Assembly (NCBI GenBank): GCA_029742005.1 | Contig: GCA_029742005.1_4113.1 | Source of the DNA: a phage | Reading direction: 5' to 3' (one strand) | DNA: 64,000 nucleotides | Part shown: in pieces, positions 1 through 64,000 of the stretch | How positions within the stretch are numbered: position 1 is the first letter of the stretch | Layout of the letters: each line of letters begins with the position of its first letter | Translations under genes and position numbers: made by a program | Notes under the pieces: model-generated | Told to the model about the DNA's origin: nothing | The model's database searches: none | Seen by the model: the letters and a program-made list of their open reading frames with translations, nothing else

Positions 1-196
1 TAGCACACTTTACTAGTGATGAATCGCGGGGCGTTCCCTATTGTGCTGTACATGTAAACACTGAGGGTAACTACTGGTTTACGGTTTACGGTTCATATTC
101 ATTTGGACGGCCAGGGCATCAAAAAATTCTGGATAAAGTACAGCCAACGGGTAAAAATATCACTGCTGAAATGTTTTATAAAAAATCATAAAGTAC

Positions 197-256
197 TTGC
201 AATTAGTTTTTAGTACTGTATAATATTTTACATCGCAAGGGGGAGCGGTTCCCCCT
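197..256 (+). promoter_or_regulatory. early promoter plus 5' stem-loop (PeSL-like)
   Basis: TTGCAA 197-202, 16-nt spacer, TATAAT 219-224; stem-loop AGGGGG/CCCCCT 238-256 just downstream. Confidence 0.65.
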
Positions 257-275
257 GGTAACTAAGGATAATCAA

Positions 276-575
276 ATGAAAATTGCAATCATCGCCCTGG
301 CTTTATCTGTTTCCTCTTTCGCTGTTAATGCGTCATTAGATGTAAGTAGTGAAAAATTCATTCAGTGCACTGTTGCAATGACCGATGAAAGTACTGGCGA
401 GATTGTTTTAAAGGATTTAGAGATCCAGCCGGAAGCATTTAAAAACGGGCCGTTCCATGAAGAAGACGAAAAAGGTAGCACGACAATTTATTACGATGCA
501 AGTACTAAACGCGGTTCGGTCACTGTTATGGATACTGAGAAAGTAACTCATACTGGCGTTATTAATTGCCGTTGA
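276..575 (+). CDS. hypothetical secreted protein (N-terminal signal peptide)
   Basis: ORF track; RBS AAGGA upstream; N-terminus MKIAIIALALSVSSFAVNA is signal-peptide like. Confidence 0.7.
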   Translation: MKIAIIALALSVSSFAVNASLDVSSEKFIQCTVAMTDESTGEIVLKDLEIQPEAFKNGPFHEEDEKGSTTIYYDASTKRGSVTVMDTEKVTHTGVINCR

Positions 576-596
576 TAGATACTACGGGGTAACATC

Positions 597-827
597 ATGA
601 CTAAGCGAATTGTTTTACTTAACGAAAGCAGTACTACACAACTACTTAACGCCGTGCATTATGATATTGAAACGAGCGTTAATCTTATCAGTACTGTCGT
701 ACTGTTGGACACTGGAAAGGTCGCCAATGATAAAGCGATTGCAGGTATACTAACGGATCTTGAGCCTGGTAGCAGTGCACCAATAACGTTAAATGGTAAA
801 GTGTTTAACATTTTACTTACTGATTAA
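597..827 (+). CDS. hypothetical protein
   Basis: ORF track; RBS GGGG upstream; followed by terminator. Confidence 0.6.
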   Translation: MTKRIVLLNESSTTQLLNAVHYDIETSVNLISTVVLLDTGKVANDKAIAGILTDLEPGSSAPITLNGKVFNILLTD

Positions 828-833
828 GTACAT

Positions 834-860
834 AGCCCACCCGGTGGGCTTTTTTGTTTT
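834..860 (+). terminator. rho-independent terminator
   Basis: AGCCCAC..GTGGGCT hairpin then T-run. Confidence 0.7.
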
Positions 861-908
861 TGTAGTATCGTAGTACTGAGATACTTTGAAAATAGTTTTA
901 AAAAATAG

Positions 909-936
909 TTGACATTACCGCAGAAAAGCGTAGAAT
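909..936 (+). promoter_or_regulatory. sigma70-like promoter
   Basis: TTGACA 909-914, 16-nt spacer, TAGAAT 931-936; about 120-nt leader before 1060. Confidence 0.55.
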
Positions 937-1059
937 GTATTACATCAAGACGGGGAGCACTAAGTAGACCGCCAGTAAGTCGAACGAAAAACTGGACACG
1001 TCGAGAAAACTTTGATACACTAATAAACGTAAACTAAACTTTAATTGAGGATTTATAAA

Positions 1060-1542
1060 ATGGCTAATGTAAAATCATTCATCAAAGCACTGGTAGCAAA
1101 TGAAACTAACGTCGCGGCAGAGATCCTGGCTGATCTGGATAACGATACCATGAAAGCGGTACGCAATAATTTTAACATCGCTTATAGTACTGCGAAAGAA
1201 CTACAAGCAAATAAAGCGGCAGAAATTGAAGCGGCAAAGGCGGCCCGTGAAGCAGAACTACAAGCAACAATTGAAAGTATCCAGGCGGCAGTAGTTGGAT
1301 TGGATCTGGAAGTAGTTACAGAGATGGCACAAAAAGCCCTGGCGGTTAAGTATGGGGAAGATAAGCCGGAATCTAAGCCTAAAAAATGGATTCAAAAACG
1401 TGTAGCGGTAGTACTGGACAACGGGGAAGAATATCTGATTCCGGTGCGTGGTAACTGCATTGCGGTAGTACTGGATGCGATTAACTCCAGTGGTATGACT
1501 CGCGAGGAATGGATCGAAGCTCATCGCAAAGTGGAAGCATAA
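1060..1542 (+). CDS. hypothetical protein (Ala/Glu-rich helical segment)
   Basis: ORF track frame; start moved to ATG 1060 behind RBS GAGGA; track ATG 1045 has no RBS. Confidence 0.7.
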   Translation: MANVKSFIKALVANETNVAAEILADLDNDTMKAVRNNFNIAYSTAKELQANKAAEIEAAKAAREAELQATIESIQAAVVGLDLEVVTEMAQKALAVKYGEDKPESKPKKWIQKRVAVVLDNGEEYLIPVRGNCIAVVLDAINSSGMTREEWIEAHRKVEA

Positions 1543-1563
1543 CAATTAAAGTACTGAATCACT

Positions 1564-1593
1564 AGCCCACCTTAAACGGTGGGCTTTTTTGTG
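1564..1593 (+). terminator. rho-independent terminator
   Basis: AGCCCACC..GGTGGGCT hairpin then T6. Confidence 0.75.
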
Positions 1594-1609
1594 TTTATCG
1601 TTTACCAGG

Positions 1610-1680
1610 CCACCAGCACCGCCTAGAAACGATTCTAACGCATTAAACTGATTATCTGATGCATTGCCCTAGCTGGTGGC
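1610..1680 (+). repeat. inverted repeat GCCACCAGC / GCTGGTGGC carrying Chi octamers on both strands
   Basis: 9-bp arms about 50 nt apart; right arm contains GCTGGTGG at 1672-1679. Confidence 0.5.
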
Positions 1681-1744
1681 GTTAAGGCTGTAAGAACGCG
1701 ATTGAGAGCGTTTAAAGTATTTTGCAAAAAGTAATAAAAAGTAC

Positions 1745-1806
1745 TTGCACGATTAAGAGATTAGCGTATAATGTTTTACATCGAGAGGGGGAAACGGTTC
1801 TCCTTC
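1745..1806 (+). promoter_or_regulatory. early promoter plus 5' stem-loop (PeSL-like)
   Basis: TTGCAC 1745-1750, TATAAT 1767-1772, GGGGGAAACGGTTCTCC hairpin. Confidence 0.6.
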
Positions 1807-1827
1807 CAAATCAAAGGAATTAAAACA

Positions 1828-2055
1828 ATGGCTATCGTAATCACTCGCGTAACTGGTACTACTGGCAATTCTTCTACTGTTGCTGTAATTACTAATAAGA
1901 AAGGTGCGGAATTGCATTTTGCAATGGATAAATGGGCCGTTAATGAGTTCGGTCAGTGGGCAAGTGTAGCATACATTGAAACCTATCAAGTGCCGTCAAT
2001 TAGTTTAACTGATTTGGGCGTTGAGCGTATCCTTTGCCTGGATGAATTAAATTAA
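1828..2055 (+). CDS. hypothetical protein
   Basis: track ORF 1771..2055 starts inside the -10 box; start moved to ATG 1828 behind RBS AAAGGA. Confidence 0.65.
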   Translation: MAIVITRVTGTTGNSSTVAVITNKKGAELHFAMDKWAVNEFGQWASVAYIETYQVPSISLTDLGVERILCLDELN

Positions 2056-2063
2056 AAAAGTAC

Positions 2064-2122
2064 TTGCAAAGTAAATCAGATAAAGTATAATACATTACAT
2101 CAAGGGGAGAAATGGTTCTCCC
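2064..2122 (+). promoter_or_regulatory. early promoter plus 5' stem-loop (PeSL-like)
   Basis: TTGCAA 2064-2069, TATAAT 2086-2091, hairpin GGGGAGAAATGGTTCTCCC. Confidence 0.6.
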
Positions 2123-2141
2123 TGATAATGAGGAAACTAAT

Positions 2142-2285
2142 ATGAAAACTTGTCAATGTGGTAAAAAATCTATTACTGGTTTAAAGCGGGGCGTTGCACT
2201 TTGCCAGTACCATTATAATTTACAAGTATGGGGTAAAGAATGGGCCGACCAGGTGGAAGCAGCAAAGAAAGCAAAAAGTAAGTAA
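2142..2285 (+). CDS. small Cys-containing protein (47 aa)
   Basis: hand-called; RBS GAGGAA; translation MKTCQCGKKS..CQYHYN; below track cutoff. Confidence 0.45.
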   Translation: MKTCQCGKKSITGLKRGVALCQYHYNLQVWGKEWADQVEAAKKAKSK

Positions 2286-2304
2286 AAATATTATCACAGT
2301 ACTA

Positions 2305-2333
2305 TTGACATAGTTTGATAGTACTGGCATAAT
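2305..2333 (+). promoter_or_regulatory. class-2 promoter (AGTACT-flanked, no stem-loop)
   Basis: TTGACA 2305-2310, 17-nt spacer, CATAAT; same architecture at 5159 and 11379. Confidence 0.55.
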
Positions 2334-2366
2334 AGATTTTATCAAGACAACTAAGAGGAAATTAAA

Positions 2367-2711
2367 ATGGCTAATATCAACACTATCGCAAAACAAAATA
2401 TCAACCTGTCTTCTGTTGAAGTTGTACATATTGCCGCTCGGCGTTGGTTCCAGGCTTCATATGGTAACACTTATTTCTCTTTAAGTGTAGACGTAGAAAT
2501 TGATGGTAATTTTATTGAAGTAGTAAACGTGCCGTTCCAATATGGATACGGGGATCACTTTGACACTGTAGCAATGGAAGAATTTAGCAAGGTTATTAAT
2601 ATGGAAGATAAGGAGTTTACACGCGGAACGTACCTTTCACGTTTTTGCCGTGATAATAATATCACTGTTTATAGTTCTGTTAGTGATGTTAAACGCAAAA
2701 AAGATCTTTAA
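2367..2711 (+). CDS. hypothetical protein (paralog of 8255..8578)
   Basis: ORF track; RBS AAGAGGA; shares GNTY..Y..VKRKKD with 8255 ORF. Confidence 0.7.
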   Translation: MANINTIAKQNINLSSVEVVHIAARRWFQASYGNTYFSLSVDVEIDGNFIEVVNVPFQYGYGDHFDTVAMEEFSKVINMEDKEFTRGTYLSRFCRDNNITVYSSVSDVKRKKDL

Positions 2712-2791
2712 TTAGCTTTACTTTATGCAGATACTTTGATATAGTGTCTGCATAGGGGAAAGAAATTAAATTAACTTAAGAGGATAGTATA

Positions 2792-3061
2792 ATGAAAAAT
2801 ATCAGTACTTTAATCGATGCAGGTACACATGTTCGGCGGTCAATGGTTGCAACCAGTACTACAAAACAAGTAGCGAGCGGTTATCTTGTATTTGTGCACG
2901 ATGGTAAACTCCTGGAACGTTCAATCAATTTTGATGTTAAAAACAATTGCCGTTTTATTATCTTTCGCCGTGAACAATATAAGATCGACATTCCAGCGAA
3001 GCCCATTAGCGGGGCGTATAACGTCTATTCATTGTTTGAGCGTCAACCATACACCTATTAA
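2792..3061 (+). CDS. hypothetical protein
   Basis: ORF track; RBS AAGAGGA. Confidence 0.6.
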   Translation: MKNISTLIDAGTHVRRSMVATSTTKQVASGYLVFVHDGKLLERSINFDVKNNCRFIIFRREQYKIDIPAKPISGAYNVYSLFERQPYTY

Positions 3062-3112
3062 TCAAAACATCGTTAGCGGTTGATTTAGGCCGCTTATATT
3101 GAGGATTATACC

Positions 3113-3385
3113 ATGAACGTTAATCAAGTACTGAATGAGATCGAAAGCATCATTAAACCGATGAAGCGTACTGATGCTATGTTAACACCGGAAGAATGCC
3201 GCCTATATGAGCGTTATAGCGTCGAACAAGTCCAGGCAATGGCTATGGCTACCCCAGCCGTTAAACCGCCTGAGAATGCGTTACAGGACGTTACAGGGGA
3301 TTATATCATCAATCCAGTACTAGGGAAGATGGCTGCAATCACCGAAGATCAACAAGACTACTTAAGCCAGTACTTAAAAGGTTAA
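3113..3385 (+). CDS. hypothetical protein
   Basis: ORF track; RBS GAGGA. Confidence 0.65.
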   Translation: MNVNQVLNEIESIIKPMKRTDAMLTPEECRLYERYSVEQVQAMAMATPAVKPPENALQDVTGDYIINPVLGKMAAITEDQQDYLSQYLKG

Positions 3386-3390
3386 TTAAT

Positions 3391-3600
3391 ATGCTTACTG
3401 TACAGGATAAGATCGACATCTTAAAGGTTAATATGTATGTGATTGATGCCGTACCTGGTAAAGTATTTGCATACGATGATAGTACTGTAAGCGATTTCTA
3501 CTATAGCCAGGACGTGGGGGATCTTTCTGTACAGTCGGTTATTGAAAACGTAGTTAATGCAGCGTATGAGCATTTACTTTCAAATAGTACTTGCAATTAG
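3391..3600 (+). CDS. hypothetical protein
   Basis: ORF track; 3' end overlaps next promoter. Confidence 0.55.
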   Translation: MLTVQDKIDILKVNMYVIDAVPGKVFAYDDSTVSDFYYSQDVGDLSVQSVIENVVNAAYEHLLSNSTCN

Positions 3601-3650
3601 TTTTTAAACGCGTATAATGTTTTACATGAAGGGGAGAAATGATTCTCCCC
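3591..3650 (+). promoter_or_regulatory. early promoter plus 5' stem-loop (PeSL-like)
   Basis: TTGCAA, TATAAT 3613-3618, hairpin GGGGAGAAATGATTCTCCCC 3631-3650. Confidence 0.6.
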
Positions 3651-3669
3651 ACTAATTAAGGAATATGAA

Positions 3670-3816
3670 ATGAAAGCATCAAAAAAGAGTAATACCAAGA
3701 AAGCATGTTCACCTTTCGCTGGGGTATTCCCTTTACGTTTCGTTGATGAAGTAGTTTCCTACCCGCCGGGCCTTACTCCTGAGATGGTAGAAAGTTTGCG
3801 TAAATCTAAAAAATAG
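3670..3816 (+). CDS. small hypothetical protein (48 aa)
   Basis: hand-called; RBS AAGGAA; below track cutoff. Confidence 0.45.
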   Translation: MKASKKSNTKKACSPFAGVFPLRFVDEVVSYPPGLTPEMVESLRKSKK

Positions 3817-3819
3817 TAC

Positions 3820-3879
3820 TTGCAATTAGTTTTTAGTACTGTATAATAGTTTACATGAAGGGGAGAAATGGTTCTCCCC
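3820..3879 (+). promoter_or_regulatory. early promoter plus 5' stem-loop (PeSL-like)
   Basis: TTGCAA 3820-3825, TATAAT 3842-3847, hairpin GGGGAGAAATGGTTCTCCCC. Confidence 0.6.
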
Positions 3880-3897
3880 AATAACAGGAGAATCAAA

Positions 3898-4050
3898 ATG
3901 AAACAATACAACGCTCGGTTTGATGTTACTATCGGTAACGGCAAAGGTCAATTCTCTTTCAGTACTCGCAAAAGTTATACAGAAAACTTCCTGCGTAATT
4001 GTGCACTGACCGCCGCACAAATTAAACATTATTTTCAGGCTAAAAAATGA
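3898..4050 (+). CDS. small hypothetical protein (50 aa)
   Basis: track ORF 3868..4050 starts inside the stem-loop; start moved to ATG 3898 behind RBS AGGAG. Confidence 0.5.
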   Translation: MKQYNARFDVTIGNGKGQFSFSTRKSYTENFLRNCALTAAQIKHYFQAKK

Positions 4051-4136
4051 AAACATTAGCTTACTATAGTTCGGCCCTGGTCGGTGCATTGATCGCGGCG
4101 TTGTTAGTAACCTATCTATTCTTTATGGTGATTTAA
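4047..4136 (+). CDS. putative small hydrophobic peptide (29 aa)
   Basis: hand-called; ATGA overlap with upstream stop; single hydrophobic helix. Confidence 0.3.
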   Translation: MKTLAYYSSALVGALIAALLVTYLFFMVI

Positions 4137-4280
4137 ATGAATCCAACAGGTTTAAACTATAAAAGTTGTTCGGCGTTTACGAAAGCAAATAAAGCGAATG
4201 CACGTAAAGCGAAAGTACAGGAATACATCAAGCAAGGCATGACGCGAAAGGCGGCGATTCTAAAAGCTAAAAATAAATGA
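4137..4280 (+). CDS. small basic protein (47 aa)
   Basis: hand-called; TAAATG overlap; Lys-rich. Confidence 0.35.
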   Translation: MNPTGLNYKSCSAFTKANKANARKAKVQEYIKQGMTRKAAILKAKNK

Positions 4281-4470
4281 AAAAAGTGGTTGACTCCGGT
4301 CAGCCATTTTGCTATTATATATTCATTGAGAGATAGCTCACTAGCCCACAGGGTGCATAAGTGTATCTATTATATAAGTATTGAGTACTGAAAACTATTT
4401 TTAAAAAGTACTTGCAAACTATCTCAATTGGCGTATAATGTTTTACATCGCAAGGGGAAACGGTTTCCCC
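4281..4470 (+). repeat. intergenic cassette copy 1: hairpin, conserved core, early promoter, 5' stem-loop
   Basis: AAAAAG-TGGTTGACTCCGGTCAGCCA-TTTT hairpin; core AGCCCACAGGGTGCATAAGTGTATC; TTGCAA 4412-4417, TATAAT 4434-4439. Confidence 0.6.
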
Positions 4471-4490
4471 TGGTAATAAGGAAACGAATC

Positions 4491-4832
4491 ATGACTATCT
4501 CAATTGCTCAATCTAACTTTGAAAACGAAATCATCGCCCAGGCACTGCGTTTAAATGATGGTCGGGCCGAAATTAATTACGGTTTCAATTCAGGCGGTTG
4601 CGAAAAATATCAGTACTTTGTAACGGCTGATGGCGGTGTCCTGGGGATCAATACAGTTATTGTAAACATTCAGAAAATTAATTTCAATGATCCAGAAGAT
4701 AGCCAGTTTTACATCACGGGTGTGAACGTGAACTATGAGGATGATTATCTAACTGATGATCACACTGGCGAGAAGTTAGAAAGTGCATACGGTGAAGATG
4801 ATTATCAGTCCGGTCCAGAAGATTTTGAATAA
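4491..4832 (+). CDS. hypothetical protein (acidic C-terminus)
   Basis: track ORF 4428..4832 starts in the promoter; start moved to ATG 4491 behind RBS AAGGAA. Confidence 0.7.
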   Translation: MTISIAQSNFENEIIAQALRLNDGRAEINYGFNSGGCEKYQYFVTADGGVLGINTVIVNIQKINFNDPEDSQFYITGVNVNYEDDYLTDDHTGEKLESAYGEDDYQSGPEDFE

Positions 4833-4846
4833 TATTAAAAAATAGT

Positions 4847-4906
4847 TTGACAATAGATTATAGTACTGTATAATAAGTTACATCAAGGGGAGAAATGATT
4901 CTCCCC
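4847..4906 (+). promoter_or_regulatory. early promoter plus 5' stem-loop (PeSL-like)
   Basis: TTGACA 4847-4852, 17-nt spacer, TATAAT 4870-4875, hairpin GGGGAGAAATGATTCTCCCC. Confidence 0.65.
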
Positions 4907-4927
4907 CACTAACAAAGAGAAAACAAA

Positions 4928-5140
4928 ATGGCTAATATCTGCACTGTACTGAAAAATGCAAAACAAGTTTTATTTTCTGATCATGAAAATTTCAACAAGG
5001 ATATTACGGGCGTTCGGAATATCAAAGATGTAAAAAGTGTTATGGGTATCTATTGCAATATGAAACGTGTTGGTACGTTCGGCGACAAAGTACTATACCA
5101 GGCAGGGGATTATAACTTTACATTAACCATTATCAATTAA
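4928..5140 (+). CDS. hypothetical protein
   Basis: ORF track; RBS AAGAGA. Confidence 0.65.
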   Translation: MANICTVLKNAKQVLFSDHENFNKDITGVRNIKDVKSVMGIYCNMKRVGTFGDKVLYQAGDYNFTLTIIN

Positions 5141-5158
5141 AATATATTACCAGTACTA

Positions 5159-5187
5159 TTGACAATGATTGATAGTACTGGCATAAT
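5159..5187 (+). promoter_or_regulatory. class-2 promoter
   Basis: AGTACTATTGACA..GATAGTACTGGCATAAT. Confidence 0.55.
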
Positions 5188-5231
5188 AACTTTTATCAAC
5201 AGTAGTTAACTTAACAAAAGAGAGAAACAAA

Positions 5232-5375
5232 ATGATCGCACTAGATTCATTCATCGACGCAGTACTGGCAAAAACTGGCGAGGATCTGACCGCAGAACAA
5301 TACGCGATGATCGAACAATGTCAGCAAAACGGTAAATCGGTGAAAGATACTGTTAAGATTATCCGCAAGATGTAA
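5232..5375 (+). CDS. small hypothetical protein (47 aa)
   Basis: hand-called; RBS AAGAGAGA; followed by terminator. Confidence 0.5.
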   Translation: MIALDSFIDAVLAKTGEDLTAEQYAMIEQCQQNGKSVKDTVKIIRKM

Positions 5376-5380
5376 GATTA

Positions 5381-5410
5381 TAGCCCACTGGTTAACGCTG
5401 GTGGGCTATA
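5381..5410 (+). terminator. terminator-like hairpin containing a Chi octamer
   Basis: TAGCCCAC..GTGGGCTA stem; GCTGGTGG at 5397-5404; weak T-tract. Confidence 0.5.
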
Positions 5411-5677
5411 ATTCATTACCCTATACAATGCCAGTACTAAACCGTTTATCTCGTTAGAATGCGTTACAGGACGTTTGACAATGATTAGCATGAAATCAGT
5501 ACAAAAACAAATAGAAACATTATCAAAAATTAAACGTAAACAATACTCCTTAGAATATAATATCAATGGTAACTATCATCTAATGAAAGAAAATAATTTT
5601 ATAGTCATTGATGAATCATTGCAAATTATTAGTATAGTACTGAAAGCATTAATCAATGACAGAAAAAAGTTAAAATA

Positions 5678-5935
5678 ATGGCTGTAGGATTCGCGAAAGA
5701 CGGGGCCGAGCAAGACGAGATTAACGCAGTGATTCAGGCCGCCGTAAACCACGCTAGAAAGCAAATTAACGCACAAATAGAATCACTGATACATTGCCGC
5801 GACTGCGGCGATATAATCCCTGAGAAACGACGCCAGGCCGTTAAGGGATGTAAGTACTGCATAACTTGCCAGGAGGATCATGATAGTACTTTTAAACGTC
5901 CCCCGCGTAATTGTTGGCATAGATCTATGAGATAA
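5678..5935 (+). CDS. TraR/DksA-like C4 zinc-finger protein (putative)
   Basis: ORF track; CxxC..CxxC pattern (CRDC..CKYC) in a basic ~85-aa protein. Confidence 0.5.
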   Translation: MAVGFAKDGAEQDEINAVIQAAVNHARKQINAQIESLIHCRDCGDIIPEKRRQAVKGCKYCITCQEDHDSTFKRPPRNCWHRSMR

Positions 5936-5941
5936 AAAGTA

Positions 5942-5999
5942 TTGACAGTACTATCCAGTAGTGTTATAGTACTTACATCAAGGGGAAACATCTTCCCCT
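5942..5999 (+). promoter_or_regulatory. early promoter plus 5' stem-loop (PeSL-like)
   Basis: TTGACA 5942-5947, TATAGT, hairpin AGGGGAAACATCTTCCCCT. Confidence 0.55.
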
Positions 6000-6016
6000 A
6001 CTAAGAGGAAATGAAA

Positions 6017-6205
6017 ATGGAAAACTTATCAAGTATTTTAGTACAAGATGATTTCGGTAATCCTGGAAGTGCTATCATTGTTCGGGGTAATAAAGCAACA
6101 TTTGTTATTGCTGGTGGACCTGTACAGCGTAGCATTAAAAACAATGCCGTTACTATTAATAATGTACGCTATCGCTTAGATAAAGAATTGATTCATAAAC
6201 TGTAA
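6017..6205 (+). CDS. hypothetical protein
   Basis: ORF track frame; second ATG 6017 better spaced from RBS AAGAGGA. Confidence 0.6.
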   Translation: MENLSSILVQDDFGNPGSAIIVRGNKATFVIAGGPVQRSIKNNAVTINNVRYRLDKELIHKL

Positions 6206-6232
6206 TATTAATTTAATAGAGGATAACAATAA

Positions 6233-6556
6233 ATGTACATTCATACTACTATCACAAAGGAAGTCCGTTGCCAGTTCGAAAGTATTCCGGGCGTATGTTT
6301 CATCACTGGTACGTTTTCCCCTGGTGATCGTGATAATCCAGTACTGTTACAATTACGCCATCCATCATGGGATAAAGCATTTGATCTACCGTTGAATGAA
6401 TTCGCAACTACTGCTGAAAAGTACATTAAAAATATTCGCGAGAATGATCGACTATTCATTAATGCTTTTAGTGATTCCGCGTTAAGCGAGATCCACGGCG
6501 TATTGGTTGCAATCATGGAATCAATGGAGAAAACTAAATTCAAACAAGGTGAATAA
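6233..6556 (+). CDS. hypothetical protein
   Basis: ORF track; RBS AGAGGA. Confidence 0.65.
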   Translation: MYIHTTITKEVRCQFESIPGVCFITGTFSPGDRDNPVLLQLRHPSWDKAFDLPLNEFATTAEKYIKNIRENDRLFINAFSDSALSEIHGVLVAIMESMEKTKFKQGE

Positions 6557-6562
6557 AAACTA

Positions 6563-6622
6563 TTGACAATGTAATCTAGTACTGTATAATAAGTTACATG
6601 AAGGGGAGAAATGATTCTCCCC
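6563..6622 (+). promoter_or_regulatory. early promoter plus 5' stem-loop (PeSL-like)
   Basis: TTGACA, TATAAT 6585-6590, hairpin GGGGAGAAATGATTCTCCCC. Confidence 0.65.
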
Positions 6623-6639
6623 ACTGAGAGGAAAGAAAA

Positions 6640-6852
6640 ATGCAAGGTCAACTAATCGTTCGTAAATGGTCTGATACTAACGAAAAACCGTGGGATGTAC
6701 AATACATCGGACCGGACGGTGTTTCACGTTATCAACCTGGCGTAACGCATAGTACTGAGCAATATGCCGCCGCTCACCGCGAACGCCTGTTAGAATCCAT
6801 GAAACAGGGATTCTGTGAAAAATTCATTCAAGATCATTGGCTGAAAGATTAA
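6640..6852 (+). CDS. hypothetical protein
   Basis: ORF track; RBS GAGAGGAAAG. Confidence 0.65.
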   Translation: MQGQLIVRKWSDTNEKPWDVQYIGPDGVSRYQPGVTHSTEQYAAAHRERLLESMKQGFCEKFIQDHWLKD

Positions 6853-6869
6853 TATAAGGAGTACAGCTT

Positions 6870-6962
6870 ATGCAAATGAATCCGATGATTATTGTTTTAG
6901 CTGTACTTATGATCATTCATGCAATTGTAGAAGTATTAACGCAATCAGGAGTAATAAAATGA
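6870..6962 (+). CDS. putative small membrane peptide (30 aa)
   Basis: hand-called; RBS TAAGGAG; hydrophobic. Confidence 0.4.
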   Translation: MQMNPMIIVLAVLMIIHAIVEVLTQSGVIK

Positions 6963-7132
6963 TTCAAGTAGAATTATCAGTACTGAAAGATCTGTTTTAT
7001 CGGATTGGTACTACTGGCGAATATCCGAAGGGTGATAATGCAAAACTTTACGTATCACTCGACTTATGGCAACGCGAACAATTAGCAACAGCGTGGCGTA
7101 AAGGTAAAGCAGATCGCGAGGTGAAAGCATGA
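6959..7132 (+). CDS. small hypothetical protein (57 aa)
   Basis: hand-called; ATGA start/stop overlap. Confidence 0.45.
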   Translation: MIQVELSVLKDLFYRIGTTGEYPKGDNAKLYVSLDLWQREQLATAWRKGKADREVKA

Positions 7133-7278
7133 AAGAATTCTTATTCGAAGTAGTGTTCCAGGGCGTAGGAAGTAACCAACTGATTCGATCAAGTGGTTAC
7201 AATGTTAACCAGGCATGGAATAACATTAAACAAATGTACCCGAACGCTATCACCTATCGCAACCCAAAACAAGTTTAA
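7129..7278 (+). CDS. small hypothetical protein (49 aa)
   Basis: hand-called; ATGA overlap. Confidence 0.4.
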   Translation: MKEFLFEVVFQGVGSNQLIRSSGYNVNQAWNNIKQMYPNAITYRNPKQV

Positions 7279-7494
7279 AAAGAATTGAAAAAGGGATTGA
7301 CTCCGGTCAGTCCCTTTGCTATTATATATTCATTGAAACAATCTAGCCCACAGGGTGCATAAATGTATCTATTGTTTGCTGGTGGCTAGTACTATCAAGT
7401 ACTGAAAACTATTTTTAAAAAGTACTTGCAAAGTATCACGATAAGCGTATAATGTTTTACATCAGGACGGGGAACGAAACAAGTAACTCCCCGT
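7279..7494 (+). repeat. intergenic cassette copy 2
   Basis: GGGATTGACTCCGGTCAGTCCC hairpin, conserved core, Chi GCTGGTGG 7378-7385, TTGCAA/TATAAT 7447-7452, stem-loop ACGGGGA..TCCCCGT. Confidence 0.6.
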
Positions 7495-7543
7495 TAAGTA
7501 GTCCAGGAGTAAGACATACGAAAACCTCCCCTGATAAAATAGT

Positions 7544-7571
7544 TTGACAATAGAAATTAAACGAGTATAAT
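7544..7571 (+). promoter_or_regulatory. sigma70-like promoter
   Basis: TTGACA 7544-7549, 16-nt spacer, TATAAT 7566-7571. Confidence 0.6.
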
Positions 7572-7601
7572 ACTTACATCAACCACAAAGAGGAATACAA
7601 A

Positions 7602-7802
7602 ATGAAACATTTTACTTTCGGTGTAGTAGGCTTTACAGTATCCAGCGGCGTTTATAAATCAGAACGCGGTGCTAAAAATGCAGCAAGTCGGGCGTATGGT
7701 TCACAGCGTGACTTACAGGTCGGTTATATTAGTAACATTAATAACATGTTTATTCCTGTTTCACAGCGTAAAGCGGGTAACATGAAATGGGAAACAATTT
7801 GA
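7602..7802 (+). CDS. hypothetical protein
   Basis: ORF track; RBS AAGAGGAA. Confidence 0.65.
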   Translation: MKHFTFGVVGFTVSSGVYKSERGAKNAASRAYGSQRDLQVGYISNINNMFIPVSQRKAGNMKWETI

Positions 7803-7811
7803 TAAAATAGT

Positions 7812-7870
7812 TTGACAATAGTTTTTAGTACTGTATAATAGTTTACATCAAGTGGGGAATAGTTCCCCAC
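7812..7870 (+). promoter_or_regulatory. early promoter plus 5' stem-loop (PeSL-like)
   Basis: TTGACA 7812-7817, TATAAT, hairpin GTGGGGAATAGTTCCCCAC. Confidence 0.65.
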
Positions 7871-7891
7871 CTAACAAAGAGAGAAATTAAA

Positions 7892-8167
7892 ATGCGGATT
7901 CTACTGACAGCTAACGAAATCGAGCAAGTACTGACTACTAACCTGGAAGACTGGAAACGTGATGCAGATATCCAGGCGGTTCAATGCCTTAACGATAAGT
8001 TAACGCCAGATGACTTAAGCACGATTGTTGATCCACAATTTTATGAAGATATTCACGACATGGATTTAAGCGTAGAGGATGTACTTGATAAGCACTACAT
8101 TGATACTGATTTACAGGTTTACGGTCGTAAAAACTTTATCACTATTCACGACATTTACAATACTTAA
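7892..8167 (+). CDS. hypothetical protein (acidic)
   Basis: ORF track; RBS AAGAGAGA. Confidence 0.7.
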   Translation: MRILLTANEIEQVLTTNLEDWKRDADIQAVQCLNDKLTPDDLSTIVDPQFYEDIHDMDLSVEDVLDKHYIDTDLQVYGRKNFITIHDIYNT

Positions 8168-8170
8168 GTA

Positions 8171-8231
8171 TTGACAAAGTATCTTAGTACTGTATAATAG
8201 TTTACATCAAGTGAGGGGAATGGTTCCCCTC
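8171..8231 (+). promoter_or_regulatory. early promoter plus 5' stem-loop (PeSL-like)
   Basis: TTGACA 8171-8176, TATAAT 8193-8198, hairpin GAGGGGAATGGTTCCCCTC. Confidence 0.65.
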
Positions 8232-8254
8232 CTAACAAAAAGAGAGAAATTAAA

Positions 8255-8578
8255 ATGGCTATGATCCTTACCCAGAAAGTAGAAATGAAAATTGTAACTT
8301 CCTTTGACATTAAAGTTAATCGGTGGACTGATAGCCACGGCAATACTTACCACTCATGCTACGTGTCTGCATTGATTGGTGACCGCTGGGAAGACCTGGG
8401 ACATGAAACCTTTACTTACGGTTACGGTACACAAGGCGAATACACGGGCTTGGAGATCATTAAAGAAACTGTAATAGGTTTCAACCCGAAAGAGAAAGTA
8501 CTACACAGAATTGAGGATGAGATCAACAAAGAAATTACAGTTCGTTACTACGATGTAAAACGTAAGAAAGACATGTAA
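8255..8578 (+). CDS. hypothetical protein (paralog of 2367..2711)
   Basis: ORF track; shared GNTY..YGYG..VKRKKD signature. Confidence 0.7.
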   Translation: MAMILTQKVEMKIVTSFDIKVNRWTDSHGNTYHSCYVSALIGDRWEDLGHETFTYGYGTQGEYTGLEIIKETVIGFNPKEKVLHRIEDEINKEITVRYYDVKRKKDM

Positions 8579-8600
8579 TAGAATCCATTTAAAGTACTAT

Positions 8601-8629
8601 TTGACATTACCCAGATAGTACTTTATAAT
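8601..8629 (+). promoter_or_regulatory. sigma70-like promoter
   Basis: TTGACA 8601-8606, 17-nt spacer, TATAAT 8624-8629. Confidence 0.6.
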
Positions 8630-8677
8630 AGACTCTAACTTGTAGTACTAATTAACTTAACTAATAGGATGTACACC

Positions 8678-9073
8678 ATGATTACTAAATTCTTCGCTAC
8701 CCGTGAACAAGCTCGCATCGTTGCCCGTGAAGAAGGTGAAACATTTAAAGACATGGGCAAAGATGCACCGAAAGGACAACGCTGGGCGGTACAGTTCAAA
8801 GAGATCTCTGATATTGTGAATTCACCTGAACCAGTACTTACTGAAGCAGAACTAAAGCAAGCTCAAGAACTGGCTGAAGTACTGAACGCTCAAGATGACT
8901 TCTTGGAAGGTTCTGATATTCAAGTACAAGTGAATAGTAATGCATGGACTCACGCGGATCACCTGGCAAACCTTAAGCGTCCAAGTGAACTGATTCGTAA
9001 CCAGAAAGAGATCCGTCATGACCGTAAAGGAAACCGTGTAACAGTATACAGTAAACGCCGCCAGGTTATCTAA
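8678..9073 (+). CDS. hypothetical protein
   Basis: track frame 8669..9073; ATG 8678 better spaced from RBS AGGAT. Confidence 0.7.
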   Translation: MITKFFATREQARIVAREEGETFKDMGKDAPKGQRWAVQFKEISDIVNSPEPVLTEAELKQAQELAEVLNAQDDFLEGSDIQVQVNSNAWTHADHLANLKRPSELIRNQKEIRHDRKGNRVTVYSKRRQVI

Positions 9074-9095
9074 TAACTTGCAGTACTAACAACAC

Positions 9096-9122
9096 GGCGG
9101 GTTCAGTTCCCGCCTTTTTTAT
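9096..9122 (+). terminator. rho-independent terminator
   Basis: GGCGGG-TTCAGTT-CCCGCC then T6. Confidence 0.75.
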
Positions 9123-9135
9123 AGGATAAACTAAA

Positions 9136-9390
9136 ATGATGAAGGTACAACTATCTAAAGATAATATCTTGCGGGTACACTATAAAGCACCACAGAGAAT
9201 CATCACAAAGGCCGTACAGCTTGCTAATGAGTTTATTAATGGTAGTCTATTACCCAGGAAGTTAAGCAACGGAAAACTACGTGTTATCGATGTAGACACT
9301 AACAATAGAATAGTAATTGAGAGTACTGGAAAAATTAATCTATATGAACACCAACAATACAATAAAAAAATAAAACTAATATCACGTTGA
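9136..9390 (+). CDS. hypothetical protein
   Basis: ORF track; RBS AGGA; AT-rich. Confidence 0.45.
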   Translation: MMKVQLSKDNILRVHYKAPQRIITKAVQLANEFINGSLLPRKLSNGKLRVIDVDTNNRIVIESTGKINLYEHQQYNKKIKLISR

Positions 9391-9415
9391 CAGTACTCAA
9401 TTGTTTTAGTATTAT
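9387..9415 (+). promoter_or_regulatory. sigma70-like promoter (duplicated at 9666)
   Basis: TTGACAGTACTCAATTGTTTTAGTATTAT. Confidence 0.55.
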
Positions 9416-9446
9416 GTATCTATACCAACACAGAGAGAGAAACAAA

Positions 9447-9665
9447 ATGAAATTATCTAAAATCGAAAAGAAAACTATTGATGAAGCAGTGAAGCACGGT
9501 TATACCTTTCGTAATGATTCACATTTTACCAATTTTCAACAAGGGTATCGTACTATTAAAAAACTAATTGACAAAGGTTTATTAGTTGAAGTCAATAACG
9601 GCAATGGCATTGAGTATCAACCAACACAAGACGCATTATCACTAAAGAAATATTCTATTATCTAA
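9447..9665 (+). CDS. hypothetical protein
   Basis: track ORF 9387..9665 starts at the -35 box; start moved to ATG 9447. Confidence 0.6.
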   Translation: MKLSKIEKKTIDEAVKHGYTFRNDSHFTNFQQGYRTIKKLIDKGLLVEVNNGNGIEYQPTQDALSLKKYSII

Positions 9666-9694
9666 TTGACAGTACTCAAATGTTTTAGTACTAT
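9666..9694 (+). promoter_or_regulatory. sigma70-like promoter (near-identical copy of 9387)
   Basis: TTGACAGTACTCAAATGTTTTAGTACTAT. Confidence 0.55.
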
Positions 9695-9722
9695 GTACGC
9701 ATACCAACACGGGGAAAACAAA

Positions 9723-9950
9723 ATGATTACTTTAGAAAAACGTATCAAAGAGACTACAACGCTGGTGGAACTGTTAACCGTTCTTAAATGCCGGGTAACT
9801 CCATTCAGTACACCGGACTTTATCAACATGGTGGACGTTAACGGTCGATATCGTATTGCGGTCGAACAAGGTACGGCAAAAGTATTCAGTACTAAAAATA
9901 CGCGTGAAGTATTCCACGCAGTTCAAGTAAAAAAAAGTAGTTGCCATTGA
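9723..9950 (+). CDS. hypothetical protein
   Basis: track ORF 9666..9950 starts at the -35 box; start moved to ATG 9723. Confidence 0.6.
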   Translation: MITLEKRIKETTTLVELLTVLKCRVTPFSTPDFINMVDVNGRYRIAVEQGTAKVFSTKNTREVFHAVQVKKSSCH

Positions 9951-9997
9951 TAGTAAAGTACTGTAATATAGTTTCATTAACTCAAGGAGTCAACACA

Positions 9998-10582
9998 ATG
10001 CGTAACTATACTAAATTCATCCGTTCACTTCATGCAATGGAAACCAACAAAGAGATCCTTTCAGCTTGTCGGTTAGCTGGACTGGAGATCGTCGGTGCGG
10101 GTTCTTCCCGTATTGTATTCGCTTTAAATGATCGGTTAGTGATTAAGGTCGCGAATTGTGATGCGGGTGTAGAACAAAATGAAACTGAATGTAAGGTATG
10201 GAATTTTTTAGATTATGACCGTCCGCACCTTAAACAGTTCTTTGCCAAGGTGCATATGCATTTATGCGATCCTGATAATCTGTTTATTGTTATGGATCGT
10301 TTGAGTACTGCAAGCAAAGGCAGTGTAAAGCATGTAAACGCGTGCAATGAGTTAAAGTACAATATTAAACGTAATACGGTAGAACGCCAACACCATTTCG
10401 CTGATGCTCTCAATCACGTTGATGATACATTATCCACACTAACGATAAGAGATATCAGAAAACAGAATATCGGCCAGGATCGCAACGGCTTGATTAAAGT
10501 ACTTGATTACGGTTTAACCCGCAATATCTGGAATCAGTACTATAAAAAACGTGATGTTAACGCGATAACTATAACACGATAA
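9998..10582 (+). CDS. putative protein kinase (eukaryotic-like kinase fold)
   Basis: VIKV (VAIK-like), IRDIRKQNIG (HRD-loop-like), DYG (DFG-like) in order; start moved to ATG 9998 behind RBS AAGGAG. Confidence 0.6.
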   Translation: MRNYTKFIRSLHAMETNKEILSACRLAGLEIVGAGSSRIVFALNDRLVIKVANCDAGVEQNETECKVWNFLDYDRPHLKQFFAKVHMHLCDPDNLFIVMDRLSTASKGSVKHVNACNELKYNIKRNTVERQHHFADALNHVDDTLSTLTIRDIRKQNIGQDRNGLIKVLDYGLTRNIWNQYYKKRDVNAITITR

Positions 10583-10784
10583 AAAAGATTAAAAAAGGGA
10601 TTGACTCCAGTCAGTCCCTTTGCTATTATATATTCATTGAGAGATAACTCACTGACCCATAGGGTGCGGAAGTGTATCTATTATATAAGTATTCAGTACT
10701 GAAAACTATTTGATAAAAAGTACTTGCAAACTATCTCAAAGAGCGTATAATGTTTTATATCGAGAGGGGGAAATGGTTTCCCCT
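10581..10784 (+). repeat. intergenic cassette copy 3
   Basis: GGGATTGACTCCAGTCAGTCCC hairpin, conserved core, TTGCAA 10724-10729, TATAAT 10746-10751, stem-loop GAGGGGGAAATGGTTTCCCCTC. Confidence 0.6.
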
Positions 10785-10803
10785 CAAGTCCAGGAGATAC
10801 ACC

Positions 10804-11067
10804 ATGAACACTATCGAAATCACTATCAATGCACACGTATACGACAACGTAGTACTGCAAACTACTATGACCGCTAACGATACCAGTACTTTGCGGAATA
10901 CTGTTATTAGTGCTGTATGTGCCGCTATCGGTGATGTCGCCCTGGAAAATGCAAAACACGTAAACGATGGTTTCACTATGTGCAAACGTGATAACGCAAA
11001 ACATATCATCGTAGAAGGTTACGGCGGTGTAGAATATAATGTTTATATGAAAAAAGTACTTGCATAG
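10804..11067 (+). CDS. hypothetical protein
   Basis: track ORF 10750..11067 starts in the -10 box; start moved to ATG 10804 behind RBS CAGGAGA. Confidence 0.65.
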   Translation: MNTIEITINAHVYDNVVLQTTMTANDTSTLRNTVISAVCAAIGDVALENAKHVNDGFTMCKRDNAKHIIVEGYGGVEYNVYMKKVLA

Positions 11068-11115
11068 TACTGAATAAAGCGTATAATGTTTTGCATAGGG
11101 GGAGATATCCTCCCC
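11060..11115 (+). promoter_or_regulatory. early promoter plus 5' stem-loop (PeSL-like)
   Basis: TTGCAT, TATAAT 11082-11087, hairpin GGGGGAGATATCCTCCCCC. Confidence 0.6.
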
Positions 11116-11134
11116 CACTAAAAGGAGTATTAAA

Positions 11135-11359
11135 ATGGCTAACTTTGATGAACTGATGCGGGAAGTAGCTAACCTGGCAGAAGAGAAGAAATCATTCGAT
11201 TCTATCTATAACACCGCTCACCGTGATTCAGTACTGGCATGTAACCAGGATCAAAAAGATGAACTAATCGCCACATATCATGAAGCATGGAAGTACTACC
11301 GACAATGGGAGAAAGAAGAAAGCGAGTCTACCATCGAAGGTATCAATAATCTAATCTAA
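11135..11359 (+). CDS. hypothetical protein
   Basis: ORF track; RBS AAAGGAG. Confidence 0.7.
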   Translation: MANFDELMREVANLAEEKKSFDSIYNTAHRDSVLACNQDQKDELIATYHEAWKYYRQWEKEESESTIEGINNLI

Positions 11360-11378
11360 AAGTTTTATTTCAGTACTA

Positions 11379-11407
11379 TTGACATAGCTTGATAGTACTG
11401 ATATGAT
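11379..11407 (+). promoter_or_regulatory. class-2 promoter
   Basis: AGTACTATTGACA..GATAGTACTGATATGAT. Confidence 0.5.
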
Positions 11408-11434
11408 AACTTTACTAACTAAAGGGGAAACATA

Positions 11435-11692
11435 ATGGAACAGTTCACACAATATCGGGTAAATCCTCAAGCGATGGCCTACGTAGAAGACCATAAAACG
11501 TTACCAGTACTGCAACCAGTTAAAGGCCATATCTATCGTGCAATGTCGTGGAGTGCGGCCCAGGATGGATATAAAACCGTCGCCGTGGGGATGTATTGCG
11601 GGAATGGTGAATGGTTTGATCCTAACAATCCGATTGCACTTGACAGTACTGAAAAAATGAAATGGGCCGACTACATCGAAGATATTTCATAA
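11435..11692 (+). CDS. hypothetical protein
   Basis: ORF track; RBS AAAGGGGAA. Confidence 0.7.
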   Translation: MEQFTQYRVNPQAMAYVEDHKTLPVLQPVKGHIYRAMSWSAAQDGYKTVAVGMYCGNGEWFDPNNPIALDSTEKMKWADYIEDIS

Positions 11693-11698
11693 AAACTA

Positions 11699-11760
11699 TT
11701 TGACAGTACTAACCAGTAATGTATAATGTTTTACATAGAGCGGGGGAATAGTTCTCCCGC
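11699..11760 (+). promoter_or_regulatory. early promoter plus 5' stem-loop (PeSL-like)
   Basis: TTGACA 11699-11704, 17-nt spacer, TATAAT, hairpin GCGGGGGAATAGTTCTCCCGC. Confidence 0.65.
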
Positions 11761-11782
11761 CAATAGTTTGGAGTAAAACATT

Positions 11783-11983
11783 ATGTCTATCGCTATCGCC
11801 CTGGTTGAAGTACTGAAAGAAGCTAAAGCCAACCTTATCGATGTACAGATTAAGGAATTGCAAAACGGCTTAATCGGCTGTACTTGTACCGCTGGTGGAG
11901 CGGCAGACTATCGAGAACACGAATCACTCGAATCACTGGTTCGGTATCTTACCATGATCGTTGATGATTGGAGAATCATCTAA
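11783..11983 (+). CDS. hypothetical protein
   Basis: ORF track; RBS GGAG. Confidence 0.65.
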   Translation: MSIAIALVEVLKEAKANLIDVQIKELQNGLIGCTCTAGGAADYREHESLESLVRYLTMIVDDWRII

Positions 11984-12208
11984 CAAAAAAGAATAAAAAA
12001 GGGATTGACTCCGGTCAGTCCCTTTGCTATTATATACGCATAGACAAAAACTAGCCCACTGGGTGCATAAGTGTATCCAAAATATATAGTTAATAACGGT
12101 GAGTAACTATCTGCTGGTGGAGTGAAAACTATTAATAAAAAAAGTATTGACAAAGTATATCAGTACTGCGATAATGTATCTCGTAGGGCGGCAATGGTGC
12201 GACGGCCC
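11984..12208 (+). repeat. intergenic cassette copy 4 (most diverged)
   Basis: GGGATTGACTCCGGTCAGTCCC hairpin, core GCCCACTGGGTGCATAAGTGTATC, Chi 12113-12120, TTGACA/GATAAT promoter, GC-rich stem-loop. Confidence 0.55.
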
Positions 12209-12228
12209 ACAAAGTTAGGAGATTCAAA

Positions 12229-12561
12229 ATGACTACTTCAATCGCTATCGTTAAAGCTTTCATCCGTACTAATGTTTCCTCTGTATTCATCGACGGCCTC
12301 GACCGTAACGTAGAATACTCAATCATTATCGCACAAACGGCAAACGGTTCTCGGTACATCCTGAATGATAGTGAAGCAAATCACTACTACTTCACTAAAG
12401 CCACTGGCTTTAAACGCATCGATGCTGATGTAGTATACGCTAAGATGAATAAGCTGGTAGATAAGATTAACGCTAAAGGTACTATAGATTTACAGTACTG
12501 GACCGAAACCGATCCAGAATATGGATCTCACCGCTACCTGAATCCAGGTATTAAAATGTAA
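12229..12561 (+). CDS. hypothetical protein
   Basis: ORF track; RBS TAGGAGA. Confidence 0.7.
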   Translation: MTTSIAIVKAFIRTNVSSVFIDGLDRNVEYSIIIAQTANGSRYILNDSEANHYYFTKATGFKRIDADVVYAKMNKLVDKINAKGTIDLQYWTETDPEYGSHRYLNPGIKM

Positions 12562-12568
12562 AAAGTAC

Positions 12569-12630
12569 TTGCATAGTACTTAGATTCATGTATAATGTTT
12601 TACATAGAGAGGGGGAAATGGTTCTCCCTC
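12569..12630 (+). promoter_or_regulatory. early promoter plus 5' stem-loop (PeSL-like)
   Basis: TTGCAT 12569-12574, TATAAT 12591-12596, hairpin GAGGGGGAAATGGTTCTCCCTC. Confidence 0.6.
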
Positions 12631-12650
12631 CTAAATTAAGGAGTTTTATC

Positions 12651-13052
12651 ATGACCTTCTCAATCACTTCCTTCGCTGACGTTTTAGTACTGGCTCGGAC
12701 TTTTGGTAAAGATGCACTGGAGTACGCTGTAAGTAATGGCACTATCCAACCGGAACAGTGCCGCATCATTGGAAACTGCAAACGTTGGGCGGTATCCAAT
12801 ACTATTGCACTGGAAAACTTCAACGATGGCAACAATGAATATTCTGTTGATGCAGTATTCGAAGCCGTAGACCTGGGCGGTATCTATAACACTAACCTGA
12901 ATGATGTGCGTATCGTTCGCACTGGCTTCGGTGCTTATGATGTATCTATCCGTGAAGCTATGGACAAGGGATACATTAGCAAGGACCAGTTAGCTTACAT
13001 CATGCAGCAAACTAAGGAGCGTAACGAAGCCCGTACTATCTTAGGGTTGTAA
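12651..13052 (+). CDS. hypothetical protein
   Basis: track ORF 12588..13052 starts in the promoter; start moved to ATG 12651 behind RBS AAGGAG. Confidence 0.7.
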   Translation: MTFSITSFADVLVLARTFGKDALEYAVSNGTIQPEQCRIIGNCKRWAVSNTIALENFNDGNNEYSVDAVFEAVDLGGIYNTNLNDVRIVRTGFGAYDVSIREAMDKGYISKDQLAYIMQQTKERNEARTILGL

Positions 13053-13120
13053 GCGTTACACATCACCAAACATCATAGGCCGCCTTGTAGCGGCCTTAAC
13101 TATATCAGGAGTACATACAC

Positions 13121-13330
13121 ATGATCTATACAGTATATAGCGTTCTAGGTACTATTGCAGGCGTACACGATAACGTCGATAGTGCTATGCGTACAGTACT
13201 GCAACAGGTTCCACTAAAGCCTAAGACCATTAAGCAGATGACAGCACGATTAACCAGGGCGACGGCTGGCGTGGAAGTATGGCAGGACTATGGGGATACA
13301 CAGATAATCGTAAGCGTAACGAAGGATTAA
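13121..13330 (+). CDS. hypothetical protein
   Basis: ORF track; RBS CAGGAG. Confidence 0.6.
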   Translation: MIYTVYSVLGTIAGVHDNVDSAMRTVLQQVPLKPKTIKQMTARLTRATAGVEVWQDYGDTQIIVSVTKD

Positions 13331-13561
13331 TGCGTAAAAGGATTTAGTACTGAATCAAAAAAAAGTCAAGGCATTTTTTTCATGCGTCGAAAAAAAACTT
13401 AACCAGTACACTATCACGCATGAAATAATTTTGACCAGTGATTATATCTCTTGCCCTAAAGGGCGGGTAATGTCTTAGCGAGCATATTGGAGTTCTTGGG
13501 TAGGACAAAATTATTTCTTGTGCTATAATTATATCGAATGTAATCATAGAAAGGAGTCCCT

Positions 13562-13759
13562 ATGCGTATTTTAACTGAAGAAGAGCACAACCACACACTC
13601 ATATCCAACATGGCATATATCCTACATATGTCACATATCCGTGGTATTGCATATAAGCGTGAATTGGTTATGAAACTTTTCATAGGAACTAACTATCAAG
13701 AAAAGTATATCGAACTATACTTACAAGAATTACGAAGGGACATAAAAGGAAGACGATGA
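13562..13759 (+). CDS. fam1 small protein (first array member)
   Basis: ORF track; RBS AAAGGAG; motif FIGTNYQEKY. Confidence 0.65.
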   Translation: MRILTEEEHNHTLISNMAYILHMSHIRGIAYKRELVMKLFIGTNYQEKYIELYLQELRRDIKGRR

Positions 13760-13956
13760 AAATGCGTATTTTAAATAAAGAAGATTATCAAGAACTGTTA
13801 TGTAAAAACATGGTAAAGATTTATAACACAGACACAAACTTAGAACGAATTGAGTTATACCTTTTGATTACATTGGGAACAAGCTATCAGAGAAGATGGG
13901 TGATTCAATATATGGATGCATTGAAAAATGAAATATTGTCCACGAGGAAACAATGA
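13756..13956 (+). CDS. fam1 small protein
   Basis: ORF track; ATGA overlap; motif LGTSYQRRW. Confidence 0.6.
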   Translation: MKMRILNKEDYQELLCKNMVKIYNTDTNLERIELYLLITLGTSYQRRWVIQYMDALKNEILSTRKQ

Positions 13957-14162
13957 AAACTATAACACGAACCCAATCATACGGTCTTATCTTGAGATAC
14001 ATGGACTTAATGTTGGATATCAGCAAAGACCTTCCTAAAACTGCAATTGAAGTTACAAGAGCAGAGATCCGCATGTTGGCTGTACTGAACACAAACCATC
14101 AGGAAGAGTATGTTGATGATTGGATTAATTTTTTAATTCAAGATATAAAGAGTAAACTATGA
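13953..14162 (+). CDS. fam1 small protein
   Basis: ORF track; ATGA overlap; motif LNTNHQEEY. Confidence 0.6.
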   Translation: MKTITRTQSYGLILRYMDLMLDISKDLPKTAIEVTRAEIRMLAVLNTNHQEEYVDDWINFLIQDIKSKL

Positions 14163-14371
14163 TTTTTTTAACACCAGAAGAATATAAGATACGTTTTGTT
14201 TCTGTCCAGAATAAAATCTTAATTATATACAATTCAAATGCAGACCTTAACTTATCAAGGGTATTAGAAAAAGATTTACTTATGGGTGCATTTTTGGATA
14301 CAGACTTTCAGGAGTATTATGTAGGGGAATACTTAATTGCACTCAAGAATTATATTAAGAGTAAACTATGA
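14159..14371 (+). CDS. fam1 small protein
   Basis: ORF track; motif FLDTDFQEYY; close paralog of next gene. Confidence 0.6.
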   Translation: MIFLTPEEYKIRFVSVQNKILIIYNSNADLNLSRVLEKDLLMGAFLDTDFQEYYVGEYLIALKNYIKSKL

Positions 14372-14583
14372 ATATCATTGCAAACTCAAATCAATATACC
14401 GAACGCGTCGCTGCAAGACAACTTGAAATTCTCATAGTATACGAAGAGACTTCTGATTTAAACTTAGCCGAGGTATTGGAAAATGATATACTATTGGGTG
14501 CATTCCTCGGCACAGACTATCAGGAGCACTTCTTGAATGAGTATATAATTGCACTCCAGAAATACATTAAGAGCAAACTATGA
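14368..14583 (+). CDS. fam1 small protein
   Basis: ORF track; motif FLGTDYQEHF. Confidence 0.6.
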   Translation: MNIIANSNQYTERVAARQLEILIVYEETSDLNLAEVLENDILLGAFLGTDYQEHFLNEYIIALQKYIKSKL

Positions 14584-14816
14584 AACATTTAAGTAACTCC
14601 GAGAAGAATAAAATTATCGTTGCTGCAATAAACAAATATTTTACACTTCCTCACACAGAAGGTTTATGTGTAAGAGAACACAGGATAAACACCACCGATA
14701 TACGCATGATGGCTGTACTGGGGACTAACTTTCAGAAGGAGTATGTTGATGCACACATTACCGCACTGATGAACTTTATAATGGGAAAGGTAAATGAAAC
14801 ACTTAACACTAGATGA
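14580..14816 (+). CDS. fam1 small protein
   Basis: ORF track; motif LGTNFQKEY. Confidence 0.6.
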   Translation: MKHLSNSEKNKIIVAAINKYFTLPHTEGLCVREHRINTTDIRMMAVLGTNFQKEYVDAHITALMNFIMGKVNETLNTR

Positions 14817-15051
14817 ATATGAAACTATAGTCCGTAAACTAACCCCTATAGCAAGGATAGTCTACGATGACCCCAGCCTTACATGGAACCAAATGCGAGC
14901 TAAAGTTAATGAGCTATGGTTGCTGTACTTTATGGGAACGCAATATCAAGATAAGTTTTGCACAGAATATGTCGAACAATTAATGAATGTTATACAGGAT
15001 AAACTAGATGATTATTGGCTCGCAAAACATGAAGACTTTATCAGGAGTTGA
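14794..15051 (+). CDS. fam1 small protein
   Basis: ORF track; motif MGTQYQDKF. Confidence 0.6.
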   Translation: MKHLTLDEYETIVRKLTPIARIVYDDPSLTWNQMRAKVNELWLLYFMGTQYQDKFCTEYVEQLMNVIQDKLDDYWLAKHEDFIRS

Positions 15052-15280
15052 GTATCAAACTGCCCTATTCTCTTTAATCCATACCCTTAGAAAAAACAAT
15101 GCCTTACATGGTGCACCTGAAGTGGATGTTATCAACGGTGAACTTTATCTGATGAAATTCATTGGAACAAACTATCAAGATCTGTTCATTCAACGATACC
15201 TATCAGCATTAAGAAACCAAATCCAATATAAAACCATCAAGGCCAAAAAAGAATGGAATAAACAATGCGACACAGACTAA
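15029..15280 (+). CDS. fam1 small protein
   Basis: track frame 15008..15280; start placed at ATG 15029 by paralog alignment; motif IGTNYQDLF. Confidence 0.55.
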   Translation: MKTLSGVEYQTALFSLIHTLRKNNALHGAPEVDVINGELYLMKFIGTNYQDLFIQRYLSALRNQIQYKTIKAKKEWNKQCDTD

Positions 15281-15516
15281 ATCACAAAATGTATTGTAAA
15301 CTATTGCAGACACTGGCACAGAAACACTATGACACGGTATCTGAAATATTACCCTATGATATCATGCGTTTACTTCACTGTGAGGCCGAGATGCTTGTAC
15401 TGATGACAGGCACAGATAAAAAAGCAATTGCCAAATCAATAGATATGTTCATCGAAGCACAATGTCAACACATTAGAACCGAGATATGGAGGCGAGAGAA
15501 TGATAACCCTAAATGA
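15265..15516 (+). CDS. fam1-like small protein (divergent motif)
   Basis: ORF track; motif degenerated to LMTGTDKKAI. Confidence 0.5.
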   Translation: MRHRLNHKMYCKLLQTLAQKHYDTVSEILPYDIMRLLHCEAEMLVLMTGTDKKAIAKSIDMFIEAQCQHIRTEIWRRENDNPK

Positions 15517-15715
15517 GTATCAGTATCATTGGAGGTTACAAGCTATAAGAAGGAAAGTTGTTAGTATTTCTTTAGACAAGTCTATTGCACAAGAGGACAA
15601 ATGTGTTATAATAGCTGAAATGAAGTTGGGTGTTTTCGTAGGGACAAACTATCAAAACATCTACACTGACGTATTGTTAAGTGTCTTACGTAACAAGGTG
15701 ATATCAAAAGAATGA
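15500..15715 (+). CDS. fam1 small protein
   Basis: ORF track; RBS GGAGG; motif FVGTNYQNIY. Confidence 0.65.
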   Translation: MITLNEYQYHWRLQAIRRKVVSISLDKSIAQEDKCVIIAEMKLGVFVGTNYQNIYTDVLLSVLRNKVISKE

Positions 15716-15929
15716 GAAAATTACAAGGCTTTGAATACATCAGGCTCCTGAAAACATGTGGCAGCAGAAGGAGAATGATATCAAGCGATAAGAGCATCTC
15801 TATTGACCTGAAGCACGCAATGAAAGCTGAACTCTATGTATGAGCACTATTGGGGACAAACTATCAACAAATGTATGTAGACCTATGGATTGATGCATTA
15901 GTCAAGGAGGTCCAAAGTAAATGCAAATG
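15712..15929 (+). pseudogene. fam1 pseudogene (in-frame TGA before the motif)
   Basis: ATG 15712 opens a fam1-like frame; TGA at 15841-15843 just before LLGTNYQQMY, which continues in frame to 15929. Confidence 0.55.
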
Positions 15930-16139
15930 ATTAATTTAAGTAAAGATGAATTTTATGTTCTACTGGCGAAAACTTATTCATTACGCAAGGCCGTTTATGA
16001 TAGTCACATTATTGAACCAACAAAGAAGTTGATTTTAGTATCTGAGATAAAGATGCTTTCAGTCTTAGGAACAAACTACCAAGAGAATGCTGTACTGTTG
16101 TTAATTGATGCCCTCAAGAGAGAGATACAAAGTAAATGA
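15921..16139 (+). CDS. fam1 small protein
   Basis: ORF track; motif LGTNYQENA. Confidence 0.6.
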   Translation: MQMINLSKDEFYVLLAKTYSLRKAVYDSHIIEPTKKLILVSEIKMLSVLGTNYQENAVLLLIDALKREIQSK

Positions 16140-16375
16140 TTCATTTATCTTACCATGATTATCAAAAACGTTTAAATGCATCAAGGGATATAAGAATTCA
16201 AATCTTCAATAACAAAAAATTGAAACCTGACACCAGAAGAATCAAAATAATCGAAGCAGAGTTATGCAACTTCCTGGGGACGAACTATCAGGCAGGTAAG
16301 GTAAAAAACTATCTTAGAGAACTCATGAATTGTATCGAAAATAAATGCGATGCTTTGGAGGATAAAAATGATTAA
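16136..16375 (+). CDS. fam1 small protein
   Basis: ORF track; motif FLGTNYQAGK. Confidence 0.6.
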   Translation: MIHLSYHDYQKRLNASRDIRIQIFNNKKLKPDTRRIKIIEAELCNFLGTNYQAGKVKNYLRELMNCIENKCDALEDKND

Positions 16376-16625
16376 TTTAAATTCTGATGAATATCATGAA
16401 CGCATGGCTAAAATCTCAACTAAACGAAATGAAATCTATCACAACCCAGAAATTCAACACAGTAAGAAAATGATTATGATGCGTGAGTTAAAGTTGGGTG
16501 TATTCTTAGGAACAAACTATCAAGAACCAGAGGTCCAACGCGTATTAAATGAATTACTAATGGAAATCAGAGGTAAGCTTTACTTTCATCAAATGACCCA
16601 ACCACTGAGGTGTACTGTGAAATGA
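16368..16625 (+). CDS. fam1 small protein
   Basis: track frame 16350..16625; start moved to ATG 16368 behind RBS GGAGG; motif FLGTNYQEPE. Confidence 0.6.
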   Translation: MINLNSDEYHERMAKISTKRNEIYHNPEIQHSKKMIMMRELKLGVFLGTNYQEPEVQRVLNELLMEIRGKLYFHQMTQPLRCTVK

Positions 16626-16837
16626 TCAACATCACATTACAAGAAAGATTCATCCGAATCAACTATGCAATTTCCAAATTAGATGCTACAATAGGATTTC
16701 AAAGTCTACCGTTCAAAACCAGAATGATATTAGAGTGCGAAGCCAGGTTAGGTGTACTGTTAGGGACGCAACACCAACAACGATATGTGGAAATCTGGAT
16801 TGATCTTTTAACCCAAAATGCACATGAGAGAATGTAA
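16622..16837 (+). CDS. fam1 small protein
   Basis: track frame 16610..16837; start moved to ATG 16622 (RBS GAGG); motif LLGTQHQQRY. Confidence 0.6.
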   Translation: MINITLQERFIRINYAISKLDATIGFQSLPFKTRMILECEARLGVLLGTQHQQRYVEIWIDLLTQNAHERM

Positions 16838-17068
16838 ATGCAAAATGAAATGATATACTTAACACATGATGAATTTCAAGAGAAGATGTTAAAAGCCAAT
16901 AACATTACTCTTAAGTTCGTTCCAAATCAATCAATATATGAAATGTCTGCGAATGTATTGTTTGAGAAGCTACCATACGTTCTTGGAACTGATAAACAAG
17001 AATTTATGGTTCAAAATATGATTGAGCATCTTGCAATGAGTATTATGGAAAAAGTAAATGCAAAATGA
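16838..17068 (+). CDS. fam1 small protein (MQNEM subgroup)
   Basis: ORF track; motif VLGTDKQEFM; N-terminus MQNEMIYLT shared with next two genes. Confidence 0.6.
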   Translation: MQNEMIYLTHDEFQEKMLKANNITLKFVPNQSIYEMSANVLFEKLPYVLGTDKQEFMVQNMIEHLAMSIMEKVNAK

Positions 17069-17318
17069 AATGAAATACTTAACATATAATGAATACGTCG
17101 AGAGATTAGTTAGTGCCAAGAGATATGCCAATCAACTTCCTAATGATCCAAACCAAACCCCAGAGGAAAAGAATGCGGAAGCTCTATTCCAAGCACTACC
17201 ATACCTTCTTGGAACTGATAGGCAGGAGTATCACGTTGAACGTATAATTAAATCTCTTAAAATCACTATTAAGGAAAAAGTAAATGCAAAAGGAAATGAT
17301 ATACTTAACAGACGATGA
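17058..17318 (+). CDS. fam1 small protein (MQNEM subgroup)
   Basis: ORF track; motif LLGTDRQEYH. Confidence 0.6.
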   Translation: MQNEMKYLTYNEYVERLVSAKRYANQLPNDPNQTPEEKNAEALFQALPYLLGTDRQEYHVERIIKSLKITIKEKVNAKGNDILNRR

Positions 17319-17541
17319 GTTAAAAGAACGATTAATTAAATCCAGAAAACTTACAAATCAACTTCCAAACGACACAAACAAGTCACCTGCCGAAAGGAGT
17401 GCAGAAGTTTTATACATTCAACTCATGTACTTTCTTGGAACTGACAGACAAGAGTATTACATTGAAAGTATGCTTCGATATCTTAAATTCTCTATAAAGG
17501 AAAAGATACATGCTCAAGAATTTAAAAATCCTAACAGCTAA
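17284..17541 (+). CDS. fam1 small protein (MQKEM subgroup)
   Basis: ORF track; motif FLGTDRQEYY. Confidence 0.6.
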   Translation: MQKEMIYLTDDELKERLIKSRKLTNQLPNDTNKSPAERSAEVLYIQLMYFLGTDRQEYYIESMLRYLKFSIKEKIHAQEFKNPNS

Positions 17542-17767
17542 TGAATATCATAAGATTGTAATGGAAACTAATAGTGCTTACGCTAAAAAATCAAACCCAA
17601 AGTATATACTGGAACACACATTTGAAGAACGTCAATTAGCTCTAGTTGAAGCAAAACTTCTTGCACTATTAGGAACAAACTATCAGGAAGAATACAATAG
17701 AAAACTAATATACCTTTTAACTAAACACATCAGGAAAAGAAAAAAGCATGAAACACTTGACAGATGA
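17510..17767 (+). CDS. fam1 small protein
   Basis: ORF track; RBS AAGGAAAAG; motif LLGTNYQEEY. Confidence 0.6.
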   Translation: MLKNLKILTANEYHKIVMETNSAYAKKSNPKYILEHTFEERQLALVEAKLLALLGTNYQEEYNRKLIYLLTKHIRKRKKHETLDR

Positions 17768-17978
17768 TGAACATGGGCTTATAGTAATGGATGTAATCAA
17801 CATCGAATTCAAAAAGTTGATACGCTACCGTTGTTATGAAGATAAGCAACTCGTTCTAGCAGAACAGAAGTTGTTTCGACTCTTAAACACAAACTACCAA
17901 GCACAATACGAAGAATCGTATATGTACCTTTTGGCGAGGAAAGCAAAAAGAGATTATGAAAATTTTAAGCCACGATAA
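17748..17978 (+). CDS. fam1 small protein
   Basis: ORF track; motif LLNTNYQAQY. Confidence 0.6.
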   Translation: MKHLTDDEHGLIVMDVINIEFKKLIRYRCYEDKQLVLAEQKLFRLLNTNYQAQYEESYMYLLARKAKRDYENFKPR

Positions 17979-18171
17979 ACAAACAGAATTGTTAATCTTT
18001 AATACAAGTAAATTCTTAAACATAACATTGTCTGATATAGATGAGGATGAAAAAGAGTTACTTAGAGCAGATTTAAGAGTTCTTTTATATATTGGAACTA
18101 ACTTCCAAGAGCAATTCGTTGAGGACTACATCGATGAACTTAAAGAATCTGTACTGAGAACATGCAAATGA
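17956..18171 (+). CDS. fam1 small protein
   Basis: ORF track; motif YIGTNFQEQF. Confidence 0.6.
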   Translation: MKILSHDKQTELLIFNTSKFLNITLSDIDEDEKELLRADLRVLLYIGTNFQEQFVEDYIDELKESVLRTCK

Positions 18172-18413
18172 AAATCCTTTCACCAAGTGAATACCACGAA
18201 CTATTAAGTAGTTTAATTCTAAAATTGTATATAGCAAAGACCACAGATTTACCAGATGAAGAAAAAAATATTCTAATGAGTGAAATCTATGTTAATTCTA
18301 CCCTAGGGACTAACTATCAAGAATGTAATATTAATGATTACATCAAAGAACTAAAAAGGTTTATCCAATGCAAATGCGAATCATTACCGGAGAAGAATAC
18401 CGAACAATCATAA
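18162..18413 (+). CDS. fam1 small protein
   Basis: ORF track; motif TLGTNYQECN; close paralog of next gene. Confidence 0.6.
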   Translation: MQMKILSPSEYHELLSSLILKLYIAKTTDLPDEEKNILMSEIYVNSTLGTNYQECNINDYIKELKRFIQCKCESLPEKNTEQS

Positions 18414-18610
18414 ATGGACTGTTTTTGAAGTTATTTGCCATTAACACATCAAAACTACCAGATACGGATAAAATTATTAAGTTAAATGAAATCTACGTTC
18501 AAGCTACTCTAGGAACTAACTATCAAGAAGCCAATGTGTATAATTACATTAATACACTTAAAAGGGTAATACAATTAAAATGCACAGACAGCACATACAC
18601 AAACCCCTAG
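18368..18610 (+). CDS. fam1 small protein
   Basis: ORF track; motif TLGTNYQEAN. Confidence 0.6.
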   Translation: MQMRIITGEEYRTIINGLFLKLFAINTSKLPDTDKIIKLNEIYVQATLGTNYQEANVYNYINTLKRVIQLKCTDSTYTNP

Positions 18611-18810
18611 GAACAGCAGAATACATTGAACTAATGGCAGCAAACTTCTCATCCTTTCAGAAACTGATGCAAGAATCAAATAATGATTTAGAATATCATA
18701 TCAAAAGTTCAGATTTAAGATTGTTACTCACTCTAGGAACAGACAGTCAGTACAAATTCGTACAGGAGCATATTAGAGCACTTTTAAATGGCATCAGGAA
18801 TAAACTATGA
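18580..18810 (+). CDS. fam1 small protein
   Basis: ORF track; motif TLGTDSQYKF. Confidence 0.55.
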   Translation: MHRQHIHKPLGTAEYIELMAANFSSFQKLMQESNNDLEYHIKSSDLRLLLTLGTDSQYKFVQEHIRALLNGIRNKL

Positions 18811-19022
18811 AGGTAATATCAAACCAAGAGTACTTGGCACTATTCAGAAAAAATAGTCAAGAATTTCTGAATCTTGATACAAGAACTGATATAAGTGAAC
18901 TTGAAAAAAATCTTTTGCGTTCAGAGATGATAGTACTGACACTCTTAGGAACACAGCACCAAGAGAGAACTGTTAATTCACACATAGGGATTCTTATACA
19001 GATAGTACAGGAAAAGATATGA
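18807..19022 (+). CDS. fam1 small protein
   Basis: ORF track; motif LLGTQHQERT. Confidence 0.6.
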   Translation: MKVISNQEYLALFRKNSQEFLNLDTRTDISELEKNLLRSEMIVLTLLGTQHQERTVNSHIGILIQIVQEKI

Positions 19023-19240
19023 GAATCATAACACAACAAGATATTCTTAAGTTCACAAGGGTTCATGCATCTGAATTTGATGCTATATTATCAAAAAGTT
19101 ACAACAACCCTTATACAGAAGATGTACACTACAGTGAATTATGGGTGTATATACTTTTAGGTACAGATCATCAAGAGCAAGCAGTACAGAAGTATTTGTT
19201 AGCGTTAAGTACTGCTACTGCTAATGGAGTATGTGTTTAA
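19019..19240 (+). CDS. fam1 small protein
   Basis: ORF track; motif LLGTDHQEQA. Confidence 0.6.
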   Translation: MRIITQQDILKFTRVHASEFDAILSKSYNNPYTEDVHYSELWVYILLGTDHQEQAVQKYLLALSTATANGVCV

Positions 19241-19241
19241 T

Positions 19242-19484
19242 ATGAAAGTACTGACAGAATTAGAAATGTATCATAGATTTAATAAGTACTATCATTTACT
19301 TAAACCTATACAGAGGATTAAGTGTCCCTTTGTAGTGAAACAGGTATTAATTTATGAGCATAAGTTATTTGTATCATTAGGTACGAATGAACAAGAGTAT
19401 TATTTGAAGTTGTACTTAATTACTTTAATTGAATTGATTAATTACAAAACTCAGAAAGCGAAGAAATCTAAAAATGAAAACTAA
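19242..19484 (+). CDS. fam1 small protein
   Basis: track frame 19224..19484; start moved to ATG 19242 behind RBS GGAG; motif SLGTNEQEYY. Confidence 0.6.
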   Translation: MKVLTELEMYHRFNKYYHLLKPIQRIKCPFVVKQVLIYEHKLFVSLGTNEQEYYLKLYLITLIELINYKTQKAKKSKNEN

Positions 19485-19815
19485 AATTCAACTCAGGGTA
19501 TACATATCGTATGAAAATATATACGTTAAAAGTAGTCTATGTAAAGATGTAATGGACTACAAAGGTAAACCATTCACAGTTACTTACAGTTTAACAGGAG
19601 GTTTATATATCTCTTTTGCTAATTACGAAAATAATATGTACGAACACATTGACATTGAAGATTTAAGTACTTTATCACCAGAGGAATACTTCCAGGAATC
19701 ATTAGTATGGGATTTAGAGTTCCCTATGCCATTAGTACATAAGATGATAGTACTAATGAAAGAATCTAAACAGGAGCCTAATAGTGCTTATGAAGAACAC
19801 ATTATTGAGTATTAA
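19474..19815 (+). CDS. fam2 protein (first member)
   Basis: ORF track; motif PEEYFQESLVWD. Confidence 0.6.
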   Translation: MKTKIQLRVYISYENIYVKSSLCKDVMDYKGKPFTVTYSLTGGLYISFANYENNMYEHIDIEDLSTLSPEEYFQESLVWDLEFPMPLVHKMIVLMKESKQEPNSAYEEHIIEY

Positions 19816-19827
19816 GAGTACTGATAT

Positions 19828-20043
19828 ATGAAAAGATTATCATACAAAGATTACAGTAAACTTATCAGTACTTTACAACCAGAAATTAGAAGAATTAATT
19901 ATCTTCCTATATCTAACGAAGAACGTGTAGTACTGAAAAATGAGTTAATCTTAAAACGCACAGTAGGTACTAACTATCAAGATAATAGTGTTCGCGATTT
20001 AATTAGAGGGTTAATGATCACAATAAAGGCCAAGTGCTATTGA
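19828..20043 (+). CDS. fam1 small protein
   Basis: ORF track; motif TVGTNYQDNS. Confidence 0.6.
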   Translation: MKRLSYKDYSKLISTLQPEIRRINYLPISNEERVVLKNELILKRTVGTNYQDNSVRDLIRGLMITIKAKCY

Positions 20044-20107
20044 CAGTACTTGACGGAGCTTTTCATTACTGATATAGTGCATCAACGTTAATCATAGGGT
20101 ACAGATT

Positions 20108-20353
20108 ATGTTAAAATTTTTAAATTTCCTTATCGTCTTGTGTATTGTTCTTGGAATTGCACCGTTTGTATTAGCGTATCTGGATTCAGATGAAATGCAG
20201 AAGATGAATTGCACAAAGACAGGACAGAGTAGAGAAGAGACGGTTATGATGCCTGTAACGGTTATTGTGAATAACATACCAATTACGAACATGATTCCTA
20301 CCCTAACGACAACGTACCAGTACTCTTGTGCTGACGGAGAGAGGTGGAGATGA
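20108..20353 (+). CDS. putative small membrane protein
   Basis: ORF track; hydrophobic N-terminal helix FLNFLIVLCIVLGIAPFVLAYL; promoter-like TTGACA about 60 nt upstream. Confidence 0.45.
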   Translation: MLKFLNFLIVLCIVLGIAPFVLAYLDSDEMQKMNCTKTGQSREETVMMPVTVIVNNIPITNMIPTLTTTYQYSCADGERWR

Positions 20354-20661
20354 AATTTAATATAGCAAAAACATCGAGTATATGTATTTTTGGTTATTCC
20401 TATGAATTGGGTGATATTGACATTCTATTGTACAAAACGAATGGTGTTATGCATTTCAAGTACCAGGATGAAGAGGCAGACAATTATCTTTTACCTAATT
20501 TAGTACAAATGCAGGAAGAGGAATTATTCCAGTACAGCTTAATATACGACATTGATATTTGCACGATGCCAGTATTAATTAGTATTCAAAAAGTGATGCT
20601 CGATATGTATGATAAGCTAATACAAGGTATGTCAGGGAGGATCATTGAAATCGATATATAA
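20350..20661 (+). CDS. fam2 protein
   Basis: track frame 20344..20661 (GTG); start moved to ATG 20350 behind RBS GGTGGAG; motif EEELFQYSLIYD. Confidence 0.6.
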   Translation: MKFNIAKTSSICIFGYSYELGDIDILLYKTNGVMHFKYQDEEADNYLLPNLVQMQEEELFQYSLIYDIDICTMPVLISIQKVMLDMYDKLIQGMSGRIIEIDI

Positions 20662-20857
20662 GAATTTACCTAATGAATATTTGTTGAAGTACAAAGAGTT
20701 TATTAAAGATGTATATGTAGATCCTTTTAATATCAAATTTGCAGAGTTCGAAGTATCATTTTATCTAGGGACAATAGTACAGGACCAATACGTTGATAAT
20801 CTAATAAGGTGTTTGAAAAAGGAGATACAATGCAGACCCAAATGTACAAAAAAATAA
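20645..20857 (+). CDS. fam1-like small protein (TTG start per track)
   Basis: ORF track with non-ATG start; motif YLGTIVQDQY. Confidence 0.45.
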   Translation: MKSIYKNLPNEYLLKYKEFIKDVYVDPFNIKFAEFEVSFYLGTIVQDQYVDNLIRCLKKEIQCRPKCTKK

Positions 20858-21093
20858 ACTGTTATTTGTATGCATCAAAGTACAGGGATTTTTGTTTACG
20901 AGGGGGAGAGGAAGATTTTGCTCTGAGATTATCGGAATTTAATATGTTATTTTATCTTGGTACATCAGTACAAGAAGAAATGGTACAGAAATTTATCAAT
21001 CACCTTGTACAAAAAATTAATATGCAAATTTTGATGCTTGAGTTACAGAATGAGATAAACAAATATGAACCCAACAATAGTACAGGATCTTAA
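20830..21093 (+). CDS. fam1-like small protein
   Basis: track frame 20809..21093; start moved to ATG 20830 behind RBS AAGGAGA; motif YLGTSVQEEM. Confidence 0.5.
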   Translation: MQTQMYKKINCYLYASKYRDFCLRGGEEDFALRLSEFNMLFYLGTSVQEEMVQKFINHLVQKINMQILMLELQNEINKYEPNNSTGS

Positions 21094-21454
21094 ACAAGTA
21101 ATATTCCTTTTGAATACAAGAAGTGAAATGTATACAGAGTTTAAAGAGATTAATGCATTTTATCAGAATTTTGTAATTCAAGAGTTCAGTGATTTAATTA
21201 CAGATGCATTATTTGAATTATCGGAAAAATACAAAGGAACAGAGTTCAGTGTTAAAAATGTATTACGTTCTTTATCAACGCGTATAATAAAATTAGATCA
21301 TTTCAAATTTGAAAATAAAGATTTATTCAGTCACAATCCAAGTACAGCTTTATATTTTATTCCTGATTCAGACAAAAATCATCCTATTCATTACGGATGG
21401 ATTTTGTCGTACATAGTACAAGGAAAGGAGTATCCTATTAAATGGAACGATTAG
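21065..21454 (+). CDS. hypothetical protein
   Basis: ORF track; no clear family motif. Confidence 0.5.
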   Translation: MNPTIVQDLKQVIFLLNTRSEMYTEFKEINAFYQNFVIQEFSDLITDALFELSEKYKGTEFSVKNVLRSLSTRIIKLDHFKFENKDLFSHNPSTALYFIPDSDKNHPIHYGWILSYIVQGKEYPIKWND

Positions 21455-21602
21455 GGCGATTAGATTATTACACAATTAATACAAATTATTTGTTGCGTAA
21501 TATAAAATCCGATTACAAAATATGGATAAAGAACAGAGATAGTATGTGTTATGAATTTTATTTAGATTATGCCATCAAACGCTTTTTAAGAGAAGAACAT
21601 TA

Positions 21603-21794
21603 ATGCACACACCGCACAAAGAGCACAAAAATACAAAAACGATAAATGTTTTAAATGATTCTTTATTGGTGAGTATAAATTTATATTATAAAATTCATTT
21701 AAATGGTGGTATTGAAAATTTTAGTTATTATTTGAGTGCAATATCGCAAGAGCATTTAATATACCAAGATCATTTATTGCACCCGAATCCATAA
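21603..21794 (+). CDS. hypothetical protein (low confidence)
   Basis: ORF track; AT-rich; weak RBS. Confidence 0.35.
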   Translation: MHTPHKEHKNTKTINVLNDSLLVSINLYYKIHLNGGIENFSYYLSAISQEHLIYQDHLLHPNP

Positions 21795-21802
21795 GGCGAA
21801 TT

Positions 21803-22348
21803 ATGAATGAGATAGAATTATTAGCACACAAGATTAGTACAATAATGCTTATCCTAAATAACAACCATCCTATATCGCAGATAGATGGAATCCTGAGTCA
21901 GAGGACAGGTGGTAGTTTATATTTGACATTAACAGAGGTTATCGCAAGGAATTACATTGATATTGAAATCGAGAACAGTGATGCATCAGGAAAGGTTGAT
22001 GTAGGTGCATTAATCAGTTCAAATCCAGTATCAGCATCCCCATTGACCAAAGGTGTTAGTACAGGATTCGAAGGGTATTTGTGGTACAATACCAATGATG
22101 ATTATTTTATATATCAGCATTCCAATACAAATTATGATGAAGACAAATTTCAGTTCATAGACCCTTATGATGAAGCTGAAGTATTTCAAAAATCATTAAT
22201 CACAAAACCGCATGAGATGATGTATCTAATGTTATTCAGTACAATGCATTTGAATCCATTAATTAAAGGTTTAAAATTTTATATTCAATTGAAATTAGTC
22301 CATGTAGTTTATGATTTATTAATGCAAGGATATAGTTATGAAGTATAA
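21803..22348 (+). CDS. fam2 protein
   Basis: ORF track; motif EAEVFQKSLITK. Confidence 0.6.
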   Translation: MNEIELLAHKISTIMLILNNNHPISQIDGILSQRTGGSLYLTLTEVIARNYIDIEIENSDASGKVDVGALISSNPVSASPLTKGVSTGFEGYLWYNTNDDYFIYQHSNTNYDEDKFQFIDPYDEAEVFQKSLITKPHEMMYLMLFSTMHLNPLIKGLKFYIQLKLVHVVYDLLMQGYSYEV

Positions 22349-22655
22349 AATGCTTAATACAGTATCAGGGATATATGTAGAATTAGAATCCGATTATTCA
22401 GATGGATGGAATTTTATTAAACGACACGATAGAAATACATGGTACATGGCACATTTGGATAATGACGTAATAATAGATAATTTTGTCGATTTTAATACAT
22501 TATCAGAAGAAGAATTTTTCCAAATGCAATTTGTGCTTGATACAAATGGATTTGATTTGCTATTATTAAGGAATATTCAGAAAGCGGTTAATGAATTCAT
22601 AATCCAAAATAATTCAGGTAAAATGGGGATGTTCCATGATCTGGAAGTACAATGA
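22338..22655 (+). CDS. fam2 protein
   Basis: ORF track; motif EEEFFQMQFVLD. Confidence 0.6.
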   Translation: MKYKMLNTVSGIYVELESDYSDGWNFIKRHDRNTWYMAHLDNDVIIDNFVDFNTLSEEEFFQMQFVLDTNGFDLLLLRNIQKAVNEFIIQNNSGKMGMFHDLEVQ

Positions 22656-23193
22656 AATTCAGTACACCTACGCTAATGCAATCCTTATGGGACAAAAGTT
22701 AGCTTGTATTGTTGCAGCCTTATATAATGCACAGAAAGATTACAAGCGTCATATCCACAAATGTATTGGTATTATTCCATCGAAGTACAATACATATATT
22801 GCGTGCACGAGTCATTTTGATAAACGATTCAATACACCTGATACCCCAAATGCCAGTAGTGTTATTGGTCTTTTGGATTTCGCACCTGGTGCTGTTATTG
22901 GAAAGAATGATTTAGAGTACACATGGTATAATAAAAATGCCCCGTTAGTAATGGGAAAATATGATACAGAAACGAACAAAACAATAGAGTACAATACATA
23001 TAAATCAGAGGAAGAATTTTTCCAAGGTTCATTGCTTGTACCAGTGCGTTTGTTGTTTTATAATGTCCTTATTAGTACAGTACACAATAGTCCATTACAC
23101 AAGAATCACAAAATTAATTTCAATTTTTGTGCTTATGCGATTGATGGTGTGTATGAGTGTTTAATGGAGGTATTGAGTTATGAAGCTGAATAA
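22636..23193 (+). CDS. fam2 protein
   Basis: ORF track; RBS GGGGA; motif EEEFFQGSLLVP. Confidence 0.6.
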   Translation: MIWKYNEIQYTYANAILMGQKLACIVAALYNAQKDYKRHIHKCIGIIPSKYNTYIACTSHFDKRFNTPDTPNASSVIGLLDFAPGAVIGKNDLEYTWYNKNAPLVMGKYDTETNKTIEYNTYKSEEEFFQGSLLVPVRLLFYNVLISTVHNSPLHKNHKINFNFCAYAIDGVYECLMEVLSYEAE

Positions 23194-23521
23194 TACATTT
23201 GATATTAATAAGTTAAGAGAATGGTTTTATAGTATTGAAATTGAAGCCATCCCGTATCATAGATATGAACAATATAATTTAACCAGTATTGATATCCGTG
23301 AGTTGTACGCGTATTATCAAAGTGCATTAGAGATGCATAAGTTATTTTTGAGTACAGATTTTGTTATAAATTACAATTTTGAGGAATTTAATAATTATAA
23401 TTTAGTACAGAAATATGTAGTAGCAAAGTACATGTACCTTCAAGGAATTACAAGTAATTTGGAATTCAATACAGTCCTGGCTTTAGTTGAGGTAATTTTA
23501 TGCAGTACATGTATGATTTAG
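23180..23521 (+). CDS. hypothetical protein (possible divergent fam2)
   Basis: ORF track; motif not clear. Confidence 0.5.
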   Translation: MKLNNTFDINKLREWFYSIEIEAIPYHRYEQYNLTSIDIRELYAYYQSALEMHKLFLSTDFVINYNFEEFNNYNLVQKYVVAKYMYLQGITSNLEFNTVLALVEVILCSTCMI

Positions 23522-23895
23522 AGTTTAGTTTAGATGCTGCCTTTAAATTTGTTCACAAGATAGAAACAATATACAGTACATTATGTGCAATACAATCAGT
23601 ATCATCTGAGTTTGATGTTGGTGAAAAATATCAGGTATGGAATAATACATTTCTAAACAAAGAACGTTGCTCTACGGGGTTTAATATTTTAACATTTAAT
23701 CCCAGCAATTGTTACCCAGAGAAGCATGAACGTTATCCGAATGACGACATGTGGTTTGATTACACAAAAGATGGTGATATGTCATCCCTTGTAGTTCCTG
23801 ATGATTTTAATGCCGAAGATTTAACGGAAGAGTGGTGGTTTCAACAGAATTTAGTTCACGATGATATTGATTTATTTTTTTTATGTAGTATTTAA
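23500..23895 (+). CDS. fam2 protein
   Basis: ORF track; RBS GAGG; motif EEWWFQQNLVHDD. Confidence 0.6.
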   Translation: MQYMYDLEFSLDAAFKFVHKIETIYSTLCAIQSVSSEFDVGEKYQVWNNTFLNKERCSTGFNILTFNPSNCYPEKHERYPNDDMWFDYTKDGDMSSLVVPDDFNAEDLTEEWWFQQNLVHDDIDLFFLCSI

Positions 23896-24089
23896 AATGC
23901 TTTATCACAACAATATATTAAAAGATAGTGTGTTTTTTTCATGTCTATATATTGATGATTTGTACAATGAAATCCAAATCAACATTCCCAGCACGCCTGT
24001 ATCGTAAGATATGGGCTTTTTTCGTTTTGGTATTGACAAAGAAGTGCAAAGCTGTTATCATGTGTAATCATTTTAAAGGAGAACATATA

Positions 24090-24602
24090 GTGAGTTTCAT
24101 AATCCCAAGTACATACGAAGATGCATCAAGTGCAGTTCATAAGATTCATTATATTTTTAATTTAATTATTAGATCTGCAAAAATTAAAATGTATGCACCT
24201 CTTGTGGAATACGATAAAAATGAGGAAATTTTTGTTAGCACAGACCAAATTATTTTTCCATATTTCAATGAAGATAGATTGTGGTTCATGCATTTAGCTG
24301 CATTACAAAAATATAAAATGTCAATTCGTAATAATTTGGATATACCGTTATATCATCCTGATATTGGAGAGGATGAATATTTTCAGTACAGTACAGTACA
24401 CCGCCATGAAGATATCTTTGTTGCTATGCTTATTGCTAAATTGAATACCGTTGATTTGGAGCAGTACAAATACAATAATAAATCATGTAAGATCATAATC
24501 CCTGCATTCATAGCTCTTTATGATTATGTGGTGCATAACAAAAAAGATGATACATATGCTTTCAATGAAGAGTATTTGAATTTTTTTAAGGAGAACATAT
24601 GA
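24090..24602 (+). CDS. fam2 protein (GTG start)
   Basis: track ORF 23928..24602 runs through an internal TTGACA promoter; start placed at GTG 24090 behind RBS AAAGGAG; motif EDEYFQYSTVH. Confidence 0.5.
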   Translation: MSFIIPSTYEDASSAVHKIHYIFNLIIRSAKIKMYAPLVEYDKNEEIFVSTDQIIFPYFNEDRLWFMHLAALQKYKMSIRNNLDIPLYHPDIGEDEYFQYSTVHRHEDIFVAMLIAKLNTVDLEQYKYNNKSCKIIIPAFIALYDYVVHNKKDDTYAFNEEYLNFFKENI

Positions 24603-25126
24603 GCAGTGAAGTGCTGAAATCAATGACATTCAATGAAATTGGTGCATTTAAAGATAAGATCATTGATTGCATTGAATACATGATTTGTAGTAATATCGAA
24701 AGTATTGAGATATTTAACAAGACAAATCGCTCTTACCATATGATGTACATTGCAAACAATAATGGTATCATTCCATTTATTTCGGATAGTACAATATGGT
24801 ACGCATGTGATACGAAAAAAACCACAATAGGTTTACATTCATTTGAGACACATTATGATCTAATTATTCCTGAACATTGTATGCAAGAAGAAGAATATTT
24901 TCAAATGCAATGTATACATTCACCATTAGTGTTGTTTAGTTTATATATTATACCTTATATCACCAAATGTGTTCATGAGAATAAAGCTCCGTGGAATCAT
25001 GAATTTGTATCGTTGAAGTTATTGTATAATGTATTAGTAGAATATTATGATTACAGGCACAATGGTACAATCAGTGATGTATGGGATTTTGAATCGCTAA
25101 GGGTGAAAACATACACAGGTGAATGA
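24599..25126 (+). CDS. fam2 protein
   Basis: ORF track; ATGA overlap; motif EEEYFQMQCIH. Confidence 0.6.
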   Translation: MSSEVLKSMTFNEIGAFKDKIIDCIEYMICSNIESIEIFNKTNRSYHMMYIANNNGIIPFISDSTIWYACDTKKTTIGLHSFETHYDLIIPEHCMQEEEYFQMQCIHSPLVLFSLYIIPYITKCVHENKAPWNHEFVSLKLLYNVLVEYYDYRHNGTISDVWDFESLRVKTYTGE

Positions 25127-25127
25127 T

Positions 25128-25742
25128 ATGACCAGAATTAAAATGTATGATTTGATGCAGTACAGTAAAATTGCCATTCCAGTGCTTAATAAAGTGCTGG
25201 ATGCATTCATTGCCAAATACCCTGAGAATTCAGTGTTATGTATTCCATTTAGTGTTCCAGATAAAGATGATATATTCCAAGTGAATGTCAGTACACGTGG
25301 TATTACATTGCAGCAGAAATACATGGATACGGAATATTATGGAATAAAGTTGGATTCAGTACAGGGTTCAAAATCAGCCTATGATTTTTTTGTTCCTAAT
25401 AATATAGAGTCATGGGAAACAAACATTTCAAAGAAAGATGAAAATGATGTTCCTATTAGTGGTGTGTTCAACAATAAAGTTTTTTATTATTACGAAACCG
25501 ACAAATTCCCTGAAGAGTTATATTACAATTCAGAAATGATTGAAGATGTAGATGCATTCATGTTTCAATTATCGTTAGTACATGATATCATTGATGTTCA
25601 AGAGTTAAGAGCAGAAATCAATTTAGCTAAAGAGTTATCGGACATGCTGCCACCGTTTAGTATGCTTTTTTGTGAAGGAGGTTATTTTTCAAAAGAAGTG
25701 TTTGAACATTTCGTAGATGTTGTAAAAGGGTTGGATATATAG
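25128..25742 (+). CDS. fam2 protein
   Basis: track frame 25119..25742; start moved to ATG 25128 behind RBS AGGTGA; motif DAFMFQLSLVHD. Confidence 0.6.
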   Translation: MTRIKMYDLMQYSKIAIPVLNKVLDAFIAKYPENSVLCIPFSVPDKDDIFQVNVSTRGITLQQKYMDTEYYGIKLDSVQGSKSAYDFFVPNNIESWETNISKKDENDVPISGVFNNKVFYYYETDKFPEELYYNSEMIEDVDAFMFQLSLVHDIIDVQELRAEINLAKELSDMLPPFSMLFCEGGYFSKEVFEHFVDVVKGLDI

Positions 25743-25743
25743 T

Positions 25744-25938
25744 ATGCTTACAGTTGATGTTAAACAAAAATACCGTAAGTTTGATTGGTTCACCGACAGT
25801 TTCCAGCTTGAATTATTACATTTGAATATCTGTGAAACATTATGTGCAGAAACACAAGATGAATTTGATGATAGAGTGCTTCACATCGTAGTTCTTTCTT
25901 GCTTTAAACATTTTGGTTATTTTTTCGGACAGAATTGA
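25744..25938 (+). CDS. hypothetical small protein
   Basis: ORF track; weak RBS. Confidence 0.4.
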   Translation: MLTVDVKQKYRKFDWFTDSFQLELLHLNICETLCAETQDEFDDRVLHIVVLSCFKHFGYFFGQN

Positions 25939-25946
25939 GGTAAAAA

Positions 25947-26465
25947 ATGCATCAACACAAGCATCATTCATATGATTTTGCAATTAACATTATGAAGTTC
26001 ATTCGAGCGTTGGAGGATGGGAAGCTTAGTCATAAGTACACCAAAGTGGGTGACAATTGGTTCAGAAATGATGATGATGAGTTCAGAAGTCATAAGATTG
26101 TTTACAGCAATAATTACAGTGCCAATTACCTACAAGATGTAGTGATGTGTTTTGAATACGTGTTACAGTTCAGGGGTTCCATCAGTCCTGAGCTAAGAGA
26201 ACACATGTACATTCGATACCTACCAATGCTTAAGGATGAGAAATCAATATTCAATTCAGTACACCACAGAGTACGAGAGAGAACATTCAGAGATATTTTG
26301 GAAGATGAAGCTGCCTATTTTCAGCAATCATTGATTGATGCTCCTGATGTGTTACAGATGCAGAATTTGTATAATGTATTAGATGCGAACATCGATACGG
26401 ATATCTTTTTTTCCTTAAGTGATTATGAAACATTTTTGGAAGATTTAAAGGAAATAGGATTATGA
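25947..26465 (+). CDS. fam2 protein
   Basis: ORF track; RBS GAGGT; motif DEAAYFQQSLID. Confidence 0.6.
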   Translation: MHQHKHHSYDFAINIMKFIRALEDGKLSHKYTKVGDNWFRNDDDEFRSHKIVYSNNYSANYLQDVVMCFEYVLQFRGSISPELREHMYIRYLPMLKDEKSIFNSVHHRVRERTFRDILEDEAAYFQQSLIDAPDVLQMQNLYNVLDANIDTDIFFSLSDYETFLEDLKEIGL

Positions 26466-26806
26466 GTAGATTTTCAGTTTATATAGTAAACGTCAGTAAA
26501 GATGGTAGTTTAATTGAATTTGATGTAGTTGATAACAATGATAATTCATATGGTATTAAGGTACAGGACAATGATGTACAGTTCAGTACAAGGACAAATT
26601 TTGAGAATCCAGTCCAAGTTCCGAATTTCATAGAAGATGAAGCTGCACGATTCCAATACGAAACGGCCTTTGATAATTTAGCGATGCATATTATTATGCA
26701 AGAAAGTTTAGTTCAATTGCTTCAGGTATTCAGACAAAATATATATGTACATGAAGTGTCGATTAATGGCATTCAAAGTTCCGTTTTGTTCGGTACAAAT
26801 ATGTAA
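26462..26806 (+). CDS. fam2 protein
   Basis: ORF track; motif DEAARFQYETAFD. Confidence 0.55.
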   Translation: MSRFSVYIVNVSKDGSLIEFDVVDNNDNSYGIKVQDNDVQFSTRTNFENPVQVPNFIEDEAARFQYETAFDNLAMHIIMQESLVQLLQVFRQNIYVHEVSINGIQSSVLFGTNM

Positions 26807-26816
26807 GGAAAGTACA

Positions 26817-27371
26817 ATGAGTTCAATGAGTTTATTAGATACATTAGAAAAAGACAGAAGTGCCATTAAGAGATTAAAAAATCTTGTCCAGAGCATTGCG
26901 AACAACGCTGAGAAGTTCAGTGACAATCTTAGTATAGGTGATATAACCAGTACAGGAATAAAATCCCTGAAGTCAGATTTATTAATTCATAAGGAAGATA
27001 AATTATTATTTGTATTGAGTTCAGATTTAATGGTTGCAAGTAATGGTTTCAATTCGATATCAACACAAGATGGTAGCACAGGATTATATCTATCACAGGG
27101 TGTCCAGACGAACGAACAGAAGTGTTTTAGTTCAGGAGTACAGAATCCCTTTAAGTTCAGTACAGAACAAGCTACAGAGCTTTTAGAGGCTTCAGAAGAG
27201 ATGTTATTTCAGTACAAAACGGTTCATACAGATTTTGAATTACGATGCATGTACGCTGTTAAGCATTATGTTCAGGAGTTCGAGGATTTAAGTTATCTTT
27301 TAGTTCGAACGAATACAAAGAACATTGGTGCATTAGAAGATTACATTTCAAAAGTTGTTAAAGGTTGTTAA
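26817..27371 (+). CDS. fam2 protein
   Basis: track frame 26745..27371; start moved to ATG 26817 behind RBS AAGGAAAG; motif EEMLFQYKTVH. Confidence 0.6.
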   Translation: MSSMSLLDTLEKDRSAIKRLKNLVQSIANNAEKFSDNLSIGDITSTGIKSLKSDLLIHKEDKLLFVLSSDLMVASNGFNSISTQDGSTGLYLSQGVQTNEQKCFSSGVQNPFKFSTEQATELLEASEEMLFQYKTVHTDFELRCMYAVKHYVQEFEDLSYLLVRTNTKNIGALEDYISKVVKGC

Positions 27372-27380
27372 AGGGTGCTG

Positions 27381-27542
27381 ATGAAAGAGTTATTTGAAGA
27401 ACAGTTCGATACATATGTGGATAATATTCTTTATTCTAGCCGTGCTAGTCAACGAGGAAATCGTGCTTACAACATAGATTACCTATTAACGGTGCTGAGT
27501 TCACAGTACACCTACGCTGTACAGAGGACATATTATGAATAA
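27381..27542 (+). CDS. small hypothetical protein (53 aa)
   Basis: hand-called; below track cutoff. Confidence 0.35.
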   Translation: MKELFEEQFDTYVDNILYSSRASQRGNRAYNIDYLLTVLSSQYTYAVQRTYYE

Positions 27543-27738
27543 TTTTAGAGATGTTGCAAAGGAGAAGTTCAAGTGCAGTTTAGATTACGGTTTAAATGAT
27601 TTTCTTACATGCACAATGTACAGGAATGATGATTATGAGCAATCCGTAATTTCGTTGCACAGATATTTCGAAATAATTTACGCAAGATATCTTAGAAGGT
27701 TAGAGGGAATAGGGGATTGGAATTATGATTACGTTTGA
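27535..27738 (+). CDS. hypothetical small protein
   Basis: ORF track. Confidence 0.45.
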   Translation: MNNFRDVAKEKFKCSLDYGLNDFLTCTMYRNDDYEQSVISLHRYFEIIYARYLRRLEGIGDWNYDYV

Positions 27739-27949
27739 AGAGCCGGAAGTGGTATATTGCTTTAGTGTGAAAGGTTTTGAATACATGATGGATTCGATTT
27801 TGAAGGATACATATTTGGTTCAGATTGCAGTTACAGATAATACAGATAATGCATTACAGCGTGTAATGAATATGTACGAGAAGACAAGTCGAAGGCTTTG
27901 TGCAATGAAAAGGATTGAAGAAATCAAGGTTTCTAGGCTGAATAAATAG
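27725..27949 (+). CDS. hypothetical small protein
   Basis: ORF track. Confidence 0.45.
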   Translation: MITFEEPEVVYCFSVKGFEYMMDSILKDTYLVQIAVTDNTDNALQRVMNMYEKTSRRLCAMKRIEEIKVSRLNK

Positions 27950-28147
27950 AGACGTTTCATTTTGACAGGCCGCAGGGGGGTCAAAAAAATTTCCGCTGAA
28001 AAACATGCTAAGGTATATGTTTAATATAAAGTTTTATATTGTGTTTTTCAGAGTACAGTTCATGTTTCCTGAAACAAAAAAAATACCCCGCCACCGAACG
28101 TGCTCCTTATATTGGAGTTTACCTTATTAATTATAGTAGAGATTAAG

Positions 28148-28525
28148 ATGGAAATAAAATATAATGAATTTTGTGCAAGGACATGGATGTACACTGGTGA
28201 GTTAGTTACGCACTCTAACTTATACAAGGGTGATTTAAACTACGCTAGGGACAAGATTTTAAAGTACTGGAATGCTGACTTTTATTTGATGGATTTTAGT
28301 ACTGGGTTTAGGGGTAAAGCAACCGAGATGTTGGACTATACAGTACTTGATGATGCTGCACTGTTTCAGGAGGCATTAGTATTTGATAAGAAGTACATCT
28401 GTACATTAGAAGAGATGATTGAATTACAGCGTAGAATTAAATGTATTCACAGGGAATGTATAGATATCTGGTGCAGTACTGGTGAAGTTGATTTTTGTAA
28501 TCATTTCAATCTAGGGGAAGTGTGA
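28148..28525 (+). CDS. fam2 protein (triplet copy 1)
   Basis: track frame 28100..28525; start moved to ATG 28148; motif DAALFQEALVFDKKYICTLEE. Confidence 0.6.
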   Translation: MEIKYNEFCARTWMYTGELVTHSNLYKGDLNYARDKILKYWNADFYLMDFSTGFRGKATEMLDYTVLDDAALFQEALVFDKKYICTLEEMIELQRRIKCIHRECIDIWCSTGEVDFCNHFNLGEV

Positions 28526-28881
28526 TGGAATTTGATTTTTTAATATCAGTACATTCTTTTAAGCACAGTTTTCAGTACTTTTGTAATTTAAACAAAGGTG
28601 ATTTAATGCACAGTGCGAATGAGTATATTCATTTTACTGATGGTAAATTCTCATTTATTGATTACAGTTCATTAGATTTTCCATACACTGATATGCCGGA
28701 CTATACATTGATGGATGCTGGTGAACTATTTCAAGCTGCATTAGTATTTGACAAGAAGTACATCTGTACATTTGAAGAAGTAATTACTATACAAAATGAA
28801 ATGAAGGTGTATGCATCGTTGAATAAACCTAATGAATGTATTAATCAAGAATACAAATTCAATATAGGAATTCCAAAATGA
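28522..28881 (+). CDS. fam2 protein (triplet copy 2)
   Basis: ORF track; motif GELFQAALVFDKKYICTFEE. Confidence 0.6.
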   Translation: MMEFDFLISVHSFKHSFQYFCNLNKGDLMHSANEYIHFTDGKFSFIDYSSLDFPYTDMPDYTLMDAGELFQAALVFDKKYICTFEEVITIQNEMKVYASLNKPNECINQEYKFNIGIPK

Positions 28882-29237
28882 CATATGATTATTCTATGTA
28901 CTATTATAAGTTACCTAAAGGATGGGACTTGTGCTGTAATCTTATTAAGGGAGACTCGGAACATGAGTTGAGTTTATATATGCACTACAAAGATTCTTGT
29001 TTTAAATTTATTCATGTATTACATGATGGCTATGACTATGAATCTGAGAGTCTTATAGATTATACAGTACTGGACGATGGTGAACTATTTCAGGAAGCAT
29101 TAGTGTTTGATAAGAATAAGTACTCCTGTACATTTGAAGAAATGGTTTCTTTGCAAAATGAAATGAAGAGATTTGAAAAAGAAAACGTATTTAATCCATC
29201 CCCATCAAGAACGAATAATTATTATTTCAATATATGA
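28878..29237 (+). CDS. fam2 protein (triplet copy 3)
   Basis: ORF track; motif GELFQEALVFDKNKYSCTFEE. Confidence 0.6.
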   Translation: MTYDYSMYYYKLPKGWDLCCNLIKGDSEHELSLYMHYKDSCFKFIHVLHDGYDYESESLIDYTVLDDGELFQEALVFDKNKYSCTFEEMVSLQNEMKRFEKENVFNPSPSRTNNYYFNI

Positions 29238-29246
29238 GATTATAAA

Positions 29247-29741
29247 ATGACATTACAGAGTTCATTGGAAAAAGCAAAGAAGATTCATGAGTACATGAAT
29301 ATGGCAAAAGAAGGTTCAGTTTACGGTGTTTTCAAAGACACAAGTACTCAATATTATGTGCCAGATAACCTCCTTTATAATGACTGCTCAGATACAGAAA
29401 CGTGCGTACTGGATACAGAAACGTGCATACTAGATACCGACCCTAATGATTATGAATGTTTCATTGATATGCATAATGAGTACATGGTCTATATTAATGA
29501 TGCAGATATTACCATATACAGTACTGACTGCGATTCCGATGACATTATAATTCCGAGTGAAGTACTAGAAGGTCAGTGGGATAGTGAAGAGTATTACTTC
29601 CAACAAAGTACTGTTTACGATGATGAAGTACTTGAAGTATTAGTTATTATGTGGTACTTTAAAAGTATTGGTTCTGGGAACTTCTATTTCGATTACAGAT
29701 ACGTAACGAAAACTGTAGATAACGGTATTAACAGGGGTTGA
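29247..29741 (+). CDS. fam2 protein (MSLxxALE subgroup)
   Basis: ORF track; motif SEEYYFQQSTVYDDEVLEVLVIMWYFKS. Confidence 0.65.
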   Translation: MTLQSSLEKAKKIHEYMNMAKEGSVYGVFKDTSTQYYVPDNLLYNDCSDTETCVLDTETCILDTDPNDYECFIDMHNEYMVYINDADITIYSTDCDSDDIIIPSEVLEGQWDSEEYYFQQSTVYDDEVLEVLVIMWYFKSIGSGNFYFDYRYVTKTVDNGINRG

Positions 29742-29742
29742 A

Positions 29743-30213
29743 ATGAGTTTAGAAAGAGCATTAGAGATTGCGAAGTTAATTGATTTATGCAGCAAAGAAA
29801 TTGTATCAAATTGTCTCAATGGATATCTATTCAAGGAAGGTAAATCATATTGTCGAATGATATACGATGACAGTAGTGAATATATCCATATGTATGAAGA
29901 AAACTTAGATGATTCTGACATAGTACTCACAGGATGTGATGTTAATTTGGAAGATAATTACATGTACTTCTGCCGTGATGCTGATATTTTAATCCAAGAT
30001 TCATTAATTCAAACAGGTGCACCAGAGGTATATCTTCCGTATTCAGTACTGGATAATAACTGGGGTAGTGAAGATTACTATTTCCAGCAGAGTACTATAT
30101 ATAATGAAGATATACTTGACAAACTTGTTATTTCGTGGTACTTTCATAACACGGATTATAGTAGCTTCTACATAGACTTGGATCTACTAAGAGTACTTAA
30201 AGAGGATATATGA
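29743..30213 (+). CDS. fam2 protein (MSLxxALE subgroup)
   Basis: ORF track; motif SEDYYFQQSTIYNEDILDKLVISWYF. Confidence 0.65.
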   Translation: MSLERALEIAKLIDLCSKEIVSNCLNGYLFKEGKSYCRMIYDDSSEYIHMYEENLDDSDIVLTGCDVNLEDNYMYFCRDADILIQDSLIQTGAPEVYLPYSVLDNNWGSEDYYFQQSTIYNEDILDKLVISWYFHNTDYSSFYIDLDLLRVLKEDI

Positions 30214-30650
30214 GTTTAGAAAGAGCACTAGAACTAGCCAACAAAATACATCAGTACTACGATAAAATAAAAAGTGGGTTCTATGGTGATAAAGTACATG
30301 CATATGGGAATGAATATTACCTCACAGGAGTAAAGAGATACTCTAATGATATTTTACTTATGGGTCATGATAAAGACTATACTATACAGTACTCTTCATG
30401 TAGTCAATATACTAGTTTTATGGTATATATTCCTGGTACTAAGATTACTTTTGACACATCAAATACACCTGTTGACTTTGAAGTGTTGGAAGGACCGTGG
30501 GGTACTGAAGAATATTACTTCCAACAGAGTCTCATTTTTAACCAAGAAATGCTTGATTCCTTGGTTGTGTTGTGGTACTTTAAGGAATTGAATTTTGAAC
30601 CATTCTTTCTTGACTGGGGATCATGTGAGTATTTAATTTCAGGGGAATAA
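30210..30650 (+). CDS. fam2 protein (MSLxxALE subgroup)
   Basis: ORF track; motif TEEYYFQQSLIFNQEMLDSLVVLWYF. Confidence 0.65.
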   Translation: MSLERALELANKIHQYYDKIKSGFYGDKVHAYGNEYYLTGVKRYSNDILLMGHDKDYTIQYSSCSQYTSFMVYIPGTKITFDTSNTPVDFEVLEGPWGTEEYYFQQSLIFNQEMLDSLVVLWYFKELNFEPFFLDWGSCEYLISGE

Positions 30651-30652
30651 TA

Positions 30653-31141
30653 ATGTCATTACAAAGTGCATTGAAAGAAGCAAAGAAAATTCATGAGTTC
30701 ATGATTATGGTACAGGAAGGTTCAGTACCAGGTGTATACAAAACATCAGATACGGAATTCTTCGTTAAGGATAGAGATGATTATGACGATTCAGAGGTAT
30801 GTGCAGAAACATTAGTACTGCACACTGATACTGGTGACAGTGATAACTGTGAATATCATATGTACAATCAGTACATTAGTTATTGCCGTAATGAAGATAT
30901 TACCATCTACAACACAGATAGTGATGCTGATGACACTATCATTCCTTATTCAGTACTGGAAGGTCCGTGGGATAGTGAAGAATATTACTTCCAGAATAGT
31001 ACTATCTACAATGAAGAAGAACTGGATGTTATTGTGATTATGTGGTATTTCAAAAGTATTGACTCCAGTAGTTTCTATTTTGATTATGAATATGTAGAGA
31101 ATACAGTAGGAGAAGGTAATGTCATTACAAAGTGCTCTTGA
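30653..31141 (+). CDS. fam2 protein (MSLxxALE subgroup)
   Basis: ORF track; motif SEEYYFQNSTIYNEEELDVIVIMWYF. Confidence 0.65.
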   Translation: MSLQSALKEAKKIHEFMIMVQEGSVPGVYKTSDTEFFVKDRDDYDDSEVCAETLVLHTDTGDSDNCEYHMYNQYISYCRNEDITIYNTDSDADDTIIPYSVLEGPWDSEEYYFQNSTIYNEEELDVIVIMWYFKSIDSSSFYFDYEYVENTVGEGNVITKCS

Positions 31142-31571
31142 AAAAGCAAAAGAACTACATGGATACTTTGAAGATATAAAGGCCGGAAAGTTCAAAGAAG
31201 TGTACAAAGCCGAGAACGGTAACTACTACAAAGATGAAATGTATAATAACTCCGTTGGTGTAAGGGTTATTCTTGGGTTGAATTCCAATAGTCCTATATC
31301 GTTTTCTGAATACAATAGAGATGCAGAATTTATTAGTTATGTTGAAAATGGTAGCATTCGTTTTATTAATAGACAAAAACCATTAATTTTGAATTATGAA
31401 GTACTGGATGGACAGTGGAATAGTGAAGAGTATTACTTCCAAAACAGTACTGTATATGATGATGAAGTACTTGAAGCATTAGTTATTATGTGGTACTTCA
31501 AGAGTGTTAGCTGTCCTCGATTTTATTTGGATTTCGAAGATCTTCGTAAAGATCCAGAAGGTATAGAATGA
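31119..31571 (+). CDS. fam2 protein (MSLxxALE subgroup)
   Basis: ORF track; RBS GGAGAAGG; motif SEEYYFQNSTVYDDEVLEALVIMWYF. Confidence 0.65.
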   Translation: MSLQSALEKAKELHGYFEDIKAGKFKEVYKAENGNYYKDEMYNNSVGVRVILGLNSNSPISFSEYNRDAEFISYVENGSIRFINRQKPLILNYEVLDGQWNSEEYYFQNSTVYDDEVLEALVIMWYFKSVSCPRFYLDFEDLRKDPEGIE

Positions 31572-31882
31572 AAAACTTATTCAGTGTTCAGTACGTTCCT
31601 GGTGAAATTGGTTTATTGTATCTATTTGACCATGATAATTCATTATTACTAGTAGTGAAGAAATGCCAAGCTAGTTCGTTTGTTGAATACATTCACGATA
31701 GTGAATACATTCCTGATTTCCTAGAGTGTGATTATCACGATGAACATGAATCATTTATTTTTCAGGAATCACTCGTTTGGGATAAGTCTATTAACTTCTT
31801 TACGTTAATTGAATTACAAAAGCAGGTGAAGTATCATTGGGATTACTTAATTACACAGGATTACATTGAGATAGAAATATAA
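31568..31882 (+). CDS. fam2 protein
   Basis: ORF track; motif HESFIFQESLVWDK. Confidence 0.6.
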   Translation: MKNLFSVQYVPGEIGLLYLFDHDNSLLLVVKKCQASSFVEYIHDSEYIPDFLECDYHDEHESFIFQESLVWDKSINFFTLIELQKQVKYHWDYLITQDYIEIEI

Positions 31883-32190
31883 TGACTAAAAATGAATTTG
31901 ATTCACTTTGTACGGTTTATAATTCATTGACAGAAATACCTGACTTTATTAATTACATTTCAGCTTTAAATCAAATTATGCATAGTTTTGAACAATCGTT
32001 TGAAGAGAAATATGCAGGTAGAAAAGTTCTATGTCATATGTCAATGTACTTGGGAGATGGTGAGCCTTACACTACCAGTACTACATGTGAAATAAAAAAA
32101 TATAATATATTATTGGGCACAATAGAATTCACAGTATCCAATGGTGGTAGTTATATGTACTTTAGAGATGGAGTGGTTGAATTATTATGA
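31882..32190 (+). CDS. hypothetical protein (non-family)
   Basis: ORF track; no family motif. Confidence 0.5.
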   Translation: MTKNEFDSLCTVYNSLTEIPDFINYISALNQIMHSFEQSFEEKYAGRKVLCHMSMYLGDGEPYTTSTTCEIKKYNILLGTIEFTVSNGGSYMYFRDGVVELL

Positions 32191-32636
32191 GTTACGAAAG
32201 TGCAATCAAGAAAGCAAATGATATTCTAAAAGTTGTTCAGTTCTTCAAAGAAAATCCTGAATACTTAGCTGATGAAAACCATGATCACGATGAGAGATTG
32301 AGACGAAAAATTGTTTCTTTATTTGACACTAATGCAGATAATTATAGTCTAATTGAGTTAGCATACGATTATATTTCATTGAACCGAAACGGACATTTAG
32401 TTAATATAGAAAGACATGCGACTGAAGAATCTTTTAAAATTTCAGACATTTTATCCCTGAGTACTGAAGAAGGGTACTTCCAGGGTAGTACTGTTTATGA
32501 ACAAGGAACGCTTGACAATCTATGCACATTCAGTGTAATATATCAGAAATCAGTACTGGATGTATTTTATCTTGACACTGCTGAACTGGATACACTAATC
32601 AATTTTGTTACTACTGAAGAGGCCACATTCGAGTGA
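32187..32636 (+). CDS. fam2 protein
   Basis: ORF track; motif TEEGYFQGSTVYEQ. Confidence 0.6.
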   Translation: MSYESAIKKANDILKVVQFFKENPEYLADENHDHDERLRRKIVSLFDTNADNYSLIELAYDYISLNRNGHLVNIERHATEESFKISDILSLSTEEGYFQGSTVYEQGTLDNLCTFSVIYQKSVLDVFYLDTAELDTLINFVTTEEATFE

Positions 32637-33169
32637 TGAAAGTTAACATCAATGACTTTGATGCATTACAAGATTTATCAAAAAAGATTCGTATCATCGT
32701 ACCAGTACTAAAAAAATGCAGTACTGGTTTAATTGATCCTAGTACTGTTGTTAATGAGAAGTACAATTTTCATCGTGTATTACAGGGTACAGGTGCATTT
32801 CAGAAGTGTGATGTACGTGAGAAACACGTAATTGATACATCATTGTTTTCTATTGGTGCACCTGTGTCGAATAATTCTATTTTCTTGGATAACGCAGGAA
32901 ATATTCAACAATTAACATTTAAGAAAAGGAAAAAGAACAATAACATTGGTGTGTACGCGATGAAGTGGGGGAAACCTGATTTGAAGCGTGAAATTCACAT
33001 CCCTAAGTACAATTACAATGCATTTGACGAACAGTGTTTTCAACTATCGTGTACTGACCCTGACTATGCAATCATTCAGTTCTATATGGAATTGCAGATA
33101 GCATTTAATAGTAATTTGTATATTAACTTATTGGCGATGAACATCGATGAAGTATTCAAAAACATTTAA
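32633..33169 (+). CDS. fam2-like protein
   Basis: ORF track; motif FDEQCFQLSCTDPD. Confidence 0.55.
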   Translation: MMKVNINDFDALQDLSKKIRIIVPVLKKCSTGLIDPSTVVNEKYNFHRVLQGTGAFQKCDVREKHVIDTSLFSIGAPVSNNSIFLDNAGNIQQLTFKKRKKNNNIGVYAMKWGKPDLKREIHIPKYNYNAFDEQCFQLSCTDPDYAIIQFYMELQIAFNSNLYINLLAMNIDEVFKNI

Positions 33170-33365
33170 TCGAATTGAATACATGAGAACTGTGAGTGCA
33201 GTGTGGGATATATGGTTCACTACTAAACCAAAAATGGATTACCATGACTTTAAGCTATTGTTCTTCATTGGCTCTAACAAACAGGATGTTGCAATGAAGG
33301 GTTATATTCAGCACTTACAGGAACTAATACAGAAGAGGGTTAATGAAAATAATAGACCAAGATGA
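33147..33365 (+). CDS. fam1-like small protein inside the fam2 array
   Basis: ORF track; motif FIGSNKQDVA. Confidence 0.5.
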   Translation: MKYSKTFNRIEYMRTVSAVWDIWFTTKPKMDYHDFKLLFFIGSNKQDVAMKGYIQHLQELIQKRVNENNRPR

Positions 33366-33534
33366 TATTGCTAAACTATTCAATATATATTCTACTAGAA
33401 TGATGCAAACAGACTCATATAGTACTGAATTCAAAGAGTTGAAAGTACTGATGTACTTGGGAACCCAATATCAGGAACAAGTTATTTTGGAATATATTAA
33501 TTCGTTGAAGAAGGATATCCGTTATGTACGATGA
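33343..33534 (+). CDS. fam1 small protein inside the fam2 array
   Basis: ORF track; RBS AGAGGG; motif YLGTQYQEQV. Confidence 0.55.
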   Translation: MKIIDQDDIAKLFNIYSTRMMQTDSYSTEFKELKVLMYLGTQYQEQVILEYINSLKKDIRYVR

Positions 33535-34084
33535 TTTAGATCTTGCGTTTGAACGTATGGTAATTTTAATGCAATGTGCAGAAATGCATGAAACAATCCG
33601 TCGCACCAAAGGGATTGAATATACAAGTAAACTATTCTCATACGAAAGTCGTCGAGGGATGGATCATTTTTACTGCACTGATTGTTCAAAGTTTTCAGTA
33701 CTGAAATATTATCATCCTACTGTTTCCAATAATAGTTTAATATCCACATATGACGGTGATCTGTTTAGTGTAATGTATGACACATTACATCCATCAATTT
33801 CAATCTATAAAGATTGCGATAGTAGTTTATCGTATATAATTGAAGATTACTTATCTCCTAATACTGAAGAGAATATTTTTCAGAACAGTGTGTTGCATGA
33901 TGAATTAAGTATAAAATGCATCTATATGTTCAATAAGTTAAAAGAGTACGCCGATAATAATTACTTCATTGATGATTTAGCGGTATTGTCTGTTTCCGTT
34001 TTTAATACAAATGATATTGATATGAAATACTATAATGAGATTTGTAAAGTACATCATATGTATAAGGAACTATTATGTCAATAA
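33524..34084 (+). CDS. fam2 protein
   Basis: ORF track; motif EENIFQNSVLHDE. Confidence 0.6.
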   Translation: MYDDLDLAFERMVILMQCAEMHETIRRTKGIEYTSKLFSYESRRGMDHFYCTDCSKFSVLKYYHPTVSNNSLISTYDGDLFSVMYDTLHPSISIYKDCDSSLSYIIEDYLSPNTEENIFQNSVLHDELSIKCIYMFNKLKEYADNNYFIDDLAVLSVSVFNTNDIDMKYYNEICKVHHMYKELLCQ

Positions 34085-34677
34085 ATGCAAATAAATGTTG
34101 TAGTGCAAATGTGCATTTGTTTTTTAAGAAATTAGCAAATGATATTATATATATGCAGGAAATGATTTATCACAAACGAGCGGATTTAGAAAAAGCATTA
34201 GTACAGTTCTCATTTATGCTTGATGGTGATATATTTCTAGAGAGTGATGCATTGCGAATAGTATTAGACAAAAATGCTAAAAGATTTTTATTTCATATAG
34301 ATAATAAATTATGTTCCTCCGTATGTCGTACTTTTTATAATCGTGATTCGGACTTATATCAATTCCTTTATTCCAAAGGTGCAGTAGAAGCATCATATGG
34401 TGATGGTTATGCCCTAGGAAAGAGTATTCCATTTATGAAATCATTTAAAATAGAACACATCAGTACTGATGAAGATGCAATGTTCACAAATGATATAACT
34501 ATGGGACGTGAAGATGCAATGCGATATATTACAAATTCTATGCATACATTCTTTCAACGAACAGAATTTGATAATGTATATATATCAAATGTAAATATTT
34601 TCAATGACCTGTGTCAGTACTTGAGAAGTGTTTGTGACTTCGATGAAAGTTATTGTAAGCTATACACTGAGGTATAA
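34075..34677 (+). CDS. fam2-like protein (divergent motif)
   Basis: ORF track; RBS AAGGAA; motif DEDAMFTNDIT. Confidence 0.5.
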   Translation: MSINANKCCSANVHLFFKKLANDIIYMQEMIYHKRADLEKALVQFSFMLDGDIFLESDALRIVLDKNAKRFLFHIDNKLCSSVCRTFYNRDSDLYQFLYSKGAVEASYGDGYALGKSIPFMKSFKIEHISTDEDAMFTNDITMGREDAMRYITNSMHTFFQRTEFDNVYISNVNIFNDLCQYLRSVCDFDESYCKLYTEV

Positions 34678-34682
34678 AACAA

Positions 34683-35045
34683 ATGAACACATTAAGTATT
34701 ACATACTATACAACTAAAAAATTAGTTACTTGTTTAATATCTTTGAAGACAAACCATGATGATATGTTTGATATGGCTGCATATGAATTAGAATTATCAG
34801 AAGATGGCTTCAAGAGCTATGAATTATATAGCTATGTCCGTGAAGATGTAATTGACACTACACTAATGCAAGAGGATGAGTTATTCCAAGAAAGTTTAGT
34901 ATGGGATAATAAGTACGATTGTAACTTTGATTTCTTATGTTTAATCCAGAAAGAAATGAAAAGAATCTTTGATAATTATCCAATCAAACGTTTCAGTACT
35001 GCACCTGAGCAATATAAAAGGATTATATTCACCTATGAAGATTGA
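34683..35045 (+). CDS. fam2 protein
   Basis: ORF track; RBS GAGGT; motif EDELFQESLVWDN. Confidence 0.6.
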   Translation: MNTLSITYYTTKKLVTCLISLKTNHDDMFDMAAYELELSEDGFKSYELYSYVREDVIDTTLMQEDELFQESLVWDNKYDCNFDFLCLIQKEMKRIFDNYPIKRFSTAPEQYKRIIFTYED

Positions 35046-35412
35046 ATTTGAAGTTATTACATATAGTATAGGTGATGGTATCCGTTGCTATGTACAAGCA
35101 AGGCATATGGTTCCTGATGATAAACTGTCACCCAAAAGCTTCTGTATCACACAAGATCTCTTAGATATCAACGGAGAGTACAAGTACATATATTATCTTA
35201 CTAAGGGTTATTGTAGTACACGTGGTTTTAATATTGTAGCTGTTTCTAGAGATGAAATTGATGATTTAACTGAGTACGGGGAAGAAGAGATGTTCCAGTA
35301 CAGTACTGTTTTTAATGAACTGGATGTGTTTCTGTTACGAAAAATACAACACATTATGCAAGAATGTTTGCATCATAAGAGAGGTATTGTATGCGACGTG
35401 AATCTGAATTAG
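35035..35412 (+). CDS. fam2 protein
   Basis: track frame 34969..35412; start moved to ATG 35035; motif EEEMFQYSTVFNE. Confidence 0.55.
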   Translation: MKIEFEVITYSIGDGIRCYVQARHMVPDDKLSPKSFCITQDLLDINGEYKYIYYLTKGYCSTRGFNIVAVSRDEIDDLTEYGEEEMFQYSTVFNELDVFLLRKIQHIMQECLHHKRGIVCDVNLN

Positions 35413-35732
35413 TTAAAGTAATGTACGCTACTCATATTAAACTACTACTTGTTAAATTTGATTATAATAAAAAACATAATGATTTCTATACTTTAATTCG
35501 TGATGAAAATACATTCTCCTTGCGATGCAACAATATACCCTTGAAGATAAATGATTTTACTTCACTTGACGAGGGGGAATTATTTCAAGAATCATTAGTT
35601 TTTAATAGTAATATAAAAATTGATATAGAAGTTATTAAAAAATACCAGATTCTATTGAACAAAATTATGAATTGTTATCCATGTGAAATAGGTGGTCATA
35701 TGCAGTTCAAATCAAAAATGTATGAATTATGA
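35391..35732 (+). CDS. fam2 protein
   Basis: ORF track; RBS GAGAGG; motif DEGELFQESLVFN. Confidence 0.6.
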   Translation: MRRESELVKVMYATHIKLLLVKFDYNKKHNDFYTLIRDENTFSLRCNNIPLKINDFTSLDEGELFQESLVFNSNIKIDIEVIKKYQILLNKIMNCYPCEIGGHMQFKSKMYEL

Positions 35733-35739
35733 GGTTTAT

Positions 35740-36276
35740 ATGTTAGATAAAAAAATGAACTCTGGAACCCAATATAATCATCTTAAGTTGGATACATTCG
35801 AATCAGCTATCAGTACAGCACAAGATATAATTGATATTATCAAGTTCATTAAAAAAGATAAGTTCAAATGTTTGAAAATACTAAATCGTTCAATGTACCG
35901 TGATAAAAATATTCATGTATCAGTACGTAGACCGAAAGATCAAGAAAGTGGGAGAGATTTCTATAACAACAGTGAGCAGTTCGAATGTGAATATGATCCA
36001 GAATTTAGAGGTGGTTTCATGTGTTACAGTATGAAGGATACCTCACACATTGAGATACGTTCATCGAAAGGTGGCATACGTACATTAGAGTTTATTGATA
36101 TAGTTTTAAATCAGGAATACTACTTTCAACTATCATTATTGTTTCCTGCATACGATTTAGGAGTTCTATTCATGTATAAGTACTTTCATGAGCACTGGAA
36201 TGAAGACTTCTATCTGGACTTAGAAGATTACCAATTAGTTTGGGAAGAAATGGTAGAACTTCGCAACCACTCTTGA
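35740..36276 (+). CDS. fam2 protein
   Basis: track frame 35692..36276; start moved to ATG 35740 behind RBS GAGG; motif NQEYYFQLSLLFP. Confidence 0.6.
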   Translation: MLDKKMNSGTQYNHLKLDTFESAISTAQDIIDIIKFIKKDKFKCLKILNRSMYRDKNIHVSVRRPKDQESGRDFYNNSEQFECEYDPEFRGGFMCYSMKDTSHIEIRSSKGGIRTLEFIDIVLNQEYYFQLSLLFPAYDLGVLFMYKYFHEHWNEDFYLDLEDYQLVWEEMVELRNHS

Positions 36277-36330
36277 CACCCACCGATTTTTTGTGATATA
36301 ATCCCTTTATATTAATTGTAAAGGGTTATA
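36273..36330 (+). promoter_or_regulatory. internal promoter (TTGACA plus extended -10 TGATATAAT) and 5' stem-loop
   Basis: TTGACA, about 18-nt spacer, TGATATAAT; hairpin CCCTTTA..TAAAGGG before the RBS of 36336. Confidence 0.55.
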
Positions 36331-36335
36331 ACACA

Positions 36336-36812
36336 ATGTCCAAAGACCTATCATTTAGCAATGCACAAAAAATAGCAAAAGACATTATCAGGGTTTATAA
36401 ATTCCTTGCGAATGTTACTGAAGATTTTTTAATTGATAAAAATAAAGTTATTAAACGAAATGGATATCTTTCCTTTATGGATGGGTTACTCTATAGCTCA
36501 GATGAATCAACTTGTAGTATTAGAGTGCTTGATGAAGTACCAAGTGGTGATTTTATTTCATACCATTTCCCAAGTTCAGATAATTTCAAATACTACAATC
36601 ATCTTCTTATAAATGAAGCATTTGATACGATTGTAATTAACACTGAAGAAGAGTTCTTCCAGTACAGTACTGTGTATCCAGAGAGGATTGTTTTCAGTTC
36701 AGTGATTTTAACAGCCCTTAAAAATGAACTAAATTCCGATAGTGATCATTTCTACTTGGACCTGAACAATGTCGATTGTATTATTGAGTACCTGGAGAAA
36801 AATGGTTTATGA
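36336..36812 (+). CDS. fam2 protein
   Basis: ORF track; motif EEEFFQYSTVYPE. Confidence 0.65.
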   Translation: MSKDLSFSNAQKIAKDIIRVYKFLANVTEDFLIDKNKVIKRNGYLSFMDGLLYSSDESTCSIRVLDEVPSGDFISYHFPSSDNFKYYNHLLINEAFDTIVINTEEEFFQYSTVYPERIVFSSVILTALKNELNSDSDHFYLDLNNVDCIIEYLEKNGL

Positions 36813-37303
36813 TTACTACAGAATATGATTACGATGGTGTTTTAGAATTTGCAGAAAATATCTATCGCATTGCAAAGGAGTTCAGAAGTCCTAAACCTTT
36901 TGGTGGTATGTTTCAATACGATGAGTTCAGTTCATCTAAAGGAAGACTAGCATTTACTAATGGTAGAGGTAATCAAATCTACGCGGAGTACTTTGATGAT
37001 AATGACTTTCATTACAAAGCAGAATACATTTCATATTGCCCTGGGTCTGATTTGAAGATTAATATTGATACATTTAGAGAAGCAGTACAAGTTCCATATA
37101 ATGATTTAGTATTCATGTCAGAGGAAATGTACTTTCAGAAATCATTGATTAATGATACAAAAGTACTTAATGCTATGTTATTTTATGGTGCACTACTTCA
37201 TCATTACAAATACAAACAACGATTCTTTTTAGATTTAGCAGTATACTATAAATGCGTGGATTATTTGAATGCAAAATACGACAACAATTCAGTACATGAC
37301 TGA
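36809..37303 (+). CDS. fam2 protein
   Basis: ORF track; motif SEEMYFQKSLIND. Confidence 0.6.
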   Translation: MITTEYDYDGVLEFAENIYRIAKEFRSPKPFGGMFQYDEFSSSKGRLAFTNGRGNQIYAEYFDDNDFHYKAEYISYCPGSDLKINIDTFREAVQVPYNDLVFMSEEMYFQKSLINDTKVLNAMLFYGALLHHYKYKQRFFLDLAVYYKCVDYLNAKYDNNSVHD

Positions 37304-37631
37304 TGGTACTGAATACTTTGTTTCAAGATATGTAATCAACCACAACCATTATGTAACCTATATTCCAGAATACAATCAATTTTATATCCAGATTTATCAA
37401 TATAATGGAAAGATAAATGATATATATTCAGAAATAAAAATCCCTGATTATAGTACTTTATCAGAAGAGGAATTATTTCAGGAGAGCACTATAAGTACTG
37501 AAGATGTGTACGAAATAATGGAATACCAGAAGGTACTTAAACATTTTCATGAAGCAAATGATATACAAATCGATATTGTTAAACCGTGGTGTTACAATAC
37601 ATATGAGGTAAATTATGTTAGAAATGATTAA
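37269..37631 (+). CDS. fam2 protein
   Basis: ORF track (start uncertain; alternative ATG 37296); motif SEEELFQESTIS. Confidence 0.55.
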   Translation: MQNTTTIQYMTDGTEYFVSRYVINHNHYVTYIPEYNQFYIQIYQYNGKINDIYSEIKIPDYSTLSEEELFQESTISTEDVYEIMEYQKVLKHFHEANDIQIDIVKPWCYNTYEVNYVRND

Positions 37632-38028
37632 AATTATGCAACGTTGTGTTGTTGACCAACACGGGATATATGGATATCGTTTAAGTGCTCCTATTGACAA
37701 AAATAAAACAACCTATGTAAGCTATAATGCTGTACAAGGATTTGATATATTCATTAGTACTAATTATCAAATCAAACAAGCTAAAGATGTGTCTATAATG
37801 ACCCCTGATGAGTTATTTCAGTACAGCTTAGTCTTTCCTACATGTATCGATTTACAACGTCTAGGAGCGATACAGAAGGTTTTACGCGAACATAAAGTAC
37901 AACCCAATAAAGTCACACACATTCCAGAAACAATCTTCAAAACCATAGAAGTAGAAACTCCTGATTATATGTTAAGTGATGATGAGTACTACGAGAAACG
38001 CTTCCCTGGTAAAGTTTGGAGAGACTAA
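37615..38028 (+). CDS. fam2 protein
   Basis: ORF track; motif PDELFQYSLVFP. Confidence 0.6.
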   Translation: MLEMIKIMQRCVVDQHGIYGYRLSAPIDKNKTTYVSYNAVQGFDIFISTNYQIKQAKDVSIMTPDELFQYSLVFPTCIDLQRLGAIQKVLREHKVQPNKVTHIPETIFKTIEVETPDYMLSDDEYYEKRFPGKVWRD

Positions 38029-38519
38029 TGAACCGAAAGTACAGAGAAACTATGAAGTTCGCTAAGGAGTGTTTAGAAGTGTTTGAGTTCATCAATGCTC
38101 ATAAAGATTTACTCCATAGATACATTGCAATCAGTGAGACAGATGACCATAGGTACATATGTTCTCGAATTCAAGATAAGATATATAAGATTGTGTTCTC
38201 GGAAACATACACAGATACATCTAATTCACTATATGATTTTGCACGTACTGATTACGTTTCATACAAATCTTGGTCTGATAGTATTAAAATTGTGCACAAG
38301 CAAAATACATTTTATTCTTTTCTTACGGACATTTCCGAAGAAAGTTACTTTCAAAACAGTTTAATTTATACAGAAAAAGAACTCAAAATGTTATATATTA
38401 TGTCGTACTTTAAAAAGTACTGCAAATTTAATACATTATCTTTTGAGATTTCTGCAATGAAAGTATTCATTAAAAATGTAAAAGAATTAAAGAGGGCTTT
38501 TAATGTACATAGAAAATGA
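38028..38519 (+). CDS. fam2 protein
   Basis: track frame 38016..38519 (TTG); start moved to ATG 38028 behind RBS GGAGAG; motif EESYFQNSLIYT. Confidence 0.6.
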   Translation: MNRKYRETMKFAKECLEVFEFINAHKDLLHRYIAISETDDHRYICSRIQDKIYKIVFSETYTDTSNSLYDFARTDYVSYKSWSDSIKIVHKQNTFYSFLTDISEESYFQNSLIYTEKELKMLYIMSYFKKYCKFNTLSFEISAMKVFIKNVKELKRAFNVHRK

Positions 38520-39045
38520 GAATGTAAAATGCATTACTGACATTTGTATAAAATTAATGAAAATTTTCATTAACCCAAAATACAAAAAACGTTCATTACA
38601 TCATAATATTGATGAGCATTGTACCATTAATATACTAGGTAGTATTCTTGATGTAAAATATGATGGTAAACTGTTATTCGGTATAAGAGAAGAGAAAATA
38701 GATGATGCATTCTTTTCCTGTAAAGATAAATTTGAACCTTCTGATTATAAAGTAATTATTCGTGATGATAGCATCTACATTAGTAGTGATTATTCAAATT
38801 ACTTCGATAAAATATACACTGAAAACGTTGACTACCATTATGAAATGATAGATTTACCAGTAACAGACATTGATATGGAGAGAATCAAATTTTCATTATC
38901 AGATAATGAGTACTTAGGTATACAAACATATTATTCACTACAAGGAAAGATTCCACCTGCTATGTATATAAGGATTGAGATTGGTAATGTATTCAATGAT
39001 AAGGTTATATCAATTGCTGATAAAATATTGAGGGTTGAATTATGA
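38503..39045 (+). CDS. hypothetical protein (possible divergent fam2)
   Basis: ORF track; RBS AGAGGG; motif not clear. Confidence 0.5.
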   Translation: MYIENENVKCITDICIKLMKIFINPKYKKRSLHHNIDEHCTINILGSILDVKYDGKLLFGIREEKIDDAFFSCKDKFEPSDYKVIIRDDSIYISSDYSNYFDKIYTENVDYHYEMIDLPVTDIDMERIKFSLSDNEYLGIQTYYSLQGKIPPAMYIRIEIGNVFNDKVISIADKILRVEL

Positions 39046-39605
39046 ATATCAATGATTACCAATTTCATAGGCTTGAATTTCGTCATTGTGTTGCATTTGC
39101 AAAAACATTGATGTGCATCATTGACACTCTTTCATCCAAACAATTTCGTAAGGATAATGATTTATTTCTGAAAAAAGGTCGTGTAACATCAACCGATATC
39201 GGTATTGAACTATTTGTTGATATCAGTGTTGATACCGGAGACAGTACAAGGGTTGGTTGTATAGGTCATATTGGTACACATTGCTTCACATGGAATCCAA
39301 ATACAAGTCAAGTGCGAATTGATTATAGAAATTCACGTTGGGTTGATCTTAGTACTGAATCAGATTTAGAATCAGCTATGTTCCAGCTAAGTTTAATTCA
39401 CAATCCTAATGAACTTCTTTACATTATTACTTTCAGTTATCTGTTACAAAACTACGATAATCCATCAGGGTTTTTCATAGAATCGGATATAGAAGAAATT
39501 ATGGCAGTGTTTCCTAGTTTAAAGGATATTCTGGAAGAAAAAGATTTCTATGAAGACTTCAGAGATTTATACGACATGCACTTGGAGTTATTTAAGAATG
39601 GATAA
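39042..39605 (+). CDS. fam2 protein
   Basis: ORF track; motif LESAMFQLSLIHN. Confidence 0.6.
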   Translation: MNINDYQFHRLEFRHCVAFAKTLMCIIDTLSSKQFRKDNDLFLKKGRVTSTDIGIELFVDISVDTGDSTRVGCIGHIGTHCFTWNPNTSQVRIDYRNSRWVDLSTESDLESAMFQLSLIHNPNELLYIITFSYLLQNYDNPSGFFIESDIEEIMAVFPSLKDILEEKDFYEDFRDLYDMHLELFKNG

Positions 39606-40113
39606 AGATGATATTCTAATTAGACTAATTAATAGTTTAATAAAGTTCTCAAATAATGATGTCGATACATACAAAGTAGGGGATATTGAATTTAAATCAT
39701 TTGGTATGTACGGTGATAAAACATATTATGCGTCAATGAAATTTCAAGATTTTCACGAGATGTTAATATCGTTATCATATGAAGATGTTGATCCAAGATG
39801 GAGTTCCAGTATTTCACTATCGAGAATGGTAATTCGTAGTAAGCATCGTTATATTTCGTCAAAGAATACTCCTAACTTGATTAATATTGTGTTGAATGAA
39901 AATACAAATCCCCTATCTAAACATGATATCGTACCGTTAACCGATGAAGTTCTTTTTCAATTGAGTACCATTTGTGATGAAGATGTGATATCATGTATGA
40001 AAATTTATGAGAAGGTTGGGAGTGATATTCCCATGAACTATTACCTAACTATAGATGGAACGTACCTTCGAGATGAGGTTCTAGCGTACATTGACAGTGT
40101 TTTACCCAAATAA
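39598..40113 (+). CDS. fam2 protein
   Basis: track frame 39550..40113; start moved to ATG 39598; motif DEVLFQLSTICD. Confidence 0.55.
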   Translation: MDKDDILIRLINSLIKFSNNDVDTYKVGDIEFKSFGMYGDKTYYASMKFQDFHEMLISLSYEDVDPRWSSSISLSRMVIRSKHRYISSKNTPNLINIVLNENTNPLSKHDIVPLTDEVLFQLSTICDEDVISCMKIYEKVGSDIPMNYYLTIDGTYLRDEVLAYIDSVLPK

Positions 40114-40140
40114 AGACCCGTATGGGTCTTTTTGTGTTTA
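40114..40140 (+). terminator. rho-independent terminator
   Basis: AGACCCGTATGGGTCT hairpin then T-run. Confidence 0.7.
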
Positions 40141-40145
40141 TGGCT

Positions 40146-40175
40146 TTACAAGAGCATTCAGGTGTGTTATACTTG
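40146..40175 (+). promoter_or_regulatory. sigma70-like promoter
   Basis: TTTACA, 17-nt spacer, TATACT with upstream TG. Confidence 0.5.
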
Positions 40176-40200
40176 ATTTTAAATAGAGTTGGAGGAATCT

Positions 40201-40767
40201 ATGAGTACTGAATTAATTAAAGAAGTCACATTACTTCTGAAGCATTGTTTTAAGTTCATTCCTGATACTGGTTCCCGCCAGTACATTAAAGTTAATGAGA
40301 AATATAACATCAATATCCTTGTATCTGAAACTGCGAGCAGTTATGCTAACATTGAGTTGGATTCTGAAGAAAAATATACAGTATTACAAATCATAGCAGA
40401 TGTACAACGTAAACAAGATTATCGTTCTTCATTTTACAACGATCATCTGTGTGTTTGCTCAAACTTCAGTGAGAATAAAATTGTGTATAAGAATTTATAC
40501 ACACATGAAGTGATTGATACATATAATTATAAAATTTCATCTGATGAATACAATGTTCTAATGTTCAACGCAAACCTTTTGTATGATGCCAGTACTGTAC
40601 GCTGTTTAGAGTTAGCATATAAAATTCCAAAGATCATGGAAAGAAAAGATTTGATTCACTTTAAAACTATTTTAAAATACAGTACAAAAGAATTAGAGGA
40701 TTTAGTACAGGCTCTTAAGAATTTCATTAATGAACATGTACCTGTTAAATTCGAGGATGCACAATGA
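40201..40767 (+). CDS. hypothetical protein (possible divergent fam2)
   Basis: track frame 40189..40767; start moved to ATG 40201 behind RBS GGAGG. Confidence 0.6.
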   Translation: MSTELIKEVTLLLKHCFKFIPDTGSRQYIKVNEKYNINILVSETASSYANIELDSEEKYTVLQIIADVQRKQDYRSSFYNDHLCVCSNFSENKIVYKNLYTHEVIDTYNYKISSDEYNVLMFNANLLYDASTVRCLELAYKIPKIMERKDLIHFKTILKYSTKELEDLVQALKNFINEHVPVKFEDAQ

Positions 40768-41348
40768 ACCATATCAGAACTAAAATTTTGAGACTCATGC
40801 ATGACATTGCAGAACTTTCAGAGATTCATGACATTACGGAAATTGTTGAATTTGATAATTATCGACTGAAAATTGAAAACAAATCCAAACATCGTTTTGG
40901 TTCAGTTCAGTTGGATGTATATAAAACTTATGAATTTTCTAAAAAAATTAAAAGTTCATGGGATACGATTACTATGTACATTCGCACATCCAGAAATCGT
41001 GAACGTATTGGTTCTATTTCTTATAATATGGTATTTGCGAATGCATTACATGAAAAAATGAATAAAATTGTAGAATCTAATTTCAGTGAAGATGATGGTT
41101 TTATTGGTTTGGAAGTTCCACCAGAATTAGACCAAAGTGAAGATATTCGAGATGCATTCATTTTCCAGAAATCATTGTTGGACAATTACAAAGAATTCGA
41201 GTACTTAATGCTTTGTTACGATACTGCAAAAGTTCTTGATTGTGGTGAACTAGTTATGTACAATGATTTTATCAATTGCAAGACTGATGTTCTGAATACA
41301 CTACTTCAAAATATAGAATCTGTTAAGGAAAAATATGAACGCTTATAG
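40764..41348 (+). CDS. fam2 protein
   Basis: ORF track; RBS GAGGA; motif RDAFIFQKSLLDN. Confidence 0.6.
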   Translation: MNHIRTKILRLMHDIAELSEIHDITEIVEFDNYRLKIENKSKHRFGSVQLDVYKTYEFSKKIKSSWDTITMYIRTSRNRERIGSISYNMVFANALHEKMNKIVESNFSEDDGFIGLEVPPELDQSEDIRDAFIFQKSLLDNYKEFEYLMLCYDTAKVLDCGELVMYNDFINCKTDVLNTLLQNIESVKEKYERL

Positions 41349-41913
41349 TTATATGACAGAACGCCATCAGTTATTATATGATATCAGTAAAAAAATGCTA
41401 TCAATTGTTGGTAGTGCGAAAGAAATTGAAAAACAATATCTCATCCGTGATGTAGCAATTTCATCTAAATGTTGGTCAAATGAATATTACGACCACGGTA
41501 TTCTTACTATTTCTGGGGCCAGAAATATTTGTATTGTAAAAAATAAAAGTAAAAGTAATGAAGAGTGTGAGATTAGAACCGATATACAAATTAAGGATGA
41601 TGGAAGTTTTTCACATCACCCATTCCATATTAGTACTGTTGGTGTTTTATATAATATTAAAGTTCTATTCGGTGATGAAGAGTATGTGTTAAAAGCTATC
41701 AATCCAGATTCAAGTACAGTTGAAGAAGAACTGTTCCAGATGAGCACTGTTATACCTGAAGAGGTTCTTAGTACTGTTATTTTTTGTAGTTTAATTTATC
41801 ATGAATACAAAAAGAACCAGTTCGATTTCCACATGTTAGGAACGTACATCTTCAATAATTTGAATGTAGATCGTTTAAAAGCATTAAATTCAGCAATGGA
41901 TAAGGTGCTATAA
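41335..41913 (+). CDS. fam2 protein
   Basis: ORF track; RBS AAGGAA; motif EEELFQMSTVIPE. Confidence 0.6.
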   Translation: MNAYSYMTERHQLLYDISKKMLSIVGSAKEIEKQYLIRDVAISSKCWSNEYYDHGILTISGARNICIVKNKSKSNEECEIRTDIQIKDDGSFSHHPFHISTVGVLYNIKVLFGDEEYVLKAINPDSSTVEEELFQMSTVIPEEVLSTVIFCSLIYHEYKKNQFDFHMLGTYIFNNLNVDRLKALNSAMDKVL

Positions 41914-42341
41914 TGACAAGAGATGATTGTTTGTACATATGGGATATAATTGAAACTACACTTTCAAATCCAGAAAATTATAAAACACAAAAAAGACAAC
42001 GACACAAAACATGGATAGATTTGTTCGTTGAGGACATACACGCAGTGACTATTTGGGATTCACCGAGGACATCAGCATCTACTCTGTTGGACAATGAATG
42101 CATTGATTGTATTAATTCCACTTTTCATCTCCACGGTACTACAATTTTTGGTACATTTCTGGATATTGAAAGTAAAGATGATATTGATTCACTTGCGTTA
42201 CAATACCAAGTACTGTATAATACTAAATTAATTTACGATTTAGTACTAGCTTCTTATGTGTATAAATTAATGATGAAATATAATCATATTTCTGTTTCAG
42301 TTTATACTAAGGATATTCTTTCATTAAGAGACAAAACATGA
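41913..42341 (+). CDS. hypothetical protein (possible divergent fam2)
   Basis: ORF track; TAATG overlap; LQYQVLY variant. Confidence 0.5.
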   Translation: MTRDDCLYIWDIIETTLSNPENYKTQKRQRHKTWIDLFVEDIHAVTIWDSPRTSASTLLDNECIDCINSTFHLHGTTIFGTFLDIESKDDIDSLALQYQVLYNTKLIYDLVLASYVYKLMMKYNHISVSVYTKDILSLRDKT

Positions 42342-42847
42342 GTTTATTAAATGCACGCGAATTGGTTGAGATGTATGAGATTTTGTCTTCATATAAAAAT
42401 TCTCATGGAGATGTGATTCTCGACAAAAAGTTCCATGTCAGTGTTGAAAATATATCAAATATAGATATGATTTCTTTGGTGGAAAGTAATAAGTCAGGTC
42501 TTGAACGCGATATCATGCGTTTGATTTATATTCCCAAACCATCATATACTAATGATAGTTCAATTAGTAATGAGACATTCATGTATAGTCCTGGTACGGA
42601 TTCTACTATAGTATCGCTGTCCAATAAATCAATGGGTACTTTCCAATTCATCTATACCAGTACTGATAACATTGAAGAAATTGAATTTCAAAACAATACA
42701 TTAAGTCCATGTAGTAGTGTTATAACCTTTATGTCATATCTATGGTCAACTAAAACAAGTGCTGTTGTATATAGTTCAAATTATACACAAGATAGTATTG
42801 TTGAATCATATAAAGTTCTAAAGGAATACTATGAAAATAACAAATGA
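42338..42847 (+). CDS. fam2-like protein
   Basis: ORF track; motif EEIEFQNNTLSP. Confidence 0.55.
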   Translation: MSLLNARELVEMYEILSSYKNSHGDVILDKKFHVSVENISNIDMISLVESNKSGLERDIMRLIYIPKPSYTNDSSISNETFMYSPGTDSTIVSLSNKSMGTFQFIYTSTDNIEEIEFQNNTLSPCSSVITFMSYLWSTKTSAVVYSSNYTQDSIVESYKVLKEYYENNK

Positions 42848-43412
42848 TTTTATTAAAAGTGTAGTACACCCTATGCTTAGTATTATGAAAAAAATACAGA
42901 ATCTACCGGAAGATAACGATTACAAGTTTAATCGTTTTGATTCAGATGTGTTTTGTATTGAAATTGAAATTAATAACAATCGCAATTTACATTTAAAATT
43001 CAAAGAATCGTCAAGTCCGTACTACAACTTTGATATGAATTTTAAAATAGATACTGACATTGAAGAAAACGTAATATCAAATCATACTAGCAAAAATGGT
43101 TTTATGCATAGAACTACTATGTACAATAATAAAAATAGTATTATATCTAAATGGAATCATCAATTCACTAAAATTTGTGAAATTGAATATAGTGATTTTG
43201 GTGAAGAGAATTACTTTCAGTTAAGTACAATTCATGAACTTCCACCGTATGATTATGTTAAAACATGGTTTGATATTCATAATATAATTGATGATGCAAT
43301 CAAACTTCCATTTGGTGTGTCAATATCATATACTGCTCCTAAAACATTTGTTTTTACTGAAGATATGATTATGAAAAAGATATGGGCAATTATCCCACTT
43401 ATGATGGATTAA
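42831..43412 (+). CDS. fam2 protein
   Basis: ORF track; RBS AAGGAA; motif EENYFQLSTIHE. Confidence 0.6.
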   Translation: MKITNDFIKSVVHPMLSIMKKIQNLPEDNDYKFNRFDSDVFCIEIEINNNRNLHLKFKESSSPYYNFDMNFKIDTDIEENVISNHTSKNGFMHRTTMYNNKNSIISKWNHQFTKICEIEYSDFGEENYFQLSTIHELPPYDYVKTWFDIHNIIDDAIKLPFGVSISYTAPKTFVFTEDMIMKKIWAIIPLMMD

Positions 43413-43417
43413 ATTCG

Positions 43418-43445
43418 TACCAGGGGTTGACTCTGGTATTTTTGT
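43418..43445 (+). terminator. rho-independent terminator
   Basis: TACCAG..CTGGTA stem (loop GGGTTGACT) then T5. Confidence 0.65.
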
Positions 43446-43473
43446 ATGATACATTGTCCTAAAGGAGAATTTT

Positions 43474-44025
43474 ATGAACTACAATCATGATCTTTTTACA
43501 TTATGTGCATCCAAATGTGTTGATGGATGGACAGATAAAATCAATACCATAATTCATCGATATCTGGTCTTTAGTTCTCGTGCACGAAGTGAGGGGGCTA
43601 TGGATTTCAAATATACACTATCTATTGATGGTGTAACTATCCATGCAGACGAAGAACGTCTGAGCATTAATTTGTATGATTCCTGTGTATTTGCTATTCA
43701 CCAAAAGATGGGGAAAGGATGGGGTTGTAATAACATTAACTCAAAAGCTATCTTTTGGGTTGGTCACCACCAGACAGTACTTGATCCTTCAATCAAATCT
43801 AATCTTTTATCCGATAATATGGTTTATGATTTATTGTACTCCGAAGAACAACATTTTCAGTTAAGTACATTACATGATCTGGCACAGTACGAGGATTGTT
43901 ACAAAACATTAGAACTATGCCATTCCCTTGAACTTAAAGATAAATTGATACAAGTTTACCCTTCATTCTTTCATGAAGAAGTACAAAGTACACTAGATCA
44001 TATTTTATATGGATACGATAAATGA
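43474..44025 (+). CDS. fam2 protein
   Basis: ORF track; RBS AAAGGAG; motif EEQHFQLSTLHD. Confidence 0.65.
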   Translation: MNYNHDLFTLCASKCVDGWTDKINTIIHRYLVFSSRARSEGAMDFKYTLSIDGVTIHADEERLSINLYDSCVFAIHQKMGKGWGCNNINSKAIFWVGHHQTVLDPSIKSNLLSDNMVYDLLYSEEQHFQLSTLHDLAQYEDCYKTLELCHSLELKDKLIQVYPSFFHEEVQSTLDHILYGYDK

Positions 44026-44624
44026 GAAAAAGTTATCAAGAAGCTATTGACTTAATTCGTGAAGTTATCAAGGTGGCTCCTGCTGCTATTGAGTTCAAGA
44101 AGTCCATATACAAGAAGTATGGTTCAATGTCGAGTATGTGCTTTCAAAAGAAACGTAGAGCATTCACTACCCAGTACTGGAATGATTCTATCATCCTGAG
44201 CAATGAGACTCAGCGTATTTTAACACTAGAATCTGAACCTAATGAGTACGGGGAAGGGAACATTTGTGTACCTGATTATGATGAAATTAACTTCAACTGC
44301 GGTGATTTTGAAACAACATTATTACTTCATGAGGGTTATCCAGAAGGTGATGTATTAGCTGAGTACAATCCAAAAACTAAAATTCTCAAAAGAGGAATCC
44401 AGTTCACTATTAATAACAAAGATGATGTTCAAGCAGCACTGATGCAACTGAGTACAAGTGAACCTATCACTATTAGTGTAGAAGAGTTATGGGGAATTAT
44501 TTCAGTACTCAATGAGTGCTATAAAGTAAAATCATTGCGTAAACACAGCATTATATTACATACCAATATGGCAAATATAAAATGTAAGCACATTCAAGAA
44601 ATGGTGGTTCCAGATGGACTTTAA
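44022..44624 (+). CDS. fam2-like protein
   Basis: ORF track; variant motif AALMQLSTSEP. Confidence 0.55.
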   Translation: MRKSYQEAIDLIREVIKVAPAAIEFKKSIYKKYGSMSSMCFQKKRRAFTTQYWNDSIILSNETQRILTLESEPNEYGEGNICVPDYDEINFNCGDFETTLLLHEGYPEGDVLAEYNPKTKILKRGIQFTINNKDDVQAALMQLSTSEPITISVEELWGIISVLNECYKVKSLRKHSIILHTNMANIKCKHIQEMVVPDGL

Positions 44625-45198
44625 AGAAATTGAAAGTAAATTAAAGTACTTCAAAGATATCAAACTTCTTTGGGAAAAGTATAAAGTTGATTACAATTTC
44701 AGTGATGATGACACTGTAAAAACAATTGAGATTAATATCAAAATCAAGTTCAAGAATAATAATTATGGTGAAGTAACCTTAAATCATACTGGTATATCAC
44801 TCAAGGACTATGATGGTTCAACACTCGCATATTTTGACTTCACACCAGAACCAGGTGAAACACTACTTAGTGAGATAAATTCCTATGACATGGAAGTGTT
44901 CGGCGGGAATCCGTTACTGTTCCGACTTTCTGAAGATTGGAGTGAAGAATACTACACTTACAAAGATGGTGTAGTACTTGACATTAATGGTGAAGTTGTG
45001 AATGACTTGGAAGAACGCTTGTTCCAAGAATTGTGTGTTTCAAATACTTCATATGCATACAATCATATCCTTGACATGTTTGATTTATATAGTAAAATAG
45101 ATGCTGAAATGAATGCACATGGTATTCATTATCTTACAATCAACGACTATGCTCAACTTGAAACTGTAGTGAAAGCATTGACTAAAGTACTGAAATAG
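44614..45198 (+). CDS. fam2-like protein
   Basis: ORF track; motif EERLFQELCVSN. Confidence 0.55.
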   Translation: MDFKEIESKLKYFKDIKLLWEKYKVDYNFSDDDTVKTIEINIKIKFKNNNYGEVTLNHTGISLKDYDGSTLAYFDFTPEPGETLLSEINSYDMEVFGGNPLLFRLSEDWSEEYYTYKDGVVLDINGEVVNDLEERLFQELCVSNTSYAYNHILDMFDLYSKIDAEMNAHGIHYLTINDYAQLETVVKALTKVLK

Positions 45199-45207
45199 GA
45201 ATGAAAT

Positions 45208-45621
45208 ATGAAACTGTATCATGCGAGTACTGTAAAAATTGATAACTTTTATATCCCGTATGGTGGTCTTCATATGGGAGGTAAACACAGTGCTTTGGAA
45301 GCTGCATTACGCAAGCTCAGAAGTCCACTGAACGTAGTAGACGCATGTACAGTATACTTGCATACCTTAGAAGTTGATGTTGATAACGTGCTTCTGTGTG
45401 AAGATTTAGGTAGTGATGATGAGTGGCGTTCACTTATTGAGAATTGCACTGCTCAAGGTTATGATGCTGTTCAGTACAAAAATGATTACGAGCCAGACAA
45501 TGTTCCTAGTTTTATGATTTGGGATGCATCTAAAGTTCGCATCATTGAAGTTGATGCTATGCATATGGATGAAGCTGAAATGATTATCGAAGATTTTCTT
45601 GATGAATATGAAGGTGTATAA
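45208..45621 (+). CDS. hypothetical protein (non-family, acidic C-terminus)
   Basis: ORF track; RBS AGGAA; no family motif. Confidence 0.6.
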   Translation: MKLYHASTVKIDNFYIPYGGLHMGGKHSALEAALRKLRSPLNVVDACTVYLHTLEVDVDNVLLCEDLGSDDEWRSLIENCTAQGYDAVQYKNDYEPDNVPSFMIWDASKVRIIEVDAMHMDEAEMIIEDFLDEYEGV

Positions 45622-46139
45622 TGATTGAACCTATGACAGTACTAGCACGTACTAAATTATTATTGAGGATTGGTGAGATATTCACTGATATTTTGTACAG
45701 TGGGATTGATATACTTGAATTAGGCATTAAGCAACCGTGGGAATTAACCAAGTTCTCTGCGTTCCATCGTTTATCCTATAAAGGGGAAACGGTTCTTGAC
45801 TTGAACCCCAAAGCCAGATTCATGGACTATGCAGCTTTATATGGAACATGTGGAGGAATAACAAATGATTTCAAAGAAATTAAAGTTCAAACAGCGTCAC
45901 ATGAATTTAATGATTTATTATATCCAGAATTTAAGTTAACAGAAGAATCATTCTTCCAGTACTCATTGATTTTAAAAGATCTTAATGATTTAGAGTACTA
46001 CAAAGAGTTAGTAGATATTTTTATTAATACACGACTTTCAAAAGATATTGTGATATTCTGGTATACAGAGCATGTTACGGAGGAATTGCTTACTGAATTT
46101 CTTCTAAATATGACAGCTATAAAGGAGAAGTTATGTTAG
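45621..46139 (+). CDS. fam2 protein
   Basis: ORF track; motif EESFFQYSLILKD. Confidence 0.6.
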   Translation: MIEPMTVLARTKLLLRIGEIFTDILYSGIDILELGIKQPWELTKFSAFHRLSYKGETVLDLNPKARFMDYAALYGTCGGITNDFKEIKVQTASHEFNDLLYPEFKLTEESFFQYSLILKDLNDLEYYKELVDIFINTRLSKDIVIFWYTEHVTEELLTEFLLNMTAIKEKLC

Positions 46140-46606
46140 ATATTTTAGGAAACATCGACACTGCAAATTATTTTATTCAAGATGCATTGTTTAATACAGT
46201 ACAACAAGGTTTAGAAGTTCACCACAATGTTTATCAGGGTGATGGATATTTTGTTGATATTATCGAGACACGTAAAAATACATTTAATGTTAACATTACG
46301 ACGCTTGGAAGACAGAACATTGCACGAATTTTAGTAAGTAAAGATGAAATAGTACTGAGATACAGTGCTAAGTTTATGTTGACTTATAAGAAAAAAACTG
46401 ATATGTTCAGTACTAATTTATTTGATGAGCCATTTGACCTTGAAGATATTGAAGCTACTTTCTTTACTCAAAGTACTATGGTAAAATACACTGATGTTCA
46501 ATTTTCTGCTGATGTAATGTCAGAAACATTACAAATGATCAAGGTATTATTTTATGCATTTGAGCAATTTAGAGAAGAAAGAAACAAGGTTAACAACCAC
46601 AGATGA
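46133..46606 (+). CDS. fam2-like protein
   Basis: ORF track; RBS AGGAGAAG; variant motif EATFFTQSTMV. Confidence 0.55.
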   Translation: MLDILGNIDTANYFIQDALFNTVQQGLEVHHNVYQGDGYFVDIIETRKNTFNVNITTLGRQNIARILVSKDEIVLRYSAKFMLTYKKKTDMFSTNLFDEPFDLEDIEATFFTQSTMVKYTDVQFSADVMSETLQMIKVLFYAFEQFREERNKVNNHR

Positions 46607-46967
46607 ACTAATAGAGGCGATCACTAAGGAGTCAAAATACCATAAAGGTATTCGTCTATACTTTATAGATACTGGTTCGATGGAAGGTACATACATTTAT
46701 GGTTCACAATCGTTGTCTTATGATGCAATGCCAAATAAACATGTTAAAATCTTTTTAGGTTCAAGTAATAAAACTTTCTTGACAATTAATGATAGCAGTG
46801 TTATTATGAATTCGTTGGGTCATGATAAGGTGGAAATTGATCTAAACACGCTGGAGGATATTGATTTTTTTCAATACGAGTGTTTAGGTGTTGACTTACA
46901 TGGCATTAGTAGCGATATGATAAAATCATTAATCAAATATTTCGAAGGTGTTCATAAATGTATCTAA
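46554..46967 (+). CDS. fam2-like protein (start uncertain)
   Basis: ORF track; 52-nt overlap with upstream gene; motif EDIDFFQYECLG. Confidence 0.45.
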   Translation: MHLSNLEKKETRLTTTDELIEAITKESKYHKGIRLYFIDTGSMEGTYIYGSQSLSYDAMPNKHVKIFLGSSNKTFLTINDSSVIMNSLGHDKVEIDLNTLEDIDFFQYECLGVDLHGISSDMIKSLIKYFEGVHKCI

Positions 46968-47455
46968 CTAAATCAATGAAAAATTCATTTGATAAAATCA
47001 AGAGTTGTCTTGATGGAGAAAATATTACAAGTGTTACACAAACTGCTGACCAAATTCAAAGCAGTTCAAGTGATTGCACTGTTATTTTTGGTTTACATAG
47101 TCTGCGTTTATCAATAGTAAATAATATTGACAACACTGCTATTGTAATCACACCATGCAATATTCAAAATGAGAATGGTGTATATCTTCATCACATGGGA
47201 ACAGTATTTCACATTTTCAATTCAAACGAAAACATTGTTAAGGAATACAATACTCTTAATATTGATTCAGGTGAATTATTTCAAATGAGTACTTTGTACT
47301 CATGTAATTTTACAGATACTTCATGTATTTTGCCATTTTTCTTGGAAATTATTAAGAAAATGGAAAATTTAAAACGTGAATACAATAAAGAAATGGTTCC
47401 TGAAGCTATATTAAATATTACTAATGCTATAGAGAAGTATAATGCAGTGACTTAA
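46958..47455 (+). CDS. fam2 protein
   Basis: ORF track; motif SGELFQMSTLYS. Confidence 0.6.
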   Translation: MYLTKSMKNSFDKIKSCLDGENITSVTQTADQIQSSSSDCTVIFGLHSLRLSIVNNIDNTAIVITPCNIQNENGVYLHHMGTVFHIFNSNENIVKEYNTLNIDSGELFQMSTLYSCNFTDTSCILPFFLEIIKKMENLKREYNKEMVPEAILNITNAIEKYNAVT

Positions 47456-47497
47456 TAAAAACGCACATGGAGTGCATTAGAAGATCAAGGATAGATC

Positions 47498-47971
47498 ATG
47501 GAGATTAAAACTGTTGAAAATGGGAAAATTGATGACATTTTAGAGTTGGACGCATTCAAAGTTCATGATATAATGTTTAATGTGAAGGACATTATTCAAT
47601 GTCTATTTTTGTGTAGCAAGACAATGCATGATTTTTTTCACAACCCAAATACTAACGTTTTTATACTAACAATCAGTACTGAAAACTCGTTTATCATGGG
47701 TATGCCTATGAGTACAAATGAACAATATATTGATTGTGTTATTCGTAATAACGATAGTATTACGCCACAATCTGAAGTACGTAAAAAGAAAAACACCTAC
47801 ACAATCAAAGATGATAAAATTATGATGTGCTGTAGTAAAGGGTTTATATTAGATAATTTTATCGTAAAAGACAGTTATCACGACTTTAAAGTATCTGAAA
47901 ATCAATCCAATGTAGTTCTTTATGCGAGTGACATAGAAAGTCTAACAGTTAAAGATCCCAGTTTGGAGTAA
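47498..47971 (+). CDS. hypothetical protein
   Basis: ORF track; RBS AAGGA; no family motif. Confidence 0.55.
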   Translation: MEIKTVENGKIDDILELDAFKVHDIMFNVKDIIQCLFLCSKTMHDFFHNPNTNVFILTISTENSFIMGMPMSTNEQYIDCVIRNNDSITPQSEVRKKKNTYTIKDDKIMMCCSKGFILDNFIVKDSYHDFKVSENQSNVVLYASDIESLTVKDPSLE

Positions 47972-47973
47972 GT

Positions 47974-48105
47974 ATGGCTAAGAAAGTAAACAATTTCGTA
48001 CAGAAACACATGAATGAGTTTAACAAGCCTCAGACACATGTGGATCGTAAAAAAGAAATGAAAAATGGTAAAGTAAAACACAAGTCGAGATTTATTCTCG
48101 ACTAA
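47974..48105 (+). CDS. small basic protein (43 aa)
   Basis: hand-called; RBS GGAG; Lys-rich MAKKVNNFVQKH.. Confidence 0.4.
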   Translation: MAKKVNNFVQKHMNEFNKPQTHVDRKKEMKNGKVKHKSRFILD

Positions 48106-48134
48106 TTTTTTGTATAAATTTATGAGGATTGTAT

Positions 48135-48983
48135 ATGTTAGACATTTCAGATTTTCTTAATTTTAAAAAGTATTCAGTACTTGAACATATCAACGAATTT
48201 CTGAATTCTACTACACCATTTGGTATCAGTACATCAGATGTATACGATGGATATACAATCTTCCCATACAATGACTTTCAAATTTCCGTCAAAAAAGGTT
48301 TTACAAAAGAAGTTGCAATTCGTGATGTAGTAATGTATAGCGATTCTTCTATTTCTTACTGTCATGATGTGAACAAGTTTGAATCTCTTGCAACACCTAA
48401 TTGTTCATACTACAAATCCCATGACACGATGATGTATAAAGAACAACATATCAATGGTGTTTCGTTCTATAAAACTAGCAGTGATAAATCATATACATCT
48501 AGAGATGATTTTGGAAAATACACATGTACTATGCACACGGATAATGAAAAAACAAATTACACTCATTCATTCGAGTCCAAATTCCAAGAGAGTGAAGTTT
48601 CAAATATCACTATACAAGAACAGGTTTCAGAAGGCATTGTATATCGTAGCACTGCATTCTTTCGCATGAAAGATATTGTCACAGGCAGACCAATGATGTA
48701 CAATATTGACATATACATGAAAGGTGATATATCCGAAGTAGTGATTAGTACTGGTTATCGTGAAAAATATACAGTTACAATGGAATCACCAGATGCATCA
48801 TTAGTTCACCTCTTTAACAATTTATATACATTCCAATTCGAACTTAGTTTCGATCCAAATGAATATCAAATATTTGATATATTAAAAAGTAATATTATTA
48901 ATAAGTTAGAATATTACTACAAGTTAGGTGGTAAGATGTGCATAGTTAATACTATGTTACATAACATAAAAGAAACATTATAA
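48135..48983 (+). CDS. hypothetical protein (282 aa)
   Basis: track frame 48129..48983 (TTG); start moved to ATG 48135 behind RBS GAGGA. Confidence 0.6.
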   Translation: MLDISDFLNFKKYSVLEHINEFLNSTTPFGISTSDVYDGYTIFPYNDFQISVKKGFTKEVAIRDVVMYSDSSISYCHDVNKFESLATPNCSYYKSHDTMMYKEQHINGVSFYKTSSDKSYTSRDDFGKYTCTMHTDNEKTNYTHSFESKFQESEVSNITIQEQVSEGIVYRSTAFFRMKDIVTGRPMMYNIDIYMKGDISEVVISTGYREKYTVTMESPDASLVHLFNNLYTFQFELSFDPNEYQIFDILKSNIINKLEYYYKLGGKMCIVNTMLHNIKETL

Positions 48984-48999
48984 ATCTGGAGGATTTGGT

Positions 49000-49293
49000 A
49001 TGGATACTAAATTCAAAATTATTTTTAAAACTAAGCCGTATATTCCACATACAGCAGAACGTTTTATACCACATGGTGCTGAGGAAATTATTCACCAAGA
49101 TGGTACTAAGTTATACCTTGTTCCTTGTTCTTATGAACGTGCAGTAGAAATGTTGCTAATGAATGCTAGACTATGCAAAAACAAGTACATTAGTTACCTA
49201 TACAATGAACATATTTTAGATTTCAATGATGAAAATATGTTCATTCTAGCAATTGAGGATTTTGATAACTGGTACAATATTATTAAAATCTAA
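49000..49293 (+). CDS. hypothetical protein
   Basis: ORF track; RBS GGAGGA. Confidence 0.6.
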   Translation: MDTKFKIIFKTKPYIPHTAERFIPHGAEEIIHQDGTKLYLVPCSYERAVEMLLMNARLCKNKYISYLYNEHILDFNDENMFILAIEDFDNWYNIIKI

Positions 49294-49301
49294 TGAAAAT
49301 A

Positions 49302-49348
49302 ATGTGAACATATTAGATTCTTGTGATATAATGTTCACATCTTTTTTT
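49302..49348 (+). terminator. terminator-like 10-bp perfect inverted repeat overlapping a TGATATAAT box
   Basis: ATGTGAACAT 49302-49311 and ATGTTCACAT 49331-49340 flank TTGTGATATAAT; followed by CTTTTTTT. Confidence 0.5.
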
Positions 49349-49364
49349 GATAACGGAGATATAG

Positions 49365-49751
49365 ATGAATACAAGTTCAGTCCTAAAAGCAATTGGTGGT
49401 GTTTTACTCATTGAAGTAAAAGGTGAGCCAAAGCTATGCTGTTTAGAAGATATGAAGAATACAAAACACTTCAGTACTGGTCAGATTTTCAATGCCATTC
49501 GTATTCTAAATGACAAATCCATTGCTGATTATGGAAAAGTTTGGCCTGTATATCAAAATGCTGATGGTGATATCAGTACTGATTGGAAAACAATTGAGGC
49601 GGTACGACAAAGTTGTGAGAGTGATTGGGACTTCATTGTTGAAGTTTGTGATCAACTACAAGAAGATGTTCCAGAAATTGTTGAACGAAAAGAAGTTCTA
49701 GCACGACTTGAAAAATTCCGTCACGGAACACTACAGTATGACACAATCTAA
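49365..49751 (+). CDS. hypothetical protein
   Basis: ORF track; RBS GGAGA. Confidence 0.6.
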   Translation: MNTSSVLKAIGGVLLIEVKGEPKLCCLEDMKNTKHFSTGQIFNAIRILNDKSIADYGKVWPVYQNADGDISTDWKTIEAVRQSCESDWDFIVEVCDQLQEDVPEIVERKEVLARLEKFRHGTLQYDTI

Positions 49752-49800
49752 TCTGCTTATTAAAAATATCTAATTAACATTATATAAAAGGAATTTAAAA

Positions 49801-50106
49801 ATGGAAGACAATGGAATGAAATTTGATATGTTTGAAGGTGTACCAGAGTTCGATTTCAACAAACTTGAAGAAGGTGAGGAATCAGAACTAGTTAGTGTTA
49901 CACTTAAAGCAGATTCTAAAAAGAAATATTCATCATCAGTACGTTCACGTTCACAAGAAGAATACGAATCATTTATTGAAAGTATTCATTATGAAACATT
50001 CCATCACGCAGATGGAACTCCATATGAAGTACGTGTAACAGTACTGAAGCCTGAAGTAAATCCAATGGAAAATCTACGTCCTGTTTACTGCTGGGCAAGT
50101 CACTAA
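49801..50106 (+). CDS. hypothetical protein (acidic)
   Basis: ORF track; RBS AAGGAA. Confidence 0.6.
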   Translation: MEDNGMKFDMFEGVPEFDFNKLEEGEESELVSVTLKADSKKKYSSSVRSRSQEEYESFIESIHYETFHHADGTPYEVRVTVLKPEVNPMENLRPVYCWASH

Positions 50107-50114
50107 TAAACCAA

Positions 50115-50147
50115 AGGACGGGATTTGTTATCTCGTCCTTTTTTTGT
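50115..50147 (+). terminator. rho-independent terminator
   Basis: AGGACG..CGTCCT hairpin then T7. Confidence 0.7.
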
Positions 50148-50157
50148 CTGGAGATGT

Positions 50158-51012
50158 ATGAAACTTTATCTAATCGTTGACTACAATAAGGATTATGCTG
50201 GTAACTTCACCGAAGATTCGGATGGATATTGCACATCGACTAATGTCAATGTACGTAGCAGTAGTGCTCATGAACATGAATCTTGTAAAAATCTAAAAGA
50301 TTTTATCGCATACCGAGCATTTGAAAAGAACTTCTGCCGCAGTAGATATTCGAAGTTTGAGTACCCGTTAATTGATGTTCCTGATGATTTAATGTTCCAG
50401 TTAATGCTGACTGGAGTTCAAGATTATGATTACATAGCGTATAATCATATTACTAAGAAAATTTATATTGGTACATCATCACATGACACTTCTATGTATG
50501 CATCATGCCCAGATGATCGAATGAATGATAGAAAATCATACTATAGTGGGTCAGTTGGTTTAAATGATTCATTAAATAAAAATTCATTCTTTGAGTATGT
50601 TTATGATTACCATCATGAGAAAAAAGAACGTGAAGATTACTGTATAGCAATTGATAGTACTAATGGTTATGAAGACGTGAAAGAAGCACTTATGCCGTAC
50701 ATTATTGAAAAGTACTACAAAGATTTTCAGTACTGTAGTAATTTTCTAATCAGAAATTCTATTATAATCGGTCGCCAATCTAGTGCATACTCTCAGTACT
50801 ATAATGATTCACCAGTAGCATCGGCAAATGAAATGTGTGATATTTTACAAATTCCACGTGAAGATATGGCATTCATTTTTACATCTTTTATTGAAGATGA
50901 TGAGTTGTATATTAAAAATAAACACCGTTTCATGCCAAGCAAGATTGAGGTTATTCGAAGTTTTAGTGTTGATATACTAACAAATTTCACAGAAAAAACC
51001 GAATATAACTGA
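50158..51012 (+). CDS. hypothetical protein (284 aa, fam2-like motif)
   Basis: track ORF 50125..51012 starts in the terminator; start moved to ATG 50158 behind RBS GGAG; motif DDLMFQLMLTG. Confidence 0.6.
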   Translation: MKLYLIVDYNKDYAGNFTEDSDGYCTSTNVNVRSSSAHEHESCKNLKDFIAYRAFEKNFCRSRYSKFEYPLIDVPDDLMFQLMLTGVQDYDYIAYNHITKKIYIGTSSHDTSMYASCPDDRMNDRKSYYSGSVGLNDSLNKNSFFEYVYDYHHEKKEREDYCIAIDSTNGYEDVKEALMPYIIEKYYKDFQYCSNFLIRNSIIIGRQSSAYSQYYNDSPVASANEMCDILQIPREDMAFIFTSFIEDDELYIKNKHRFMPSKIEVIRSFSVDILTNFTEKTEYN

Positions 51013-51042
51013 GACAAATGATAAGTTAATGATATAATATAA

Positions 51043-51075
51043 GGTGACAACATAATATGTTAGTCACCTTTTTTA
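51043..51075 (+). terminator. rho-independent terminator
   Basis: GGTGAC..GTCACC hairpin then T6. Confidence 0.7.
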
Positions 51076-51690
51076 ATCCTGAAAGGTTCCCATAAGGAAA
51101 TGATTAAAAGCCTAATCCACTCGAAAATGTAGAGGGTAGATGAGTAGTCCTTTCAGTACGAACAGCAGATGAAACCCGTTAGATGATGGCATAGTTTGAA
51201 CCACTCACGGCAATGCGGCTGTATAAAGAACTCCAATAGGATAAAGAGAGTTCCTCGATAGACATATAAGGATCGCACCTTACCAATTATCTAAGGGAGA
51301 TTTCATAAGAAATATGCGGTCGGAATTATACAATATAGTTGCGTCCAAATTTTGTGAAATCAAATACAAGTACTGGTCATATGGTATTTGTATTATGTGT
51401 CGGGATGTTTAAGACCGACGACCGTTGCTACAAGAACCGCGATAGAGAGAAACAGAGCAACCCGCTTTCGTCTCGTAAGAGAATTCGTGATATGAACTAT
51501 GTGAAGGCCACCAGCGTCAAACTTTTTTTGTTCTTTCCCCTGCGGGGGGATGAAATATGCTCAAGCAAACCCCGTCAATATTAATTAAAAGAAAATAGTA
51601 CTTGTAGAATTAGACATGCGTAGCATGGTAATTCTACTGATGTTGATGCAATCAACGTCACGTATATTCATTGATGTTTCCATAGGAATA

Positions 51691-52236
51691 ATGATGGCAT
51701 TTATTAGAAAAGAAAAAACTGTTACTTATAAAACTTTGAATTTTGATGATTGCATTAATCAATCACAAGACGAAGATATCTTTACTGGATATGTGGTTAT
51801 TAAAGAAAAAGGATGCATTTCTTATATAAAGGAATTACAAAATGGAATTGAAGTGACTTCAGTTAAATTACTTCCTACTCAAAAACCAACAATATCAAAA
51901 GCCCAGTATGGTAATTATTTTGAAGAAAGATATAGTAATAATTCAATAAGTGTTAAGGCTCATATTATTAAAGGAGAACTAGAAGGAGAATATAGAAAAT
52001 ACAACCCACAAGGAAAATGTGTTTGGGTTAAATACTTCAATTCAGGATATGATGTAACATCTGAAATTATAGAATTCTTGGGTTTAAAATGTACCCCTGA
52101 GACTATTCATGATTACAAGTTCAATACTGAAGAAGAGTTTAATCTGATGATGCGTTACGGTTCACATTTTAAATTTTTATATGAATATAACATTGACAGT
52201 AGTACTTTTGATAAGATAGTACACAACTGTCTCTAA
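51691..52236 (+). CDS. hypothetical protein
   Basis: track frame 51616..52236; start moved to ATG 51691 behind RBS AGGAA. Confidence 0.55.
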   Translation: MMAFIRKEKTVTYKTLNFDDCINQSQDEDIFTGYVVIKEKGCISYIKELQNGIEVTSVKLLPTQKPTISKAQYGNYFEERYSNNSISVKAHIIKGELEGEYRKYNPQGKCVWVKYFNSGYDVTSEIIEFLGLKCTPETIHDYKFNTEEEFNLMMRYGSHFKFLYEYNIDSSTFDKIVHNCL

Positions 52237-52252
52237 CAAAAGGAATTATATA

Positions 52253-52774
52253 ATGTCGAAGAAGGATGCTTCGAAAAAACATTCAGTACATTTCAGTACT
52301 GGAAAAGATAACTGGACAACTCCCAAAGATTTCTTTGAAGATTTGGATGAGTTATGGGGATTTACACTTGATGCTGCTTGTGTAGATGAGACTGCATTGT
52401 GTGATAATTTTTTCACTCCAGAAGATGATTCACTATCACAGGATTGGGGAAATAATATAGTTTGGTTGAATCCACCATACAGTGACTTGAAAACTTGGTT
52501 ATCTAAAGCAGTAGATGCATATAATAACGGGGCAACTGTAGTTATTCTTGTACCCTCAAGAACCGACACAATTGCTTTTCAGGATTATGCTGCTAAAATA
52601 TGTGATTGTATTTGTTTTATTAAGGGAAGATTACGATTTGGTATACCAGAAGAACCCGATAAGAAAACAGATTCAGCACCATTTCCTTCGTGTCTGATAG
52701 TACTGGATAAGTACTTAACCACTGCTAAAATCAATTATCTTAAATCTCTTGGGTTGGTGATGAAGAATTTATGA
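52253..52774 (+). CDS. dam: DNA N6-adenine methyltransferase (small phage Dam family)
   Basis: ORF track; RBS AAAGGAA; NPPY catalytic motif (LNPPYSD) in a ~170-aa protein. Confidence 0.75.
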   Translation: MSKKDASKKHSVHFSTGKDNWTTPKDFFEDLDELWGFTLDAACVDETALCDNFFTPEDDSLSQDWGNNIVWLNPPYSDLKTWLSKAVDAYNNGATVVILVPSRTDTIAFQDYAAKICDCICFIKGRLRFGIPEEPDKKTDSAPFPSCLIVLDKYLTTAKINYLKSLGLVMKNL

Positions 52775-53304
52775 AAGAAACATGTGTATTAACGTTTGGT
52801 CGTATTAATCCTGTACATCGTGGACATGGTTTAGTTTTTGAAAAGGCCAAAACATTACAAGAACAGTACAATGCTGATTTAAAAATATATCTAAGCACCA
52901 GTACTGACAATATAAAAAACCCACTCCCACCTGAACTAAAAATGTATTATACAGAGGGATTCTATCCTTCAGTGCAAGAGAACATCTACACAGAAGACAA
53001 TCTGTTTGATATAATGAGAGAACTGGATGGAAAGTACTTAGATGTTCTTTTCATATGTGGTTCTGACCGTATTGAATCTTTTCAAAAAACTCTTGACATG
53101 TACAATGGTAAGTTGTATAATTTTTGTAGTATAAAAGCAATTCAAGCAGGTATTGACCGTAATGTAAGTCAATATAGCTCAACACAAATGCGTAACTTCG
53201 CAAAAAATGAAGATTTTGATAGTTTTCGTGAGTTTTTACCTGGAAATGACGAGGACTTAAAAATACAATTATTTGAAGACGTTATAAAATACATGAGGAA
53301 ATAA
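52771..53304 (+). CDS. nucleotidyltransferase, HxGH superfamily (cytidylyl/adenylyltransferase-like)
   Basis: ORF track; ATGA overlap with dam; N-terminal LTFGRINPVHRGHG matches the (T/H)xGH signature. Confidence 0.55.
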   Translation: MKETCVLTFGRINPVHRGHGLVFEKAKTLQEQYNADLKIYLSTSTDNIKNPLPPELKMYYTEGFYPSVQENIYTEDNLFDIMRELDGKYLDVLFICGSDRIESFQKTLDMYNGKLYNFCSIKAIQAGIDRNVSQYSSTQMRNFAKNEDFDSFREFLPGNDEDLKIQLFEDVIKYMRK

Positions 53305-53306
53305 TT

Positions 53307-53600
53307 ATGTCAGTACTGTTCAAAACCAATCCAGTACTTTGGGATCAAAATGAGCAATCAGGATTTCGTTCCATCCATGTTGAATACAAAGGTAATACTG
53401 TAGTTGCAATTATTGCTAACAAAACTCTAGGAAACTGGACTGCACAGGTTGTTCCTATGGGATATTCTTACACATCTGATGAGGTTCAATTCCTGGCTGA
53501 ACTATATCGTCAAGTGCCGTTTATCATTAATGTACTAGAAGGTAATGATACATTATCACATGAAGATGTGATTAATTTTCTTGGAAACTTACATGTGTGA
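53307..53600 (+). CDS. hypothetical protein
   Basis: ORF track. Confidence 0.55.
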   Translation: MSVLFKTNPVLWDQNEQSGFRSIHVEYKGNTVVAIIANKTLGNWTAQVVPMGYSYTSDEVQFLAELYRQVPFIINVLEGNDTLSHEDVINFLGNLHV

Positions 53601-53880
53601 TGAAATAAATCTTACAGGATATTTTTTACAAGAATCAATGATTAAATTTAGTGATAAATTTTCAGTACTGGATGGTATCGAAATGTGGCATGTCAAACCA
53701 CTGTTCCACACTTTCAGTAAAGAGCACAAAATGTTATTGACTGAAGCCAGTAAATCAAATAACATATGTGAAATCAAAATTGGTGTAAATGTCTATAAAG
53801 GGATGGTTATCTTTTTTGACAATAACAGCAACTACTTTTATATTGTTAAGGAGCATTACGTTGACAAATACAAATACTAA
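53581..53880 (+). CDS. hypothetical protein
   Basis: ORF track. Confidence 0.5.
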   Translation: METYMCDEINLTGYFLQESMIKFSDKFSVLDGIEMWHVKPLFHTFSKEHKMLLTEASKSNNICEIKIGVNVYKGMVIFFDNNSNYFYIVKEHYVDKYKY

Positions 53881-54475
53881 TACATATTTCCGTTATCTTC
53901 GCTTAGGTCTTTCCCTACGTCCGATCCGTGGAAAGTGCGATTCACTCGCTGACCTTGACTATGCATATGCATTACATCATGAAGGTGTACAGTATGTATT
54001 GGGTGATTATGGTGAATTTGAAGAAACAAATGACAGTACTGGAATTAATGCTGGTGTAGAAAATCTTAACAACATTGCTAACAGTTCTCGCCATGACATT
54101 GTGTTACAGATTCAAAACTTTATTGAGCAGCACACAGGTAAACGTGTTTGGTGCTATGTCGGTACGGATGCACAAATGTCAATTTCATTCGGTAACGATG
54201 AAGGATATGTTGCACAGCTTATTATGGATTTTGAATCTGAAGAGAAGTTTTTAGAATTCAAAGAAAAGATTATTCAGTCACTTGTTGATATGGGTATCCC
54301 CGAAGATAAAATGCCAGAAGTCCAAAACATTGATGAATTTGTTTTGATTCCATCTGATGAGAAATATGATGCAATGTTTACTGCTCTTAATATTCCAGGA
54401 GTTATTGTGGAGTACTTTGATGATGGTGATGATAGTATCTATATCGATCTAGATGACGATGACGACGATGAATAA
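53861..54475 (+). CDS. hypothetical protein with poly-acidic C-terminus (TTG start inferred)
   Basis: track frame 53789..54475 overlaps upstream gene; RBS AAGGAG precedes TTG 53861; ends DLDDDDDDE. Confidence 0.45.
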   Translation: MTNTNTNTYFRYLRLGLSLRPIRGKCDSLADLDYAYALHHEGVQYVLGDYGEFEETNDSTGINAGVENLNNIANSSRHDIVLQIQNFIEQHTGKRVWCYVGTDAQMSISFGNDEGYVAQLIMDFESEEKFLEFKEKIIQSLVDMGIPEDKMPEVQNIDEFVLIPSDEKYDAMFTALNIPGVIVEYFDDGDDSIYIDLDDDDDDE

Positions 54476-54481
54476 TGTACA

Positions 54482-54510
54482 TAGCCCGACATAAGTTCGG
54501 GCTATTTTTG
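54482..54510 (+). terminator. rho-independent terminator
   Basis: TAGCCCGA..TCGGGCTA hairpin then T5. Confidence 0.7.
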
Positions 54511-54521
54511 TAAGGGGATAT

Positions 54522-54797
54522 ATGAATTATAAAGTTCTACAATATACATACAGTGTTTTGTTTGATTTACATCACAATGGAAGATATCTCAATACAATAC
54601 GAGAAAACACATTCACTCATACTATCTGGATTAATCACTTAATAATGATACGTGAATATTTTGTTAATAGTGAGATAATCATTCGTGGTAAAAAACAGAA
54701 GATAGAACAAGTTAATAGTTTTGGTGGTAAATTAGTACTATCATTTATAGATAGTAATACTAATGAAAGATATAGTATAGATTTGGTGGACATATGA
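54522..54797 (+). CDS. fam3 small protein
   Basis: ORF track; N-terminal LQYTYSVLFDL signature. Confidence 0.55.
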   Translation: MNYKVLQYTYSVLFDLHHNGRYLNTIRENTFTHTIWINHLIMIREYFVNSEIIIRGKKQKIEQVNSFGGKLVLSFIDSNTNERYSIDLVDI

Positions 54798-55059
54798 ATT
54801 ATAAAGATTTCCTACTAACATACAAGATTATTCGAGATTTAGCACACGACAATGATAGCCCTAGTCTAGAAGACACATGCACTGAAATGATTCATACGAT
54901 TCGTGGTAAGATTAAAAAAAATTCAGTACTGTTATTATTGGTGATGACCATGCAGAATTTTCTGATATAATCATTAGACGTGATGGTAAAGTTGAGGTTC
55001 AGTACTACACTGATTTTGGATTTACCAGTATTCCGTTGGAGATATTCCCTTGGGATTAA
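54794..55059 (+). pseudogene. fam3 copy disrupted by a frameshift at an A8 run
   Basis: ATG 54794 opens a fam3-like frame that stops after about 58 codons; the rest continues in another frame across an A8 homopolymer near 54919. Confidence 0.4.
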
Positions 55060-55361
55060 ATTTAAATGATATACAATTCACTTATAAGATCCTATATGAT
55101 TTGTATGATTTATACCTTGTTAGTAACAAAATAGGTTCACATAACTCATCCAAAGAACAACCATTTATTGATTTATATATTGAGTACTTAGATTCAGTAG
55201 GTGAATATATAAAAAAGAATTACAGTACTTTTAACGATGGAAATGATATATTCGAGTTCTCTGGAGTTAAATCATACAATGGGATTATCCATGTTGAATT
55301 TCTTGAAATAACCGATAGGGGATTTATCGAGATTAAAGTTGTGAAGTTGGTGAATTTATAA
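55050..55361 (+). CDS. fam3 small protein (TTG start per track)
   Basis: ORF track with non-ATG start; signature LNDIQFTYKILYDLYDLY. Confidence 0.5.
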   Translation: MGLNLNDIQFTYKILYDLYDLYLVSNKIGSHNSSKEQPFIDLYIEYLDSVGEYIKKNYSTFNDGNDIFEFSGVKSYNGIIHVEFLEITDRGFIEIKVVKLVNL

Positions 55362-55371
55362 GAGGTTACAT

Positions 55372-55683
55372 ATGTTATTAAATGATATACAATTCACATA
55401 CAAATTTTTGTATATCCAATACGCTACGGTTGATGCTGGAGAATATCTCTACGGTGAAATCTATCGTTCGGTATGGATAAAGTTTTTGGATGAATTACAT
55501 GAATATTACCATGATTTGTGTATAGTTCGTGATAATAAAATATACAAATTCCTCGATATTGTTAGTCATAGCGGTAAGCTACGATTGGAATTAAGTACTG
55601 ATAGTGATGTTGATTGGATTGGTGTAAATTTACTGGAGTTGGAGAATGAAAAACAACTTAAAGGAAATACAAGTATTTTATAA
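55372..55683 (+). CDS. fam3 small protein
   Basis: ORF track; RBS AGAGG; signature LNDIQFTYKFLYIQY. Confidence 0.6.
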   Translation: MLLNDIQFTYKFLYIQYATVDAGEYLYGEIYRSVWIKFLDELHEYYHDLCIVRDNKIYKFLDIVSHSGKLRLELSTDSDVDWIGVNLLELENEKQLKGNTSIL

Positions 55684-55930
55684 ATTCTTATACTTGTCAT
55701 ATGTAAAAGATGAGTACTATGAAAGTGTGTATTATTTTTTATGGCAACATTACCGTACTATAGTAAGAGATTTATATATAGGAAAATCTATCATATCCAA
55801 TGGTGAAAAATGTATATGTACTGATGTTGTTAGTTTTAATGGTTCGTTAACACTGTGTTTCAGATGCGATAATAATAGTGGGTCATTTTCATTAAACGTA
55901 TATCAGTTAGAAGGAATAAATTTTGAATAA
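55646..55930 (+). CDS. fam3 small protein
   Basis: ORF track; signature EIQVFYKFLYLSY. Confidence 0.55.
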   Translation: MKNNLKEIQVFYKFLYLSYVKDEYYESVYYFLWQHYRTIVRDLYIGKSIISNGEKCICTDVVSFNGSLTLCFRCDNNSGSFSLNVYQLEGINFE

Positions 55931-56123
55931 ATGTCCATATTGTAACAGTACTCAATTAGCTCGTTTCCGTTTAGATTCAGACTGGGCGACTGGTGCTGGT
56001 GATTTCTTCCCTATTAATGATGATGCGGAATACACCGAAGAACAGCACAAAGATTTTGATAAATCATGGCGACCTGACATTGAGTGCATTTATTGCCTTA
56101 ATTGTGAGCGTGTTCATGACTAA
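55923..56123 (+). CDS. small zinc-ribbon protein
   Basis: ORF track; CPYC..CIYCLNC (two CxxC pairs). Confidence 0.55.
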   Translation: MNKCPYCNSTQLARFRLDSDWATGAGDFFPINDDAEYTEEQHKDFDKSWRPDIECIYCLNCERVHD

Positions 56124-56379
56124 AGCTGAACTAATAGTTCATACATATAAAATGATATCAAGTACTAAGTTATCATATAGTGAAGATAATCCAGTACTGG
56201 ATTATTTTGTTGAATTATTGAAAGAGCATTATATTGGTAAATCACTGATTCTTAATAATATTAATTTCACGGTAAAGGATGTAGCACCTGGAAAAAACGT
56301 ACTAATAGTATGTGTTACTTCATCTGATAACCCAGTATACCCAATATCAATAATTTTTGAGATATTAGGAGATTTATGA
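56116..56379 (+). CDS. fam3-like small protein
   Basis: track frame 55993..56379 overlaps upstream gene; start moved to ATG 56116. Confidence 0.5.
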   Translation: MTKAELIVHTYKMISSTKLSYSEDNPVLDYFVELLKEHYIGKSLILNNINFTVKDVAPGKNVLIVCVTSSDNPVYPISIIFEILGDL

Positions 56380-56666
56380 ATATCATTTTAATGCAGAAAA
56401 CATATGCTATATTGGTGAAAGATTATTCCATTACTTTCGATTCACAAGAAAGTGCTCTACATAACCTATACAAAAACGTAACACAAGAATACAGAAATAT
56501 GTTTTCTGACTTAGTAGTAGGAAGGTATTTCAGTACTAGAAAATACCCAAAACTTCAAATAGTTGATGTTTCTTTTTATTTCAATGGTCATATTACTATT
56601 CATACTTTAGACCAAGATTCAACAACGTACTTAAACTTTTCATTTGATGAGGTAACATTTTTATGA
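56376..56666 (+). CDS. fam3 small protein
   Basis: ORF track; signature MQKTYAILVKDY. Confidence 0.55.
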   Translation: MNIILMQKTYAILVKDYSITFDSQESALHNLYKNVTQEYRNMFSDLVVGRYFSTRKYPKLQIVDVSFYFNGHITIHTLDQDSTTYLNFSFDEVTFL

Positions 56667-56839
56667 GAGCAGTATTTTTTATCTGGAGTCTTTTTTCATT
56701 GGCAGTACTGACAGTATGTGGGATTTGTTTCCTTTCATCAATTAATACTTGGTATATCAATTTACTATTTCCATTTGTCTGTGTTGGTTTAGGGTTTACT
56801 TTGCATAGTGTATGTAAGGATTACAATGAGAACAAATGA
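56663..56839 (+). CDS. putative small membrane protein (58 aa)
   Basis: hand-called; ATGA overlap; two hydrophobic segments. Confidence 0.4.
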   Translation: MRAVFFIWSLFSLAVLTVCGICFLSSINTWYINLLFPFVCVGLGFTLHSVCKDYNENK

Positions 56840-57104
56840 AGTACTTATTGCTGAAACAATGAAGATGATTTACAATATCACGTCAGCACAGAATATGCCC
56901 TATCCAACTAAGTCTTTATTGAGGACTGTGTATCTGGGGATAGTACAGGAGTACTACAAATCCAAGCACCGAAGCATTATTAGTGTTTATCGTGATTATG
57001 AAAGGATTCGTATTTTATTCTGGAACAAGAATCGAGTACGTTCTGAATGTGACCTAGTGGACTTTAAATTAGAGAATCTTTATTGCTATAAACAGGGACA
57101 ATAG
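56826..57104 (+). CDS. fam3-like small protein
   Basis: track frame 56808..57104 (GTG); start moved to ATG 56826. Confidence 0.5.
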   Translation: MRTNEVLIAETMKMIYNITSAQNMPYPTKSLLRTVYLGIVQEYYKSKHRSIISVYRDYERIRILFWNKNRVRSECDLVDFKLENLYCYKQGQ

Positions 57105-57162
57105 TTTAATTCATGATATAATAATGGGTAAGGAACAATAATTAACACAAGGAGTGTGTGAA

Positions 57163-57891
57163 ATGCTTGACCGTATCCGTTTCGCTACAGAGATGGCGAA
57201 TGAATTAAACATGGCAAATTTCCAAATGTTAACATCAGTAATGGCTGAACATGCATGTGCTTATTCTGTAAGTGGTGTGCAGTGTGGTCAGGAGAATATG
57301 TTAGCAGATGTTTATAGTGAAGTGCAAAGTAAGCAATATAGTGTAAAGACATATAAGGATAAGTTTGTTAGTCTTTATATGAACGAAGATATTGCCGAAG
57401 ACCGTAAATTCACTGATTTTATTATTGAACGCCGAGTATCAGGTGTATCTAATCCTAATGCATCAAGCGAGGAAGTTTTTGCAGAAGTACTGAAAGATAT
57501 ATACGAAAATGAATTAAAAAGTAAGAATCATTACAATGTACGTGAAACTAACACAGTGCTCTTGGGATATGATGAAGACGAAGAATACTATTATTTTCGT
57601 ATGACTGAAGTTCCTTTTGAATACAAATCTCCATATACAACTACAGTGAAAGAATTTACTGAAAAAAGTAAAAACTTCATGAAGCATGAAGGAAATCGTT
57701 GTAGTATAAATGGTTACGACGAAAATGGCATTCACATTTATGAGTGGGTTCACCCAAATTGTCAGACATACACTCGTTGCTTGAAAAAACGTTATAATTT
57801 AGAAGAGCATGAATCATTCTATTTTAAAGTTAAGAAGCAAGGTTACACTCGCCCCGCCGATTCTGAATTGATGGGTATGATATATTTCTAA
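57163..57891 (+). CDS. hypothetical protein (242 aa)
   Basis: track frame 57154..57891; start moved to ATG 57163 behind RBS AAGGAG; TGATATAAT promoter-like box about 45 nt upstream. Confidence 0.6.
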   Translation: MLDRIRFATEMANELNMANFQMLTSVMAEHACAYSVSGVQCGQENMLADVYSEVQSKQYSVKTYKDKFVSLYMNEDIAEDRKFTDFIIERRVSGVSNPNASSEEVFAEVLKDIYENELKSKNHYNVRETNTVLLGYDEDEEYYYFRMTEVPFEYKSPYTTTVKEFTEKSKNFMKHEGNRCSINGYDENGIHIYEWVHPNCQTYTRCLKKRYNLEEHESFYFKVKKQGYTRPADSELMGMIYF

Positions 57892-57901
57892 GGAAACTTC
57901 T

Positions 57902-58183
57902 ATGGATTTTTATCTACACACATGGACATACGAACAATATATTACATTATATCTTGAAATTATTAACACAGAACCTAGGTGTGGTTGTTGGTTCGCAGAT
58001 ATCATAAAAGAGTATGCTGACGAGTTCGAGTTTGTGTATCTTGGGTCTGATATATTTGTAAAAAGTGTAGGTAAAACCGGACGAATCACTGATATAGATT
58101 ACGACACTGTTAGTGTGAATTTCTATGTTGATTTTCCTGATGCTGGAGTTGATGGTGTATATTGTCTTTATGAAATAATTTAA
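57902..58183 (+). CDS. hypothetical protein
   Basis: ORF track. Confidence 0.55.
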   Translation: MDFYLHTWTYEQYITLYLEIINTEPRCGCWFADIIKEYADEFEFVYLGSDIFVKSVGKTGRITDIDYDTVSVNFYVDFPDAGVDGVYCLYEII

Positions 58184-58189
58184 ATTCTT

Positions 58190-58216
58190 AGGCCAGCGTT
58201 TGCTGGTCTTTTTTCG
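58190..58216 (+). terminator. rho-independent terminator
   Basis: AGGCCAGC..GCTGGTCT hairpin then T6. Confidence 0.7.
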
Positions 58217-58227
58217 CAGGTACAAAG

Positions 58228-58530
58228 ATGTTCAGTATAGATTTAATTAACAGTACTATCAAAATGTTGGCTGATTTGGTGAGACAATCCAATGGAACTT
58301 TATATCCATCAATGTATAAAATGTTTGACCGATACATCAAGGATTGTAACATATCATTATATGGACTTACTGTTGATATAGACGATTACTATGGAATTAA
58401 TACTTCATATAAAACAGGAATTTTAATTGGTATTAATATAAAGATGGGGTATTTCCCTTATTACTGTATAGGATTACCAGATAATACTTTGGTAGAATAT
58501 CCAGCCAGTACTATTAAATTAAGAGGATAA
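58228..58530 (+). CDS. hypothetical protein
   Basis: ORF track. Confidence 0.55.
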   Translation: MFSIDLINSTIKMLADLVRQSNGTLYPSMYKMFDRYIKDCNISLYGLTVDIDDYYGINTSYKTGILIGINIKMGYFPYYCIGLPDNTLVEYPASTIKLRG

Positions 58531-58537
58531 AACTAAA

Positions 58538-59116
58538 ATGAATGTATTAGAATTAAGTACTAAGCTGATTAGTATGCGTAATGAGTGGTACGATTGGTTT
58601 TATAATGGTACTGATATGAATTTTTCAAAATATCCATTTATGGAATCAGGATGTGATTCAAGATACCGCTGGTTGAGCAAAAGTGATTCTGGTTTACATA
58701 TTAGAATCGATGATAGTGGTCGAGGAATTATACACGATTTACTTCAAGTTGATCAATTCGTCCATGACAATTGGTGTGATAACGATCCATACCTTGGAAA
58801 TATGATTTATATAAGTGAAGATGATTGCGTATTCGTTATCCAGCGACATGGTAATTCTATGTTTTATGTAGCAGACAGCAGTACACCAGAAGGTGCAGCA
58901 GCCGATGGACTTATGCCTAAAATTGATATATTGGAATTTGGATTACCTGAGCACTTCCAGATTAGTACTTTATACGATATTCCACCACTTGAGTTCTTTG
59001 AAGAATTTAAATTGTACTTCAATGATCTTCAAAAATTGAGTACTGATAGACGCATTGAAATAACTGTTAAGTACATGGACGGAACGAAATTAACCGATAC
59101 GGGGATAGAATTTTGA
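58538..59116 (+). CDS. fam2-like protein
   Basis: ORF track; motif LPEHFQISTLYD. Confidence 0.55.
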   Translation: MNVLELSTKLISMRNEWYDWFYNGTDMNFSKYPFMESGCDSRYRWLSKSDSGLHIRIDDSGRGIIHDLLQVDQFVHDNWCDNDPYLGNMIYISEDDCVFVIQRHGNSMFYVADSSTPEGAAADGLMPKIDILEFGLPEHFQISTLYDIPPLEFFEEFKLYFNDLQKLSTDRRIEITVKYMDGTKLTDTGIEF

Positions 59117-59802
59117 TTAAAGATTTAGATAGAATTTTATATGTACTAAGGGGTGTAATTACATTACATCCACAAATCAATCGAATTGAAAGTACATTTC
59201 AGTTGGAGTCAAGAGAAACTCCATATTCACATATATCAAATGTAGTTGGTTCACTCAGTACTGAAGACTCGTCTTACGATATTTGTGTATGTGAAGTACA
59301 ACCAAGTTCGGATCTTGGATTTGCTATTTTTGATAAAAATCAAAATCTCATTAGTATGTTTCAGTGCAATAATCCTTTTTGGAAAACATGCCTGTATCCA
59401 GAGTGGGCTATGCTTGATCCAACCAAGAGTACCATTAAAGTTTATGACTCTAAAAATGATGAAGTCGTTATTGATTTGGATGAGTCAATGTCAGAGGAAG
59501 AACACTTTCAGCTAATGATGATGCGTGCTATGCCTGAATACAATGCAATGATTAACACAGTGCAATACATTAAGGATACCATGCCATCGTTGCGTACACA
59601 TGAGTTTTGTCATCCGGTATTGTATGAACATCTAGATTTAGACTTCAGTACTATTAAATTTAAAGATAGTGTTATTAGATATATCCAAGAAGTTACTAAA
59701 TTTAATTTCATTAGTACAATGAATAATAACCCTGAAACAAATTTCAGACGACAATATAATGAATCTTTGTCTAATGGACGTGATACCAGTTGGTGGAAAT
59801 AA
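59113..59802 (+). CDS. fam2-like protein
   Basis: ORF track; motif EEEHFQLMMMRA. Confidence 0.55.
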   Translation: MIKDLDRILYVLRGVITLHPQINRIESTFQLESRETPYSHISNVVGSLSTEDSSYDICVCEVQPSSDLGFAIFDKNQNLISMFQCNNPFWKTCLYPEWAMLDPTKSTIKVYDSKNDEVVIDLDESMSEEEHFQLMMMRAMPEYNAMINTVQYIKDTMPSLRTHEFCHPVLYEHLDLDFSTIKFKDSVIRYIQEVTKFNFISTMNNNPETNFRRQYNESLSNGRDTSWWK

Positions 59803-59803
59803 T

Positions 59804-59956
59804 ATGAATATCCAAGATAGATTACAATTACTGTACACACTTGAACAGGCTGCTTATGAACTTGTTCGAAAAATCTCTGAAGAACTCCCTAAAGGAACTA
59901 AAGTTCGTGTACGTGAGATGAATTATTTTTCTGGAAAATTGAAGAACAAGTACTAA
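59804..59956 (+). CDS. small hypothetical protein (50 aa)
   Basis: track frame 59759..59956; start moved to ATG 59804 (TAATATG junction). Confidence 0.4.
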   Translation: MNIQDRLQLLYTLEQAAYELVRKISEELPKGTKVRVREMNYFSGKLKNKY

Positions 59957-60062
59957 CAGTGAATAAAGTAACATACTATGAATCTGAGTTGTCTATTCAG
60001 TGTGAATCAGATGATGGATTAATATCATATTATGGGACTGATATAGACATAGAGGTAATAAA

Positions 60063-61205
60063 ATGACCCTTTTGCAAATATATGAAGATTTAATGCACTT
60101 ATGTAATACAAACGATGCATTCTTTTATGTGGATCATAAAAGTCCTGCTGGTGGCACGTATCGTGTATTCAGTTATCGTCTAGCATCATACACTGATTTC
60201 ATGCAACCAAATGCGTTGGAAACCCGTGGCTCTATGTGGGAAATTGATGAAGAAGGTGAAATGATACGTTGTGCAGCACGTACAATGAAAAAGTTCTTCA
60301 ATGCTTACGAGAATCCTGCTACAATGTTCCCTGCTAACACCACATGCGATGACATTGCGGTAGTGATGCCTAAGTTGGATGGTTCGATTATCAGTACTTA
60401 CCGTGATAATGATGGTGAGATTCGTTGTAAATCACATACTGCATTGTATTCTGACCATGCGATTAATAGTACTCGACTTATTAACGAGAACCAGAATTTG
60501 TATCAGTACATCGACGAAGCGGAACGTTTAGGTTACACAGTTAATATGGAGTATACAAGCCCAGAGTACCGAATTGTATTACCATATCAGGTAGAACAAC
60601 TGTTTGTACTGAACGTTCGTCATCGTGTGAGTGGTGAGTTGCTATGTGGTAAAGCACTACGTGATAAGTTTCCATGTCTTGCACAGTACAGTACTAATAT
60701 GACTGGAAAAGATATTCATCACACTTTTCCGGTACGAAATACCTTCCGTGAAAGCGTGGAGGAAGTTCATAAAATGCTTGATATTGAGGGTTTTGTGTGC
60801 ATCCTAAATAATGGGACAATGTGTAAAATAAAGACTGACTGGTACAGTTCATTACATCTTACAAAAGATAGTATTATTATTGATTCTCATTTATATGAAG
60901 CAGTATTAAATGGTTCAAGTGATGATTTAAAACAATTGTTCAGTACTGATGAATATGCTATGCAAAAGATATTAAGAATGGAACAATTGGTATTTTCGTG
61001 CTATAATGCATTACAAGATGAAGTAGAAAGCTTCGTCAAGGAACACAAGCACTTGGAGCGAAAGGAATTCGCAATGAAGGTTCAGGAGTGTTTAACTAAT
61101 GAACTGAATCGTCAGGGCTTGGCCTTTGCAATGTATAACAATAAGAAAGTTGATTACAAAGAGACTCTTATAAAATACATGAAAATTGTACTAAAGGATT
61201 TTTAG
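60063..61205 (+). CDS. rnlA: RNA ligase 1 (T4 RnlA-like)
   Basis: ORF track; RBS GAGG; KxDG adenylation motif (PKLDGS); YRVFSY, EKFFN..ENP, KIKTDWY..LH..K and SDDLK blocks match recalled T4 RnlA in order; T4-like length 380 aa. Confidence 0.8.
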   Translation: MTLLQIYEDLMHLCNTNDAFFYVDHKSPAGGTYRVFSYRLASYTDFMQPNALETRGSMWEIDEEGEMIRCAARTMKKFFNAYENPATMFPANTTCDDIAVVMPKLDGSIISTYRDNDGEIRCKSHTALYSDHAINSTRLINENQNLYQYIDEAERLGYTVNMEYTSPEYRIVLPYQVEQLFVLNVRHRVSGELLCGKALRDKFPCLAQYSTNMTGKDIHHTFPVRNTFRESVEEVHKMLDIEGFVCILNNGTMCKIKTDWYSSLHLTKDSIIIDSHLYEAVLNGSSDDLKQLFSTDEYAMQKILRMEQLVFSCYNALQDEVESFVKEHKHLERKEFAMKVQECLTNELNRQGLAFAMYNNKKVDYKETLIKYMKIVLKDF

Positions 61206-61235
61206 TACTATCTAGCCTAAGCACAAGGAGAAGTG

Positions 61236-61490
61236 ATGGCTAAACCTAAGTATAAAAATGACGGTTCCCTTTCTCCGACTGAGTTCAGGAAAATACAAGA
61301 AGAAATCGATGAATTACAGCACAAACGCTCAATGAAAGGTGTGAAGATAAGTAAGAAACGAATCGAGAATACCTTCGGATGTAGTAGTACTGAATACAAG
61401 AAGAAAAGGAAACCAAAAGGTGTTAAGCCGAGAATACATGATGTAACTCGCTATACATCGAAACGTGAAAATAAATTTGATCCACTATAA
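61236..61490 (+). CDS. hypothetical basic protein
   Basis: track frame 61233..61490 (GTG); ATG 61236 behind RBS AAGGAGAAG. Confidence 0.55.
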   Translation: MAKPKYKNDGSLSPTEFRKIQEEIDELQHKRSMKGVKISKKRIENTFGCSSTEYKKKRKPKGVKPRIHDVTRYTSKRENKFDPL

Positions 61491-61499
61491 GGAGTTCAT

Positions 61500-61730
61500 A
61501 TGAAAGTTGAAGTTCAGCATAGTATTGTTCAGGATATGTCAGTAGTTAAATTTCTTTCTCTGAAAGATTACTTCAGATGTATCAAGTTCCTAGAAGAATC
61601 TCAATTACAGTGGACCCCATTAAAGTACAGTTCATCCAATGATACTGCTAGTATTCGTTGTGATGAATCTGTACTTGTGAAAATCTCCAAGCGATTTGGA
61701 GTAGGAAAAGTTAATGAGCACAGTAAGTGA
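61500..61730 (+). CDS. hypothetical protein
   Basis: ORF track; RBS AAGGAG. Confidence 0.55.
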   Translation: MKVEVQHSIVQDMSVVKFLSLKDYFRCIKFLEESQLQWTPLKYSSSNDTASIRCDESVLVKISKRFGVGKVNEHSK

Positions 61731-61968
61731 CCTAAAATACTACAACAAAACTGCGGATACGTTTATTACTCATTTATATGAAGAATTTAGTCGTATCCGT
61801 AAGGAATATACAGGTAAATGTATTTTATATAGTTCTTATCATAGTGGTGGAATTGAAAGTGCTTACATTACTAAAGTGAAGTTTTCTGATGACTATCAAT
61901 TACTCTTTGAATTAGATGATTGTTTCGTTATTGAAGCTTGTTTGATAGTGGATGTTCTAGATAATTGA
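61714..61968 (+). CDS. hypothetical protein
   Basis: ORF track. Confidence 0.5.
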   Translation: MSTVSDLKYYNKTADTFITHLYEEFSRIRKEYTGKCILYSSYHSGGIESAYITKVKFSDDYQLLFELDDCFVIEACLIVDVLDN

Positions 61969-61974
61969 GGACAT

Positions 61975-62289
61975 ATGAATAAAGAACTTGCATTTGAGAG
62001 GATCGAAAAGTTAAAGTACATTGAAAAGGAACTAATAGAATCTGTCGAATCAATGGTCGAAGATTACGTTTTCGATTTTAAGAAAACATTGATTGGATGT
62101 AAAGTTAAATGCTGGGATCATACAATCAGAGAATGGTTCAGTACTATAATTCTTGATGTTAAAGTATCGCGTACTGCTATTGGTAATTTAGTAAATGGTG
62201 AATGCTTTGTATACACTGAATACAATAACGGAACAAGAAACCTTTCAAGAGGATGGCACAAACTCGAAGATGTAGAATTCATTGAGTAA
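61975..62289 (+). CDS. hypothetical protein
   Basis: ORF track; RBS GAGGA. Confidence 0.55.
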   Translation: MNKELAFERIEKLKYIEKELIESVESMVEDYVFDFKKTLIGCKVKCWDHTIREWFSTIILDVKVSRTAIGNLVNGECFVYTEYNNGTRNLSRGWHKLEDVEFIE

Positions 62290-62301
62290 CAAGGAGTAAT
62301 A

Positions 62302-63234
62302 ATGCCAACTATTACACTAACAGTTGGATTACCTGGGTGTGGTAAAACCACATGGGCAGTTCAAGAAATTAAAAATGCCAAATCCAAGACTATCAACATC
62401 AACCGTGATGATATTCGTGAATCTATGGCTGGGTCACATGATGCTTACAAATTCAACGATGCTAATGAGCAGTACGTAACTAATTTACAGTTCAGTGCAG
62501 CAAATTCAGCAGCAGAGAATGGTTGGAACATCATCATATCCGATACAAACCTTAAACAACATTTCCGTAATCTCTGGAAAGTATGGGCTAAAGATAATGG
62601 TTATGATTACAAAGAAAAGAACTTCTATGATGATTTTGTACCTAATGAAGACCGTGGTGCAGATGTTCATGAATTCTTTAAGATTAAAGAGTTCGTAAAA
62701 CTTTGTAAGAAATATAACCTTCAGCGTGAGCGTTCAGTACAAGATAATATCATTGACACAATGGCAGATACGTACTATTATAGTAAGGCATTGCACATTG
62801 GTTACTATGGTAATTCACGAGAAGCTGCTGTTATCGTTGATATTGACGGTACTCTTGCTCATAAATGGGGTCGTAATCCTTACGATGAAAGTACTGTTCT
62901 TCAGGATACACCTGATGAAGAAGTTATTTTGTCTATTATCGCTGAAGCAGTTTTTCATAAACGCAAGATTATCGTCATGAGTGGGCGTACTGAAGGGTGT
63001 CGTACTGACACCGAACAGTGGCTTAAGAATTGGGGTGTTCCTTACGATGCATTGTTTATGCGAGGCATCGATGATAAACGTCCTGATGATGTTGTTAAAT
63101 TCGACCTGTACATGAAAAATGTGGTTAATCAATACGATGTTAAAAAGGTATATGATGACCGCGAAGCCGTGACGTTCATGTGGCGTAAGCTACTTGGTTT
63201 GAAGGTATTTCAAGTAGATTTTGGACGTTTTTGA
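62302..63234 (+). CDS. pnk: polynucleotide 5'-kinase / 3'-phosphatase (T4 Pnk-like)
   Basis: ORF track; RBS AAGGAG; N-terminal P-loop GLPGCGKTT; C-terminal HAD-type DxDGT (VDIDGTLA); blocks match recalled T4 Pnk in order. Confidence 0.8.
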   Translation: MPTITLTVGLPGCGKTTWAVQEIKNAKSKTININRDDIRESMAGSHDAYKFNDANEQYVTNLQFSAANSAAENGWNIIISDTNLKQHFRNLWKVWAKDNGYDYKEKNFYDDFVPNEDRGADVHEFFKIKEFVKLCKKYNLQRERSVQDNIIDTMADTYYYSKALHIGYYGNSREAAVIVDIDGTLAHKWGRNPYDESTVLQDTPDEEVILSIIAEAVFHKRKIIVMSGRTEGCRTDTEQWLKNWGVPYDALFMRGIDDKRPDDVVKFDLYMKNVVNQYDVKKVYDDREAVTFMWRKLLGLKVFQVDFGRF

Positions 63235-63274
63235 TAAAATAAATAGTGCATATATGACAAAAAGGACTTTCTAT

Positions 63275-63961
63275 ATGCACTATTATATTATATATAAAAT
63301 AACCAATTTAATTAATAATAAAATTTATATTGGTGCTCATATGACTGATGACATAAATGATGAATATATGGGTTCAGGTGTTCTGATAAAGAAATCCATT
63401 AAGAAATATGGAATTGAAAAATTCAATAAAGAAATACTTTATATTTTTGATAATAAAGAAGAAATGTATAACAAAGAAAGAGAAATTGTTAATGAACAAT
63501 TTATACAAAGAAGCGACACATATAACATCAAACGTGGTGGAGAAGGTGGCTACGGCGTAATTGATAAAGAAAATTGGAAAAAACAAATATCAACGACACA
63601 AAAGAAGCGATATTCTTCAGGTGTTGTGGCTTGGAATAAAGGTAAATCTGTATCAGAAGAAACACGTATTCAAATGAGTCAGAGGATGAAAGGTCGTTTC
63701 CCTGGAGATAAAAATCCTATGCATGGTAAACCCTGTACATATAAAATGACAGATGAAGAAAAAACATCATGGTCCAACAATATAAAGAAATCAAACACTG
63801 GTAAAAAGAGAACTGATGTTCAAAAACAAAAATATTCTTCGGTCGCGTCAAAACGAATTTGGTTAGTTCATAAAAGTGGTAAAGTTACTAATACACAAAA
63901 TGAAAATGACCCACGTTTGAATGATCCAGATTGGCAACGTGGTCAAAAGTGGAGAGAATGA
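63275..63961 (+). CDS. GIY-YIG homing endonuclease (Seg/I-TevI-like)
   Basis: track frame 63221..63961; start moved to ATG 63275 behind RBS AAAGGA; IYKITN..KIYIG..NIKRGGEG pattern; basic C-terminal half; locally very AT-rich. Confidence 0.65.
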   Translation: MHYYIIYKITNLINNKIYIGAHMTDDINDEYMGSGVLIKKSIKKYGIEKFNKEILYIFDNKEEMYNKEREIVNEQFIQRSDTYNIKRGGEGGYGVIDKENWKKQISTTQKKRYSSGVVAWNKGKSVSEETRIQMSQRMKGRFPGDKNPMHGKPCTYKMTDEEKTSWSNNIKKSNTGKKRTDVQKQKYSSVASKRIWLVHKSGKVTNTQNENDPRLNDPDWQRGQKWRE

Positions 63962-64000
63962 ATATTTTTATGGATTATAATTTTTGAGGGATCATAATTT

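What the first reader, a model, noticed from the sequence alone, without database searches (positions are those of the whole stretch)
54794..55059. Family-3 copy interrupted at an A8 homopolymer
Between the family-3 genes at 54522 and 55050 a family-like frame starts at ATG 54794, runs into a stop after about 58 codons, and continues in another frame after an A8 tract (near 54919) to a stop at 55057-55059. This is either a slippage-generated pseudogene or a programmed frameshift site.
Basis: seen in the sequence. Interest (0 to 1): 0.45.

Follow-up and report, generated by a model that had tools for sequence, protein, structure and literature searches.

The report
One-base deletion breaks small phage gene
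A small accessory gene of unknown function in this 121Q-like jumbo E. coli phage has lost one A from a run of nine, which splits it into two reading frames; this is an ordinary strain-specific frameshift mutation at a slippery homopolymer, not a conserved programmed frameshift.

Summary
ATG 54794 opens a 58-codon frame that stops at 54968-54970. After the A8 tract (54914-54921) the -1 frame stays open to TAA 55057-55059.

The window is an Asteriusvirus (121Q/PBECO4-like jumbo phage), and the two pieces together are the ortholog of 121Q gp423 (88 aa, PHROG 35943, unknown function).

- All 31 full-length GenBank matches are one base longer and have a single frame. The 16 close relatives I read carry A9; the 5 divergent ones carry a G-interrupted run.
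- Seven relatives match the window's gene exactly except for that one A.
- The intact protein is on about 100 public contigs. The truncated 58-aa product is on two: a Logan contig identical to the window, and an independent metagenome scaffold with different flanks.
- There is no significant downstream RNA structure, and the two-frame layout is not conserved. A programmed frameshift is therefore not supported.

The best reading is a real, recent one-base deletion by replication slippage in a dispensable paralog. It removes the whole C-terminal beta-sheet of the predicted fold.

Rare -1 ribosomal slippage, or insertion of one A during transcription, would recreate exactly the wild-type protein. 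That leak is inferred, and literature values suggest it is small. Read-level confirmation is still missing. The finding is ordinary and of low interest.

The parts
54794..55059 (+). Frameshifted ortholog of phage 121Q gp423 (88 aa in relatives; PHROG 35943, unknown function). The whole disrupted gene.
   Evidence: 266 nt here against 267 nt in 31 GenBank records. Seven relatives are identical except for one extra A. PHROG hit covers 1-88 of 88, E 2e-62.
54794..54970 (+). Frame-0 ORF. It gives 42 native residues (helices 1-2 of the predicted fold), then 16 out-of-frame residues (NSVLLLLVMTMQNFLI) and a TAA stop.
   Evidence: The exact 58-aa product is recorded on only two public contigs.
54914..54921 (+). 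A8 homopolymer, the site of the one-base deletion. It is A9 (Lys-Lys-Lys) in close relatives. It is also the potential -1 ribosomal or +1A transcriptional slip site.
   Evidence: There is no run of 9 or more anywhere in the 64-kb window.
54922..55059 (+). Continuation in the -1 frame, encoding the conserved C-terminal four-stranded beta-sheet half of the protein. It ends at TAA 55057-55059.
   Evidence: 100% identical to the intact orthologs. dN/dS of this half among relatives is 0.10-0.38. The AF2 model places strands at residues 46-81.
54522..54797 (+). Upstream paralog (91 aa, PHROG 32291). Its TGA overlaps the ATG of the broken gene (ATGA).
55050..55361 (+). Downstream paralog (103 aa, PHROG 21004). 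Its TTG start, 7 nt after GGAG, overlaps the last 10 nt of the broken gene.
   Evidence: Annotated in the same way in relatives.
54481..54505 (+). Terminator-like hairpin that closes the preceding unit. The paralog array 54522-58183 starts just after it.
   Evidence: Annotated as a terminator in phage G17.

Best explanation
This is a real, recent, strain-specific loss-of-function allele of a small accessory gene, the ortholog of 121Q gp423. Its ancestral coding sequence held ATT AAA AAA AAA TTC (A9), and replication slippage removed one A. Standard decoding now yields a 58-aa polypeptide. That product keeps the N-terminal helical hairpin and replaces the whole C-terminal four-stranded sheet with 16 unrelated residues, so it is most likely non-functional. 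The gene sits in a tandem array of fast-evolving paralogs that decays in other relatives too, so it is probably dispensable in the conditions under which this phage was propagated.

Shown: the deletion, the single-frame state of all relatives, the rarity of the allele, and its presence in two different genome backgrounds.

Inferred: a minor fraction of full-length protein may still be made. Either a -1 slip of peptidyl-tRNA-Lys on U AAA AAA A, or RNA polymerase adding one A on the A8 tract, would give I-K-K-K-F, which is exactly the wild-type 88-aa protein. This would be an unselected leak of at most a few per cent, not an evolved mechanism.
For: - Relatives: 16 of 16 close relatives have A9 and one ORF. 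Five of 5 divergent relatives have AAAGAAAAA or GAAGAAAAT and one ORF. All 31 full-length GenBank hits span 267 nt for the 266-nt query.
- Age of the mutation: seven relatives differ from the window's gene only by the missing A, so there has been no decay after the frameshift.
- Selection on the whole gene: the gene is under purifying selection across the genus, dN/dS 0.17-0.41 overall and 0.10-0.38 for the C-terminal half.
- Rarity: the intact exact protein is on about 100 contigs, plus about 30 for close variants. The 58-aa product is on 2.
- Not a one-off error: Logan contig SRR21990203_231 is 100% identical to window 51442-64000 and has A8. ENA scaffold ERZ28596934 scaffold_28520 has A8 in an identical gene but carries 32 mismatches in the flanks.
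- No systematic homopolymer miscalling in the assembly: of 43 runs of 6 or more compared with five relatives over 23 kb, the window differs by an indel at three. One of these is shared with three relatives.
- Other real changes in the same phage: it carries a second, non-homopolymer frameshift (GT to A) in another small gene at about 59936.
- Locus decay elsewhere: Salmonella phages SD-1_S14 and SD-6_S16 carry deletions and fusions here, one with a breakpoint inside the A run.
- Effect on the protein: the AF2 model (pLDDT 91.3) puts KKK at the end of helix 2, before all four strands.
Against: - No reads were available, so a consensus error at an A9 tract cannot be formally excluded.
- The window and the Logan contig may derive from the same read set, which leaves only one truly independent confirmation: a 1.25-kb metagenome scaffold of unknown coverage.
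- The post-shift frame shows no decay. That fits a very recent mutation, but it would also fit continued selection on a slippage-rescued product.
- The same allele in two different backgrounds could mean the OFF state is sometimes favoured rather than neutral.
Confidence: 0.8

Rival explanations
1. Sequencing or assembly artefact: the phage really has A9, and the consensus dropped one A in the homopolymer.
For: Homopolymers are the classic site of consensus errors. The window differs from every GenBank relative only by this base within the gene. The Logan contig may come from the same reads as the window.
Against: - An independent metagenome scaffold with 32 flank mismatches shows the same A8.
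- A 55-kb Logan contig assembled separately gives A8.
- The other homopolymers in 23 kb agree with relatives, so there is no sign of an error-prone platform.
- The same genome has a non-homopolymer frameshift that no homopolymer error model explains.
Confidence: 0.1
2. Programmed recoding: the A8 tract is an evolved -1 ribosomal frameshift or transcriptional slippage site. It would deliver a set ratio of a 58-aa and an 88-aa product, as in dnaX, IS elements or phage tail chaperone G/GT.
For: - A AAA AAA-type tracts are intrinsically shift-prone in E. coli (PMC1851650).
- A -1 shift would give precisely the wild-type protein (sequence).
- The downstream frame is perfectly intact.
Against: - The two-frame layout is absent from all 31 full-length relatives, and divergent relatives destroy the tract with G.
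- There is no stimulatory RNA structure (z -1.4 and -0.35), and I saw no strong Shine-Dalgarno-like element upstream in the sequence.
- E. coli RNA polymerase shows no detectable rescue on runs shorter than eight A, and hardly any on poly(A) overall (PMC6260861). Selection against slippage-prone runs becomes evident at about nine nucleotides in many bacterial genomes (PMC1088944).
- The allele is rare, 2 of about 135 contigs.
Confidence: 0.03
3. Contingency (phase-variable) switch: the A9/A8 tract is a hypermutable ON/OFF switch that lets phage populations turn this accessory protein off when it is costly, for example when a host defence senses it. This would resemble the poly-G tracts of Campylobacter phages.
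For: - The tract would be the longest homopolymer in the region.
- The OFF allele occurs in two genome backgrounds that are no closer to each other than to the A9 phage 121Q: 32 against 27 mismatches. That is compatible with recurrence.
- A deletion in SD-1_S14 also starts in the tract.
Against: - OFF is rare, and no A10 allele or A8 allele in other protein backgrounds is on record.
- Divergent relatives lack the tract altogether, so it is not a conserved device.
- KKK encoded as AAA AAA AAA is expected by chance in a genome with 36% A.
- No phenotype is known for the gene.
Confidence: 0.07

Closest known systems
Homopolymer-indel frameshift pseudogenes, partly rescued by polymerase or ribosome slippage (E. 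coli strain-specific cases in Baranov et al. 2005, PMC1088944; human apoB A8 allele cited there; the endosymbiont poly(A) cases are from my own knowledge)
   Same: A one-base change in an A run splits an otherwise intact gene, and close relatives are single-frame. Adding one A to the mRNA, or a -1 ribosomal slip, would restore the native protein.
   Different: Rescue has not been measured here. The tract is only eight A, the shortest poly(A) run on which E. coli RNA polymerase showed any detectable rescue (PMC6260861). The gene is a non-essential phage ORFan.
Programmed -1 ribosomal frameshifting (E. coli dnaX A AAA AAG; phage lambda G/GT)
   Same: A lysine-codon A-rich slippery tract, with a -1 frame that continues into a conserved coding segment.
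   Different: No conserved two-frame organisation, no stimulatory hairpin or pseudoknot, no internal Shine-Dalgarno element. Relatives encode the product in one frame.
Programmed transcriptional slippage (Thermus thermophilus dnaX A9; IS elements with A9/A8; Shigella mxiE T9)
   Same: A homopolymeric A tract in the coding strand at the junction of two frames.
   Different: Those tracts and their out-of-frame layout are conserved among homologs. Here the tract is A9 in-frame or interrupted in homologs, and A8 occurs in 2 of about 135 contigs.
Hypermutable homopolymer contingency loci (bacterial phase variation; poly-G tracts of Campylobacter phages; from my own knowledge)
   Same: Length change of a homopolymer toggles a gene between ON and OFF. 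The OFF allele is seen in two backgrounds.
   Different: OFF frequency is very low, the tract is not conserved across the genus, and no selective agent is known.

Membership tests
Frameshift pseudogene caused by a homopolymer indel | Close relatives carry the same gene as one uninterrupted frame | tested here: met
   31 of 31 full-length GenBank matches are 267 nt and single-frame. The intact protein is on about 100 contigs.
Frameshift pseudogene caused by a homopolymer indel | The disruption is a length change of a mononucleotide run and nothing else | tested here: met
   A8 against A9. Seven relatives are otherwise identical over the gene.
Frameshift pseudogene caused by a homopolymer indel | The allele is real, that is, reproducible in independent sequence data | tested here: inconclusive
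   A8 is present in a Logan contig identical to the window and in an independent ENA scaffold with divergent flanks. Reads could not be inspected.
Frameshift pseudogene caused by a homopolymer indel | The truncated product lacks a conserved, selected part of the protein | tested here: met
   All four beta-strands (residues 46-81 of the model, pLDDT 91.3) are lost. dN/dS of the C-terminal half is 0.10-0.38.
Programmed -1 ribosomal frameshift site | Slippery heptamer X XXY YYZ in the zero frame | tested here: met
   U AAA AAA (54913-54919) and A AAA AAU (54916-54922) lie in the zero frame. This feature is met by any in-frame A8.
Programmed -1 ribosomal frameshift site | Stimulatory element: a downstream stem-loop or pseudoknot 5-9 nt away, or an upstream Shine-Dalgarno-like sequence | tested here: not met
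   Fold of 54922-54995 gives z -1.4; fold of 54880-55010 gives z -0.35. The upstream sequence CGUGGUAAGAUU has no AGGAGG-like element.
Programmed -1 ribosomal frameshift site | The two-frame organisation is conserved among homologs | tested here: not met
   0 of 31 relatives. Divergent relatives interrupt the tract.
Programmed -1 ribosomal frameshift site | The trans-frame protein is detected at a reproducible ratio | not testable with these tools
   Needs proteomics or a reporter assay.
Programmed transcriptional slippage site | A run long enough for efficient slippage by the transcribing polymerase (about 9 A/T or more in many bacterial genomes) | tested here: not met
   The run is 8. E. coli RNA polymerase gave no detectable rescue on runs shorter than eight A and hardly any on poly(A) overall (PMC6260861). 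The 9-nt threshold is from PMC1088944. Which polymerase transcribes this array was not tested.
Programmed transcriptional slippage site | The tract and the out-of-frame layout are conserved among homologs | tested here: not met
Contingency (phase-variable) locus | Tract length is polymorphic between or within populations, with both states common | tested here: not met
   A8 is on 2 contigs against about 135 with the in-frame state. No A10 allele is on record. Two further metagenome contigs are A9. Within-population variation is not testable here.

The most novel reading that the evidence does not exclude
The A9/A8 tract in gp423-like genes acts as a low-frequency ON/OFF (or ON/leaky) switch. 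The OFF allele would arise recurrently and be favoured on some hosts, for example where the small alpha2-beta4 protein triggers a defence. Slippage on A8 would keep a trickle of native protein. That would make this a phage contingency locus in a jumbo-phage accessory-gene array.
Probability: 0.07. Interest if true: 0.4.

Novelty: already known. Interest (0 to 1): 0.12.

Why it matters
Mostly as a matter of annotation.

- Positions 54794-55059 should be annotated as a frameshifted (disrupted) ortholog of 121Q gp423. They should not be annotated as a 58-aa gene plus an orphan ORF, nor as a programmed frameshift.
- Together with the second frameshift at about 59936 and the deletions in Salmonella-infecting relatives, it shows that the tandem arrays of small paralogous ORFan genes in Asteriusvirus genomes are dispensable and turn over quickly.
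- If the contingency or leaky-expression reading were true, it would give a handle on the function of one of these ORFans. Nothing here requires that reading.

Tried and rejected
- **Programmed frameshift.** I looked for conservation and for a stimulatory structure. None was found.
- **Systematic homopolymer error in the assembly.** I aligned 23 kb against five relatives and checked all 43 runs of 6 or more. The window is not systematically shorter, and the intergenic T-run lengths also vary among relatives.
- **Further A8 or A10 alleles.**
  - Exact-protein look-ups of predicted A10 products and of A8 products on other backgrounds found none.
  - DNA pattern scans with a variable-length gap gave 0 hits in IMG/VR, 0 in GTDB genomes, and 2 metagenome contigs, both A9.
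- **Source genome.** It is not in the phage collection searched. The best match is 98.2% over 23 kb to G17 and Sharanji.

Full report
**Observation**

- ATG 54794 overlaps the TGA of the preceding 91-aa paralog (54522-54797). It opens a frame of 58 codons that stops at TAA 54968-54970.
- The homopolymer is exactly eight A at 54914-54921. In the zero frame it reads ATT AAA AAA AAT.
- From 54922 the -1 frame is open for 45 sense codons to TAA 55057-55059. That stop overlaps the TTG start (55050, 7 nt after GGAG) of the next 103-aa paralog.
- An open frame of that length has a chance probability of about 0.02 at this base composition. Homology makes chance irrelevant, as shown below.

**What the genome is**

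The region matches the jumbo E. coli phages of the genus Asteriusvirus (121Q, PBECO4, G17, phAPEC6, slurp01 and others) at 97-99% identity. No record in the phage collection is identical; the best is 98.2% over 23 kb. In all of them the equivalent gene is annotated as one 267-nt, 88-aa hypothetical protein (121Q gp423).

**The difference is one base**

- I extracted the ortholog from 21 relatives and aligned them.
- Sixteen close relatives have A9 (ATT AAA AAA AAA TTC, I-K-K-K-F) and a single frame. Seven of them are identical to the window over the whole gene except for the extra A.
- Five more divergent relatives (79-93% identity) have the run interrupted by G (AAAGAAAAA, K-E-K, or GAAGAAAAT, E-E-N). 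They too are single-frame.
- A BLAST of the gene alone shows that all 31 full-length GenBank matches span 267 nt for the 266-nt query.
- The ancestral and general state is therefore one frame, and the window carries a one-base deletion in the A9 tract.
- A9 (or A6) restores the frame.

**Is it a real allele or an error?**

- The exact 58-aa product is recorded on two public contigs.
  - Logan SRR21990203_231 (55 kb) is 100% identical to window 51442-64000, so it is the same phage, possibly from the same reads.
  - An ENA metagenome scaffold (ERZ28596934, scaffold_28520, 1255 bp) is a different genome. Its copy of the gene is identical to the window's, including A8, but its flanks carry 32 mismatches. 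Twenty-one of these cluster in the last 85 nt of the upstream paralog, and the flanks are slightly nearer to 121Q (27 mismatches) than to the window.
- The assembly shows no sign of homopolymer miscalling.
  - In a 23-kb multiple alignment with five relatives, the window-specific indels are these: an 18-nt in-frame deletion, two intergenic T-run changes (one shorter, one longer), the A8, and a non-homopolymer GT-to-A change.
  - Of 43 runs of 6 or more, only three differ by an indel, and one of those is shared with three relatives.
- I therefore take A8 as real, at about 0.8-0.9. Reads were not available, so this is not proven.

**How rare it is**

- The intact exact 88-aa protein is on about 100 contigs, and close variants are on about 30 more.
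- Two further metagenome contigs found by a pattern with a variable gap are both A9. IMG/VR and the GTDB genomes gave no match.
- Predicted A10 products, and A8 products on other protein backgrounds, are not on record.

**The protein**

- Pfam gives nothing above threshold. PHROGs places the restored protein in phrog_35943 and the neighbours in phrog_32291, 21004, 28826 and 32812, all of unknown function.
- The paralogs are only 14-21% identical to it, but a profile of eight neighbours recognises it at 13.8 bits.
- Homologs are confined to this phage group, 12 clusters in all.
- An AlphaFold model of an intact ortholog is confident (pLDDT 91.3). It has helices at 3-20 and 23-43, then four strands at 46-81. 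The KKK encoded by the tract closes helix 2.
- The zero-frame product therefore keeps the helical hairpin and loses the entire sheet.
- Across the genus the gene is under purifying selection, including its C-terminal half (dN/dS 0.10-0.38). The downstream frame is therefore genuine coding sequence that belongs to the same protein.

**Programmed frameshift?**

- The only feature met is the slippery tract itself, which any in-frame A8 provides.
- The two-frame arrangement is absent from every relative, and the tract is destroyed in the divergent ones.
- The RNA downstream folds no better than shuffles (z -1.4 for 54922-54995, z -0.35 for 54880-55010).
- I saw no Shine-Dalgarno-like element upstream.
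- For transcriptional slippage, E. coli RNA polymerase gave no detectable rescue on runs shorter than eight A and hardly any on poly(A) overall (PMC6260861). The length at which selection against slippage-prone runs becomes evident is nine in many bacterial genomes (PMC1088944).
- I conclude that this is not an evolved recoding site.

**Likely mechanism and consequences**

- Shown: a one-base contraction of the longest homopolymer in the region. No run of 9 or more exists in the 64-kb window.
- Inferred: the contraction arose by replication slippage. It is recent, because there is no other change in the gene. The 58-aa product is non-functional.
- Inferred: a small leak of native protein is possible.
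  - A -1 slip of tRNA-Lys on U AAA AAA A would read I-K-K-K-F, as would insertion of one A by RNA polymerase. That is exactly the wild-type sequence.
  - A-rich lysine tracts do shift in E. coli (C AAA AAA in pDEST17, PMC1851650), and an A8 allele of human apoB is about 10% rescued (cited in PMC1088944).
  - Without stimulators I expect at most a few per cent here.
- Ribosomes now terminate about 80 nt before the next paralog instead of overlapping its start. This may lower translational coupling, although that gene has its own GGAG.

**Context that supports dispensability**

- The same phage has a second broken small gene. At about 59936, GGAGTAATTG has become GGAAAATTG. This truncates the ortholog of G17_00488 (102 aa) to 65 aa, and the rest continues in the -1 frame to the ATGA overlap with the RNA ligase gene.
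- Salmonella-infecting relatives show further damage. SD-1_S14 has a deletion of roughly 390 nt whose left breakpoint lies inside the A tract (…GATTAAAAAAA|CGATAGGGG…) and which joins the 3' end of the next paralog. SD-6_S16 encodes a gp423/gp424 fusion. SD-2_S15 and SD-15_S21 have truncated gp424.
- The array 54522-58183 lies between two terminator-like hairpins.

**Verdict**

The phenomenon is ordinary and well known. The residual novel reading, a low-frequency contingency switch or leaky allele, has a probability of roughly 0.07. Interest 0.12.

Noticed in passing
window 59759-60066 (+): A second frameshifted small gene in the same phage. GGAGTAATTG of all five relatives is GGAAAATTG here (GT to A, about 59936). 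The ortholog of G17_00488 (102 aa) stops after 65 aa at 59956, and the rest (IEEQVLTVNK...EVIK*) continues in the -1 frame to the ATGA overlap with the RNA ligase gene at 60063. It is not a homopolymer event. The exact 65-aa product is on record only on the Logan contig identical to the window.
   Followed up: yes
window ~45848 (+): An 18-nt in-frame deletion relative to G17, 121Q, E9.1, slurp01 and CRJP21. It lies inside the ortholog of G17_00520, in a locally very divergent patch.
   Followed up: no
L031 (Salmonella phage SD-1_S14) 821-830; P0019 (SD-6_S16): SD-1_S14 has a deletion of roughly 390 nt whose left breakpoint is inside the same A tract (A7 then CGATAGGGG). It joins the 3' end of the next paralog and gives a 52-aa product. 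SD-6_S16 encodes a 96-aa gp423/gp424 fusion. These genomes are also 20-40 kb shorter than their relatives, so assembly problems are possible.
   Followed up: partly
L024 (ENA ERZ28596934 scaffold_28520), aligned to window 54710-54792: Twenty-one of the 32 mismatches between this scaffold and the window are packed into the last 85 nt of the upstream paralog, while the broken gene itself is identical. This looks like a mosaic or recombination patch.
   Followed up: no
window 54522-58183 (+): A tandem array of about ten small (87-103 aa) very divergent paralogs, bracketed by terminator-like hairpins at 54481-54505 and 58190-58209. The one member modelled has a confident fold of two helices plus four strands, with no match to a characterised protein. 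Homologs are confined to Asteriusvirus-like phages.
   Followed up: partly
window 49342, 50139, 51069, 51523 (intergenic T runs): The T runs that follow hairpins vary by one base among otherwise near-identical relatives (T6/T7/T8). Homopolymer length polymorphism is therefore common in non-coding parts of these genomes.
   Followed up: partly
window 51013-51615: About 600 bp without a convincing gene. Relatives annotate nothing there, or only tiny reverse ORFs. It holds several of the variable T runs and a G6 run.
   Followed up: no

Follow-up and report, generated by a model that had tools for sequence, protein, structure and literature searches.

Does the close linkage of an RNA ligase gene and a polynucleotide kinase gene with small ORFs between them and a GIY-YIG endonuclease gene behind them mark a dedicated anti-defence island in a phage genome? 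The question was raised by positions 60,063 to 63,961 of a 64,000-nucleotide stretch of phage DNA (contig GCA_029742005.1_4113.1), referred to here as the window. The window, to which phage E9.1 is 99% identical, comes from an Asteriusvirus-type jumbo coliphage (giant E. coli phage). Seven ORFs, namely rnlA, ORF1 to ORF4, pnk and the GIY-YIG gene, were confirmed, all on the plus strand; neighbouring genes lie -17 to 40 nt apart, and their ribosome-binding sites are good. The earlier note had placed the ligase and kinase genes within 1.1 kb of each other, and 1,096 bp were counted between the stop codon of rnlA and the start of pnk; the four small ORFs between them (61236–61490, 61500–61730, 61714–61968 and 61975–62289) and the GIY-YIG gene directly after pnk (63275–63961) were likewise found in place. 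The description of the endonuclease segment as very AT-rich held for its first 286 bp (25.5% GC) but not for the whole gene, which at 30.6% GC ranked at the 18th percentile among stretches of its length (mean of the whole window, 33.7%).

The rnlA gene (60063–61205, plus strand) encodes a 380-aa T4-type RNA ligase 1 (Rnl1), which matched the Pfam profiles RNA_lig_T4_1 (58.7 bits, cutoff 28.3) and T4_Rnl1_C (62.4 bits, cutoff 27), phrog_562 (E=3.5e-109) and the T4 Rnl1 structure 2c5u (E=1.1e-56). In a pairwise alignment with T4 Rnl1 (36% identity), the T4 residues R54, K75, F77, K99, G102, K119, E159, E227/G228 and K240/K242 were all conserved, and the counterpart of K99 (KxDG) was PKLDGS. The pnk gene (62302–63234, plus strand) encodes a 310-aa T4-type bifunctional polynucleotide 5'-kinase/3'-phosphatase (Pnkp) with AAA_33 kinase and HAD_PNKP domains (E=2.7e-40), a match to the T4 Pnkp structure 1ltq (E=2.1e-35), and the P-loop GLPGCGKTT, NRDD..R, DIDGT, SGR and DDR motifs matching their T4 counterparts. 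The profile searches that had been proposed as a check on both enzymes thus bore out the Rnl1 and Pnk assignments. Both genes, for which the genomes of 121Q, PBECO4, E9.1 and further relatives have annotations, are predicted to encode intact, full-length T4-type enzymes with every catalytic motif present, of the same families and with the same Rnl1 C-terminal domain as T4 Rnl1 (gene 63, rnlA) and Pnkp (pseT), although protein identity to the T4 enzymes is only 33–36%.

The T4 repair locus has the order rnlA-alc-pseT.3-pseT.2-pseT.1-pseT with a gap of 1,432 bp, and the synteny comparison returned the same layout in the window: order, strand and four intervening small ORFs all match. The pnk gene lay downstream of an Rnl1 gene on the same strand in 63 of 76 Rnl1 loci, at distances of 98–4,184 bp, and the rnlA to pnk order was kept in all 36 Asteriusvirus-type records. 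The one-strand arrangement of rnlA, small ORFs and pnk is therefore ancestral and common to T4, and the reading of tight linkage as a special feature of this locus did not survive the comparison. The spacer genes themselves, however, are unrelated to those of T4, as the window is without alc, the spanins and a pseT.1 homolog and has the jumbo-phage-specific ORF1 and ORF2.

ORF1 (61236–61490, plus strand) encodes an 84-aa basic protein of pI 10.1 belonging to phrog_15306 (function unknown), and its homologs (39–61% identity) were always found 6–45 nt after an Rnl1 gene. Its AF2 model consists of a long helix (residues 14–45) and a short helix (pLDDT 79.5, pTM 0.47). ORF2 (61500–61730, plus strand; 76 aa), with a small ACT/ferredoxin-like fold, is the most conserved gene of the rnlA-pnk module, exceeding the enzymes, and usually overlaps the pnk start in the jumbo-phage clade. 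The module rnlA-ORF1-(X)-ORF2-pnk was observed in Yersinia phage fHe-Yen9-04, Pectobacterium phage CBB, Xanthomonas phage XaC1, Salmonella phage Munch and four divergent metagenomic contigs, and each of the 17 IMG/VR contigs with an ORF1 or ORF2 gene had it within an rnlA-pnk module; the exceptions to the full module were L119, without ORF1, and L100 and L101, without ORF2. ORF3 (61714–61968, plus strand; 84 aa) is lineage specific, being confined to the 121Q-type spacer in only 13 Escherichia phage records and missing from PBECO4-type genomes and TH47, and gave no match in PHROG or Pfam searches. ORF4 (61975–62289, plus strand; 104 aa; phrog_31355, function unknown) has homologs in Escherichia phages only and occurs as two highly diverged, Asteriusvirus-specific alleles, with 34% identity (E=1e-17) to PBECO4 gp126 at the same position. 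Because ORF3 is missing from most relatives and the ORF4 alleles are so diverged, both are poor candidates for accessory factors and are regarded as Asteriusvirus-specific filler. The suggestion that the small ORFs act as accessory factors was therefore narrowed to ORF1 and ORF2, which are conserved across many jumbo-phage genera and are candidates on the basis of conserved synteny; this synteny could merely reflect vertical inheritance among related genomes.

The gene at 63275–63961 (plus strand) encodes a 228-aa putative free-standing Seg-type GIY-YIG homing endonuclease that matched phrog_314 'homing endonuclease' with E=7.6e-48. The ATG at 63275, with AAGGA 8 nt upstream, is a likelier start than the TTG at 63221. 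The window protein passed the Pfam cutoff only for NUMOD3, its GIY-YIG score of 16.7 bits being below the cutoff of 22.6 bits, whereas PF01541 (GIY-YIG; best E=3.5e-7), SegE_GIY-YIG and NUMOD3 were matched in seven of seven clade members. As the protein alone stays below the GIY-YIG cutoff and had no sequence match among solved structures, its activity was assumed from the intact ORF and the clade-invariant residues, all of which are kept. No intron RNA was detected at the gene. The TH47 endonuclease is 99.1% identical to the window copy, the next-best phage record reaching 48%. All six checked homologs of at least 40% identity, from six Straboviridae groups, sit about 50 bp after pnk, whereas the three checked homologs below 40% sit elsewhere; three further jumbo-phage contigs carry homologs of 57–59% identity directly after pnk. 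These positions suggest that the endonuclease belongs to a site-specific lineage residing after pnk in Straboviridae and jumbo phages. Its annotated relatives are named 'SegD-like', and it resembles T4 SegA-G in having an N-terminal GIY-YIG and NUMOD3 and in being intergenic, free-standing and sporadic. The clade is nevertheless distinct from T4 Seg, no sequenced homolog from Straboviridae exceeding 48% identity, and T4 has no seg gene after pseT. A literature search found no description of a pseT-linked Seg, and in the portion of the jumbo-phage survey of Iyer et al (2021) considered here (PMC7824862) no mention was met of ORF1/ORF2-like small proteins in the module or of a pnk-linked Seg endonuclease.

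The start of the endonuclease gene lies within a predicted RNA hairpin (63238–63289, plus strand) that holds the Shine-Dalgarno AAGGA (63262–63266) in its loop and the start codon (63275–63277) in its 3' arm. The hairpin has a dG of -18 kcal/mol (z=-4.1; 0 of 200 shuffles equally stable), and the same element, conserved in sequence, was found in three other jumbo-phage contigs with z=-5.5 to -5.8. At its 5' base lies the late-promoter-like motif AATAAATA (63238–63245, plus strand), an imperfect match (7/8) to T4 TATAAATA, which is perfect in the L108 and L116 elements. The core TAAATA is depleted in the window (18 observed against 138 ± 12 expected), and the motif is one of 11 plus-strand copies. 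The T4 homing endonuclease genes I-TevI, mobE and segB likewise combine a start-sequestering hairpin with a late-promoter-like motif (PMC3014915). Read-through transcripts from pnk would fold the hairpin and hide the start codon, and transcripts from the motif, if it is used as a late promoter, would be without the 5' arm, so endonuclease expression is probably delayed.

A base-level junction comparison with the relatives E9.1, 121Q and PBECO4, which lack the endonuclease gene, defined an insert at 63216–63986 (plus strand), in place of which they have the final 19 bp of pnk and about 7 bp of intergenic DNA. The comparison of mismatches to E9.1 and TH47 placed a left crossover inside pnk at 62944–63003: to its left (672 nt) there were 3 mismatches to E9.1 versus 36 to TH47, and to its right (261 nt) 0 to TH47 versus 29 to E9.1 (Fisher p=1e-5 and 6e-14). 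The pnk 3' end at 63004–63234 (plus strand), seemingly acquired with the endonuclease, matches TH47 at every base and differs by about 12% from its counterparts in E9.1, 121Q and PBECO4; its allele ends in VDFGRF and the stop codon, the last five codons reading DFGRF versus AEGNF in these three phages. Contig L104, 100% identical to window positions 57275–64000, carries the right crossover at its positions 6886–6922, equivalent to virtual window positions 64160–64196. The transferred tract is thus about 1.2 kb long: besides the endonuclease gene it takes in about 230–290 bp from the 3' end of pnk and about 175–210 bp of downstream sequence. In another strain, L103, the tract around this gene has different ends. 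Divergence of the pnk 3' end was also raised beside the endonuclease gene in PNJ-9 and PM2, and no such cluster was seen in Ent31. Beyond the insert, positions 63987–64000 (plus strand) are the start of a hairpin and T-run (AGGGATCA taatt TGGTCCC TTTTT) cut off by the window end; it is complete in TH47 and L104 and follows pnk in the relatives without the gene, and the equivalent position in phage Munch is annotated as a terminator. In a co-infection, the endonuclease would cut genomes lacking it near the pnk 3' end, the presumed target site, and repair from the endonuclease-bearing genome would copy the gene with flanks of a few hundred bp, leaving a TH47-like patch of about 1.2 kb in an E9.1/121Q-like backbone, much as T4 Seg endonucleases co-convert flanking markers.

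The proposal that the GIY-YIG gene is a mobile homing endonuclease gained support from its sporadic occurrence (1 of 36 related phage records), the exact junctions and the crossovers. Its further extension, that the endonuclease mobilises the locus, failed on the length of the tract: rnlA and the spacer ORFs stay behind, since the endonuclease is common to TH47 and the window but the spacer version is not, so that the endonuclease appears to move itself without taking the repair locus along. A dedicated anti-defence island, in which four accessory repair factors accompany the enzymes and the endonuclease carries the whole, would suit the tight packing of the genes and the conserved membership of ORF1 and ORF2, but is very improbable given the scarcity of ORF3, the diverged ORF4 allele, a T4 spacer made of alc and two spanin genes of unrelated function, and a tract that ends inside pnk; as far as ORF3, ORF4 and a mobilised locus are concerned, the evidence already largely refutes it. 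There is about as little to commend the idea of a GIY-YIG relic without activity, with the patch produced by ordinary homologous recombination between co-infecting phages. The sub-cutoff GIY-YIG score and the broad mosaicism of these phages (the spacer swap, TH47's own patchy pnk) would agree with it, but the ORF is intact and nearly identical to that of TH47, the gene lies at the centre of the patch between short, roughly symmetrical flanks, the patch ends differ between two strains, the regulatory hairpin is conserved and distant phage families have members of the lineage at this same site.

As regards the enzymes, Rnl1 and Pnkp are full-length with all catalytic motifs, and therefore the heal-and-seal role in tRNA repair proposed by the earlier note is reasonable by homology. 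A host anticodon nuclease would cut a tRNA, Pnkp would remove the 2',3'-cyclic or 3'-phosphate and then phosphorylate the 5'-OH at the break, and the break would be resealed by Rnl1, which has the C-terminal domain responsible for tRNA specificity in T4. The T4 pathway counters the PrrC anticodon nuclease, and the 33–36% identity of the window pair to the T4 enzymes suggests that it may have a similar anti-PrrC role. In the portion considered here, Iyer et al (2021; PMC7824862) described ATP-grasp Rnl1/Rnl2 ligases with PNK-HAD kinase-phosphatases in jumbo phages, the same enzyme pair and phage type as in the window. It is unlikely, though somewhat less so than the two readings above, that the enzymes serve chiefly in tail-fibre attachment, in the maturation of phage tRNA or mRNA, or in general processing of RNA or DNA ends. 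A second, non-catalytic function in tail-fibre attachment is documented for T4 gp63, and the PHROG and RefSeq names of the ligase reflect it; PrrC is rare in E. coli, and no tRNA genes were found within the window. Against such a non-defence role, the catalytic residues of both enzymes are all kept over deep divergence, the genes are still paired in most Rnl1 loci as would fit a joint enzymatic pathway, Rnl1 keeps its tRNA-specificity domain and, in the same portion, the jumbo-phage survey reads such systems as tRNA repair (PMC7824862).

These results together suggested that the locus is, with good probability, a T4-type RNA heal-and-seal module passed on vertically, beside a recently acquired selfish homing endonuclease: ordinary biology, for the most part known, that offers two modest new leads.

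The product of rnlA (60063–61205, + strand) matched both the Pfam RNA_lig_T4_1 domain and the Rnl1-specific C-terminal domain above their cutoffs. The PF09511 match scored 58.7 bits (cutoff 28.3), the comparison with phrog_562 gave E = 3.5e-109, and the sequence of the T4 Rnl1 crystal structure aligned with E = 1.1e-56. The lysine nucleophile was found in the motif PKLDGS, with K104 aligned to K99 of the T4 KxDG motif, and the counterparts of E159, E227/G228 and K240/K242 were invariant in the pairwise alignment with T4, which accounts for motifs I, III, IV and V of the covalent nucleotidyltransferases. The all-helical C-terminal domain linked to tRNA specificity was also retained (PF20819, T4_Rnl1_C, residues 268–379, E = 6.6e-17). 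By these motifs and this domain, the rnlA product is assigned to the T4 RNA ligase 1 family. A sub-threshold Rfam match to the snoRNA snoZ159 inside rnlA (60912–60993; 26.8 bits, gathering score 39, E = 0.067) is almost certainly due to chance.

The second enzyme gene, pnk (62302–63234, + strand), encodes a P-loop kinase joined to a HAD_PNKP phosphatase domain. In the N-terminal 5'-kinase domain (AAA_33, E = 3.4e-13), GLPGCGKTT and NINRDDIR aligned to GCPGSGKST and NINRDDYR of T4, and in the C-terminal 3'-phosphatase domain (PF25109, E = 2.7e-40), DIDGT aligned to DVDGT of T4 and the SGR and DDR motifs were conserved. All the T4 motifs, namely GxxGxGKT, NRDD.R, DxDGT, SGR and DDR, were therefore aligned, and the protein is assigned on this basis to the T4 Pnkp family with kinase and HAD-type phosphatase activities predicted. 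The profile searches supported both enzymes and failed for neither, and therefore the RNA-repair pair recognised in the earlier note is confirmed.

A distance of 1,096 bp separates the two genes, which share a strand and place the healing and sealing enzymes in one phage, within a run of seven co-directional ORFs that are tightly packed (gaps of -17 to 40 nt) and each preceded by a good Shine-Dalgarno sequence. Both enzyme genes are encoded together as in the T4 paradigm of Pnkp and Rnl1 versus PrrC, with a putative role against anticodon nucleases. The earlier note had read this tight linkage as suggesting an anti-defence island. T4 has the same order (rnlA, alc, pseT.3, pseT.2, pseT.1 and pseT, all on one strand with a spacer of 1,432 bp), and in 63 of the 76 Rnl1 loci from IMG/VR pnk was found downstream on the same strand at a distance of 98–4,184 bp. 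The rnlA-pnk linkage as compared across these loci is thus an ancestral arrangement and not a new island. The earlier observation is right and its interpretation partly so: the pair is real, its close linkage is ancestral, and the adjacent endonuclease carries along no more than short flanking stretches.

The window segment is 97–99% identical to Asteriusvirus-type jumbo coliphages (E9.1, G17, 121Q, PBECO4 and others; 36 records), and RNA ligase and polynucleotide kinase are already annotated in these sister genomes. The RNA-repair systems of jumbo phages have been surveyed already (PMC7824862). The repair pair is textbook biology, and by itself adds little.

The Logan contig L104 (SRR21990203) matches window 57275–64000 at 100% identity and reaches past the window end. 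Between 59800 and 61717, the window and E9.1 share 99% identity by BLAST with a 1-nt indel inside the stretch. The small ORF upstream of rnlA (59759–60066), a homologue of 121Q gp437 and of a 102-aa ORF in E9.1, carries a 1-nt deletion near 59936 relative to E9.1, 121Q, PBECO4 and TH47, which splits it into 59759–59956 and 59959–60066. The frameshift is also present in L104 and the ORF is intact in the sister strain L103; the split ORF is a genuine pseudogene, or else both sequences carry the same sequencing error. The Pfam search of six upstream neighbours returned zero matches. About 1.9 kb upstream of rnlA, between two small ORFs, a terminator-like hairpin (AGGCCAGCGTTTGCTGGTCT followed by TTTTTT) was found at 58190–58209, and a transcription unit may begin there that covers rnlA and pnk and extends as far as the hairpin beyond the endonuclease gene. 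On the other side, a gene for a calcineurin-like metallophosphatase (Pfam Metallophos) is found again and again not far downstream of pnk, in the divergent jumbo-phage contigs L100 (2914–3627) and L101 (6044–6760) and, at about 3.4 kb from pnk, in E9.1 (from 10859 onward), and it is annotated as 'NinI-like serine-threonine phosphatase' in E9.1, 121Q and PBECO4.

The gene that follows pnk directly (63275–63961, + strand, 228 aa, with the likely ATG at 63275) was examined for its family and distribution. The single window sequence matched the GIY-YIG Pfam family at 16.7 bits (E = 0.009), below the cutoff of 22.6, and all seven members of its clade matched PF01541 (best E = 3.5e-7) and SegE_GIY-YIG. 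The motifs YIIY...KIYIG, the conserved Glu and YN were present in the endonuclease and invariant across the clade; no clear equivalent of the GIY-YIG Arg could be assigned. The DNA-binding module NUMOD3 was found at 21.1 bits (cutoff 20.4) and in 7/7 clade members, and for the clade as a whole the architecture is GIY-YIG followed by NUMOD3. A sequence search of the PDB with either the single sequence or the clade profile gave nothing meaningful. The gene is intergenic, with an intact pnk whose stop lies 40 nt before it; an intron-encoded origin was also considered and rejected, as a search for group I introns and other Rfam families at E <= 1 gave only the chance snoRNA match. The window contains no paralogs of the endonuclease.

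Among the 36 related phage records, the endonuclease occurs only in TH47 (99.1% identity). The next-best phage records are 'Seg-like' genes of 40–48% identity, and in each of the six such genomes that were inspected (Morganella MP1, Enterobacter vB_Ent31, Providencia PSTRCR_127, E. coli PNJ-9, Proteus PM2 and Aeromonas ZPAH1) pnk is followed, after about 50 bp, by the homologue in the same orientation. Furthermore, three more jumbo-phage contigs carry homologues of 57–59% identity directly after pnk. The three homologues inspected below 40% identity occupy other sites: one is within a tRNA cluster, one is close to a dNMP kinase gene and one is beside nrdD. By this distribution, the endonuclease is classed as a mobile Seg-type gene tied to the post-pnk site.

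The earlier note had also suggested that the endonuclease might mobilise the locus, and this was assessed by mapping the crossovers around it. Compared with E9.1, 121Q and PBECO4, the insert spans 63216–63986 and takes the place of the final 19 bp of pnk together with a few bases of the intergenic DNA. Its right end falls immediately before the hairpin and T-run which, in relatives lacking the endonuclease gene, normally come after pnk. A divergent cluster in the pnk 3' region lies at 63162–63174, beside the codons of the conserved DDR motif. Up to 62943, pnk is E9.1-like (3 mismatches to E9.1 versus 36 to TH47), and from 63004 on it is TH47-like (0 mismatches to TH47 versus 29 to E9.1), the two sides of this switch being significant by Fisher test (p = 6e-14 and 1e-5), which places the left crossover at 62944–63003 inside pnk. 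On the right, as followed in L104, identity to TH47 runs about 175–210 bp beyond the insert, and the return to E9.1/121Q type falls at L104 6886–6922, equal to about virtual window position 64160–64196. The transferred patch is therefore about 1.2 kb, centred on the endonuclease gene. Both rnlA and the spacer lie outside it, and TH47 has the other spacer type. Mobilisation of the whole locus is rejected because of this crossover mapping, and the endonuclease, as read from the mapped tract, is a selfish passenger whose transfer takes in its own gene and a short stretch on either side. In the sister strain L103 the tract around this endonuclease gene has other ends, and the pnk 3' end next to the endonuclease showed raised divergence in two of the three informative Straboviridae comparisons. 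The patch is the footprint expected of homing by double-strand-break repair, in which the enzyme would cleave the allele lacking its gene.

An RNA hairpin with the Shine-Dalgarno sequence in its loop and the AUG in its 3' arm was predicted at the pnk-endonuclease junction (63238–63289; dG -18 kcal/mol, z = -4.1), and none of 200 shuffles was as stable. The element, consisting of ATAAATAGTGCATA, the Shine-Dalgarno loop and TATGCACTAT, is kept in the three other jumbo-phage contigs with z of about -5.6. Hairpins burying the Shine-Dalgarno sequence and/or the AUG were predicted in 9/9 pnk-linked homologues, being weak in MP1, PM2, Ent31 and PNJ-9. The 5' base of the window hairpin carries AATAAATA, and the same place in the jumbo-phage contigs L108 and L116 carries a perfect TATAAATA, the T4 late-promoter consensus. 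A hairpin with a late-promoter-like motif matches the published control of T4 I-TevI, mobE and segB (PMC3014915), the promoter here being recognised by motif match. The late-promoter core TAAATA, found for example at 63240–63245, 60805–60810 and 27943–27948, is about 8-fold depleted over both strands of the whole window (18 observed versus 138 ± 12 expected from dinucleotide shuffles). In the window, TATAAATA was absent against 14 expected, and CATAAATA and GATAAATA were each absent against about 9 expected. The TAAATA depletion suggests that the motif is a functional promoter signal avoided elsewhere in the window, which would be used at the endonuclease gene.

The spacer content between rnlA and pnk differs among phages. 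In T-even-type phages it consists of alc and two spanin genes, which are unrelated to RNA repair, and the window spacer ORFs had no similarity to T4 alc or pseT.1-3 by BLASTP. Membership of ORF2 in the pseT.1 family was rejected, the hhalign probability against that family profile being 0.2%. As judged by their distribution, the four small spacer ORFs (ORF1, 61236–61490; ORF2, 61500–61730; ORF3, 61714–61968; ORF4, 61975–62289; all + strand) are not equivalent. Just 13 records, all of Escherichia phages, contain ORF3, which neither the PBECO4-type genomes nor TH47 possess, and ORF4 is Asteriusvirus-specific with two alleles of only 34% mutual identity. A cassette swap was seen between window 61718–62301 and PBECO4 5920–6230: the 121Q-type genomes have ORF3 and ORF4 (584 bp), and in TH47 and the genomes of PBECO4 type this place is taken by one 103-aa ORF (311 bp), the 34%-identical allele of ORF4. 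The cassette flanks are 97–99% identical, giving a sharp mosaic boundary inside the spacer.

ORF1 and ORF2 also occur in the phages Yersinia fHe-Yen9-04, Pectobacterium CBB, Xanthomonas XaC1 and Salmonella Munch, in the invariable order rnlA-ORF1-(X)-ORF2-pnk, and in further Erwinia, Serratia, Cronobacter and Klebsiella phages. Across the jumbo-phage lineages compared, identity to the window copy was 60–73% for ORF2, higher than for Rnl1 (49–59%) and Pnkp (41–57%), and 52–58% for ORF1. Even the most divergent ORF1 homologues (39–46% identity) start 6–28 nt after the Rnl1 gene, and each of the 17 IMG/VR contigs that contain ORF1 or ORF2 has rnlA upstream and pnk downstream. The genes flanking the module differ in XaC1 and Munch. 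Exceptions to the full module are L119, without ORF1, and L100 and L101, without ORF2. In L119 (an IMG/VR contig of 345,809 bp), rnlA, ORF2 and pnk at 2656–5930 are each 64–66% identical to the window, X is also absent, and about 780 bp separate ORF2 from pnk; this natural variant could help in testing the need for ORF1. X is a third conserved small ORF (~75 aa) lying between the ORF1 and ORF2 homologues in other jumbo-phage genera (L094 3230–3457, L095 3230–3454, L096 3291–3515 and L097 2764–2991). No X-like sequence was found anywhere in the window, and the 74–77-aa ORF at the X position of L100 and L101 gave no match to the X profile. A resolvase-type helix-turn-helix in ORF1, guessed from GV..S.KRI.NTFG.SST.YKK, was not supported, as AF2 gave one long non-globular helix (pTM 0.47).

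From their conservation and position, ORF1 and ORF2 are reasonable candidates for accessory factors, and their conserved synteny could equally reflect plain vertical inheritance. A bolder and rather doubtful proposal is that ORF1 (basic, helical and always directly after rnlA) and ORF2 (ACT-like, its translation as a rule coupled to that of pnk) belong to a tRNA-repair machine of jumbo phages, as subunits or specificity factors that had gone unrecognised. A separate part of the proposal is that the Seg genes linked to pnk form one homing endonuclease family, which targets the conserved pnk 3' end and has crossed between Straboviridae and jumbo phages. If true, ORF1 and ORF2 might, for example, bring in cleaved tRNAs, or detect or counteract a host nuclease.

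The novelty is modest, consisting of a pnk-specific Seg lineage common to two phage groups with a mapped conversion tract, and two orphan proteins inside the jumbo-phage repair module; a literature search for a pseT-linked Seg endonuclease found no publication. With both crossovers mapped within about 40–60 bp, the patch is a clean natural example of probable homing, which provides a defined target region for biochemistry and can serve to trace gene flow among jumbo phages. The Seg lineage keeps to a single position, behind pnk, in both of two phage groups that differ greatly. Defences targeting tRNA are currently being found widely, and ORF1 and ORF2, as orphans embedded in the module across the jumbo-phage clade, are specific candidates for cofactors of RNA repair or anti-defence that would be new.
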